Assembly: GCA_038496445.1 (NCBI GenBank)
Contig: JALMLS010000311.1
Location: 62,001-126,000, forward strand
Reading direction: 5' to 3'
DNA from: Trichosphaerium sp. ATCC 40318
Lineage: Eukaryota > Protista > Tubulinea
Length of the DNA: 64,000 bases
Both the position numbers and the translations under genes were made by a program. Below, one piece after another: positions 1 through 64,000 of this stretch. Numbering within the stretch: position 1 is the stretch's first letter; the number at the start of each line of letters is the position of its first letter. A model generated the notes under the pieces. The model did not search any database. It had not been told where the DNA came from and saw only the letters and a program-made list of their open reading frames with translations.

Positions 1-408
1 ACTCAGGTAGGTCTTGGACCTTACCGTCTTCCTTACGTTGCTCCTTCTCACGCTGTTTCTTTTGCTGTTGTTGCAGGAGTGTCCATTTTGATTGAAGAGG
101 TAAACTTCTCATATGTTCTTTTTCACTCTCCGGTATGTCGTCAAAATCTTTGTGTCACGTGTTAATATCGCGCTTTCTTTTTCTTTTTTTTTTTTTTGAG
201 AACAAACATGAACATTACCTTTCTCTATTAATGCCTCAAACTGTGCTAGAACATCCTCTGGAGGTGGTGCAGACTCAACAACTCCAGCGCTGAAATCTGA
301 AAAAAAAAAGTTAATTAAATGCTTGAGAGGGCGCCTCTTTTCAAATAAACAGTCCTACCCGCTGCAGTGAGCGATAGCTTCAAGCGAGATCGCTTTCCTT
401 TCAACCAT
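1..408 (-). CDS. Diaphanous-related formin, N-terminal GTPase-binding domain (partial, runs off window)
   Basis: Spliced exons give MVERKAISLEAIAHCS..SAPPPEDVLAQFEALIEK DFDDIPESEKEHMRSLPLQSKWTLLQQ, matching the Drf_GBD pattern (P..+..F....+.+P......m..lp...KW.l+). Confidence 0.6.
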
Positions 409-1123
409 CGTGAAGTCTCCTCTCCCTAAAAATGAAATGTCGGAATAAGAGTCGAAACCCAAAAAACTAGTAGTGCGAACCTTCGACAAGTTCAAGTCAG
501 CAACAACAAGTGTCAATGTTTCTAATTGACTCTCTTTTCGCGTTATACCAGATCTAATTCTTAATTTGAATGTTATTTTATCCTTTGCCAGGTCATTTAT
601 TTTAATCCTGGTGATGTAGGTTATATTTTGTAGTAAAAATGGAACAATGAAGTTGGTTCTTCCTTCAAACTTTTTTTTTTTTTTTCGAAAAAACAAGAAC
701 TCTCTTTTTGTTTTGTAAACGCACTTATGTGTAGAGTTGAAGTGAGGTCTCTCGTTTATAGACTTTTTAAGCTAAAATGTAATTAGTTTTAATAATGTTT
801 TTTTTTGTTTTTGTAATTCTTGTGATCACGTGCTTTAGTCTTCTCGCTGAAAGCGCCTTTTTCAACTTTAATATAAGTTGAGTACCCTCCTTTAATTTTT
901 TACGCGTTAATCAATTGTACAGAGTGTTTATAATTGTATACATACCTTCCTTGTATTTCGAAGGGTAAACAGCCTCCTTTATCTTTACGATAAGCATAAG
1001 CTTTCTTCGTTACAAAAGGGACATTAAAAATAACGCTTTAATTCACAATATTGTTTAAGGAAAAACTACTAATTAACTGATAGTGTAGGCTTAATGTATT
1101 GTCTATTGTATAGCTAGCAACTA

Positions 1124-1404
1124 GCGAACCATTGTGATGCACATGATGGTGTAGTTCGCGACTATTTTCCTTGTGAAACCTAGTTTTTCTTTATTTATTG
1201 GGGCGTTAGACCCACATATGAGAAATTTGCGTTGAGAAGTTCCTTGTAGGAAGTTGTAGTTCGCAAAAGATCTCAAGCAGTTACTTAAAAATTCCTTATT
1301 GAATCTAATATCACGTGATTGCAAGAAAAACTGTAGAAATACAACACCACAGCCGTAGCGTTGCATCTAATGTCTGGTAGAACAGTTTGCTTGCAATCAC
1401 TGAT
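1124..1404. other. Cluster of three stem-loops (possible structured ncRNA or 3'UTR element)
   Basis: Inverted repeats at 1124-1159, 1219-1275 and 1310-1404. The last has a perfect 11-bp arm, GTGATTGCAAG/CTTGCAATCAC. Confidence 0.45.
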
Positions 1405-1485
1405 TTTCGACTAACTGCCACTACATCAAACAAGTCTACTATTTATTTTCGCTTTTTATTATACAACTATTCTTATGTATACTTA

Positions 1486-4400
1486 CTAAAAGAAGCATGT
1501 ATTGAACCTTGGTCCAATCAATGACAGTAACACAGGTAAAAGGATAAGTCCATGCAGTGTGCCAACTATAATAACCAAGAAGTACATTCTGAAAAAGTAT
1601 ACTTCAAAAATTTGGTACTTAGCAAATGCAAGCACAAACACACCCATTAGTGTAGACAATCCACCAGAAATGACAGAATGTCCAAGACCTGAAAAATATT
1701 AAGCTCAACGGATAAAATCACGATTAACTTACGGTGTAATGCATGGGATGCTCTCTCTGTTCTTGTACCATCCTTCTTCAACATAAATGCTCTGGTCACA
1801 TGAGCTACAAACTCAACACTTAATCCAACACCCCTTTTTTAAATACAATTAGCTAAGGCAGTCTAAGAAGAAAAAAAGGTGTCCGTACATGATTAAATTG
1901 ACTGCTGATAAAGGATTGAGAGCAATATTCCAAGCAGCCATGAGGGCTGCTGTGTCAACTATTATAGCGATGATCACCAAGACACAAAGTACAGAAGCGA
2001 ATATATTGAGATTGAGAAAGAATACAGTTACAACAAGAACGCCAACTATTGTAAAGACATAAGTACTAACAAAGGTTGTTTACGACTTACCTAATGCAAG
2101 ACCAACAAGTAGCAAAGTCTCTTGTACGAGTATCAAGTACTGTTCAAAAAATATAAAGTAAACACTGTAAGGGAAGGCACCCTAGTATAATTTGTTAGAA
2201 ATAATCATAAAAAATACTAAAATAAACTTACTGGCACGTTGAAACCATCTAACTCCTCTCTGAAGTGCTTGAGACTTTCTACAAAATCAGATGTTGAGCG
2301 TAATCCTTTTGCGAAAGCAAAAAGTCTAAAAGCATTCACACGTGTGGCATTGCGTCCTAAACTAGATTTTAACATCCTTCTTTTTATTTGCTTGCTATAA
2401 AGTCCATTGAAAATAAATCATACCTTGGCTGTCTATGTACTCTTCAGTGACAACCTCGCCTTGCATAAATTTTCCTCCTGTAAATGTATCATTCAAGAAT
2501 TCTGATAGGTTCACTTCAAACTAAGAGGTAGTAAGAATAATGTAAGAATTCTTAAACCAATATTGTGCCTGGTCTTTGTTGACATAGAACTCAGGTGCAC
2601 CATTTGCTAAAGGTGCTAGGGAGGTGTTAGCATACAATTAATCTCTTATAACAATTGTGACGCACAATTTCTAATTTCTAGATCGGTGGAAGTATCTCTA
2701 AGAGGAGTCAAAAGAAGCTACAAACAAACAACTTTGGATAGCGTACAGATTTAAGGGTCCCCAAAAGTTACCGTATAGTCTATCAAAAGACAACGGGGCT
2801 GTGCTCGGTAGCGTCCAAGGATTACCAAATCCCATCTGTGCACCAATACGATGTACGTTTTCTCGAACGTCAACACCTACCAGTTTTTTAGTAAAAGGCT
2901 TCAGAGCGGACGTCGTAGAACTTACTTGGTATGTCAACTTCATTTGTAAAAACATAATACACTGGGGGTCCCAAATGGCCAAAATATAAATTACGGCGGT
3001 CAAGAAAAGGTACCAAGAAACTATCCTCAGGAATAGCCTCTTCTTGATCAAGTGCTGAAAAAGTACATTAACAATACGGAGATGGCTTATGTACTGCGAC
3101 GGAACTTCGTTTAACGTACATTGATCTAAGCGTGTTGCACCCCAACAAGAGACAGCGAACCAAATAACAAAGATTACTACAATGATTATCTTTCCTGCTT
3201 TTGTAAAAACAACTTTTTGTGCTTTATCCAATAACCACTTTAACGCATCAGCTATACCCCATTTTGCGTTCCAACCTTCATTATCAGGTGGTGTTAACCT
3301 CACAACTGGGGCTAGATCCATACGATAAAATATCATACGTCTGATATTCAATGCCTTAAATGGTAATGAGCTAAGTTCTCAACTCAAATCAGAAAGGGGT
3401 TGACGCACCTGCATACCCGTGAATGCAGTCAACATAACAAACAATTCTACCATTACGGCAATCCCTGCTTGAAGACAAAACGTTCGCACTGCAGGCATTT
3501 GAGCCACTGCAGCTAGCATGAAAGCTAAGAAATCTGCAAGACTTGTAAGTGTGGCAGTAGGACCGGCTTCTCTCATAGCCTTCCCAACTACGTCCTCCAC
3601 TAACTCATCAGCGGAAGCGTTACTCCAGTCCTTTGAGTCATCCTAAAGAAAGAGTAAGTTGTTTTACAATAAGTATAAGGATGACATACATCAAACTCTT
3701 CGTATTGTTTACCAGATTCAGTATCATTCTCAACTCCATTAGATTCCTCTACTGTGGCAACAACATTTGTTTTTTTACTCTTTTTCTTTCTATTCTGAGC
3801 TATAGCGTGTATCCTACGCCTGTTGGCCGCATTCGTAATGATAAACATATCATTCACACCAGTACCGAGCAATAAGAATGGTAGTACTTGAGTGCTGATT
3901 GGTGAAAATGGAATCTGAAACCAAGCTGATACCCCAAGTGATGCTATGACAGCTGCCATTACAAGCAATACACCTGTCAACATTAATTAGCAACTCTAAA
4001 GTAAATTAGCTGGCGAACCTCCAAGCCCAAGCAAGACTTTTCCGTAGACCAAATGAAATTTACCAAGAGCAAGTGATACGTATATGATAACAATAACATA
4101 ACTCAAAACAATCAAAAAAGTATCAGCAGATATCTCCCTTTCAATCTCATCTTCAATAGAACGCTAGAAACATTAAAAAAGTGAAAAAAAAAAGAAAAAG
4201 CAAAACAGTTGAGATAGTAACAAGAGGAATAGGGATCATACCTCCGCACTAAAGAATACTTGTACGCCTCCTCCATTTGATGAATAGTTTTTTGCAAATT
4301 CTATGAAGGCAGTCTCCCACAGCTTGGTCCTAAAAATCTTGTTAAAAACTGAAAAAATTTTCTTGGTGTGTACCTTGTTTCGCTTTCTGGGCGATTATCC

Positions 4401-5356
4401 AATAATAAATTAGTAAGAAAAGATGCAGCTGATTGTATGTTATTTCTGACATCATCTCTGACTATTTGACCCATTACAGTATCTGGATTAATAGCATTTC
4501 CTGAAATAAGTATTAAACAATGCAACACATTCGTTGAAAAAGTTGGTTAACTACATTGTTACGGACCCAACGGCGTTTTAGCACCAGCGCGATTTATCTT
4601 GATAGCTATACCAGTCGAATCCAAAGAACTTAAGTCTGAAACATCCAGCTCTTCAGTTGCTTCATTATACCTAGTTTCTTTGTTAAATTTTGTGAGTCAA
4701 TTGCGTTTGTATAACACGTGCCAATAGTCCATAACTGTTGTTGTGACACATATATCTGTAATTTTTGAACATACGTCATTATATGTAAATATGTTGCCAT
4801 CAGAATCACGAACAGGCATCTCAAATAGCTAACAAGAGCGTTAGTAACAAAAAAAACAGCTTAATTTTTTATCATAAAACTTGTTTTTACGATAACGCAC
4901 TCGTGCTTCAAAATCATGCAGGGCTAATAGCGAACTGTTATCAAACATGCTTGCTCCCTCATTATTATGGGTGTAAATCACTTGATTAACGCGATAGAAC
5001 GGTCCAAATAAATTATCAAACTTCTCCTTTTCTTGTACAGAGCGTGTGTTTTTAGGTACCCATAGATCTGCTGGGTCCGCAGTTGTTTCAACAAGGTAAA
5101 GACCTGCCCCAAATAACTAAGTGATAATTTAGCGATCTTACTGTTTTTGTGATAGAGTAGATGGTACCAGGCACACGATACAAGCAATACATATGAATAC
5201 AACGGGGTGTCTAGCTACAACTCTTCCAAGCCATTCAAAGCAATCAGATATTGCATTAGACGTCTAAAACAATTGATATACTGCTTATTTAGTTACAAAA
5301 ACTACAAAACATACCCAGTCACGTATACTCTTCGTTTTTTCATCGCAATCGCACAT
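1486..5356 (-). CDS. Patched/NPC1-family sterol-sensing-domain (RND) transporter, multi-exon
   Basis: SSD motifs (QVLPFLLLGTGVNDMFII; EAGPTATLTSL..AFMLAA..MPAVRTFC), second TM block (VGLSVEFVAHVTRAF; GVFVLAFAKYQIFEVYFFRMY..GTLHGLILLPVLLS). Confidence 0.9.
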
Positions 5357-5555
5357 AAATTGCGAATGCCGCTCTCTGCGGTGTAAATATCTTTTGTACA
5401 AATACAAATTGGTCCAGTCAAAAACTTAAAAAAGCCTAAGTTTAAGTCGCAATGTGTCAAAAAAAAAATGAAGTGTCAATAAAATGGTTTCATCTTATTT
5501 TTTTACTATTTCCTTGTACGTGTACATCCGCCCGATTTTCCGTTATATCAACTAT

Positions 5556-6495
5556 TCATTTTTTACATATTTACCCCAATCAATGTCTTTGTCGTGCATT
5601 GAGTAAAATTGTGAAATGTTATGAAATATACCCTTATCGAATGGGTTATTATCAAGTGAAGGCATATAATAAAGTTCGTGGCTGAACATTTCAACACTCG
5701 TCAAGTTGCTAACCTAAAAAGCTGTCAAGTTTCCTTTTGTTCAGATGTTGTTAAACTAAACGTACAACGACATGACTTTGTACAAGAAGGAAGACAAAAG
5801 GAATAGCGAAGAACATTATAAGCCACCCAGCGAGTATAAGGTAACCAATCTGAAGTACTATTGATCCAGTATATGTAGTACACGTGCGATATCCGTGTAT
5901 GCACGTGAAAAATGAAAACATAAGTGTAAATGATTCTATTACCAAATAAAGATAGAATCTACTATGGTTTCTCTGACCAATGCACGTGTCTATAAACCCA
6001 CAATGATGATCTACACAAAAAGAACCGTTACTCACCATTGTACAAAACAAACAATCTTACCATAGCGCGTGGTGCATCTGTTACACTTGTGACAATGCCT
6101 ATGATGACCAAACAGTGAGTCCGTTGGTGAAATGTACAAAAAAAAACGCACGTAGTGCGAACTGGCTGAACTATTTTACAAATATCGCAATATACATCCG
6201 ATTCCTCTTCGTTGGGATGCTTTCTGGATTATTAGAGCGTTAAGGTTACAAATGCACTTACTGTATCTCTAGGTACATAACCTGGATCTATATTGCACCT
6301 CAGGAGCGAAATTAATGCGATTGTGGTAAATGCAGCGGTGTAAAGAATTTTTTCTGTTACACCTCCACAGGCAATATAATCTATTGTCAATAGCAAGGCA
6401 AACAAGCCAAGGTGTAACACCACAGAAACAAACACCATTGCTACAATAAGTTTAAATTTACAGTTAAATCAACTTTTAAGGATAGTACCCTTCAT
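5556..6495 (-). CDS. DHHC palmitoyltransferase
   Basis: Spliced DPGYVP..YCDICKIVQPVRTTHCHKCNRCTTRYDHHCGFIDTCIGQRNHSRF, followed by NPFDKG. Confidence 0.9.
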
Positions 6496-6684
6496 TTTAT
6501 GGTCGTTTAAAGCGAAGCGGCGTTGTTTTAACTTGTAGGGCGCTCAAATACTGTTCGTGCTAAGTCAAAGAACTACATCTCAGTTCGAACAAGCATACAG
6601 CTACGCCAAAAAGCGGTCGAGACTACTTCCTTACAACAATGCGCCTAGAGGGAGCAGGGATGAAGCTGAAACAAATTTTACTTC

Positions 6685-7386
6685 TCACATTGTTACACAT
6701 TTATTTGATTTGGCAGGTTTGACACTTCCAGTGTTTCTGTGGATTTGGGAATTATTACTTAAAACGTAATGACCTTGATTAATCACTTTCCAGTCAGTAG
6801 TATACACTTTGTATGCTTTTTTCTCACCACTGACAAAGAGTACTTCTTCTATTGTTCTAGCAAGAAACCATCTACATAACCCTTCCTTTTTCCCATTGAC
6901 ATAGACAGATTCTTCTCGCATATATTGTCCTTCCCTAGCCCACCACTTATAAACTCCTTCTTTCTTCCCATTCACATAAGTACAAGAGTCCAACTGTTGT
7001 CCATCGGAGTACCATGATTCTTGTTCTCCTTCTTTCAATCCATTAACATAGAACCGTTTTTCCATCAATTGACCATCATTGTACCAAAGCCTATACTCCC
7101 CTTGTCGTACACTGTGAACATAACTACATTGTAAATTCAATGCTCCAGTCTTAGTATCATACTTTTTCTCCTCGCCATGCAACACACCATTTTTCCAATT
7201 TGTATGCCAAATAACAGTCTTGCCACGTGATATCCACTTACCATGTTTCTTTAGGTCAGAATCGAAGCGTGAGTGTGTCGCTGCTTTTTTAGATAATAGT
7301 GGCCACAAAACGTACAATTCGTAGCTTAGATCCGTAATATCAAGTTGTAACTCGCATGGGAGGTCTAACAACCCAATATGCTCCAT
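6685..7386 (-). CDS. Intronless protein with an F-box-like N-terminus and MORN-variant (YwqK-like) repeats
   Basis: LLDLPCELQLDI at the N-terminus and about 5 repeats of YVNGxKEGxxxxWYxDGQ. Likely ATG at 7386. Confidence 0.8.
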   Translation of the reverse strand: MEHIGLLDLPCELQLDITDLSYELYVLWPLLSKKAATHSRFDSDLKKHGKWISRGKTVIWHTNWKNGVLHGEEKKYDTKTGALNLQCSYVHSVRQGEYRLWYNDGQLMEKRFYVNGLKEGEQESWYSDGQQLDSCTYVNGKKEGVYKWWAREGQYMREESVYVNGKKEGLCRWFLARTIEEVLFVSGEKKAYKVYTTDWKVINQGHYVLSNNSQIHRNTGSVKPAKSNKCVTM

Positions 7387-7639
7387 TGTTGGTCCAGTGT
7401 GGTTTGAGCAGACGTGCGTTATTGTATTCGAGGTTACGTTGCGTACTGAACCGTTAATGAATAGTGTTTTGGTGAACGTACAGTCTTTGTTATTCAATTT
7501 ATCACTAAATGACCTTGTCCTTAACCATTACTCTGTATTGAATTATAAGAGTTGGATATACTATGGCGCTGATACAATCTGTTTATTATTATGGTACAAA
7601 AAAGGAAGAAAGGCTAGAAGTCTAACTTGTTTTCGAACT

Positions 7640-8587
7640 TCAGTTTGCCTTCCAGCTGAAAAATTGACCAACTCCTTTGGTTTCATTCGTAACATATGAG
7701 TGGTGTTGAGGCGTTGGATTTGCCAAAAAGTTCACTTGCCGCACTGTCGGCTGTTCATTTGGTTGTGTTACGCTGTAGAAACATGTTTGATTGTTCATGT
7801 TAGCATGTGGCAGTAGCGGGCTGTTCATATGTGGAGGATTGACAGGCTCACGATGTATTGTCCTTGGTATTGGGGCTCTGTGCAATACACCATTCATAGC
7901 TTCAAAACGCGTTCCCTGGGCGTAGCTGTTTGGTTGAGGTATCAATGGTGTACTATTCGGACGTGGTAGCAGAGGCTGCGGTATAGCATGGGGTTGCTGT
8001 TGATTGACACTTACTCCATTTGGCACAGAACCGTTTGCCCCCATGCCGCGCATACGGTTTTCTAGAGCTTTAATTTGAGAGGTTTTGTCTGCCATTTGCT
8101 TCTCTATACAGCTTTGCATCACTAACAGCTTTTGTAATTCATCTTGACTCTGTTGCAATTTTTGCCACTCTTGCTCTTGGGTGCTAATGTCAGTTCCAAC
8201 ATGGTGTGGTGGTTCTAGTAACGTTTAGGTCTTATTTTACGCTATTTCTATCGTTTTTCGAAAACCAAATCGAAAAACGAGCAATTGCGCATCAAGGTCG
8301 TACCTCTTATTTCTGCCGAGTCCAGAGAAGAAGTCTCAGAGTTTGTAGTAAATTGTGCATTCTGTAGAACATTTGTATGTGCTCTGGGTTGTTTCTTACT
8401 GTATGATGCATGTTAAGGCTGATTAATAGCAAAAAGAAAAACTGTACGTTGGTTCTACTTCACAAACAAGATTCATATCGGAGCACCGTGCACACGGCTT
8501 CTTATTTGTGCAACTCGCATGGCTGCGCCTGCAATTCGTACATGCGTTTTTCGCGTATTTACGCCCTCGTTTTCTTCCAGCGGACAT
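7640..8587 (-). CDS. Zn(II)2Cys6 binuclear-cluster transcription factor
   Basis: ACTNCRRSHASCTNKKPCARCSDMNLVC, followed by a coiled coil and a Q/P/N-rich region. Confidence 0.85.
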
Positions 8588-9036
8588 TGAGAGATGAGCA
8601 AATTGCTGTATTTGGAGCAGAATTTGAAAATGTTGCACTTAACGAGGCCTACTAAAACTGTAAAAATCACAAATATGAAATTGATTATAATTGGTTGTAT
8701 ACGCAATTTTAGAAGGTACAAACCGGTGCAAACAACTATATTAAGAACAATGAACTTGCATGTTAGCTACCCTATCGGCCAATAACCTCGTTGGGCTTCG
8801 TGACAATCGAAAAGCGTAAGTACGCTTGCTAAAAAAAGTAGCTGAAGTACGAAATACGGTAAGGATTTACTTCCAAAACACTTAGCTACACGTGCAGGTC
8901 TCATAGATTGGTAGAGCCCCTTAGGAGTACTCTACGACTGTGATGGAGATGGACCACAGCTGAAAGCCTCTCAAAGTTTCAGTGAAAGCAAAGTGATCGA
9001 AAGTCAAAGTACAGCCTTTAGAAGACGACTGCTTGT

Positions 9037-11366
9037 ATGGTCAAGCTTTTGCTTGTGCGGGCCCTAGTGGCACTCGCATTTGCTAGCGTGTTGTACGGAT
9101 TAACAATCTACGACAATAATGGTATTTTGCTGTAATTAACCATGACAATTATCCTAACAAGCGACACAGGTGTTACTGTAACAAATAACGTTAAATTGAA
9201 TAAAGGTGAATGTAAAGTGTATTCATTCGCAAAAACAGAGTCATTACACGGCCCCAAGGCAATTTTAGGAATCAAATTGGAGCTACAAACGCAAAGCGGT
9301 AAAGTTTTAGGCGTTTACAGTTTATCTAAGCAGATTTGCAAGGCTCGTGCACGGGATCGTATAGCATTATCAATGGGAGCAGTTCGAACACTACTACGTG
9401 TGGTGTTGGTTCCACCCCGAATTTCTCCTCAGACAACCACTATCAGGCGCAAATACTCTCTTTGCAGCCTTATGATGACTATCAGGCGTTCAATTCAACA
9501 GACGTGCATTTCTTTACAGAATGCCAAACAGAGCCTAAGTGCTGTAACGTGCAGGTACTATTTAAAACGTATTTCTAAGGCGATGACAAATGACGTTTCG
9601 TGTTCAGGCAGCGCCAAACGGTCGCTACAAACTCTTCATACAAGCTGGTGACGAAGGATGGCATGGCTCCATTAATATTACAAAGAGTACTGCCGTTGGA
9701 GACGAGATCGGTTACGAGTGTTTGCCATCCCGTAAGCTAAATGAAGCTGGTAAAGACGTAGTTTTTTTTGACGTCTGTTAGGTGTCCAAGAAAGACCTTG
9801 TATCAAAAATTCAGACTGCGATTGCAAGTCACTATGGAATAGTGATTGTGACTGTACTTATTGGCCATTTTCATTCAAAGAGCCAGCAACACAGAGAGGT
9901 ATTAGGCTTTTATTGTAAGCTTGTTTATTGATTGTTTTAAAAACTTAGGTGGTCAATGTGGTAGCAAATGCTTTACTATTTGTAAAGAAGAGTGGCAACC
10001 TCATGAGTTACAAGGGTATAATATAACTAACATACCATGCCCTGTACCCCGGATAAAACGAGTACGCATTCGTACCGTTCAAGTAACACGTGCTAATGTC
10101 GTTTTTTTTTTATCTAGTATCAAGTCAAGATTTTTTATTTAGCTCATGGTACGTCTCACTTTACGCCATAACATTCTTCTAAAATACAATAGGTCCTTAT
10201 GGTACAGGTGTTGTAACATCTTGGAAAGAAGTTTTGGAGGTGATGGGCCATTCTGTTGATTTTTTGGCAATACCACTTATCAAAAGAAAATCAGGATCTG
10301 CTCTAGGTTATACGTCTCGCCATGGGTTCGTAACCTTTTTTCTGATACTTCCAATGACTGTTCTACGTAGTACTGATGAAGTTCTAACTGCATTATGGGA
10401 AGTATGTGCTATGGAATTATATGACAAGTACCATGAATGGATGCCGTTTTGGGCATGTTTGAACTTGAATGTTAAAAAAACGGGTCAAGTGAAAATGTGT
10501 GCAAAGACTCATAATTTAGACTTTAATCGTCTTCAGGTTCATACAATAATATTAGTTATTTCATAATTATCTGATATTTTATTACTAGCGTTGTTATAAT
10601 GGTACAGAAGGAAAGAGACTTCTAGCAACTGTCATAGAATACATCAAAAAGTACAAACTTGAAGGGTTTTTTTTCTTTGCTTACATTTATTTAGTTATGG
10701 TGTTCGGACAAGTCCAACTGTGATTATGGATGGTAGAACTTATAATCCAATGTATGACAATAGTCACTGTGACCGCTCAAGTTACTAATATCAATCTGTT
10801 AAGGTCTGAGAGAACAGCTACTAATTATCTTCATGCTCTTTGCTATGTATTTGATAATCCGTTGAAGTAAGTTGTACGTTTATTTTTGACATTGATTTAA
10901 TGTTCTGTATAAGGTTGTTTCCTTGGTGGGTTTTTGGATTTATTAGTTCAGTAGTCATAGCACTTGCTTTTGTTGTGTTTATTACAAAGACTTGGAGCGC
11001 CCACAATGCACTGTACTACTTGAGGTACTCATTTCCTTTCAAAACGGATGATTTTTTTTTCTGGCATCTCAAAGCTTCATCTAGGAACATTGTGTTTTTC
11101 CATTTACTAGGAGATACAGAAGGAATGTTACAAGAACTACGAGATGAGAGATACGCTGTCGAAGGGGAATTTGCTGATGCAGATTTTGGTGATGAAGAGC
11201 TTCCAATGATGCGTCGTCAAGTTGAGGAGCAAAGTGATGAGCAAGACGAAGGTATTTTTTTGTAGACTCATAAAAAACCTCATAAATAACAATATGCCCT
11301 TTAGGGAGAGCAATACTTCTTGAAGAAGATGACGACGCTTTTACTGACTCTTCAGATGAAGAGTAA
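9037..11366 (+). CDS. Type I membrane protein with a GILT/thioredoxin-like lumenal domain
   Basis: Signal peptide MVKLLLVRALVALAFA, Cys-rich region, then VKIFYLAHGPYG..VDFLAIP..YTSRHG.DEV..LWEVCA..FWACL, TM (WWVFGFISSVVIALAFVVFI) and an acidic tail. Confidence 0.6.
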
Positions 11367-11901
11367 GAGGAAAAAACAACGTTTTTGTAATTTAAATAAA
11401 AGGCAAAAAATTGACCTAGATTGATGTGATGTTCTTCTTGAAACCACGTTAAAGGTCAGTTTCAAGACACTTTGTAAATGATTACGCGTTTTTTAATGGA
11501 ACTGCTGATTGAAATGCATGATTTGTTCTCTGTTGGTACGTTCTCTCTAAATAACTGATTCACAGACATCTACCAGCGTGCTTTACAGTTTTGGTAGTTT
11601 TTTGTGTACAGATCATCCAAAAAAGGTCCGCTACGCCTTTCGATGGTAATAAAGGCGATTACTGCAAGTCTTGTTGAGAAGGTATACTTTTTTGGTTCCA
11701 AAACTTCCAACAAGCCCAACCGTATGCTGATATTCGTTCGCATACGCCTACCTTAGCTACTAGCTATTCAGCAACTCTCGAAAACTGACTAGCATCGATG
11801 TTCAATCACATTCCTTTTTTAGGCGAACTTCGAATATCAATCAGACCGATAGATTCACAAAATGATCATCCCCACACGCATCACATCACCTCTTCCGCCT
11901 A

Positions 11902-12642
11902 ATGTTCAACCTTCTAACTCAATTGACAACAGTATTAAACTACTTCTACAGTATTTGCGAAACAACAGCGCGATTGATTGTACGTCAGCTGCAAGTTGAT
12001 TAAACAAATGCAACAGTCCACTCTGACGCTCTTTTCGTAGTTCACGTTCTGCTTTGTGCACCTTGGTTTGGAAATGATAGCTATCGCTCTCGTACTACCT
12101 GTTATGGCTCTAATATTATCCAGCCTAAGCTGTGTAGTCAACGATACAGTAGCTAGGAAAGACTCAACTGAAAACGACAAAGTAGCTCATAAGCCAGCCT
12201 CAAAACAAAACGAGCAACCAAACAACGTTCCTGTATCGGCTACAAACGCCGCAGCTCGTTTTGTTCCAACGCCAACAAAATCAATCATTCTCGACCAACC
12301 CTCAAACATCTCTTCAAATGCATCCCTACGCGTAGGTTCGCGAGTAGCTGCATTTAGCCCAGTGAAAACAGCTAAGTGCATGAACAAAAAAAAGAAAATG
12401 GATCGTTTCGTCCGCAATTTACACAAGGACAACATTCGCGTCAATCCCGCTACAACATCCATCAATATCCAGTACGTATTTTGATCATTACTGTCACATT
12501 TCGTATACTCGCTTTAAATCAATTCTAACATGTTTACAACAGGTCAGTAAACCAAGAATCACTCAAGAAAAATGAACAAAGACAACAAGTCAGTTCATCA
12601 AAAACATTACAATCCGTCACAGTGGCATACGTTGCTTTTTAA
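11902..12642 (+). CDS. Hypothetical protein with a hydrophobic N-terminal segment
   Basis: Three exons joined by GTACGT..AG introns give an open frame MFNLLTQ..AYVAF*. Confidence 0.5.
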
Positions 12643-13201
12643 AAGGCTAAAATAATAGTGCATTGTATTATAACAACATCATATAACCCACTAAATCACA
12701 ACACATGTACATTAACTCAAGTGACACTAACTGTAAAATACTTTTAACAAAATGTAAAATAACAATAAAAAACAAAATCACATTTTGCAGGCATCTTCAA
12801 AAATCCATTAAACATTCCCAAAAATAATTTTTTTTTGGTTCGATTAGAAAGTATAAATATCACTACACCGGATTTCGCCAAAACATTCAAATCTGAGAAT
12901 GGAAAGAATTGGATAACAATCGAGAAATTAAAAATATGTGTTTGTGCTGGATGGTTCAGAAACAGTCTATTCGTTCCAGAGTTTAAACTCTCTAGATACA
13001 TTTTTCCCTTGTATTTCAAAGACACGACAAAGTAAGATGCTAGAATAAAACTCTGTTGCTGCCATGCAGCGTGAAATTGAAGAACAAACACGATTGGCAT
13101 TTAAACTAACCATTACATTGAAAGGGAGCTAAAACTCACTTGAGTATTGTCCTTGTCAAAGTGTGAAAAATCTACCCACCACTGATTCATATGGCTGTCG
13201 A

Positions 13202-14050
13202 CTAAATGCAGCGTCCAGCTTTGATACAACTTTTCATAATAATGTCATAATTAAGGTATTCTTTACCACTGAGTACGACATTCTTTCCATTTCCTTGAAT
13301 GTAATATTGACTGTCAACGTCTTCTGATAATATAAAAGAACCAGGTAATGGTTTACCTAACAAGTTGATAACATGTGTATCATCTCCTCTGTAAGACCAT
13401 TGAAAGACACTAAATTTGTTATCTTCTAAGAACTCATACTTCTTGCGGCTGCTAATAATATAATGTGCAATATCATCAGCGCCTGCAATACAACCATCAC
13501 ACTCATCTTCAGGAGGAATTAACTTTTTATTGGGTCCAACAAAGTACGACCCACATAACCTAAACTCATAGATATGTAAGATATCACCATAATTGTACTG
13601 CTTGGGAACTTGATAAGTATAATAATCAAAGGTATCTTCATCTACTTCGTCTGAAATGCAATAACACCATGAAGGTAAATGCCATAAATACATATTCTTG
13701 TACGAATCAAACCAGTTTCCTGAACGCTTGAATACACTTTTAGTATAGTCCTTAAAATAATCAGTTTTTGGATCATAGTAGGCTGGGTTGATTTGTTCCT
13801 CTGCTATACGTTGTAGAAATTGCCTACAAGTGCGCTTCCATACTATATCGGAATCTAGCAGATTCTTAAGGACTTTAGAAACCGCTTTAATGATAAACAC
13901 AATATCACGGCCCGAGAGAAGAGATAGGAGTAGTGAAGCCCAAATATCAAAAGGTAGATCGAGAATAGACGCTGGCGAGGCGATATTAGAGTTAGTAACT
14001 GTGTTTGCGTGTTGTTTACAAGGAGGTAACTTAATAGCGTTGTTATCCAT
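13202..14050 (-). CDS. Intronless F-box protein
   Basis: 282-aa ORF with ILDLPFDIWASLLLSLLSGRDIVFIIKAVSKVLKNLLDSDIVWK. Confidence 0.8.
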   Translation of the reverse strand: MDNNAIKLPPCKQHANTVTNSNIASPASILDLPFDIWASLLLSLLSGRDIVFIIKAVSKVLKNLLDSDIVWKRTCRQFLQRIAEEQINPAYYDPKTDYFKDYTKSVFKRSGNWFDSYKNMYLWHLPSWCYCISDEVDEDTFDYYTYQVPKQYNYGDILHIYEFRLCGSYFVGPNKKLIPPEDECDGCIAGADDIAHYIISSRKKYEFLEDNKFSVFQWSYRGDDTHVINLLGKPLPGSFILSEDVDSQYYIQGNGKNVVLSGKEYLNYDIIMKSCIKAGRCI

Positions 14051-14131
14051 TGTGGCGCGTACGCTGCGTTGTACAATTTAGATTTTTGGGATTTATCAAG
14101 TCAATGAGATCCGAGAGGTTTCAAGAACTGG

Positions 14132-14144
14132 TTTGGCGGGAAAA
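14132..14144 (-). promoter_or_regulatory. E2F-like site TTTTCCCGCCAAA
   Basis: Consensus match about 80 bp upstream of the F-box ATG. Confidence 0.4.
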
Positions 14145-14341
14145 AAAAGTTGTGGTGGCTCTCAGAGCACTTTTATCGATTGCAGGAGCCTATCCCTCTT
14201 GACTTGACCGGAGTACATTATAGTCATTGTGTAATTGCCTCTAGCCGTTGCTTGCAAATCTTCCTTAGTCTCAAACGTCCGTAAAACAAGTATGAAGCCA
14301 CAAAAGCTTTTAATTATTACTTTGTACATTTTTTCTTTTGT

Positions 14342-17117
14342 TTAGACTTGTTTGTTGCCTGTAGCAGCTATGCTTTTACTACATAGTATTGATTTGCAGT
14401 TGTTTACAACACCATCATCATAGGGGTTAGAAAAACGACCACTACTGTCCTTTAGGTAGTCGTATTTCCCCCAATTAATTGCTTCATTCGTTGTCAAGTT
14501 TCTTGATACAAGTGATGCCTGAGTAAAGAAAAATCGAATACTCCACAACGTAAAACAAAAATCCCTTTGCGAAAAAATAAGCCAAAAAAAGCAAAGCGTA
14601 AACAAGGCTGTGGTTCAATATCTCAACAAGCGTACCATATCGTTACACATACAACCCAAGGTGCGATAGTATATAAGTGTATTAAAGCAGAGAGCATGGA
14701 TTCAGGTATATCAGGCTGGTTCGTGAGGACTTTAAGGAGTAAGATTTAAAAAAAAAGGTTTTTTTTGAAACGTACAAATGTAATGCCATCTCATAAGGAA
14801 CAACAATGTTGTGACGTTTGTCACAATAAATACGAAAAAAATCTTTATGTTCCCAGCACCAACACAATTGTTAACCCATGGACAATGGTGATCCATTCTA
14901 TGAACACATCTAATAATAAATCAAATCATGAGAAAAGGGAGAAAAAATTAAGAATTTTTTTTGTTACCTTGCGCAAATTGGACAATGCTTGGAGCGATCG
15001 GGTTTTTGAATCTACGGATAGATGTATTAGATAATGATGTGATTGAAAGTTCAAAAAAAATACTTCTTACCAAGCACGTGTAGCAAAATTCTTTAGGGAT
15101 AAAACTATTCATAAGTTTCTCTTCAATTGCCTAAAGAGTAATGATTAACACCTGTAACAAAAATCTCAATTTGATTATGTACAAGAACATGTGTTTTCTT
15201 TCCTTCAGTCTTTCCAGGATCACTTACTATCGACTAGAGGTATAATTACTAGATGGCTTGATCTTTTCAAAACAAAAAAGAATTTAAAACTACAAAATTT
15301 TAAACGTACTTGGATGAACGTGTAGCCATTTATAATTGAACTAATAAGATACACACAAATAAGGAAAGGTTCACTGTAAACTTGAGGATCTTTAATATTC
15401 GTCAAAGAAAATAAAATGCGAGAGAACAAGCTTTCCATTGTCCGTAGAAGAACAAAAGAAAACAATAAAATCAAACAAGTGTGAAAGGATACGCCAAACA
15501 TTGACGAGCCAAAAATTAGCATTAGACACTACTATAGTAGCAGCTACCCACCCAACAAGCATATAATTCCTCTTACTCAAAAAATCAGGACCATTCCAAA
15601 AACTAGCAGCGCCAGCGACCCAACCGATTAGTGCTAACAACACATCAATACTATCAACTCCAAATAACAAAAAAACATTTACGTACTAGCAATACCAAAG
15701 TAAATATTGAATGCGCAAGCAATTAAACAGAAAAAAACCCAACAAAACCCAGTTATCAAGTGGTTATACTCGATCTAAAAAATAAAATGTCAGTAAGGGA
15801 TTTTTCTTGTTTTCCAACTCCTTTTTTTTACAAGCATAAGATTACTTACTAGTAGCTTTGGTCTCCTTAATGTACGTGCATTAAATGCGAGTGTATTTTT
15901 TAGTTCTTTATCAAAGTTAAGCTCTGCAATCTCTGTTGGTGTTTGTCCTTGGTTGTCTGAAGAGGAAAAAGTGAGTCAAACAAAAAAAAGATTGTTGGCC
16001 GTTATAAACTTACCCCTTATTGCCAGTACGCCATGTGTCATTCCTGGATTTTGTACAAGTCTATGAACCATCCCTGCGTGCCTATGTTTTGTTGCAATAT
16101 GAAGAACAGTCTGACCTACAAAGTAAGTCAACAAGAAAAGCTCATTTACTGTCTTCTTTTTTTCTTGGTACCTTGTCCATCTATCATAGTAAATCTATCG
16201 TAATGTTTTACCAGTAACTTAAATAATTCTAGACTAGTGCCTTCAACTACCCAATGTAAAGCCTAGAGCGATAAACAACTATTAGAATTATAATTAAAAA
16301 AGTTTCTCAAACATACTGTTCTCCCACTATTATCTGTTTTGTAAAGCAAATCACGAACTTGTGGAAGGTGCAAAAGATATCCTAAACATAAAACACGACT
16401 ATGTATAGCAGCTACATGAAGTACAGTACGTCCACGAGCATCTGTATGGTAGAATATTACGAATACCGTATAAATTTGAGAGGCAGTACATTACCTGTTT
16501 TGGTCATGTCAACGCCACGTTTTGACAAATAATCAACGATAGCAACTGATCCAGACGCAATTGCTATATGAACAAGAGGTTGTTCTGCTTCGTCTTGGGT
16601 CGTCAAATGAATATCAGCTGCAAATTACAGTTAGATATAAGTGAACTAGCGCAGAGTGAGGACAAACGCGTGTTTACCGTTGTTTGCTACCAAGAAATTA
16701 AGCACTGTTAGTCTTCCTTTACTGACAACATTGTGTATTGGAAGATAGCCCCTAAATGACTATTTTAGATACAATGGATGTGTTCATTGCGCGTCAGCAA
16801 TGTAATTGCGCAAAAGTACCTGCTGTCTGGTTTTAATAAATCTATACCCGATTTTATGGCATTTTCCGCCTCCTCAATCGTTGACAATGGTATTTTATCT
16901 ACGAATGGTGAGTTTTGTACATTGTAATTTATTATGTACCCTCAACTTGCGCGTCGGCGTCTACACGTACTGTATTCTCGTAGATGTTCTTCCACGGTGA
17001 TTCCTTTACGAAATGTACAAACATTTCCTCTATTCGGATTATTAGTCACATATTTACCACACTCTACGTGGTATTACTTCTATATGACTCCACAGTTGAA
17101 ACATTGTCTGCAGCCAT
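14342..17117 (-). CDS. Ankyrin-repeat DHHC palmitoyltransferase (Akr1/ZDHHC17/TIP1-like)
   Basis: Ankyrin exons ([21 protein letters not shown]) and [38 protein letters not shown]; NLTTNE; NPYD. Confidence 0.92.
15390..15492 (-). other. U12-type (minor spliceosome) GT-AG intron
   Basis: Donor GTATCCTTT and branch TTCTTTGAC close to the AG. Removal is required to join frames (VNVW-H-PQVY). Confidence 0.8.
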
Positions 17118-17448
17118 CTTGACTCACTAATTTACGTAGCAGTCGCTGTACCTGCACTATTACAGTATACGTGGCTTTTGTACTAGAACTGACCTTACTT
17201 TGACTGGCAGACAACAATGTTTGCAACAGTTTTACTCCTGGACCCAAATAAAGCACACTGTACGCAATGTGGCGCACTGAAGCGTATATTAGGAAAGTGT
17301 CACAAGTGTCAAAGCTTGTGTTTGTTTAAAATGAGTGACGCACCTCGCCATAGACTACAACCGCACATTGTGGCTGAAGCACAGTCATTTGCTAAGTGTA
17401 AACAGCAAGCGAAATTACTAAGGCAAGGAGTTAACTGTACTTAAATAG

Positions 17449-17458
17449 TTGGCGGGAA
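17449..17458 (+). promoter_or_regulatory. E2F-like site TTGGCGGGAA
   Basis: About 70 bp upstream of the TACC-like start. A second copy, TTTCCCGCCA, lies in an intron at 17748. Confidence 0.4.
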
Positions 17459-17527
17459 TATTGCCGTTAATCGTTTAAAAAGTAAAAAGCAACCACAGGT
17501 ACGCAGCTATAATGTTTATATGTCGTC

Positions 17528-20513
17528 ATGGCGCCAAAATATGGACCAAATGGTTTAGGTACAAGAGTGTGATTTGTGAACGCGAAAAAATATGAATAGC
17601 ATTGGTAAAGAGAACATGGGGGAGAACGGCGAAACAATGCCAAGTTGGAGCGACTTTATGGCGCAACTAGCAGCAGAGGGCGAAACAATTGAAGAGAAAC
17701 CCAAACCAGTGAGAAGAAAGCGTAAGGTACGGTGTATACCAGCGGACTTTCCCGCCACGAAGAACGGCTAGTAACAAAAAAAACAATAGGCACCACCTAA
17801 AAAAAAATTAAGCCCAGAGGAGGAAGCTAAACGGTTAAAAATACGCCAAGAGGCAGATGCAAGAAGAAAAAAGATGAAGGAGATGATGCGTCAAAAACGG
17901 CTAGCAGCACAAAAACAAGCAGCAGTACGTATAACAATTACAACCCAAACGGTTTTGAAAAAAAACCTTTCGCTGTACCCAAAATCCTTTTTTTATTAAT
18001 TTACGATCTCGCTTTGATTTCGCTCCGTGTTTGAGCCGTATTTATAAACAAGAAGCCGATTATTTGGTTCTCACGTGTCATAGGCAAATAAACCAGAACC
18101 TGTTGTTGAAATTGCTGCTTCACCAGCAGCTACTCCAATAGCTACACCTACACCTGAACCTTTAATGGTTCAAGAGGTACCTGCCGCAGCTCCAGTAACA
18201 CAAACAGCGCCAGAACCTGCTCCTGCTACACAATTAGCCGCTATAACACAACCTGAGCCTGCTGCAGAGCCAATAGCACAAACTATACCACAAGAGCGTA
18301 CGTTATGGCGACAACAGCAAAAAAAAATTCACGCCGGCTTTTCGCGTAGCCGTTAAAGTTTTTTTGTTCTAAAAAATGAACTAACACTCTAAACAGCACA
18401 AATGGCACCTGCTGATTTTGACATCCGCGCAGACACTCCAATGGAAGATGTAGCTCCAGTAGAGCCAGTTGCACCTGCAGCTGCACCCGTACCTGCACAA
18501 ACACCCACACCTACACCTGTTGCAGAAGCCACACCTGAGCCGACACCAAAACCGCTTTCCGGTGGTCCTGCAGAAGGTGATGACATGCCAACTTGGGCAG
18601 AGTACATGAAATCTATTGAAGGTGAAGAACCTGCGCCAGAACCTGAGAAAAGGGTAGCTAAACCAAAACCAAAACCAAAACCACAGCCAGTACAACTTAC
18701 TGAAGAACAAAAAGAGCAACGCCGGTACGTGTTCACTACAAAACTCCTTCTAAAGAACAACACTGACAACTACTCTAGGAAACGCCAAGAGCAAGCGGAT
18801 AAACGTCGTGCAGATATAAAGAAAAGAAGGCTCGAGGCCCAGCAAAAAGCTAAGGCTGAGGCCGAGGCTGCTGCTGCAGCTGCAGCTGCAACATCGACAG
18901 TAATTGTGGGAGGCGCCGAAGAGAATGCGCCAATACAAGGTATGTAGCATTTATTTGGTGGAACAATTGGATGCTTTTTTTTTGCTTACTTCTTCTTTTT
19001 AGCGCCAGCTGCGTCTTCTCCAATTACTACAATACAAACACCGACTCCAACTCCAGCTCCAACTCTAGCTCCAGCTCAAACTCTAGCTCCAGCTCAAACT
19101 CTAGCTCCAACTGTAGCTCCAACTCCAGCACCTCAACCTGTAGTAAACGAAACATCTGGTGTAGATCTTGTACGTCAACAAGAAGAAGCCTTAAAGATGA
19201 GGATTCGTGAACAAGAATTACAAGCAAAACAACACCAAGAAGCACAGGCAAAGAAACAACAGGAGGAAGCAATTCAAAGACAAGCTGCAGAACAAGCTAG
19301 GAGACTGTACGAACAAGATCAACGCATTGCTCAAGAGAACGCCAGAAATTTGTATGAGCAACCAAAAAAAAAAACACCCTTTCGCGCTTTGCGCTTTATT
19401 AGAAAAGTTGTTGACGGTTTCTGTCTAGGAAAGAGCGTCAAGAGATCGCTTTGGAGAGGTTGAAGGTTGAAGAAGAGAGACGACGTGTCCGTGAGGAGCA
19501 AGAGAGAGTCAGAAGACTTGAACAAGATACTATGGCTCAACGCCAAATGCAAGCACCTCCACGTTCAGCATCGCCAATGCATAGGGTTGTTGTACCTCAG
19601 ACACCATTATCTGATGCTGAAGAACGTATGCGATCTAGAGAGGAGAGTAAACGTATCAGTTTACAACAACAATCCGAGATTACAATGTTACAGGAGCAAT
19701 TAAGGTACAACCACTAATACCACAAAAAAAAATAGAGCAACTTTCTTCCTTTAGTATTTTCTCTGTTTTCTTCGCTTGTGGAGTTACTTTACTGACTTGT
19801 ATTCCTTAGAAATACTCAACAGGCCCTACAACAACAACAAGTTATGGCTACCATGACACCAAGGGCTCCTATGAATGGCAACACAGCATCGGCCATTCAT
19901 GTTGCTACACATGATCCTATGGTTCCTACCATTACATTGCCTGTAACTGAATTTGATCGCATGTACAAGCGTGAACATGCCAAAAATAAGAAGGAGGCTC
20001 TTCGTAACAGTGCTCTTCAGGGCTTTATTGCTGTTTTTGATGACTACGATAAAGCTATGACTGATATCATTGGTACGTCTAAAATCACAAAAAAAAAATT
20101 AAATAAGTTTTTGCTCACGTTTTCTTGTTTAGCTGAAGACAACCGAGATTACTTTGGAAGACTTGACACTGAAAGTCAAACACTTAGAGAGCAAAATGCG
20201 AGATATGAAACACAGCTAAACGCTCTAAAGGCTCTTACTGACCAATTGAGGAATGATAACGAGCGAGTAAAGAAGGTTCGTCCTTTTTTCGTTATGTGAA
20301 ACTTAAATCGAGTTTTTCTTGCGTGTACTTGGTCACTGACACTGTTTATCTTAGGAATTGTTTAACAACCGCGCTAAAACACAAATGGTCGAGAGTAAGC
20401 TTAAGACAGCGCAACATGAACTTAAGTTGAAGTCTGAAGAGAATACGTCGTTGACACAACTATGTGATGAGCTCTTGACTCAATTAGAAACACTTGGCAA
20501 TGGTTCTTCATAA
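17528..20513 (+). CDS. TACC-domain (transforming acidic coiled-coil) protein
   Basis: Pro/Ala-rich N-half and a C-terminal coiled coil ending LKLKSEENTSLTQLCDELLTQL, matching the TACC signature ENxELTxICDEL. Confidence 0.8.
19041..19139 (+). repeat. Coding tandem repeat (6/18-nt units encoding PAPTLAPAQTLA)
   Basis: Direct repeats of ctctagctccagctcaaa. Confidence 0.8.
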
Positions 20514-20779
20514 GTCTTTTTTTATGTCAAAACCATCAAAAGATTATGAATTTTTTTTGTCAATAATTTTTTACAAGTAGCAAAAAAGAGTCTTGAACTG
20601 ATGAAAAGAAACCCTTTGATTTGTAATTTGGGTATTCTGTCGTTCTTGTATTTTTTTTTGTTCTTGTTAGTAAACCAGCATCAATGTAAATAAAACCTCG
20701 TTTGTACCTTAGGAACTAACATGTCGTACAGTTATTTTTTTGGAAAGTTTCATTACCGAATGATGGGCTAAACCACGTG

Positions 20780-23536
20780 ATGCTGTCTACTACAAATATG
20801 GTAACCATGTATCCTCACACTGTGGTTAGCTATTTTCGTGGTTGACATTTTATTCGCCGTTTTCAAACGATTCCTGAGCCAAATGAAAAACGGACTTAAA
20901 AAAACAGTTATAGCGGCTAAGTCAAACTGGTTTAAAACAGATGTAAATTACATGGTAACCAATGAGGATTAAGCAAAGTGACGTATGAAGGGTGGTATAC
21001 GGTGGGGTGTCCCAAAGACAACGTCATTTTGGAAAAATCCTCAAAACAGGTCAGAACTCATCTCAGAGGTAATAAATACGCTCAATAGTACTATATTAGT
21101 TACAAATGTACAAGGTTAAGCGTAAACTTAACATAACCGATAATAAAGGATGGTATAGCGTACAACAACAAGATTTAATTGACATATCAGGTTCAAGGCA
21201 TGTGTAACAAACCTTTTCGCTTAAATAACGTATTTGTGATAAGAAATGCTCCCAGCTTGCTTGAAACACTACATGAAGTGTATCCTCATCATCAATGGCT
21301 TCCATGGAAGTTCAGTATGCCAAAAATCAATGAACTACACATTAATCTTATCCTTTTTTACTAGTTCGCGTTCCAGCTTCATTTTGGGCCCATAATACTA
21401 ACATCGAAGCGTTTGCACGTGAGGTAAAAAATATAAATGTATATCTGAAGCTATTGTAACACGTGATAGGTCGAAGACTATGCAAAAATAACAGATATAT
21501 CAGATTGGTATAGTATCAATATTGCTACTATTAACAAGCTTGGCGGTGCATCTTTGGTTAAAAAGTATGTTGCAACGCTTTTTTTACAGTCATGCTTATT
21601 TATAAAATAGCCACTTTAATGGATCCCTTTCCACGTTTGTACGTTATGTGTATCCCATGTACGATTGGCTACCTTGGAGATTTGGTATGAAGCTTTTTTT
21701 TTTGAAGACAATCATTTTGTTTGCTGTGTAACTGATAGAGATAGTGAGTACGCCGATGAAGCTTAACTGTGATAGAGATGTATTTATTCGATTTGTGATA
21801 CACGTAAGTAAACTATGGTTATGTGAGTTATAAATGGTTAAATATAAACAAGGCAGAAGAAGAGCTTGGTATTCGAAAAATAGAAGATTGGAAAAAAGTG
21901 AAACCAAATGATATTCTTCGTTTTGGTGGTGGTCCAATAATGTCCAGTTTTGGTCGTACTGTTAGAGATTTATTTAATGAAATTTATTTTGACGAAATAA
22001 ATGAGAAAGAGGTTATGTCTTTATCTTACAAACGAAAAACAATGAACGAGGTAAGTAAAAATGATAAGCGTTTTTTGGCTCACTTTAACATAGTTGGAAG
22101 AGAGGTTACAGTTGAAATGTGTAGGAGATTGGACTAAACATACTCATGGAGATGTTATATCCAATGGAGGTTATCCTCTTTTAAGGTACGCACGTGATGC
22201 TAATACTGCACAAGTTCAAATGTGTTGATAATACAAAAAACAGGTTTTTCCGAGATTCTCTACAACGTATGTTGGCCCACTTTTACCCATCATTCCCTTT
22301 TGAACAAACGTCTCGCCCACGTGTGCCAAGAAAATATTGGGATGGAATAAATAACAAACTTGATTTCCTAGACAAGGTACAAAGACGTTCATCATACCAA
22401 CTTGTACCTTACTATAATTTTTTTCATAAGATAGCTTTAGCTCTTGAAATAAAAACACTTGATGATTGGTTCCGGATTAAAACACAACAAGTTATTGACC
22501 TTGGAGGTGCTGGTTTATTAAGGTACATAACACTTTCTATTAAAAGCCTCCAAAAACACTGTTTCAGTCTTGCTAATTAATGCTTAGTCGGTATGGAGGT
22601 TTACCAGCCATGTTGCAAAATTGCTATCCTAATATGAAATGGGACATTGATAAGTTCACAAGTAAGCATGAATGTGATAAGCAAGCGTTACAAGTTCTAC
22701 AAACTTGCAAACCATCTGTGGCTTTTAACACCCACCATTAGACTTTTCTCCTCGAGTAACTAGCAACAAACCACCTAATTACTGGAAAAACAGACAGAAT
22801 ATTAAAAAAGCTCTGAGCGACATCAGCACAAAGCTTAACATCAAAACTCATGAAAATTGGTACACAGTGTCCTATAAACAACTAGACATCCTTGGATACC
22901 CTGGATTGAAAGAGTATTGGCCAACGGCTCTTTATACTATGTTTCCAGAAGTCGCTTGGGACGAAAAGAGATTCCATGCTGAAAAACGACCAATCCAAAG
23001 GTAAGAAAAGATAAAGAAAAAAATAAGAAAAAACATAGAGAAGCAGACCTGTTTCGTTCCTTATTCTATTTGTAGATGGCTATGTAACTGTATTTTACAG
23101 TTACTACCTCAATATGATGTAGTCGAAGAGTATCGTTTGAGTCACGGCATATCACTTGATGTATTTATTCCGGAGGCAGAGCTTGCATTCGAGTACCAAG
23201 GAGAACAACACTATATTGATAACCCAAGAAAGTATGGTCCCGCTAAGCTTCATGAAAGTAGAGACTTGAACAAACTTAAAGAGTGTCTCAATCTCGGTAT
23301 AACATTGATATGCATCCCCTATTGGTGGACGCCTGGGGATATTCCTTCTATTGCTGCGGAGATTAAAAAGCACAGGTACCTTACATAGACGGCTAAGATT
23401 ATGTACGAGTTGTTTATATTTTTCTTCTAGACCTGATATTAAACTCTCAATGGCATCTACAGACTCAAGTTCACAACCAATCAAAGCTCGAGATCAGATT
23501 GGCGCCATGACTAACGCAATACGAATCACAAATTAA
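20780..23536 (+). CDS. Tandem ~70-aa helical-repeat protein with a C-terminal PD-(D/E)xK / RAP-like nuclease domain (5' end uncertain)
   Basis: Six repeats of P..(F/Y)W....N......L.I....DW.......GG..L.......L...YP...W...F, then LDVFIPEAELAFEYQGEQHY..RDLNKLKECLNLGITLICIPYWW. Confidence 0.75.
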
Positions 23537-23593
23537 TACAATATCTTAACTATTTTATTTTTTTCAAGTGACCCTTTAATTGCGCGCACTGTA

Positions 23594-23872
23594 ATGAAGC
23601 ACACCAAAGAAGAACGAACTTTTTGTGGGGATAGGTGGGACACTTGCCCTAACAAAAAATACGACGACGTACGCTTGGATAGCATTGGTTTGTGTTCACT
23701 GTTGGTCTTACTCCAAGTAGCATGATAAAGTAGCAAGTTCGAAAAAATGTAAACGTTGTAATAAGCGAACTCACGGGGTAAGAAATGCAATCACTATGTT
23801 GGCACCCTTCGAGTTGAAGGCTACCCCGACGTCTCAAAATACGAGTGTAGTGATATTCGCACTAAATCGTGA
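23594..23872 (+). pseudogene. Frameshifted paralog of the secreted Cys-rich peptide gene at 53424-53811
   Basis: Same 52-nt intron and a 79-nt identical tract. It has a 1-nt deletion near 23776 and no intact signal peptide. Confidence 0.75.
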
Positions 23873-24335
23873 ATGTTTGCACAATAAAAATAAAGTAGCT
23901 GTTCAACCTCTCAGGCGTCTTTGCGTGTTGCCTTGAGATTACTCACTTATGTTTGCCAGTAACCTCCCTAACAGTCACGCATTTACAACATAAAACTCAT
24001 TCCGCTTTTTTGCTTGTCACAAAAATGATGCATTTATTGTCCATTTCAGTCAACATCACGTGATATCTTAAGCTACACAATAAATTGTCATACGAGTGTC
24101 TGTGCCGCCAGCACATCTCCTGTAATTTGACGCTTACTGTACCCTTCCAATAGCAAACACAGTATCGAATTTAAAAAAAAGTGAAAGAGTGTACAACAAA
24201 ATTGCGTTTGTTGAATATCACGTTGTTACAATTTCTTTTTTTTGGTTCTACTATCTTACAAATCCTTTGTTGCTGCCATTTCAGCCTCTTTCATTGCTCT
24301 TCGCTGCCGAGCACGCTCATGTAATGCTCTTAATC

Positions 24336-24910
24336 TCATATCTCTGCGTTGTCGCTTTTCCTCCCATTCTTTGGGATAACCGTCTTCTGTGAGCTCTTGG
24401 TTCTGTGTATACTTTCCTGTCTTTGATTCTTTGGCTGGTAAGTCTTTTGGTATAGTCGCTTCAGCATAAGGAAGGGATTTATCATATTCAATGTCTTCAT
24501 ATTCATTCTCTATAGGTAACCTGTGCCTACGATCAAAGTTTTTAGACGTCTTAACTAAGAAACAGTTTAGTTAAAATGCGGAGCGGAGGTTTGTAATGTA
24601 AACGTCAAAAAAACATACCTCCAGGTTGTGGTAGACCCCATAGAGGTAGATCGTATCTATCTCTGGCAAATACAGATTTACGAAACGCTAATTCATCGTC
24701 CTCTAAAGCTTCTTCCTCTAGATCAGGCTCAGTAGCTCTTTTGTGTCGTAGGCGTTGCTGAAAACAATTAAATTAATTGTATTTTGATTAGTAGCACGCC
24801 AAGCGTACATTTGCAATATCCTCTGGCTTTGGAGAGGTGTAACTGCTGTAAAGCACTCCAAGGGCGGTAGGTACTCCTACAGCTAGTAGTCCTTTTACAA
24901 ATACGTGCAT
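24336..24910 (-). CDS. Small hypothetical protein with an N-terminal hydrophobic segment
   Basis: Three exons: MHVFVKGLLAVGVPTALGVLY..RYDLPLWGLPQP..PKEWEKSDNAEI*. Confidence 0.55.
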
Positions 24911-24990
24911 TTATATTGTGGTATGTGTTGTTGTTTAAACAAGAAAAGTGTTGAATACAGTCACAAAAGTTTTCGTGAGATTACTCCAGA

Positions 24991-26233
24991 ATGTTGCAAC
25001 GCTTGCGCTGCTTGACGCCATTGAAATGTACGAGCTCCAATGCAAACAATAGTTGATGCTTTTGGATATTTTGTACATACTAACTGTTTAGCCAACTACA
25101 TAAGTGTACAAGCGCCAGTTCGTCACTATAGAGCAGATGCCTCAGAGGTGAGGCCAGGAGAGATCATCAAATACAAAGGTAAGCGCGCAGAGCGCATACT
25201 ACACGTTATCAGCAGAAAAAAAATATAGTAGCGTCAAATTTGAGTTATGATCGCCCGACGCTACCACTACGCGTAGCCATGCCACCAACACAAAATTAAC
25301 GCTATTTGGCAGGAAAGCTGTTAGAAATCTTAAAGCATGCGAAATCAGGCTCACGAGGCCGTGGACAAGCAGTCATACAAGTACGTGGACTGCTACTTAA
25401 TTATGGTGTAAACTTCTGACATTGCTAGATGAATGTCAAAGATGTCAGAAATGGTAATAGATCCCTTGAACGTTTCAGAACAAACCAAACACTCGATAGT
25501 ACGTCGCAAAGCATGCAAAATAAGGCCTAACACAATGATAGTGGCGGAAACTGAAACGTACACTTGCAGATACGTCAAGCGCGCAGGCAAGAACCTTGAA
25601 TTTTCAGCAAAAGGTCTTTCAAAAGCAGTTCTTATCCCACGGAATATGATTGGAGGCAAATCATCCTACTTGATACGTGCGTGCAGTCTTCACCTGGATC
25701 CAACAGCTGACAGATTAATGATAGCTAAACGAGCTATTATCGTAAGTTTTCTTGAAGATGAAAGTGGCAATGGAAAATTAGAGCCTTTAAGTTGGCGGTG
25801 GCCAAACGGCAAGGATAAAAGTGTGTGGACGGTAAAATCAGCGCCAATTGCTGACGCTGGTAATTCAACCGATGGCCAAACGTGAGCGTCATCACTTTTC
25901 CCAGTTATCAGTTAAAACGTTTCTAACGACTTGTTGCAGCAAGAAAGAAGTAGTTCTAGAAAATGGCATGGAGGTACATTCTTTATTAGTCACGTGCACT
26001 TGTTAATTATTGACGCATCGGTATAGATCATAGTACCTCACTTTGTGAATACAGGCGAAAAGATTGTTATAAATATGAAGAGGGATGCATATCTTAGAAA
26101 GGCCACACACGCGGATGAGGATAAACAAAAAGAGGATGAAGAAGACGACGAAGATGACATGGACGATGATGAAGATGAAGACGATGATGATGATTATGAG
26201 TATGAGGATGAGGAAGAAGAGGATGACGACTAG
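24991..26233 (+). CDS. efp: Bacterial-type elongation factor P, probably mitochondrion-targeted, with an acidic tail
   Basis: Transit-like MLQRLRCLTPLK; ASEVRPGEIIKYKGKLLEI; ERFR; IPRNMIG; KEVVLENGMEIIVPHFVNTGEKIVIN..YLRKA. Confidence 0.85.
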
Positions 26234-26625
26234 CTCAATCTCAAAATGAAAACTTAGACTTCTATTAACCCGCGTAATTTGAGTAAAAAGTGACACTGAG
26301 AATAAAAATCGTACTGTACTTGTAGCTGAAGCCTCAGGAAGTTACTCTTAAACAACGCTTAGCTAAGCAACAACACTTTGCAACATACACTTTAGATTTT
26401 TAACATACGAAACCCACTCACTACACCGACGCGAAAGCACCTTTGCGGTAATAACGCATTTTTCGCTAATCAATTTCTTTTGTGACACGCTATTTACGCA
26501 ATACTTTTATGTCCAAATTCACAGTCTTATTGAATATTACATGAGTTTACATTGAAAGCGTAAAGCACAGTTGATAAAATACTTCAAAATCCATCCCCCA
26601 CGCAATAATCTCTTGTTTTGATCCC

Positions 26626-26966
26626 TTACTTGGAGATAGCGAGTTTGGTCTTTGTACGGCGCCAGTGACGACGTTTTCTGTTGTAAAGATTGTTTCTACA
26701 ATTTCGTTAGATACGAGCTATTAGAGCTTGTCGTTACCTGTTAACACCAGTCTTCATGCGTAGCCAGTTAGGAACAGGTCTGTTTTGCTTGATTTTCTTC
26801 GCTAGGCGGATCTTTTTGTATATAGGTTTACGGGCTCCCTGGGAGATATCAGCGCGATTGAACAATTACGAAGCGAAAAGAGAAAGGTAGAAGGATGGAA
26901 GAAAAACGATAGAAAGCCTGCAAGCTCGCACGGCAACAAACAAAGATGAAACTGTGACCGTACCAT
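26626..26966 (-). CDS. RPL39: 60S ribosomal protein eL39 (not in the ORF track; 3 exons, first exon is ATG only)
   Basis: [57 protein letters not shown]. Confidence 0.95.
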
Positions 26967-27156
26967 ATTGTATTGAGTAAAAACAGGGGTGGATGGTTGA
27001 TTACTCTGGAACAAAAATGCTGGTGAAGGAAAAAGGTTGACATTTGTGCCGAGTCAATTTTTTTTTTTGCAACGTTGACGCTGATTTTTTGGTTTGGCTT
27101 CACTTTCAACTACTTTCTTGCAAACGCCGTTCGTCTAATAACTCTCTAACATAAAA

Positions 27157-28121
27157 ATGTCTTTCTTATTTGATTGGTTCTGGAATACTTTGTCTGCTTT
27201 GGGTCAGTTCTTACCTCTACGGCGCTCTACTCACCCTCCGTTTAGGCCTTTACGCTAAGGATGCCAAAATTGTGTTCTTGGGACTCGACAATGCCGGAAA
27301 AACGACTCTGTTACATATGTTACGCGACAACAGGTTGGCGGTGCATTATCCCACCCAAAAGCCCAGTACGTACCCCGACGCATACGCTATTTTACCACCG
27401 GATCCTGACGACGTTTAAAAAGCCATGGAAGAATTATCAATGGGCACTGTAAAATTTCGAGCTTACGATCTCGGTGGACACGACACAGGTACTGTTTATT
27501 AGATTTATGCTATTCTAAAACTTATTGCAGCGCGTCGTGTCTGGAGAGAATATTACACAGACGTTGACGCTGTCGTATTTTTGGTAGATTCTACTGATCA
27601 AGACAGGTTTATTGAATCCAAAGCTGAACTAGCTGTACGACTACAATTTTTTTGTTTCTCTTTTACTAAATGTTTTATAGGCTCTCTTATCAAGTGACGA
27701 GCTCTCTACTGTACCATTTTTAATATTAGGAAACAAAATCGACCTTCCAGAAGCCGTGTCAGAAATCGATTTGCGTGGCAATCTAGGTCTTCGTCAAACT
27801 TTCGGAAAGGTACGCGGAAAATACTGTTCTAATAAGGGGCAATTTTTTTTTCATCCAAGTGAAAGAAATGCGCTCACGAAGTGTTGTAGCGACTGCCAGT
27901 AACGCTTTTTTTTTTATTTTATTTTTTACTGCTTTGGAAAGTATCTAATAGCTATATAGGGTACTGGTGGTTCTAAGGATAGCGGTGTTCGCCCTATTGA
28001 AGTGTTCATGTGCTCTGTTGTTAAACGACAAGGCTACAAAGAGGGTATTGCATTATTTACGCTTTTTCCTTTGTGTTCATTTTTTACGTTAGGATTCCAA
28101 TGGTTGTCTCAATTCATTTAA
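27157..28121 (+). CDS. SAR1: Small GTPase Sar1 (COPII)
   Basis: [59 protein letters not shown]. Confidence 0.97.
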
Positions 28122-28474
28122 TTCTTTCTTGCATTCAATTTTACTACAGCGTTAATCGCTGAGCACAGTGTACAAATATGTAAAATTGCGGCGTCAATGG
28201 CGTCATAAACTCAATATTTTGTTAGAGAATGCGCACTACTTTATGCCACGTGACTGTGGTTTTTTTTTTTTGAAGAACGCTGACAACTAGAAAACTACTT
28301 GCAAAACGTACTCAACCAACCTTATTCTAATGTTAACAGTTTGTGTCACCACACAATGATTAATTAGCCTTTGCCACTATCAAACTTGTCTGTTTTGGTT
28401 GTTTTATTAAGCAATAATTATTATTTATTTAATATTAATGTGCGCCAAGTTTTATTTATGAACAAAGTACGAGG

Positions 28475-30877
28475 TTAGAACGGTGTAGCCCAAACAGCTA
28501 GTTTAAAATCTACAGATGGAGCTGTTGCAGGAGCGAAAGGGCTCATATGTACCAAAATGTAGTACGTCATAACAAGTGGAGCATCCCTTTTTTAATGTTA
28601 GTATGAACAGCTGAACTATTTTCTTTATGACGTACTTATGAATTGCGATACGGTGCATGGCACTAGTTTCTTGATCTGCTTTATCGTGTATTTGGGCTGT
28701 AGGGTATGTAGCTTCAGAGACATAAACCCAAACAGCGCCAGAAGTAGAAATTTCCTTTACGAGTGTCTAATATAACCAGTCAGACGAAATCACTTCTGAA
28801 AAGCACAACAAGTACGAACCTCAAGTGATGAGCTATTTGTTGTGACAACGTAGTACTTGTTCTCATCTCTTTTAACATTACCAACAACAGTGCTACCAAT
28901 TTCAAGAGCTTCATTGAGACCTACAAAATAAGAGTCACAAACAACTCTACTTCTTAAACGCAACTAATAATTACGCACGTGTGCTGCAATCTTCGCCAGT
29001 ATAGTGTTCTTCACATGTGCATTTTCCTTCCGCATTACACTCTCCGTGTTGACTGCAAGCATTTGGACATACTACTGTTGTGTATACGCGTAGTTTGTAT
29101 TCACATTGCTTGTAACCATACACACCAATATACCATTCGCTGTTTCCAGGGTATGATACTTCAACATTGGTAATATTTTCTAGAAAAGATTGATAAATAA
29201 AAGAGACCTTACTTGTTATTACGATAAACACATATTTGTTTTTTAAACGCACTTGTCATTATATTTCTGGCGTCGTATGTACCCAACGATGGTTTTGTTT
29301 CTTGACGTACGTATACATCGCAATCCTAGATCAAATACATTAAGGTTGACGAAATATAAATAAAAAAAAGATGAAGCATGGATACGTACCTGCGCAAGAT
29401 CACTTTTTGTGTGATTGACCTAAAGATGATTTTAAGTTTCTTGAAGTTTACTGCTTTGTACAAAGACGTACGTTAATGATCAAGTTGGCTGCTGTAGCGC
29501 TATTATACACCCAGTAGTTCCAAGATGACTTCTCAACAAAACCGTCCACTACTTTATTCTCTACAAGTGGTACGGTGCTCGTGTCGCAAGTTTCGCCTAC
29601 AAATCCTACGGCGCAATCACAAGTTGCTCCAATACATCTACCGTGATAAGAGCACTCGTTTGGACAGGATTCCTCTAAACCCCAAAAAAATTAATATCGA
29701 ATCAGTACGTGCTAACGAAAGCGCACCTGTTGTTTGAATATGTGTAGTAAACGAGGAGTCTTTAAACGCGTAGTAATAAATGTACCAATCTCCAATAGCT
29801 GGTTCAGCAACTGAGATTGTAAAGTTATCGTTAATGCTGATATCTCTTGAGTTCCAGTGGTATCTAACATTTGTTTAGCCACACGCGTGATCTTTTGTTT
29901 TGGGATTAGTTTTGTTACTTACTTTCCACCAAAGTAGCCATAGTTTGCGTATACATCTACATCTGAACCGTGAGTTTCTTCTACGTCAATTCTAAACCGC
30001 ATTAAAAAATCTTTCAAGTAAAAGAAGGCGTGAGAATTACTTTAAGACGTTTCCGCTCATTATTGTAGTATGAATGTAAAGACCTTCGTGTTTTCCAAGG
30101 TGGTATTGAGTAGCTTCAGATTTTGCTTCCTCTACACGGAACGAGCAATTCTGGCTTGGGCCATACCCTTTTGATGCTGTAAGTACAATATTGGTGTACT
30201 CTATTAAATGTACCTTCTTGGCAGTTACAACGTCCGTTGTTGCATGTGCCGCGACCTGAACAGTCATTTTCGCAGCCAACACCACCTGCTTTGTACTGTT
30301 AACACGACATTAGAGCGAGTTTATAGCAGTACCAGTGGTGATAATCCTAATGTCAAAATGCGTGTCTTTGAAGCCAAATATGCCTATTTTGTATGTACCA
30401 GCCACATGTGGGTCAACATCGAGAGTCACGTTTGATTTCAACGAGCGATCAGTTACAAGATAATTCGAGTTGCTAGGGTAATCGTTGATATGCACGTAAA
30501 CGTCAGCGTCTCCTTCGCCGTGTTGTACAACGTTAACAGCAAAAGCTATTCCAGCAGGGTTTTCGTAGATGTAGTACTCCCACTGAGAGTGTTTGACGTG
30601 TTCCATGGCTATAATACAAAAATTCAACGACACGTTAGTGTAATTGTAGATGAGTACCTAGAGGCGTGTTTGAGATGTTGGTAAAGTCTAACTACGTTAG
30701 CGAAAATGCATGCGACAACTCAGACGTACGAAATGAGCAATCGTTGCCGTCATATTGGGCTTGGCATTCACACACTCCATTATTACAATTTCCATGGTTG
30801 GAGCACTCTGCTGGGCAACTTTGGCCGTGTGCCGCTCCACAGATAAGGGAGAAAGCAAATAAAAGTGCTAGGATCAT
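28475..30877 (-). CDS. Secreted EGF-like / PPC-like repeat protein
   Basis: Signal peptide; CPxxCSxHGxC..CxC..YxGxDCS EGF units alternate with beta domains carrying DxDVYV and WYIGVYG motifs. Confidence 0.85.
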
Positions 30878-31003
30878 TGTAGACAAGTTTCTCACGTTTT
30901 CAAGATAACAATAAACTGCACGTTCAAAATTTTTGCTTGACTTTCAAAGACGTGTGTACAAAACTTACGCTGCTAATAACTTCGACTCAAGAGGCATTTA
31001 ACG

Positions 31004-31588
31004 ATGGATTTGGATATTTACCAGGCCATGTTCGGCGTGGCCAGAGTATACGTGCTTAGTTTTCGTTCCATTATGCATTGTGTAGCTTTCTCGGCATGTA
31101 GTGGCACAGACGAACTAAGCCGCCATTTCACGCAATCAGGTTAAAAACGTTATTGATAGTTTTTTTTGCTCAGTGAGGTTAGTGGCTTTCCGTCTACATG
31201 AAGAATACCTTGGAAGAGTGCGTATTTGAGTATTTGTTACGCGATTTAACAACAAACAACTAGATTGCGTACTTAGGGCACAGCCTCACCATGGCCGCAC
31301 TAGAAACAGGCGCAATATTTTGTTCAGAGTCCACTAGAAAGGTACTGAACGCTCAAGTGTGACATGTTTCTCTAACACGTTCAGACCGTCATGCAAGCCA
31401 CATTTTTCATGCGTGCTTCAAGTTTCGCATTGTTTTACATATTTCCATTTACGCCATGGGGCTACAGCGAAAGAATACTGGAACCAGGCTTAAGCCTACC
31501 TCGATTTCTTGTAGGCTTGTTGGATATATACAATTTACTGACAGGGTATTATTGGGGATTTACATTTCAAGATGAGCAAGAGGAGTGA
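31004..31588 (+). CDS. Small hypothetical membrane protein
   Basis: Four exons splice in frame: MDLDIYQAMFGVARVY..YYWGFTFQDEQEE*. Confidence 0.55.
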
Positions 31589-31676
31589 TACAATAGAAAA
31601 AATGGGACGGGAAGCAACAAGGAGGGCTTCTTTGTGCTTTCCGGTTTTTTTATTTTTATTTTTTGTAGATTTGTAT

Positions 31677-34600
31677 TTACGCGCAATACTCGAGTTCTTG
31701 CTTGATGGTATGGTCGTCCCAGTCATATCGTAACACAAAATTTGGTGTCTTATCCTTCATTAAAACATTCAGAGCAGACATTGATTGTCGCCTGAAAGCA
31801 GCCAAAACATCGTCTAAAAGGTTATTATTATTTACAGTAGTTTTTGATATTTCAGTTTGTACCTCTAATTGGTTCTGGGTTGAAATCATCAGGGTTGAAG
31901 TTCTCAACAAGTTGACGTATTTGGACTACAAAGCTGGTTTAGTTTTTTTTTGAAGTGCTTAAAGATTGTACAGTACCTTCATTCAATGTTGGACAAATTG
32001 CTTTAGAGCACTCCTCTTCTAGTAGACTTTGTTTGTTGGGTAGCATAATGACATTGATTACGTCTATGAGGCCACGTAATAGTCTAAGGGAAAATGGTTT
32101 TAGAGTTTGATTTTTTTTTTTTGGTGTTGCTTACGTTCGTTTACTATCTCTGAGGATATCTTTATAAATACGTTCCCTGTTTAAAGTGTTTTCAAATTCA
32201 CTTATCTTCATTTTCATTGTCAGTACACGCCCATAGGTACATAGAGTGTCTGAACTGCGTAAAAAAGTGAGAATCACGTGTTATGTTAGGATTTTTTTTG
32301 TACTTGAACATCTTGTTACAGAGTGCAGAGTTGATGACGTCAAAGACATATCCAAATAGAGATTTTATAAATGTGTAAAATATTCTGTTACGCTTCATTG
32401 TTGTCAATAAGGTCGTTAGAGCGCTTGTAAGGCCTTTAATATCTCCATTTTTTCTACGTATCTTACTTTAATAATTTACGTTATGAAGATAATAACATAC
32501 GCTGTAAATGCCAATATAGCTTTGTTCCGAATTTCTCTTATAAATGTACCTAATAACATCGCTGCAAAAGAATTATGAGAGACAAGAATTGAGGAAGAGG
32601 AACTTACAAAATATTGTATCAAGGAGTAGAACCAACTGCTTTTTTTGTGCTTCTAATCCTGTATCTGTCCTTGTCTCCCATCTCACTCGAAGGAATGTTA
32701 CAGCTGATATCCAGTAACATAATCGAGAGTATCGGGAGTGGTAAGGCTATTGAGCATAAGTATTAGAAAAAAACCCCAATAACACTGACCTGATCACAAA
32801 CTCTGTTAATAGCTTTTGTCACAGATTCAATAATGTCTTTTGCTATTTTATCATCATTTACAATCTGTCCTACAGCTGATGGTTCCAATTTATCTGTAAA
32901 ATCATACTTTGACCAATATACAGCGTTAGTAACAATCTCGTTTAATTCTGCTTGTTTTTTTAATGCTGCATTTTCTTCTTTGTATTTTTTCAGGCTTGAT
33001 TCTGTTTCAAAAACTCTAAACATTTATTAGTTCGTTAATCTTGATTTAACAAGCGTACTGTCTTCTTAGTGATGATACGTTTTGATTCAAATCTTTTATT
33101 TGAGCCATTGACTCTAGTAGCCCATGTGATGTTTCTTCCGTGTTTGAGTTGCCATTCGTGCTGCTAAGCTGGAGCCTTACAGATCTCGTTGGAGCCCTTA
33201 AAAAATTAGCAAAAAAGCGAAGAGCTTAAGTTGGACTAGGACTAGTACATGTGCTTTCTTGATGGACTGTCTGGTGGTTTATCTTTCAGCTCATTTGCTA
33301 ATTAAATATGTCAACACATTAACACGGAAAGAAGCACTAATTAATTACGTGCCTCTTGATTTACCTGGTATGGATAGACGTCTGTTTTTATGGAATTTTA
33401 TAGTGGTCGGCTTTGATTCCTGTAACAACGTAAGGAAAGGTTTGTATCTTTGACGAAACTGTTTTTTTTTTCGTTAAAGAAAGCACTAACCTTTGGCTCA
33501 TCTTTATCTCCTTCTGGGCTTTCACCAGTGCCTATTAGTTTTAGATAAGTGGATAGTATTTTCATACAAATGAACGCACTTATGTTTTCAATAAATAGGT
33601 TTGTATGTCTTCTTCCCAGATTGTCTTGGTTACGTACAGCTTTTTTCCTTCTTCCACTGGCAGATACAGTTAAGCTATGTTTTATCTTTTTACCATTCTC
33701 TCCGTTCTCTTTTGGGTCTTCGGTATCGTGGTGCTTCGCTTTTTTTATTTCTTTTTTCAAAGTAGAATTTTCTCTACGTAAATATTCGATTGTGTTTCTC
33801 ATTGATGCGGCATCATTGGTAGTAGAATCGCTCTATTCTCTCTGTTAATACTCATAGATGTAAATAATTTTTAAACTTACCATTATCTCGCCTTGAGACA
33901 TCTCAAAGGTATCATCAGTAATTGTCTCTCTGGCCTTGACTGCATTCGCTTTCTCTTTCTTATATTTACGTAGCTTCTTGTCAAAGAATTCTACAATTTG
34001 CAGTGTTAATGTTTTGTTATTTTCAAGCAATCTGTAGTTGTGATATACCTATACTTTGCTTTGCTTGCTCTAATTGTATATTCTTTGCTTCTAATTCATT
34101 TTCTAAGGCAACAATTTTCTTTTGTAGAGTTTCACTGCCTTCGTTATTTTCTGATTTCTTAAGTGACGTAGACTCATCTAGATTACCTTAGAGAAAAATT
34201 CTAGTAAATATCCATTACCTTCAATTGATCCAGTGTAAGTGTGTCTTTCGGTTGGCTAAGGGAAAGGTTCAAAAAAAAAAGCACGTGACTATCATGTGAT
34301 TTTGAAATGATTCTTTGAGTTTTTTTTTTTTGATAAGTACGTCAATAGCTTGGGTTATATCCTCATACCGACCAAATAATTTATCTCCACCTTCTTCAAC
34401 TAAAGAGATGTGAATACAAAATAGTTAAAAACCCAAGGTAAGAGAAACGCCTTACTCTCTTGAAATTCAACGCTTTTCTGTTCCTTGCTCTTGTCGCTAT
34501 TTCATGTTTTAATACGGGCGCATAAATATTAGAGAGCGTTTATACATACCTTACAATACGTAACGCGCCAATCTTTAAGTATTGGGACTTTACTCGGAAC

Positions 34601-35601
34601 TTTTAAAAACAAAATTTAGTTTCACATCATAATCGCACAGTCAAAAATAGGCAATGTGAGATTTCTTTTTCAAAAAAAATCAATTTTCTACCTATGCACT
34701 CACCAGTAACATTATTTTTTTCTTTTTTGATAACCTAACACTATATATCTCATTCTCCATCTCTTTCTGACCGATATACTGTGTCAAGTCAAAACGCGCT
34801 TTACCAAGAGAGCCATGCTTAGATTGTCCAGCAATATTCTTCTTTTCCCATTGAATCTGTATAACATAAGCACACAAAGGAGCGATACACAAATTATTCA
34901 ACAATACAAGAAAAATACATATTAATGGGCAAAGTTTTATGCCGATACTTCTTTTTTAACTAGCCACGTGCGTCCTACGTGTAAAAAAGGGAAAAAAAAA
35001 TCCAGTAGGTTTTCAAAGCCCAAAATAAGCGTTAACGCCAATCTATCCGGGCAAACAACATCGCCTTTTTGTTATATACTCGAGTTGGAAGTTTATCGAT
35101 AGTTAACGCAAGTTACGCGCAACGTCGTTCGCAGTAAAACGCACATGTTGTTTTTTTTGTTCTTTTTTTTCAATTGTTAAATAAAACGTGCCTGTTTTAG
35201 CTCGAACGTGATGAACTTCGGTTCAAATGTTTTGGTTCCAGCATCTCGAAACAAGTTCACGTCAAATATAATTTTCTCTTCCCACATAGCCTCCTTTCGC
35301 TTCTCTAGCACTCTTTTCGTTTTACCGCTCGTATTACCACGACGCCATGCGACATAGAGATGAGCAGTGTTTCTCTTTGGTATGTTTATTACTTTCTTTA
35401 TCCAAATCTTAAGAAGAATCGTTATGTTATAGTTGTAAAACCAAATAATAGAGTTACCTCGTACTGTACTTTGCATCGTTCTCTTTCTCCAGGTTTACCG
35501 CCACCCATACGCTTAATCACGTTGCTTGCCGTGACGACTGAATTCCGGCGTTTGTGTTTACCTCCCTTGGAGGACTTTATTTTTGGTATGTCCTTGGACA
35601 T
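31677..35601 (-). CDS. NT-C2 (EEIG1/EHBP1-type) + coiled-coil + Dilute(DIL)-like domain protein
   Basis: LYVAWRRGNTSGKTK..AMWEEKI..FEPKFITFELKQ..LGKARFDLTQY; long coiled coil; LCYWIS..LFGYVFDVINSALCNKM..CPTLNE..LVNLL. Confidence 0.7.
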
Positions 35602-35763
35602 GGTTACTTGCGCAAATAGTAAGTACGCAGTAACAGCTCAAGTATCACGTGTGCGGAAAACTCAATTAAGTTACACATGTTAAGTAATACTCGCTAGCGC
35701 TGTTTATACTCCAAGTACTGTAAATACGTACCTGTTAATGGTTTTTGGACAATACTGAATACT

Positions 35764-38700
35764 ATGAGCGCTCCAGAAGAAAAGGACGAGTCACCAACCG
35801 TTCCCGAGGTTGAAACCGAAACGAAAGACGAAACTAAAGACGAGACAAAACAAGTTGAAAAGGAAGAAAAACCTGAAGAGACAACAGAAGAGCCGTCAGA
35901 ACCGCCTACCGACGTAAAAAAGAGTACAAAAGGCTCAAAGAGCTCGAGAGGTGCTTCTAAGGGAAAATCAAGCAAACAAAAGACGTCTGAGCGTAGTGAA
36001 ACGCAAAAGGAGCAATCGTCAAATAAAGGAACCCAATCCCCAACCGCAGAATTCCCTTTTAGCGCAGGCGAAGCTGGCGTATGGAAGCTGGTACTGTCCC
36101 TTTTTAAATTGACAAGCCTAGTTAACTGCTTCTTTAGGTTTTTCCTCATTTAAGCGTACATGACACCGTAGTATTTGCGCGTGCAAGTTCTGCTACGCAC
36201 AAACTTTGCTTTTCGAACGATGTGTGGAAGTATCTCGTTTCTTTGGACGGTTGGCCAATGAAAGAGCTCGGTACAACGATTTATCGCTTATTGTCGCTAA
36301 TTTAAGCGCTAGAGGCTTGGTTTTCGAAACAATGTAGACGTTCACCACAAAATGCAATCTCTTTTTGGCATACGGCATACAAAACCCTAAAGCAACAGAT
36401 ACCAAGAGTGTCAACAGGTGGTAAAATTATGTGGGTATGTTGTCGACAACAATAGCAGCGTTGATAGCTTACTGTGCGGCTAGGATTTATACGGTGAGTT
36501 ATTTACAGATACCCCTGACCTCATTGAGTGGGATGATGATCACGTAGCAGGAACATGTACGTTTTAGAAGTGATTCCACTATGAGCCTTTATACTTGCCT
36601 GTTCTGGCACTCAGACATTTTTAATGGCAATAAAGAGAACGCTCTGACTTTTTTTTTGTAGATTTACCTGTGCCTAAATATGCATCTATTGATGGTTTGG
36701 TGTGGTTCCTTACAGCACCTGCTCATATTACACGTAAAGTATCAGTACAAAATCTCGCAGATATGGACAGGAAAAGATATAAAACATTTGGAGCAACAGG
36801 TACCAAAGCAAACTAATCAAGTACTTAATGATGACTTACTTTTTTTGTAGACATTCTATCAGTCCACATCTTCTTTAAATACAGTCTCGCTAATTTCCAC
36901 TCTGCGAACATTCTATCGTTCCTTGTAAAGAGATACAGAACACCATCACAGTTCAGTCTAAGGACTGAAAAATTATCACCACTACAGGAAGAAATTGTTC
37001 GATCCCGGTTCGTATTTTTGAATCAAATTGAACACCACGAGCAATGTTTTTTGAATTTGTATTTACTTACCTTCTTGTTAGTGTTGTAGCTTTGATACGG
37101 TATTGGTTGAACAACTACAAGTGCAATGAACTATCAGACACCTGCGATAAAGCACTCCGTGAAGTATGGGATGCACAATGGAATAGTTTACTTGACATTA
37201 CTACAAGCGAGCAACGCCAGCAATTGAATGAAGCAAAAGGTTTCGCAGTAAGTACACATTCTAGCAAACGCCATTCTCAAGTGTTGTAGATTAAGATGGC
37301 TAATGCTACGCAACGTCAAAGAGACCGTAAATGGTCTGTAGCTGATGATAATTACTTCAGCAAAGCACCTATACCACCAATGCCAGAAGAACAAAGTCTT
37401 CACGTCTTTTAAAGACATCTGGTGCAGTTATATTAGCATACTCAGCTGAGGAGATAGCAAGACAATTATGTATTCTATACCACGATAGGTACGTGTTGTC
37501 CCACTCCACAGAGACAACACTTAGTCGTTTTCCTTGTTTCTTTTTTTTTGTATCCTTTTTCTCATTTTTTTTTGTAGATTCAGAAAAATAGATGTAAATT
37601 CAGTGCTCGACTATGTAAATGCGGAAGACGGTGATGCCAAGAAAGCAACACCTATTGGCATGTTTATGACCCAATTAGATAAGGTACGTGCTCTTATACG
37701 TCTGTTTGTTATTTGCTAACACATCTTCTGTAGTTAGCTCTTTGGACACGTAATCAAGTGCTTAAAGGTAACAAAGCAAAAGGAAGAGCTAAAGTTCTGA
37801 CACATGTCATAAAAATAGCAAGGGTAAAATAGATCTCACATTACATTTGTTTTGTTCTAACATTGTTGTAGGCATGTGCTACCATGAACAACTATGCTTG
37901 TGTTTTAGCAATCATCAAGGGTTTGAAGTCTAACACAATGATGAATCTTAAGAAGTCATGGAGTGTACGGTGGCTCGTCTTTCTCCTCTTGAACCTTAAC
38001 TTTGTTTTTTTTTTTTTTTTGCTTGTTCTTACGGTGTTTTCGTGTAGCTTATCAAACGTACATCAACGTTTAAGGCGTTCAAGGAGCTAGAGTCACTATT
38101 AAGTAAGCCAAAAGACTTACAAGCTGCTATTACTACTGCTTTGCAGCAAGAACATCCTGGCGTTGCACCAATTGGTATGAACAGTTGCAGACCTTTTGTC
38201 TTTGCATTTATAATGATTAGGTGCAATTGTATTTAATCTCAAGGATACTCTGAGCGGAGAGGACTTTGTTAAAGGTATGTTATTGAATAACAATAAAAAA
38301 ACTTGGTTGAGTAATAATGTTACTAGGGAACATGTTCAATTTCGCCAAGTATGCTAGTGTATGGTATAGTATATACGGACTATATGTATGGCAAATACGA
38401 CCATACAATCTCATCCGTGTATCACCTCTTCTTAGCTTGATAAAGAAGCTTGAGCTGGTACAAATTACAGAAACGTTTGTGGCAGAAGTAACTAATGGGT
38501 TATTTAGGAGGACGACTTAAGCCAAGATGCAAAGGAATCTGCAATGTCGGAAGAAGCATCTGAACAACCAGGTAAAGCAACTGGTAAAGGACCAAGTGGA
38601 GGTCTTAAAGAGTCCAAGAAGAGCAAGAAAAAGAGCTCTTCAAGTAAGAAGAAAGGAGAAGTTTCTCCAAAGGAATCTGGAAAGGGCGAGGCTACTAAAG

Positions 38701-39419
38701 GCGGTGATAAACAAGTAGTACCTCCAAGAGCATCTTTGATTGCAGAAGACGAAGATGTTGAACCTGAGGATAAGAAAGAGGTTGCTAATGAAGAAACGCC
38801 TGAAAAAGATGATGATGGTAAAGAAAAGGAGGAAAAAGAAGCTGAAGCCAAAGAAGATGAAGCCAAAGAAGACGAAGAAGGAGAAGAAGCTGCTCCTAAA
38901 CCTGAAGAAAAGGAACCTGAGAAACAAGAAGAAGAAACTGCCGAAGCAGGCGAAGAGGATGAAGAAGCTGCCAAAGATGCCAAGGTTGCTAAGCCTTCAC
39001 CAAAGGTAGATAAGAAAAAAGCTGCTGCTGATAAGAAGAAAGCAGATGCTGAACGTAAAAAAGCCGAAAAAGCTGAAAAGAAGAAAAAACAGGCAGAAAA
39101 GAAAGCTTTGAAAAAAGCTGCTTCGAAAAAACGAAGTAAGAAGCCTGATAAGAAAGTAGAAGAGAAACCTAAGGATGAGAACGCAGAAGGCGAAGATATA
39201 GTTGTAGACGAGCCTGAAGAAGGTCAAGAAACAAAAGAAAAGGCAGAAGAGGACGCTGAAGAAGTAGCTGTAGAGAAGGACGCTGAAGAAGAACAACCAG
39301 CTGAAGATGCTGGTGAAGTACAAGACAAGCCGTCTGAGGATACAGGCACTGAAGATAAGAAGGAAGAAAAAGCTGAGGAGGCTAAACCTGAAGAGGAGAA
39401 AGAAGAAGACAAAGAGTAA
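35764..39419 (+). CDS. RasGEF (REM + CDC25) protein with charged low-complexity termini
   Basis: RVVALIRYWLNNY; YSAEEIARQLCIL; RAKVLTHVIKIA..MNNYACVLAIIKGL; NMFNFAKY; long E/K-rich tail. Confidence 0.85.
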
Positions 39420-39765
39420 CAATATAGTTGCACAAACAGCTACTGTTATAAAAAAAAAACTTATTTAACTACTCCTTCGTCACGTTTTGTACTGTTCCTA
39501 ACTTACCATCCAACAATCACATGTTGCCAACACTCATGAGTACGCCAATAACTTATACTGTGCGCCAGTTAAAATTTAAGCACCATTGTGTTAATTGAAG
39601 AAAGTGTAAACACGTGACAGAGAAAGCATCAAAGCAAAATGTCCACTTTGATGACATTTTAGTTACAGATAATGTATCAAAGTTAAAATACGTTAGCAGG
39701 ACAACCAAAAGCAGATTTTGGGCTGGAATTATTGTTTTTTATTTGATTTTTTTTCAAAATCTTGT

Positions 39766-42035
39766 TTATTTATCACCGTGAGTGATAAAGTTCAACAAAT
39801 CAATTCTAGAAGCAACACCAGTTACAACCTTCTTTTCTTCAAAACCAGCACTGTTTTTAAATGATTTTTGGGTAGTTACAACAAGAGCAAATGGATGAGT
39901 AGTAAGAATACGAGAAAGTTCACCAAGAGTAGCGCTTGAAGGAATCTAGAAGAAAAAAAAAGTAAGAAAAAACAGAAACCAACATAATCGTCATTACCTC
40001 TTTAAACTTTTTGTAGAGTACTTTATCGCATCTATCCTCAGCCTTGATTCTGTTACTCATGATTTGAGCCATAAGATTTCCTACAGGGCGAAAGTTAGGT
40101 TGATGGACAACTTTTTTTTTTTTGAAGCAAATTCTAATCTACAAAATAACCACAACTCATTTATACCTTCTGTTACTGTGCCTAGAACCTTACTATCACT
40201 GATAACTGGCAATTGATCAAAGCCTTGAGCCTTCATGATCTCAATAGCGTCTTTACATGGACATTCTGGAGTAATCTTCAAAAAAAAACGACCGTTAGAA
40301 AACAGCTATGTAGAGAGCAATAGAATAATGCTTACTGTTACAGGAGTTGGGAGGCTCAATGATTTTACTGTTTTGCCAGACCACCAGTTATCTTCTTCAT
40401 CTCTTTCTGGGTGATCCATGAAACCGTTAGCAATCATCCAGTTATCGGACAAGAACTTTGTCATGTAGTTACGGACGCTATCTACAAAAAAGAAGAGTTA
40501 AGCTTCAAATAAGCCGAGACTGGGCCTTAATTACCTGCGAGCATTACGACTACGCGCTTGCCAGCTGGGAGAGTCTTTGCGAATTGAAGGGCTGCCCACA
40601 TAGCTGAACCACTTGAACCACCACAGAGAATACCTTGATGTGTTTTAGAGTATGAAGCAAAAAAACTCACATTACCTTCTTCTTTGATGAGTCTACGCGC
40701 AGTAACGAATGCTTCACGATCATGTGTCTTTATCCATGAGTCTATGATGCCTTGCTCGCAAACATTAGGGATGAAATCGTAACCAATACCCTAAGTAAAA
40801 GCTAAATACATTGTCTTTGGTATGGTAGTTTTTGTTTGCTTTGAGGTGCTTTGTACCTCAACTAAGAAAGAATGAATGCCTTCGGAGTTCAAAGTACTTG
40901 GTTGGGCCAAAATAGAACCGTGAGGGTCTACACCAATAACCTAGATAACTGTAAGCAATAGAACAATGATTTTTTTAAGTTTAGAAGATGGCTAGAGCAT
41001 CTCAAACGCACCTTTATGTTTGGAATTTTTTCCTTTAGTTTCCTTGCGAGGCCGGTGATTGTTCCACCTGTACCTGCGGTAGCGATAAGGTAATCGATTT
41101 TACCGTCAGTTTGGTAGATAAGCTCTTCAGCTGTATTATCGTAGTGAGCGAGTGGGTTAGATGGGTTACCATACTAGAAGCAAGGGGAATAAGTACAAAA
41201 GGCTTGTCAAACATACAGACCTTGCGGAAAATTCGAAACTAGGTTTTTTTGTTTATGTAAAACTAACCAAACGAGAACTGACTTGATCTAGTTTATAAAA
41301 TAACCACGTACTTGATCGAGAATATGGGCGTTTGGAATTTCATTCTTCAAGCGCTCTGCAACACCAATATGGGATTCTGGTGAATCCCACGCTGCTTCAG
41401 TTGGTGTTCTGACAATAGTAGCACCAAGACCTTTGAGAACATCCACTTTCTCTGTAGACATCTTTTCAGGGAGGGTAATAATCATCTCGTAACCCTTAAC
41501 GGCAGCAGCGAGCGCCAAACCAATTCCTACGCAATAACGTTAGCATCGAAAGTGAGGTCAAGTGTTTTTTAAAAACGAATTCTTCGTTAGTAGGCGGTAT
41601 TTATTGTGTACCTGTGTTTCCTGACGTTGGTTCTATCAAGGTATCGCCTAGTTTGATTCTGCCTTGTTTTTCAGCGTCTTCAACCATACGTTTACCTATT
41701 CTGTCCTTTACAGAGCCACCAGCGTTGAAGAACTCGCATTTTGCGACTATAATAAAAGTTAATTGTTGGCCGTGTTTTGCCGCGTACGAATTTCGCATTT
41801 GATGCCATCGTTTTTAGTCATCCTATTAATCCTAACGAGTGGGGTATGCCCAATGTTGTCTAGAATAGTATCGCAAATTTTTGGAGGAACAGGGCAGCTA
41901 GTACCGATTATTAGCCTCTAGAGCGCATTTCAAGCGGTATCCGTACAATTTATTGGTTGTATGTGGGCATTTCTCCTTAGTGTTCGATGTCCAAGTGCAT
42001 TTACGTGGGCCAGCCTTTGATGGATCGGTAGTCAT
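39766..42035 (-). CDS. CBS: Cystathionine beta-synthase (heme motif + PLP core + CBS pair)
   Basis: CTW..CPH heme ligands; [15 protein letters not shown]; EPTSGNTG; GTGGT; [16 protein letters not shown]; GFDQLPV. Confidence 0.97.
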
Positions 42036-42472
42036 GATGTAGTGAGTTTCTGAATACGTGAAATGGAAAAGACAAGACGAATTGTGTGAATTTGAGCACC
42101 AAATTCTTTATTAAGTAAAAACCTTAATAAACAACCTAACATGAAGTAGGCATTCACGTAGTACCACCCAAGCCATCGACAGAACTCGCATGTCAAAAAG
42201 AGACGCTCCCTTTTACAACAATAAAATGAAGAACAAGACGTACTCCAACGCACTTTGCAACAGCTCTCAACAATTAGGTAAGCCGTTTAAAAGTCAGCCT
42301 AGCAACTGCTGCTATATACCTCATTTCATTGACAATGTCACCGAGTATACAATTTTCTACTCGCAAAAAATGTGGATTGTCTGCTTCCAACATAAAACAA
42401 AGGTATTCACATTACCGAGCTAAGAACAATTGACGTACAACAACTATTAAAACTGTTTATTTTTTTTTGTAT

Positions 42473-44454
42473 CTAGTGTTTTCCCTTCTTCTTTTTACTG
42501 GTACTCTCCTCCTCTGGATCAACAGCTAAAAAAAAGTTTAGCATTAAAACTCTTCATTCCTTTATCGTACGTTCATCTGTGGCGCGAGGAGAAGTTGGTG
42601 GAGAAGTTGGCTTGTGCTCTAAAAGAAAGAAATAAGCAATTACTTCACTTCACTGACAGAGCACGTGAACGTACTTTTCTTTTTGGAGAACATTCCACCC
42701 ATAAATGCTCCACTCTTACGTTTATTATCTAAATGTGTTAATGAATAAGACTAACATTATCGAAATACTTACCATGAGCAGCATCAGCGTGTTTCTCAGA
42801 AGTTTTCTCTCCGTCTTCATCAGAATTACTTTTCTTTTCTTCTCCAGACTTGGTTTTACCATTAGTAGACGATTTTGATCCTTTAGAGCTCTTCTTCAAC
42901 CCAATAGCCTATTGAAAAAACCAAATAAGCAAACAAATCAATAAAAACAGCAAACTGAACGTACACCGCCCATTGCGCCAAAGACTTTAGCGCCACCTTT
43001 ACCAACACCCATTACGCCTGATGCCACGCCCTTACCAACAGCACCAACGCCTTGTCCGATACCCTGTCCAATGGCGCCAACGCCTTGTCCAATGGCTTTA
43101 CCAGCGTTTCCAATACCAGCAATGGCAGCTGTGGCAGCGCCCTTTTGCTTAACTTCATGAGCAACCTTGATCTTACCCTAAAGGCGAGTGTTAAATAGTC
43201 TTGTCAACCAGCTTAAAGTTTCGGTTTTTAATTGTTTAGAAATGGACGTACGTCTTCGTTTGTTTCAAGTTCTACAGTGAAAATATTAGGTAATACCATC
43301 ATGCCCTTCAAGACACCAAAGACAGTCGATTTTAGCCATGACTGTAAAGATGTGTAAGTATTAACATGTCTTTTTAATTCGACGTACCTCAACTCCAGGA
43401 ATACTGTTAACATCCATACCCTTTGCTATACGGATAGCAATATCGAACTCAGGTAGTTTTTTAAAGGCAAAAGCAATCTTTTTCAAAAATGGCAATTCCT
43501 TTTTAAAAGTAACTTCAACTCTCATCTACGAAAGAAGTGAATAACACGTGTTACAAATAAAAAGAAAAAAAAATCATCTGGAGTACGTACCCTTCCCTTT
43601 AATTTTATACCATCAACACGAATAGTTACTGGAATACCAGGTGTTACTGTAGCAGCAACATCCACGGTAGCATCACTGAAAAACTCCATTGAGAAATCAA
43701 GAATCTGGTAAGGAAGCACGTGTCAATAAATACATGTGGCGTTTTGATAAATTAAACTATTGAGATTTGAAGACTTACGTATAGCTCTGGTGCAGCTCTT
43801 CTGATAGAACTAAGGTCAGATAGCTTTGGCGTCATTGTACCGAATGAAAGCTTAGGTACTGCAATTTTGCTCTTTTAGCAAATTAGTAATTTTGTGGATC
43901 ACCGATTTAATTTTTTTGTATTTTGTCGTTTCGTTGGTTACGTACCACTGCTGGTGGAGGGTTTTCCTTTAGAAGTTTGGCCATTGCTTCTTTTATTTTT
44001 TCCTTTGTAATGTTTTCCGTAAACTCTACGATTTGTGGAAACACGCGTTCGACGAGGTTGTTTAGCCATTCTACGCTCTCTTTGTCGGTTTTTTTCTAAG
44101 TCTGTGAATTTGATAATTAAATCACGGTCCGTGAAGGGACGTTATCATACAGTCGCATAATAGGTTTAAAAACGACAATGAAAATCTCCGATAAAAAGTA
44201 TTAATCTTGCGCGTTATTCACGTACTACTTTCATGCGCGCTTCTCGATCTAATAGGAACCAACGTCTCTCCCACGACTTTCTTTGCCACAATTTCTCAAC
44301 TTGCACCCTGTACACATGAGAAAACACTCTAAAATCACGCTACGTACGCAGCAACCATTACTAATACCATCCATAGGAAGTGGAAACCAAAGGCGCCCAG
44401 TACATAACAAACTAAAAACCCAAAAACGATCAATGGTGGAAACGGGAGGTGCAT
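42473..44454 (-). CDS. SMP-domain (synaptotagmin/tricalbin-like) membrane-contact lipid-transfer protein
   Basis: N-terminal hydrophobic hairpin; ESVEWLNNLVERVFP; LSFGTMTP; ILDFSMEF; LPFLKKIAFAFKKLPEFD; MMVLPN. Confidence 0.8.
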
Positions 44455-44547
44455 GTTCGGAGTTGATGTCAGTTTTACTTAAAATGCGTAAATGTCAGAA
44501 TAGACAGGCAAAATCTCAAAGAAAAAAGATCGCGTTCTACAAAAAAC

Positions 44548-46855
44548 TTAATTCACGTTTTTATTAGCTACCACCCACGCGTATCTTCCTGAGCAACCTG
44601 AAGAGACTATTCGAACGTTCCCACATTTACCGAAAAGTGAATCCAGTTCACCCTTAATGAATGTGTGATAAAAGAAGGTGTAACGCGGTAGCATGGCATG
44701 TGGGGCAGGTCTACCGATCTTTTTAAACTTTTGCCTTGTGTGAAAAGGATAGTAGATGTCTTGTTGTTTGAAAGGCTTTCCAGGCCTATTTTGACACCAA
44801 GCAACTACTAGAAGCATACCACCAGGTCTTACAACACGTAACATTTCTAAACGACTTCAACACGCGCACACAAAGTTATATGTACCTTTTATAGAATGTA
44901 ATCTATGTTCCTCCGTTTGGAAATGATGTAACATTCCCACGTTTATGGAAGCGTCAAAAAAGTTTTCCTACACAAATCAATTAACGCGTATTACGAAGGT
45001 AAAATAAAATATACCTTGCATGGTAAGTGTAGAGCGTTGGCTTGTGCGAAAAGCGGTTTTTCCGGCATTGTATTTTCTTTATCAAATCCACTCACAAGTA
45101 TATCTTTACGAACACGTGTATAGCGTCCTAAGGAATATCAGAGCGTAGAATTTATGGTAAAAAATTGAATACCATTCCCACAGCCGAGATCAACAATATG
45201 ACTTCCACTTTGTAATTTCTGGAGAAAATCCATCACAATCTGATTTGGTTTGCCTTGTTTTAATCTCTGATAAGGTAGAGTAGCAGCATATTGGCAATAC
45301 ACATATTTTTGTTCAACCCTTGTCACTACAAACGAGTTACGGAGAAAGAAAATTGTAAACAACTCTCTTACCATTATTCTTGTCAAGCCAAGTATCGCTA
45401 TTCGCCTTGTTAGTTACCAACATAAGTATAAAATGGTTATGCACCATTGCCATGTTCTTCCTGGATAAGTACATTTACAATCCCCTTTACGACGTATCTT
45501 AACTGAAGTGTCAAAGCTACTCAACAACATTGGTTTACATGCCTGTCTGAAGGTAAGTGATATCCTTGTTCTTCTTTCTGTCTTGACTCCATCAATAAAG
45601 TCATTTACTCTTGGCGCAATGGCATGGCTTTGGATACATCAGAAATAGCTAATTTCTTTTTAACGTGCCTCCACATGTATCGTGCTTCGCCAGTCAAAAT
45701 CTAGAAGAACTGTAAGAGTAGATATATGTGTTTACCGTACAAGTAAAGATCTGGCAGGAAGCACTACGTCAACACATTTGTTCATGGATCGAAATTGCAT
45801 TACAACCGGGCTTTGAAGAGATAATGAGAGAAGCCCGTTCTAAATAATGTTAACGCAAGGTCAATTACTTGATTCTTACTTCAAAAACAGAGTGAGTATC
45901 GACATGCTCCGCAATCCCAGCCCCAGGAGGATACTACAACATCATTAAGTTTAAACAAAGTAAGTCAAGCTTACTTTATTTACTGTCAGTTGATCTGGCA
46001 CGCAAGGTACGTCTTTATGATCAATTACTCTAGTGTAAACCTAAGCCGATTTTTTAATAGCTTGTCGTGAAACTTTAACACACTTTTTTGAAACGTTCTG
46101 GAAAGGGTTTTATTTCATCCATTTTGTACTTGTTTGTAAGGTAATCATATTCATATCCATAATGTTGCACAAAGCGTTGACTCAACCTGTACAAAATAAT
46201 TGTTTTAAAAAAGTCGTTTTTTGTAGTGTTTGTCGCTCACCTTGTCCATGGTTGCGATTCTAAATGTTCTATCATTTGCTTCTCTTCTTCAGTGGTGATA
46301 AATTCCTTTATAATAAAAAGGCCTTGTATTTTCTACGAGAAAACGTGATTCAATAAAAAGTTTTAGTTGGTTCGTCTTTGCATACCTCTGTTGTTGTATT
46401 GACTGTACCAATATCAGGTGCAGCATAAAATAGTATAATAACCCGATTCAGAGTATCTGAAAAGGTCAAATGAAGCGATTTATACGCTACTTCAGCGCTC
46501 TGAAAAAAACCAATAAATTTCAAACATTTTGACACATTGCGTACATCTTTACTTTCAAAAATGGCCAAAGCATACGGTTTGCCTTTGATAATCACTATTT
46601 TAACAAAACCATTTTGTTTTACGAATACTTGTATTAGTTGGTTTTGTGTAACACCTATTTTAAAGTTGTTAATGTGTATTTACATTTTAATACCTGTTCC
46701 GTGGCCACATGATGCAATGAAAAGCTTATACGTTGGGCTTTCTACGATTTGGTTTTAGTGTGACTTTTTTTTTTATTTGGTACCCTGTATAGGCGCTCCA
46801 TGCGTTGACTCTGCGTTTTTGATTACTTTGATAGCTTTGCGAACCTTTCTGGCGC
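44548..46855 (-). CDS. ALKBH8: ALKBH8-like tRNA wobble-uridine modifier (RRM + AlkB + Zn + Trm9 methyltransferase); start codon not found
   Basis: QHYGYEYDY; PDQLTVNKYPPGAGIAEHVDTHS; ARYMWSHAI; CKCTYP..CD; DLGCGNG; MLRVVRPGG. Confidence 0.9.
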
Positions 46856-47056
46856 TAAATTACAGTTACACCAATGATTCTTCAATTACGGTGAATATAC
46901 ATTGCCTTTGTTCGCCTCGGCGGCGCGTCGGTGCGTTCAATTGTGAAAATGTCAAAAAGTACAGAATTTAAGCTGCTCCAACTTAAAACGCTGGCAGAGT
47001 TTATCCAGTCCGTCAACAACTGCGTATCTTATCACTGCCGTATTTTAATTGCAACA

Positions 47057-48087
47057 ATGGCTTCTTCAATAGGAAGAATGGCAGCAAGTACGTTCCATAT
47101 ACCTAATAGGCATTAAGCAAGCGTAGCTGGAAAGGTAATAAAGCCTTTACGCATGGGTCATCCAATTCTACGTACAAAATGCGTAGATGTAACAAAGGAG
47201 GAGATACATAGCCCTCAATTCAAAAATTTACTAAAAGCGATGGTACGAACTCAGTTTGTGACATTCGTACAAATCATGATGAATACGCTCCAAATGGATC
47301 TTTTACGCCTATAAATCACCTACACAAGCCAAATCAACCAAATTCCAACTGAACGAGCTAACATGGTATTACAGAGAAAAACACTTCGCAAAGGAGGAGG
47401 CTCTGGTATTTCTGCACCACAGGTTGGTGTATCAAAAAACGTACGATGAAATGACACGCCACGAAAAACAAAATTAACTCAACAATCAGCTGATTATACT
47501 TGAACTTGAAGATAACATACCAGATGTTGACAAATTACCTTACACTGTATTGGTAAACCCAAAGATGGAAATAGAACTCGAGCACCAGAAAATTAAGATG
47601 TGGGAAGGTTGTCTATCTGTACCTCGTCTAACAGGCAAAGTCACACGGTAAGCAATAACCTCAACAAATTTTACGCTTAATTGCATGACATTTGACAGTC
47701 ATTCGAGTCAACAAATATCATTTGACACCTCAGAGAACTCCCTACATTGTTCTTTGGTGAAGGCTTTTTGATGATAAGAAGATAAACTGAGCTCACTCGC
47801 TTTCTAGTTACAACAACGTTTATGTATCACATTTGGATGAAGAAGCAAAGCCTCGTGCTATGGGAGCTACTGGTTTTATAGCTGCGATTATACAGCATGA
47901 GATGGATCATCTTGAAGGCAAGTTGTTTGTAGACAGGATGGAACACTTGAAAGATCTTGCATACAACAAAGAATGGGCAAAATTCAAAGCTCATGAGCCA
48001 GTCGTTATGGATGGCACAGTTCGTACGTGATGAGAATTTGTTCTTTTTTTTAATTGTTAACGCTTTGACAAAGGTTTCTTGGAGTGA
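47057..48087 (+). CDS. PDF: Peptide deformylase
   Basis: GHPILR; GSGISAPQVG; EGCLS; QHEMDHLEG. Confidence 0.95.
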
Positions 48088-48416
48088 TCATAAACTCAAG
48101 ACAATTCAATAAATCCTGTATCTTACAAAAAAATAAGAAAAAGAAAAAAAAAAAGAAAAAAAACGGAACAATAAAGAGTCTTCTTTGTGCAATTAAATGC
48201 TTCCTTTCAAAAAACTTTACTCAATGCACCAATTAGATAAATGGCCACACGTAATCTTTTTCTTATCGAATAAAGGCAAGATGTACAATAGTTATAGGTT
48301 TATTTTTCTGAACATTAGTTATGAATAAAAAAAAGAGAAAAATGTATGCCATTATCGGATGGAAGTCTATGTTACAGTTTTGGTTTTTGAGAGTTTTGTT
48401 TCCGTTCCCGAACCCC

Positions 48417-49765
48417 TCACGTCAGCTGACTGTATGTGGATAACGCCGTGGTGACATATTCGTACATTGCAAACGTTACAGCCACAGATAATGAAGTTTT
48501 TAGAATGGCTGGTGCTCCACCAGAGTAAAGTCCTCTTATCCCTTCTTTCGCCCAAATTGTCTGCATTGTAGCTAGTGTCGGTGGGCATTTTTTATACCCT
48601 TTCTTGTTCTTGTAGTCAACCATACCATGAACCTGGAGCCTAAATAATGTCAATACAATGATTAAAAAAATAGCAAAATGAAGCATTGTCGTTTGTCAAA
48701 AAATTGTTGAGGATTTTGCTTAAAACCCCGCGTACCGTTTTTGAGTTACGTCCAATGGTAAGGTTAAAAATTTACCAATACTCCCAGCGATCGCTCCAGA
48801 AGCCAAGTGGCATACAGGATGAGAAGAGTTCTAAACAATAAATTAGTTCTGATAAGTGTTTTTGTTTGTCAATTGTTGTGCTTCTACGTACGTTAAATAA
48901 AAAGCCTTTTACACCTTTGTACACTCCAAATTGTAATGCGAAATATGGAACAAATCTACACATTGCAGGACAAATACCTAAGCTCTGTGAGCTCAAGCAC
49001 ACATAAAATTACAACGCTCTATAGTACCTGAATAGAATCCTAACATTCCCTCTTGTCTATATATTGATCTCACAGCACCAAGGACTGTCTTGTAAACCTA
49101 ACAGGGAGATGAGAACCCAAGAAAAAAATTAGAATGTAAAATATTCGTTACCTTCTTTTCTCCCTGTGCAGCAAAGCGCGTACGCAATAAATCCATTGGG
49201 TAGCAAACAAGGACAGTTGTGAATCCAGAAAAAGCGCCAGCGAGGTAAGGTAAAGCTACTTTACCGACAGGCGACCACTCTGATGTTTGTAGAGCTGTAG
49301 AAGCCATCTCGTATATGCAAAACTGTCCATTGTTAGAAAATGACACTTTGACTGGTAGTTTATTTGCACCTGTACGCCAATGCCAAGCATCATGTATGTT
49401 TGCGCTATTAAATTTCCTTTCCAAAAGCCTGTAATCCCTTCTTGTCTCCATATCTTTCTTGTACCATCTGCCATACCTACGTGATTGTTAGTTAACATCG
49501 CAGGTATCTAGATGGAAAATTATTACCCGCATAGTGATAACCGAGTTGTGGAATAGTTTTGGCTGCTGATTTAACTGACGCGCTAGCTTGGCTTGCTTGA
49601 ATCTATGGTACGAGTAAGAATTAAATGTAATTCGGAATAACCAACCTGAAATCGTATCTTTAAAACGTCCAGAGGAGCGATGACGAAGCGCGCTACGCCA
49701 CCACTAGTACCCCCGGCTGCCATATTTAATAAAATATTGCCCTTTTGTGACTTTCGTTTGTACAT
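48417..49765 (-). CDS. Mitochondrial carrier, thiamine-pyrophosphate (SLC25A19/Tpc1)-like
   Basis: ARFVIAPLDVLKIRFQ; GFWKGN; YPMDLLRTRFAAQG; PLDVTQKRLQVHG. Confidence 0.85.
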
Positions 49766-50178
49766 GTTGTATTACTCAAAGTATGTTAAGGTGAAGTCAT
49801 TATAAGGCACAAGCGTTCAGTACTTATGAACGTGAGTTCATTATTACTTGGTAAAAATAAAGAAACGGCCAATTCTGGCAGTCAACAGATCTCAAACGTA
49901 ATTTCTCTTTTAAACCCTAACACTCTCGAAATAAAACGTTCTCAAAATGCATAAACCCTTCTTTTAGTGTACTCACTGTTGCAACGCGGCTTGTAACGTA
50001 CCAACCAACTTGTCACATGAAGTCATTTGGCTCATGTCACTTTCGCTCTGAAATTCTCTACCAAGAGGAAACTAGCCATGCAAGTAAATAGATGCGATTG
50101 ACTTTACTTGGTACAGCTTTTCTTTAAATTACTAGCCCAAAAGGTATACCGTATTTGGTATAAAAACATATACTTTTT

Positions 50179-51595
50179 CTAACTGTCTGGGTAATATTCA
50201 TCGTCATCAAGGTCTTTCTAAAACATGAACGGTTAAAACAAAAAAAAAACTTTGGCTTTCTGAAAAAATAGGGAAAAAAAGGGCGTTCAGTTACTACACG
50301 TACTCTCGTGGTTAGACATTCATAAATAATTATGGCAACGAGTATTACAAATCTAAAATTAAAACCATTAGACACTTCACACGTGCGTGTTTCTAACACA
50401 GTAAAAAAAAAATAAGCGTACGAAATAATTGCGAGAGGTAACCCCGGTCCTACTCCAGAAATATCGACATCACCATAAGGGAAAATAGCAACCTATTTAC
50501 ACGTTATTTACACTCCTATAAATCATTCGAAAGAACTGTACCCAAACAATCCACCTACAAATTGCGTCAGCGAGCTTTTTTCAAAAAACGAAAAAAAAAA
50601 AACTGTTGTAATCTTTTTTCTTTTTTTCTTCTTACGCTACTAAAATAAGGATCATAGCAGTGATACTCGTGTTTTCGAACATGCCATACAAAATTTGATT
50701 ACAGCAATTAGATGGTTTAATACAGAACTTTTTAAGCCCTTTTAGTGTATGAAATACCATACTATAAACAAGTATTAATACAAGGTTTAAATGTACACAA
50801 TGACGTGCGATATTAAGGTTAGTAATGCTGATCCAAATGTCAATGCGAAGGCAGTCAATCCACCAGTACGCACGTCTGCAATAGCTACGAGAAGGCGATA
50901 AATTAATAAGAATAAAAAAGATAAATTTGACGAACCATCCAATTGGCGGCTGGTATCGTTACTAAGAGCGTGTGCATCTCTAAGACTCTCATAGCTACGG
51001 CAGTCTGAACAAGCCTCCAGTAACCCCAGTTTGCTACAAACATTAACGACAACGCTCTGGTTTCAAAAAAAACGTACGGCCTATCGAAAAACACATCCCT
51101 ACCGTCATCCTAAACGTGTTTGAGTAACGCACGGCGTTATAATGCGAAACTAAATGTCAAAATGTAATGCTAAACGAAGCGTCGTACGTCAGATGCTGTA
51201 TACCACCACTGCACGCTCAGAGCCACAATAAGGATAACTAAGACTACAAATTCGATACCAACGATAATAAAATGGTGTTTAGCAGCCTGCACGTGAATAC
51301 AGTAAGAAACCAACGAAAAAAGGAAAAAAAGAAACCGCTGTAACGGTAAAGATTTGAGAGCGTACAGCTTCGACCATGTTTGCTTTAAATAATTATTTGT
51401 GGGACGACTTGCTTCACTATAAGCGCGCTGGGGTAAAAGAATCACACTCTTTAATGTTGAATCCAATGTGCTACTACTAGCGGCTATTTCGTCATTGATT
51501 ACTGGCGGGCTGACAGCAATGCATTCCTTTTGCGTTGCGCTAGAAAGTAGTAACGCGCCAACCCGACGCACCACCCGAAATCTCCATAATCCATA
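50179..51595 (-). CDS. Hypothetical multi-pass membrane protein (5' end uncertain)
   Basis: Several hydrophobic exons with GT-AG borders, ending KDLDDDEYYPDS*. Confidence 0.5.
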
Positions 51596-51775
51596 AATCC
51601 AGAGTGTAACATCTTCCACAAAAGCAATGATACAACACAAACCAAAAAAAGCAAATGTCGGATGACAAAAAAAAAACAAAACCAAAAAACAACATTTTAG
51701 ATACTTTCTGAAAGCAACGTCAATTAATTATTTCATACATGGTCCAGTTCTTTGAGTTAATATTATTGGCACTAT

Positions 51776-52830
51776 TTACTGGGTTTCGCTTGCATCCTTC
51801 TTACCACCTGGAATCCTAGCAGGCCACATATCCCAGTCAGGCCTAGGCTTTTGCTCTTCTGCCAGTATGTTCCTGTGTTTCTTCTCTTTAAACTCTTGGC
51901 TTTCGTCTGCTTCCAAAACTCCACAACCTTCAATAACTATTCGTGCGCCAGGACGTCCAACAGGTGTGCCAGCGGACTCAATTTCTTTCAATGTGTCAAA
52001 TCCTAAATCGGTTATCAGAATGAATCAATGAGTGTTATTGTAACTCTACCTTCAATAAGTTCACCCATAGGAACATTTCTGAGCAGATTTTGTTAGCGTA
52101 ATGACTACAAGTTGCAAAATGTTTCAAACAAAACCAATACAAAAATGTGGTCTTTTGACGTCTGCGTTGCTGCGTTATAACGTACGTGTTATCAAGGAAA
52201 CGTGCACGGTTGAAGGTAATCATAAATTGTGCAGTCATTTCTAAGCTTCTATAAGGCTTACACAGTGATATAATTGCGTACTTGAAACATCTCCATAGTG
52301 TAAAGCGCTCAGTATGCCTCGCTTATCGTGGCTTCTAAAACAGAATATTAATGATTGTCAATCTATCGACATGACGTACGCGTCGCATTCTTCTCGTCGG
52401 AAATATGGTCCATAGATAGTCTCTGGTTCAATACCATGATGGCTTGAGCTTCCGCCCATTGTGCCCTTTAAACGTCAAGGAAAAACAAAATTATAAGCGT
52501 AGAAATGCGTTATTAGGTGGATACGAAGCCAGGGTATGAATAATGAAAGTCGCTGCCCTTGTAGTGCATAGTTTTGCCTTTGGTGCCTTGTTACGCTATT
52601 AGAATTGATATATTTACGCTTTAAGCAGGCCAGTTAGCGTTTTAATCAATACCTTCACAAAATGCCTTAAAATTCTTTACAGCAATTGGTACTTTATCAT
52701 CATACATCTACTGAGCTTAGAAAGGTAAATAATAGTTTCAAACCTTAAAAACCATCCTTCCTGGCTTTCCTTTTCCCACTCTGACATCTAAATACGTGCG
52801 CGTTCGAAAAATACGCCCAGCAGCGGCCAT
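51776..52830 (-). CDS. Divergent cyclophilin (probably catalytically inactive)
   Basis: YLDVRVG..GRMVF..YDDKVPIAVKNFKAFC..HYKGSDFH..TIYG..HDKRGILS..QFMIT..IVIEGCGVL. Confidence 0.88.
52466..52524 (-). other. U12-like intron
   Basis: Donor GTATCCAC and a perfect U12 branch TTCCTTGAC just upstream of the AG. Splicing restores PGF|GTMGG. Confidence 0.7.
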
Positions 52831-53423
52831 CTTGCACTTGATATCAGAAGTCTACCTTAAGTCAATGTAGAATGAGCTCTTTTACATTGTCAACAAAGGT
52901 CACTGCCGTTTAATGAAAGTAGTAAACAGTCAACTGGCTGCATAGTACCAAACTGACTATTAGTTCGACAAGAAGCCGCCCAAGGGCCTGAAGGCAACTG
53001 CTTTAAGCCAGACTCCAATGGACTCCGAGAACAATACTGAAGGGACGTGCCACTCAAATAGAATAGAGTAGAGTAGTAATCTTTATTACGCATTGCTAAA
53101 ATACAGTACAGTAATCGCCTAGATAAGCTTGAACCATGGAAACAGAGTGGCCACGCTCAAGTGCAATTAATAGCTGAAAACTGTTTCACTTTTTCAAGCA
53201 CGTAAAGTACTTGCACGTGATCACGAATGATTGGAACTTAGAACAGAGGATAGGCAACAATATACCGTAGAAAAAACCCTTCGCCTTTAAAATGCGCTGA
53301 TCGGGTACGACACAGGCGGTTCACCAACCGGATAATCTGTGAACATCACTCCAGTAATACTTCACAACATCGGACGTATAGATGTGAATTATGTGAGTCT
53401 TGTTTACCCTATACTCAAACGAA

Positions 53424-53811
53424 ATGCAGCTCTTCTACTCACCACCAATTTATACTCTCACCATCACCTATTTACTTTTAATGTTCGTATGCCCTGCAGC
53501 TAGTTCTGAAGACGAGGCGGAGGCATCTTGTAAAGGAAAATGGTGTTCAAGATTGTACTCCAGAGACGAACAGACTTTTTGTGGGGATAGGTGGGGCACT
53601 TGCCCTGACAGAAACTACGATGAAGTACGCTTGGATAGTATTTGATTATGTTCACTGTTGGTCTTACTCCAAGTAGCATGATAAAGTAGCAAGTTCGAAA
53701 AAATGTAAACGTTGTAATAAGCGAACTTACGAGGGTAAGAAATGCAATCATCATATTGGCACCTTTCGCATAAACGGCGTTCATGACGTCACAAAATACG
53801 AGTGTAAATAA
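53424..53811 (+). CDS. Secreted small cysteine-rich peptide precursor (111 aa, 2 exons)
   Basis: Signal peptide, SSEDEAEA spacer and a 77-aa region with 8 Cys. Intron 53625-53676. A paralog lies at 23.6 kb. Confidence 0.75.
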
Positions 53812-54035
53812 TGTTCTTGTAAAAAGTCAATCATACTTACAAATACATAAAAAGGTAGTATTTTGTTGTTGTACACTAATTTGTTGAACGTCAGCAAAGC
53901 GTCAATTGGCGGCTTTTTCAAAGAAAAACATGCCCGTTTATTACTTGTTGACAGGAACTTTGTGTTATTAGTTCTATTCCATGTTCTCGTAGCAAGATAT
54001 CAATGTATGTCGATATGACAAAACTACCTGTTTAT

Positions 54036-55326
54036 TTACTCTGACGTTTCAGCGTTTCTACTATAACACTCGATGTACATGTCAAATTTGGACAATGCAA
54101 ATTTGAATATAGTGCTAGGAGTTATATTGATATTATCTGGAAGTTCGTCCTGATCAACTTCATCTCCAACTACATAGTTGAAAGCATTACATATAATTTG
54201 AGGGTGGTATCCATGACTTGCTACAAAAAAAAACGTGTCAGGCGTTAACTAACAACAATCAATTCATACCAATTATCATGGAAAGATCTCCTAACTGAAC
54301 CATAGCTATAGTATAAGGCTCATCCTCATCATCAAACAATGCGATCTTGCTTTTAGTAATAGTGTCTTCAAAACAGAACAGACGTTTACTTGTTGATTCC
54401 TTGTCATATGCAATGACCCTTTCTTTCCATCCGTTCACCCTTGAAAACTTGGTTTTAATAGTCTCAATAAACCTATCTATTTGCTCTTGAGGATGGTTAT
54501 GCCATTCATCTTCAGCGTAGTGTGGCATAGTATTTCCTCTAAATCCATCTAAAAACTCTTCAATGTCGGGTTCCTCTGAAGCAAAGAGATCAAGGATGTG
54601 TTCCCAATCTAACGCAAAGCACGAAAAGGGTGCTTGATGGTCGAGAAGCGGAAGCATTGAGGGATACAATGTTTGATGAGTATTAAACATTGTCGTCAAA
54701 ATTGTTTTCGCGTCTTCTTTTGGCATTGTCAGGAGTTTCTCAATGACATTATCGCGTGTTGGGTACTCATAATCCTCGTTAGGTATTTCCATGGGTTGGG
54801 AAGTGTCTTCGTATGCAACACTACCAAGAGGTGATTGTTAGCAACGTCAGCCTAAGGCGTAGCGAAAAAAGCGTACAAGGCGCCCTCCTTCGCGCCTCGG
54901 TTATGAGATGTTGTTTGAATAAATATTTGGAAATCAGGAAATAGTTCAGGATTCAGAGACGCCCTAGGTTTCGATTCGATACGAAGTAAGCATCTCGCGC
55001 CAAAACCTCGGTAACAACTACCACTTGTAAAAACCAATACAAGCTTTTTCCCGCTGAGAAGAGCTGTCAGTATGCAAAAATGCTATTAATGCACTTACGT
55101 AATGATTTCTGTCTTTGAGAGTTGGTAGAAACAATTTGGTTTAGCTCCAGTATACTAAATCAGTTATTATTAAACTACTCCTCAAGGTTGTACTCACGTG
55201 TTTTAGCACTACGTTTTTTATCGTGCTATCCTGTCTTACAAGAATACGCGGGAACCGTTCTGGATTGACAGGCCCCATCTCAGCTTTTTGGGCTGGAGTG
55301 TCCTTTACGCCTTTTCTCCTTGGCAT
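54036..55326 (-). CDS. Hypothetical two-domain protein
   Basis: Exons splice in frame. N-domain FYQLSKTEII..GFGARCLL..FIQTTSHNR, acidic C-domain. Confidence 0.6.
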
Positions 55327-55653
55327 GAGGTTTGTTGTTGTGACTGTTGTGTGTCTTCAATAATGTCATTGAATCAAGTGTCATTATATGAACCATGCGC
55401 ATATACTTCAACGACTTGTGTCACACAAAAGTATCAAACATTAGCGACCAAGCAGTGTTCATACTACACGCACATTAACAAGTTCGAAGATATCAAAAAT
55501 CGGTTTATTAGTACACATACTTGTCCCTTGCTTACTAGAAAATCTCAAACCGTCTTACTCAAATATCTACGACCCTATTTTACATTATTGTCCAAGTCAT
55601 ACTCTCGGGTGGTGCTTTGGTTGGCGCTGCACTTAAGAACAACCACGTGATAA

Positions 55654-55666
55654 TTGGCGCGGGAAA
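55654..55666 (-). promoter_or_regulatory. Overlapping E2F-like site TTTCCCGCGCCAA
   Basis: Consensus-like motif upstream of the 55326 gene. Confidence 0.3.
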
Positions 55667-55667
55667 T

Positions 55668-56382
55668 TTAGTATCCACTAGGCTCCCACGAACAATTTTC
55701 TTTGATTGCCTTCAGTAACGCCGGATTATCTTTGCTCAGTGTGAGTCCTTTCAACCAATAAAAGTTATAAAATGTACCTAATGCGGCAGCCACACGTTCT
55801 TTGTCATTGACTTGTTTATTTACTATGTATTGTTAGCACTAATCTTGTACTACGCAAAGACATACTCTCTGCTTCTGTTTGATGTGAGCCAGGCTTTATT
55901 TTTATTGTCAACTATGAACAATTTCAGAAAGTGTCAAATGACATTGGAGTCTGTACTTTATACGGTACGTCTATGGCTTCCTTGAGTTTATATGTTATAC
56001 ACAGTCCTATCATAGCTGCGAGATGACAGTGCGGAACTGTTGGTTTAAATAAAACAAGAATTGATCGTACTCCCTACGATAACGTTAACAAGACACTATT
56101 ATGCTCATTCGTTGATCAATAACTATAAACTCATTTTGCGTGTCAAGTAGTTGTAACATGACGCTGTATTGTACGTCACAACGTTTAGACGCGAAACAGA
56201 GATGTACACACCTTTTCGTCGGTTTGTAGCGTAATTCCATCCTCCGTTATTACATCAAGATCTTCAAGTGTTTGAGGGTACTCAGGATCTACTAGAGGTA
56301 GAAACACATAAATTAAAGCACAGCTACCTTTTATGTCTCTAATGTAATCGAAAACATCAATAGCGTCTAAGTCTACATCCAT
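55668..56382 (-). CDS. Cytosolic Fe-S assembly component 2 (MIP18/FAM96 family, CIAO2A-like)
   Basis: IRDIKDPEYPQTLEDLDVI; FKPTVPHCHLAAMIGLCI; NKQVNDKERVAAALDNP. Confidence 0.93.
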
Positions 56383-56673
56383 TTTGTACGTATTGAATGG
56401 TAAAGAACGACATCCCAAAAAATAAAGCAATTTCAGTACAGTTTTCTCATTTCTCGATTACGCTTACAACACTAACACTCAACCACCAAGACATGATTAA
56501 GAAAATACATCTATTCAACTGCTATTATGTACAAATAGAATAGAGGCTTTTGTTGGCTCTATTCAAAGTAAGTCTCTATACGCGTCGAAGCATATAGGAG
56601 AAGGCGTTTTTGCCAACTTTTAAATGAAGGGGGTTGTGATCATAACTGAAATACAAAAAAAAGTTTTCGAAAA

Positions 56674-57176
56674 CTAAACGTCATTGAAAGAGACAGTTTG
56701 CAACGGTCCTTGTAAATGTTGCTTTAATACTTGCGCCTACAAAAGGTGTGAGCTACGTACCATAGTAATGAGTAGTCGCATACCTTTGCTTTCAGCATGC
56801 CAAATTGCGATTCTTCCGTGCCACATAATAAAAGTACTACGCTATCTGTGATGGATGTCATTATAACCTTGCCTTCCTAATGCATCAATCAGACTACTCA
56901 GTTCACAACGTTATTTTTTTTCTTTTTGGTAATACTTCACAATCAACGATGAGGTGTTCAATGCCACTTCTATTACGCTCAAAAGACGTCCACAGGTTCG
57001 CGAATATTGCCGACACTACAGTTGGGTTCCCTGCGCTTGCAAGTTTTTCTCCCGTCTTGGTGAGGAGGCTAGATACACTTAGGAATGCCGGAATTAAACA
57101 AAACGTACAGCATAGTAGTTATGTCATCGCTTTGAGCCTGGGATAGTATTTTAGGCAATGCGTTAGGATTAAGCAT
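56674..57176 (-). CDS. LAMTOR2: Ragulator subunit LAMTOR2 (roadblock fold; not in the ORF track)
   Basis: MLNPNALPKILSQAQSDDITTMLLLTKTGEKLASA..SAIFANLWTSFERN..DCEEGKV..FGMLKAKAQVLKQHLQGPL. Confidence 0.9.
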
Positions 57177-57390
57177 ACTACGAGCTTGAAATTGCTGTAG
57201 AGATAGGCCAGTACTCGGAAGTTTGAGGCTTAAACTCGAAAAGATTAAGTTGGGAGAATTGGAAAAGACATTTTTTTAAACCACAAGTAAAGAGTACGTA
57301 CCGTTTTGTAGCCTTTCAAAATGGCTGAATAGTTCTTTTATAACTACAAAGCTCTATTTAATGCCTACATTTGTCTAACTCTGCTAGAAA

Positions 57391-58908
57391 ATGGCTACAA
57401 ACAAGCTCTTTGTTGGTCGTCTTCCATACAACTATCACTCGCGTGACCTTGAAGATCTCTTCACAAACCACGGTCGCGTCACTAATTTCGTATGTAAGTC
57501 TACATACGCGTTTGTGGTACGCACAGTGAATTTTGCTTTTGTCTTTTACACTCCAAATCCAAAAAACAACCAAAAAAGCGATGCTGCTGTTTTGAAATCG
57601 ATCATTGTCGTGTAATTTTCTTGGGCTGTAGAGCTCTATGGTTTGGCAAAAAAAAAAACGTCTGAGAACCACTTGAGCTTTGGTTGGCTTTGGCTACAAA
57701 AAAAATATCATAATTTGATTGTTTCCTACTCTCTTGGTTACCTCTTGCCTTGAAACCTTTGGCTATGCTTGGTTGTCACTTCGATAATTTTTTTGGTTGG
57801 TCGCCGCTTCTTTCTATCAAATTGGCAGTGTCTTGGACCTCGATATCAATGAGCATTATTCTAGGACTATGAAAATTCGGCAGATGCCGAGGAAGCCATG
57901 AACGCTATCGATGGTACCAGCTTCGAAGGTGCGCGTATCTGTGTAGAGCCATCAAAAGGATACAGGTGCGTTATTACTGGTTTTAGCTGCTTGGTAAAAT
58001 ACTGACGATTTTGTTTAGAGAGAGACCAAGTCCTCACAGTGGTATGTCACGTCTAGGCTAAATCATGATTGAATTTTCCAGTCAATTTTTGTTTGTGCGT
58101 TTTTTTCTAACTTATTCACTTAGAGAGACGTGGTCGCTATAGCGCCCCATACAACACTGATTACCGCGTCACAGTTGAGAATTTACCTCGTGATTGCACT
58201 TGGAAAGAATTAAAAGATTACTTCCGCCGTGCTGGTGATGTCACTTTTGCTGATGTGCAAAGAGACAGGGGTACAGTTGAATTCAAACGCTATGAGGGTA
58301 TGAAAAACGCTATAAAGCGTCTAGATGGCACACGTTTGGGTGATGCAACCATCTATGTAACTGAGGTAACACTTTCATCAACTCGTGTTCTATTGGCTTA
58401 GTTTATTAGGATCGACCTCGTTCACGTTCAAGGTCAGGTGGTCGTTCTCATTCAAGATCAGGTGGTAGGTCTCGTTCACCAAGGTCACCAAGACGAAGAG
58501 GTTCTCCAAGGCGTTCACCACCTAGAGGTCGTTCAGGTTCTCCTGCTGACCGTAGATCTCCTCCGCGCAGAGACCAACGCGATCGTAGATCTCCACGCGA
58601 TCGCAGAGACGACAGATCTCCTCCAAGGGACCGTCGCGATGATAGACGTGACGATTACCGCCGTGATGACAGACGTGATGATAGACGTGACGACCGTCGT
58701 GATGACAGGCGTGATGATAGACGTGAAGATAGACGTGATGATAGACGCGAAGATAGACGTGACGATCGTCGTGATGACAGGCGCGATGACAGACGTGATG
58801 ATAGGCGTGAAGATAGACGTGATGACCGCCGCGACGAGCGTGCACGTAGCTCTCCAAGACGCTCTCCTCCTCCAGAGCCACGTGGTCGTTCACCTGCTAG
58901 GGATTGAA
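57391..58908 (+). CDS. SR splicing factor (RRM + pseudo-RRM + RS/RD tail; SRSF4/5/6-like)
   Basis: KLFVGRLP; YAFVDY; YRVTVENLPRDCTWKELKDYFRRAGDVTFADV; RS and DDRR tail. Confidence 0.92.
58637..58836 (+). repeat. Coding 12-nt tandem repeat encoding (DDRR)n
   Basis: About 16 copies of GATGAYAGRCGY-like units. Confidence 0.9.
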
Positions 58909-59161
58909 TATGTCACATTTAATAAAGTTTTTAACACAAATTCTTGTTATCAGTAACCAGCTTCAAAGTCATGGTCGTAGCTACAGGTCAATCCTACAGT
59001 GCCTTGATTAATTGTTGTTTCTTAGCATTATTAGGGTGGCAACACTACGTAAAATCCAGACGTTTTGTGTTCACTGATTAAGTCAGTAAAAAATAAAAAT
59101 AAGTCGCTTCAATTGAGCATATTTTCCAGGTAAGGCCGATCAGGCATTACAAGACTGAGTT

Positions 59162-60159
59162 ATGGCTTCTTCTAGAGTAGTACCTGCTCAAACAGAATTT
59201 GTATGCGATATTGGGGATTGCCGAAGCCGTTTTCCAACTAATAAACAGTTCCGCTTGCACCAGCGCCACTGTCTCAAAAAATTTGAAAAAGTACAAACTT
59301 TTTATTTGTTCAAATCGCTACATTGTATTCACAAACATAATAGTTTCACGGTGGCGGCACGACACAAAAGAAAAAAGGCAAAAAGGGCAGAAGAAAAGCA
59401 GCCTCAAAGCCAGTCAAGCACAGGACGCAAAAATTTAAACCCCGAGATATCAAGCAGCTAACAAGCCAAGGTAAAATGTTAGAAAACGGTTATCGAGTTT
59501 TTGTTTTACAAACGCTTGCTTATCGCTGTAGAATCATCCGACACGCTAGATAAACTCTCTCAAGAACTAAAAAAAAATCACGAAGAGTTCATCAATTTAC
59601 CTCGCCTTGAGGACTCGGATGGCGAGGATTGCGATAATATGTACACCCTATTAAACGACTCATCAGAGGCCATACAGAATAACGAGGTTGGGCTCTTTCA
59701 AAAGTACGCTTTGCTTCCAATTGTAGCTGTAAAAAGTTCCACAAATTTACGTTTTATCCTTTGTTCAAACTGATGTATATGTAGTACAAGGAAACGCTCT
59801 TCGTGTATCGACGCGCTACAGAATCAATCACCTAAAAAGAAGCGTAAAATATCGCTTATTTCGAATGAAACCTTTGATGAGGTTATTGAGGAACCAGCGA
59901 CTGATGATTACGCTGCTAGCGAACGTTCTTTATTAACCAGAGCCGACACAATCATTTTAGTAGAGGACGATGAGGAGAAACCGAAAAGATGTTCAAAAAG
60001 CAAAAAAACAAAGAAGAAAAATCCAAAGGCTAGATTATTGTTGTCTCGCATGGTACGTTACAACTTTTGCAATCAGCATTTGACAAATGATTTTTTTAGG
60101 ATACTCTTCCCTTATCTTTCATGCGTGATCCTACAGTATCAACAGAAGAGTTGATGTGA
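59162..60159 (+). CDS. Protein with an N-terminal C2HC/C2H2-like zinc finger
   Basis: FVCDIGDCRSRFPTNKQFRLHQRHC, basic NLS-like stretches, multi-exon. Confidence 0.6.
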
Positions 60160-60424
60160 CACTTTATCATTTTTGTAAATAAAAAACTTGTAAAACCAAA
60201 CCAAAAAAACCAGGAGAGTACAATAATAAAATACGTTTTAGTATGTTGCACTATAGATCGCTGTCAGAACGGCTTGATGAATGTTTCAGGACAGGTCAGC
60301 CTAGATAGTGTTAGGACATATTGTGTGAGGGTGTAGGTGAAGTCTTACCATTTTAGCAAGTATCAAAAAAAGCGCGAATTTCTGGTGTTAAGGTATTCAA
60401 ATTTTACAGAAATTTGGAAATCAA

Positions 60425-61769
60425 ATGGCTACACGATCCAATCCGAAAAGAGGACAGTCCAAAGGCTTGAAAACGAGTTTATGTCGAGAATTTGCGCAGG
60501 TGGCGGCAAGTTCAATAACAAATGAAGTAAAAGACACCTCACAGTCACAGTACGCTTAACATGTTAGTTCTAATGCTATACGCTAACCACCAATAGAAAA
60601 GAACTTAGGCGGTATTTTCGAGACTACACAGATTTAACAAATCAGCAACCTGTGTCCCTGAGCCCACGCTCAAAGTATGTACCCATATGCAACCACAGTA
60701 TCAAATTAGCCGTTACTTACAAACAATACAAGGCGACGCTTATCCTCAGGCTTCCATACACCAGAAAAGAGACCAACAAAGCGATTACGCGCTCAAACAC
60801 CGACGAATAGCGTAAACAAAGAAAACAGTAATAACAAGGAAAACTCAACAGCTTCTTTGAATTTGGGTCTACCAAAACCAGACATTGAGACAGACCAATT
60901 TCTTACGCCTTTTTCTACACCTAAGAAAGAGGTTTGTTCAACACCGAGCGTTGTCCGTATGTCACTATCATTCTAGAAACAGATGTGTAACCATTTTTTT
61001 AGGTGAAGCACATTTAGATGCTGAAGATGCTGCGTCTATCACAACAATAGGTGAAGATTGTGCGTTAAATTTCGAGGCACAGTTATCTAGAGCGAATGAG
61101 CTTAATCCAGAGCCAACAATTGAACTTGGGGATTCTATTTGTAAAGACGTACGCTGCTATTTCTTGTGCTTTTTGTTGTCATTTCATTGCAATTTTTTCC
61201 GTTTGATAAATTCTTGGCAGTAGTAACACGTGAAATAGCCGTTTGAGTATCAAATTGAAGAATCACCTCCTGAGCATTCATTTGTAATTGATTCTATTGA
61301 AATGGAAAGTGGATCTGGAGTTCGATGGTTTATGGAAATAATGTCTCTTGGAGATTGGAAAAAAGTGAGTATTTTTTTTGGTGCTCAATATTGCAATGAA
61401 CCACGTGGTTCGTTGTGTGCTCTGTAGTTCATTTATTTGTGTGAACTTATTGGTTGTTATTAATACGATGCTTTATTAGTCTCAGAGACCATTGAAGGGT
61501 ATGGAGTATACAACAAAGCAGAAGGAAGTATTAGATCAACTTTTATTGCCATTATTTATACGTCATCATGATTATATACAATGGGAGTACTTTGGAAAAG
61601 AGCCTTTTGATGAAGATGCTAGGATGATTGTATTTGAAACATTGTTAAAGTATGTCATACGGAGCTATTTTTATCTTTTGTTCTAATACTCTTTTAAAGA
61701 AGTGTAGAGCAACGATTTTATGTTGTGGATGATAAAAAACAAATCAAGTGCTTGCACGTATCGAGTTGA
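60425..61769 (+). CDS. Hypothetical protein
   Basis: In-frame multi-exon model MATRSNPKRG..KCLHVSS*. Confidence 0.55.
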
Positions 61770-62047
61770 AACCAAGAGTTTCACGAGAACGAAAAAAAAA
61801 CCCCTACTGATGTACATAGTAAAGGAAAACTAATCTGATATTGAAATTTGTTTTTTCACATGGAATTTGGTCCAACCGGCATGATGTTTTGTTATGCGTT
61901 AGTCTTATGAGTTGGCTGTTGGTTATTGTTTAGCGCATAAAGTATTGTCTCTATCATGTCTCCTATCCGTTTTCAGTAACATCAAAGCAAGTTGTACAAC
62001 TTAAAGTCAACGAACTTCCTTGATTAAAATAAAAGTTACAACTCACA

Positions 62048-63400
62048 ATGAAGACCTTGGTTGTTTTTGTTCTGTTTTTCGCTCTAGTATTAGCTCATGG
62101 TTCCTGTGAAGATGACCATTGCGAAAAAGAGCAAGTAAGTGACACGTATTACTTAGATTCTTTAAAGAAGCTCGAATCGCGTGAGTATTTGATGCTAGGT
62201 TCCGCTGTTGGTATGTTTTTTACAAATTTTTAAAATAATTACCGTATTGACACGTGTACAGGGACAATAGATCATTTCATATTTCCAGAAGGTAAAAGTA
62301 ATGAAATGTCTATATTAGAGGCGGTAGAATATACGTTAGGTGCGTAATAAACCATTTACAGTTGACATTAACTTTCAACAAATAGAGCGACAAATCTCAG
62401 TCTTGCCGAAAGGTGCACTATAACTTTCATCAATCCATTTTATAGTAACAATGTAAAGGGATGATAGACAGTTCGAATGTGCTCATGGTTGGATCCAATA
62501 TGGGTGCTTCTGCTAGGTATCTGTCAAGGAAATATGATTGTTTTGTCACTTGTTACCACGGATCGAAGAAGCACAACAAGTATCATAAGCTAATGTCAGA
62601 ACTTTCATTTGCTGGGCGTAGTGGTGGAGAAGTAAGGAAATCTATCAAGTCACGTGCTTGTAAATAACGGTTATGGATATAGGTCGTGCGGTGTGATGTT
62701 TCGAAACCACCATTGCCAAGCGATGATGACCAATTCTCTTTGGCTTTTGCAAATGATGTAGGCGGTCATTTAACAGTAGAAGACAAGCTAGCTTTTTTCA
62801 AAGAAATACACAGGTATACGAAAATCTTCTGAAGAAGATGTTAACTATTGATTGTAGAAGCATTGCACAGAATGGTATTTAGGATGTTTAGATTTATAGA
62901 GACTAATGTACCAAAGGATATTTGCTCATGACTGATTTTCATGAAACTGCGGTTGACCATGCTCATGATGCTGAGTTTATGAAGCACATGATTACTTTTG
63001 GAGAACAAAAAAAGTTGCTTGAGGAGGCCGGTAGGTTACAGAACTTTTGGTGCGTAATTACTTACATAAATTGTACAGGTTTCGAAGACGTAAAGAAATA
63101 TACGGTGCAAACAGCTGATGATTTGGAAAGTTTTGAAAGGGTTCTAAAGGGTGCGGACACCTTCACGTTCCATTGCATCTAATGTTTGATATAAAGAACT
63201 CAAGAGTGGTACTTCATGTCACGTTTTGAGGGAGACGCTTAACAAACGTGAAAGAGATACATTGAGAACAGGCAAACTTTACTTACGTAGTCCTATCCGT
63301 TCTTACGTTATTTTTAGATATACAAGATAAACAGTTCTTGTTGGAACATGATATAATAGAGTGGATTATGTGGACAGCAAAGAAACCAGGACGTTGGTAA
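62048..63400 (+). CDS. Signal-peptide-bearing class I methyltransferase-like protein (sarcosine/dimethylglycine N-MT-like)
   Basis: MKTLVVFVLFFALVLA; VLMVGSNMGASARYLSRKYDCFVT; FFKEIHR; LLEEAGFEDV; WIMWTAKKP. Confidence 0.7.
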
Positions 63401-63710
63401 AATGTGTAAGGTAAATATAGCTTGAACAAAACCGAACTTGTGAAGTTAATAAATTATCAATGTTTGACCCTGCAATCGATTAACTGCATCATGAGTACCA
63501 CCAACTTAAGACGCTTTTATACAACAAAAAGAATTTGTGCTTAAACATTGTACTCAAGCACCTGTTGGACAGCATTGTAGTGCACACCACGTGATTTTCC
63601 AATTTGTATCAACATTCGAGTTAACGTCCCACAACTTTCCAGTTTAAATCTGGTATTGGCTTATTACGACAGCTATGTACAAAAATTTATTCTCTGGGTT
63701 TTTTTATAAA

Positions 63711-64000
63711 TCAAGGGCCATCTGGTAGTGACATTACAAGAGCTGTATTAACAAAAAGTTAATGTCACAATAAAGTACTGAAAACAAAAGCTATCGTACC
63801 AATTTCGGACTCTTCTTTACCATCTCCTTCTGCTAAGTCCATGAAAGAACCAAAAACTCCACCATCTTCAATAGCATCAACATCTAGAGGTTTCTCTGGC
63901 TCTTCTGGTTCTTCAACAAACTGCATCCAGCTGTTATTTGTTTTGCTCGCCACAGGTATTTTAGGTTTTTCAATAGGTGCAGGTGGTTTGACCTTAACAG
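63711..64000 (-). CDS. 3' end of an unidentified gene (partial)
   Basis: Pro/acidic exon plus last exon ALVMSLPDGP*. Confidence 0.45.

Follow-up and report, generated by a model that had tools for sequence, protein, structure and literature searches.

An intact but divergent gene from a lineage-restricted family of small cysteine-rich, predicted secreted proteins in the marine amoeba Trichosphaerium

What kind of gene encodes a small protein with a hydrophobic leader, a short acidic stretch and eight closely spaced cysteines in the genome of Trichosphaerium, how is its product processed, and what might that product do? The question is raised by a locus in the 64,000-nucleotide stretch of genomic DNA that was analysed here as a whole (the window), where a sequence-only reading had proposed, as a candidate antimicrobial, toxin or pheromone, a secreted, disulfide-bonded effector whose acidic spacer is trimmed away two residues at a time. 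The gene, referred to below as the window gene, occupies positions 53424-53811 of the + strand, and its coordinates and translation could be confirmed as exact. The ATG at 53424 is the first one downstream of an in-frame stop; exon 1 (53424-53624) comprises 67 codons and exon 2 (53677-53811) 44 codons plus TAA, separated by a phase-0 intron of 52 nt (53625-53676, + strand), which follows the GT..AG rule and reads GTACGC...TTACTCCAAGTAG. If the intron is read through unspliced, a stop is met after 81 residues.

The spliced product consists of 111 residues with nine cysteines, one in the leader and eight within the last 77 residues, in the spacing C-x4-C-x11-C-x6-C-x16-C-x2-C-x9-C-x19-C. Codons 1-27 (53424-53504, + strand) encode a hydrophobic leader, a predicted signal peptide with a likely cut after A-A-S; its best 12-residue Kyte-Doolittle mean is 2.4, within the range of 2.4-3.2 found across the copies described below, small residues occupy positions -3 and -1 (A-A-S in the window gene, V-S-G elsewhere), and the n-region carries no basic residue. 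The acidic tract S-E-D-E-A-E-A follows (codons 28-34, 53505-53525, + strand, charge -4) and is succeeded, in the remainder of exon 1 (53526-53624, + strand), by the first half of the cysteine domain, which holds C1-C4 and the motifs GKWCSRLY and FCGDRWGTCP. The basic second half, with C5-C8 in the arrangement CKRCNKRT...KCN...KYECK and a charge of +8, is encoded by exon 2 (53677-53811, + strand), TAA included. The outline given by the sequence-only reading, namely two exons around a 52-nt GT-AG intron, a leader with signal-peptide features, and an acidic tract followed by a 77-residue eight-cysteine part with a basic C-terminal half, is thus borne out by the coordinates, the translation and the charges, and for the leader also by its hydrophobic stretch, the small -3/-1 residues and the homologous leaders in all paralogues. 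Among the other open reading frames of the window, one of 177 residues (54259-54792, - strand) is convergent with the gene and scores nothing above threshold in Pfam, where DUF5415 stays short of the cut-off at E 0.0017, and another (6685-7497, - strand) matches the MORN repeat variant (PF07661, E 1.3e-07).

The suggestion that the genome be searched for a family proved fruitful, as the window gene turned out to be a divergent copy within a family that numbers ~50 loci. An exon-by-exon search of the 70.3-Mb genome (642 contigs) returned 51 matches to exon 1 and 50 to exon 2, paired at constant spacing, and from the fetched loci 38 clean two-exon models could be built, which encode 32 distinct proteins of ~111-115 residues. 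All 38 models have a phase-0 intron of 46-61 nt at the identical codon, with the donor GTACG[TC] and usually the acceptor TAG, and the window gene shares this arrangement: its one phase-0 intron sits at that codon, and its donor reads GTACGC. The roughly 50 matches to either exon and the 38 models that share intron position, phase and donor take the window gene far beyond chance.

The family is further defined by its cysteine frame, C-x4-C-x11-14-C-x6-C-x16-C-x2-3-C-x9-C-x15-19-C, in which the commonest gaps are 4, 14, 6, 16, 3, 9 and 19; the window gene, with 4, 11, 6, 16, 2, 9 and 19, fits this frame. The consensus leader (..LSLAILFVVFMFACPVSG) is followed by the tract N-D-E-E-V/E-E-A, the exon-1 domain C.GKWCSRLY...GTFCADRWGSCP...Y and the exon-2 domain ..I.GKKNCGKRCNQRTPSAGRCN...G.M......RY.C, and the columns C, W, C, S, L, Y, C, D, G, C, P and Y are invariant in exon 1. 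Each of the core motifs, GKWCS[RK]LY, [FY]C..xWG[ST]CP, C-x2-3-C-N-[KQ]-R and the terminal [RK]-[YF]-x-C, is present in the window gene, which has an intact frame, all eight cysteines and the full set of invariant core residues, with the two splice sites likewise intact. Pairwise identity within the family ranges from 39 to 99%.

Several copies are broken, and the family has outlying branches. Three distinct intronless relatives (L054:950-1297, L056:995-1339 and L057:992-1360, on C106, C29 and C111/C403, respectively) encode 115-123 residues with ten cysteines; they lack the acidic tract, have the second family cysteine replaced and carry three extra ones. In protein sequence they are only ~33% identical, yet they still lie behind a 25-nt promoter box of the family (see below), which makes simple retroposition an unlikely origin. 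A divergent subfamily of four loci (L062, L039, L040 and L061, three of them on C98 and one on C421) has an extra stretch that interrupts exon 1, possibly a second intron. At L036 (C68:42665 region) the intron donor is apparently GC in place of GT, both exons being open, so that this locus may have a GC-AG intron or be a dead copy. Identical gene copies recur at contig ends and on small contigs (C281, C565, C466, C344, C375, C378, C319, C403 and C421); these are probably uncollapsed haplotigs or assembly redundancy, and as such duplicates inflate the copy counts, the true number of loci should be somewhat below 50. Nucleotide similarity between loci stops ~100-150 nt upstream and ~10 nt downstream of the coding region, from which it follows that the duplicated unit is the bare gene of ~550 nt; dispersal on a transposon finds no support in these limits. 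An internal duplication of a four-cysteine module, exon 1 against exon 2, was likewise considered and rejected (hhalign probability 0.3%).

That at least one member of the family is expressed follows from a protein, P0001, which is the complete open reading frame of an MMETSP transcript and the best match to the family profile (E 8e-42). It reproduces letter for letter the joined exon-1 and exon-2 peptides of paralogue L013 (69+43=112 residues), which shows that L013 is transcribed and that its splicing takes place where the model puts the junction. For the splice junction, which the sequence-only reading had wished to see in RNA, the outcome is accordingly divided: the homologous junction is confirmed in a paralogue, and no transcript-derived protein matches the window gene itself (in the public collection a word-index search with exon 1 returned nothing, and one with the family alignment returned only P0001). 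The MMETSP sampling included Trichosphaerium; it recovered just one of ~40 paralogues, and for this reason the absence of the window gene there says little.

Relatives outside the genome were sought with the window gene, taken exon by exon, and with P0001 and the intronless L054, L056 and L057 as full-length proxies. The family profile, run against 1.84 billion representative proteins, gave four matches. Besides P0001 these were P0002, a bacterial protein of 1602 residues with Ig repeats, whose match is limited to CVEVYGSC and which was discarded as spurious, P0003, and P0004, a protein of 112 residues with 31% identity to P0001. P0003 and P0004 both stem from Logan/ENA contigs, and neither is encoded by the Trichosphaerium genome searched; going by sequence, they look like the sole relatives outside this genome, distant and unnamed. 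The ESM Atlas gave nothing usable, and viral contigs and JGI metagenome contigs gave no match. At permissive E-values Pfam yielded nothing better than E 0.06, far below the cut-offs, for both exons, the three intronless relatives, P0001, P0003 and P0004, and none of the named cysteine-rich domains (defensins, knottins, hevein/CBM18, Kazal, saposin-like amoebapores, ShK and others) came near its gathering score. Among PDB sequences, phmmer and hmmsearch returned only noise, with a best E of 0.49 and, for example, three-finger toxins at E 0.5-1.2.

The AlphaFold2 models of L054 (pLDDT 75, pTM 0.62) and P0001 (pLDDT 74, pTM 0.53) each contain a helix in the leader and a pair of beta-hairpins. With Foldseek no match at E <=0.001 was obtained (best E 0.57), and two wide searches with VIA-align over 48,161 chains ended at best Z values of 2.9 and 3.0, the noise level of the aligner; as the search relied on relatives' models of pLDDT ~74-75, a fold may possibly have been missed. 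Structure prediction with Foldseek, as the sequence-only reading had recommended, thus matched no known non-effector domain, and its remark that it recognised the cysteine spacing from no named family agrees with the outcome for Pfam, PDB sequences, Foldseek and VIA-align. The top row for L054 was the leech carboxypeptidase inhibitor, an eight-cysteine mini-protein (PDB 1dtv; Z 2.9, rmsd 3.4 over 60 residues, 8% identity). This row is not significant: its score is at noise level, it is absent for the P0001 model, and there is no sequence similarity. It touches on the idea that the proteins are small disulfide-rich protease inhibitors with variable reactive loops, or signalling peptides of the life cycle or of mating, an idea with which their small size, predicted export, predicted disulfide richness and variable loops would agree. 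A sequence match to an inhibitor or pheromone family was not found, Z values of 2.9-3.0 are what the aligner returns as noise, and ~30 distinct co-regulated copies are many for a signal, so that either role is considered very unlikely.

A special feature of the window gene is the sequence E-A-E-A just past the leader. X-Ala trimming is established for yeast alpha-factor and promelittin, and by analogy the sequence-only reading had taken E-A-E-A as a pro-spacer that an X-Ala dipeptidyl aminopeptidase removes, releasing a peptide that starts with SCKGKW. The motif is literally present, and in this the window gene alone resembles the two precursors. Across the family the tract reads [NH]-[DN]-E-E-[VEA]-E-[AS], with variants such as N-D-E-E-V-E-A and N-D-E-E-E-E-A, and E-E-E-E-E-A-Q-T in the nearest paralogue; the E-A-E-A periodicity is confined to the window gene, 27 of the 28 aligned paralogues being without an X-Ala register, and the tract as such is missing from the three intronless relatives and from the distant P0004. 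Moreover, the likeliest leader cut (A-A-S/S) would yield the dipeptides S-E, D-E, A-E and A-S, out of register for an X-Ala enzyme. The proposed trimming is hence not upheld as a trait of the family, and for the window gene it appears highly improbable.

What the family does conserve is the split of charge: the tract carries -4 to -5 and the exon-2 part +7 to +10, with a net charge of +1 to +6. In this respect the proteins resemble defensin-type precursors, in which an anionic segment balances a cationic mature peptide; they differ from these in that the tract comprises only 6-7 residues, abuts the first cysteine without a basic cleavage site and is missing in some relatives, and no motif or fold match to defensins was obtained for the amoeba family. 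The charge split could also point elsewhere. The envelope of Trichosphaerium is leathery, and one stage of the amoeba bears spicules (PMC5850466); the products could be structural or surface proteins of the envelope or of the calcareous spicule stage, whose acidic tract would bind calcium and whose basic half would bind acidic polysaccharide; the many co-regulated copies suggest bulk production, which would suit such a role. Against this, the tract is no longer than 6-7 residues and neither the intronless relatives nor P0004 have it, the repetitive or low-complexity sequence usual in matrix proteins is lacking, and fast-changing loops, as described next, are unexpected in a building block. A structural role is for these reasons judged improbable.

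The pattern of selection distinguishes a scaffold from the segments it holds. Family-wide, dN/dS is ~0.32; it falls to 0.06-0.18 in the four core segments (0.06-0.14 in the exon-1 core and 0.18 in the exon-2 core), the short C-terminal segment excepted (0.42), and amounts to 0.4-0.6 in three loops, the loop between C7 and C8 being variable. The cores are under purifying selection, and loop dN/dS does not exceed 1. When only the closer pairs are compared, values of 0.84-1.01 are found in the loops and 0.41 in the core; loop pS is raised as well, with synonymous divergence doubled, and these raised loop values may be due in part to misalignment or to gene conversion in the cores.

Within the family, the window gene (C123) groups only with L002 (C251), its nearest intact paralogue, at 70% identity; towards the two main clades its identity is 39-49% (distances computed per exon and then summed). 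Its clade numbers six copies, four of which are broken or doubtful: next to the intact window gene and L002 there are a copy on C89 whose frame shifts shortly before exon 1 ends, one on C4 that is doubtful, one on C143 that contains stops, and a decayed twin in the same window (23600-23848, + strand, corresponding to C123:85600-85848). The twin is 87% identical to the window gene over 250 nt. Missing from it are the leader and ~45 codons at the start, one nucleotide has been deleted from the part that corresponds to exon 2, and the intron survives almost unchanged.

The flanks of the family genes hold a second conserved element. The 25-nt box AAATCGGGnnTnnATCGGAnAAACT occurs at 54 sites in the genome, compared with none for a reversed control, and 41 of the 54 precede family genes in the same orientation, at a distance of 55-109 nt, those of the distant intronless relatives included; at L013 it is found ~86 nt 5' of the ATG. 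Since it is kept at intronless relatives that are only ~33% identical in protein, the box has changed less than the coding sequence; on sequence grounds it is a candidate transcription-factor site. The 13 sites that lie beside no listed copy (L068-L078; e.g. C114:148688 and C8:33578) are for the most part without an open reading frame of >=40 residues behind them, and two of these orphans (C235:61904 and C282:470) precede a decayed family leader. The orphan sites are probably relics, and a regulon that reaches beyond the family was rejected on the same observations. Downstream, most copies have AATAAA ~80 nt past the stop.

Within two mismatches, the full box was not found at the window gene or in its clade; upstream alignment located a degenerate remnant, ACCGGATAATCT, which represents the second half only and lies ~86-97 nt before the ATG (53327-53338, + strand). 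The box being a regulatory feature, its absence leaves membership of the protein family standing, and it makes co-regulation of the window gene with the family doubtful. A canonical AATAAA is absent downstream of the window gene, and its clade is likewise without one. One may therefore ask whether the window gene is a silent or decaying copy, its frame open because disabling mutations have yet to accrue, with other paralogues doing the work. Along with the missing box and polyadenylation signal, the truncated twin, the copy with stops and the frameshifted copy in the clade would agree with this, as would the lack of a match among the transcript-derived proteins of the public collection and the identities to L002, which are similar in the exons (86% and 78%) and the intron (83%), the exons being no better conserved. 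Against it stand the intact frame, cysteines, invariant core residues and splice sites, a dN/dS of 0.44 relative to L002 (20.5 synonymous changes per 66 sites and 41.5 non-synonymous per 264), and the conservation of ~100-150 nt upstream with L002, L003 and L004, the second half of the box included; the recovery of a single paralogue out of ~40 by MMETSP makes the missing transcript a weak argument. Silence or decay is regarded as unlikely.

The reading that is preferred here, with a probability only a little better than even (roughly 0.55), is that the window gene, though divergent, is an intact copy from a family of ~50 loci restricted to this marine amoeba lineage, whose products are extracellular binders in defence or prey handling. 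A family gene is a compact unit of ~550 nt, made up of a short promoter, exon 1, a single phase-0 intron and exon 2. Its leader of ~27 residues would send the product to the endoplasmic reticulum and be cut after A-A-S in the window gene or V-S-G in most copies. The remaining protein of ~84 residues would consist of a short acidic N-terminal tract and the eight-cysteine domain with its strongly basic C-terminal half, in which probably four disulfides form around the two beta-hairpins, so that a conserved scaffold would present three loops that vary between copies. As an extracellular set of binding molecules, the proteins would most likely serve antimicrobial defence or the handling of prey. 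A binding role outside the cell, in defence or feeding, is favoured because the scaffold is conserved and the loops change fast, because one half of the protein is cationic, and because the family is multi-copy and co-regulated; the net charge of only +1 to +6 is weak for a classical cationic antimicrobial peptide.

Free-living amoebae graze on microbes and compete with them, and to our knowledge little has been described of their secreted effector peptides, saposin-like pore formers aside. Lineage-restricted families of secreted cysteine-rich proteins are documented in the NCR peptides of legumes (PMC7230169) and the SCRiPs of corals (PMC2652719). The amoeba family resembles both in combining a signal peptide (predicted here) with a small mature part that is presumably disulfide-rich, and in having tens of copies in one lineage, a conserved cysteine scaffold with variable residues in between, and no outside relatives. 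It differs from both in its cysteine spacing and in the longer mature part (~84 residues), and no relation in sequence or fold to either was found.

A bolder version, which is tentative and on balance unlikely, holds that the family represents a new disulfide-rich fold and a diversified, co-regulated repertoire of extracellular binders under its own 25-nt box, from which the clade of the window gene has escaped to be regulated differently. If true, this would be a protist counterpart of the defence-peptide arsenals of animals and plants. By itself the window gene is a rather atypical and possibly silent copy, and the finding is a useful annotation. Taken as a whole, the family, for which the collections searched hold no named relatives, comes with a splice structure, a scaffold, variable loops, a candidate regulatory box and one transcript-confirmed member, which together provide concrete starting points for work on expression, the secretome and activity in Trichosphaerium.
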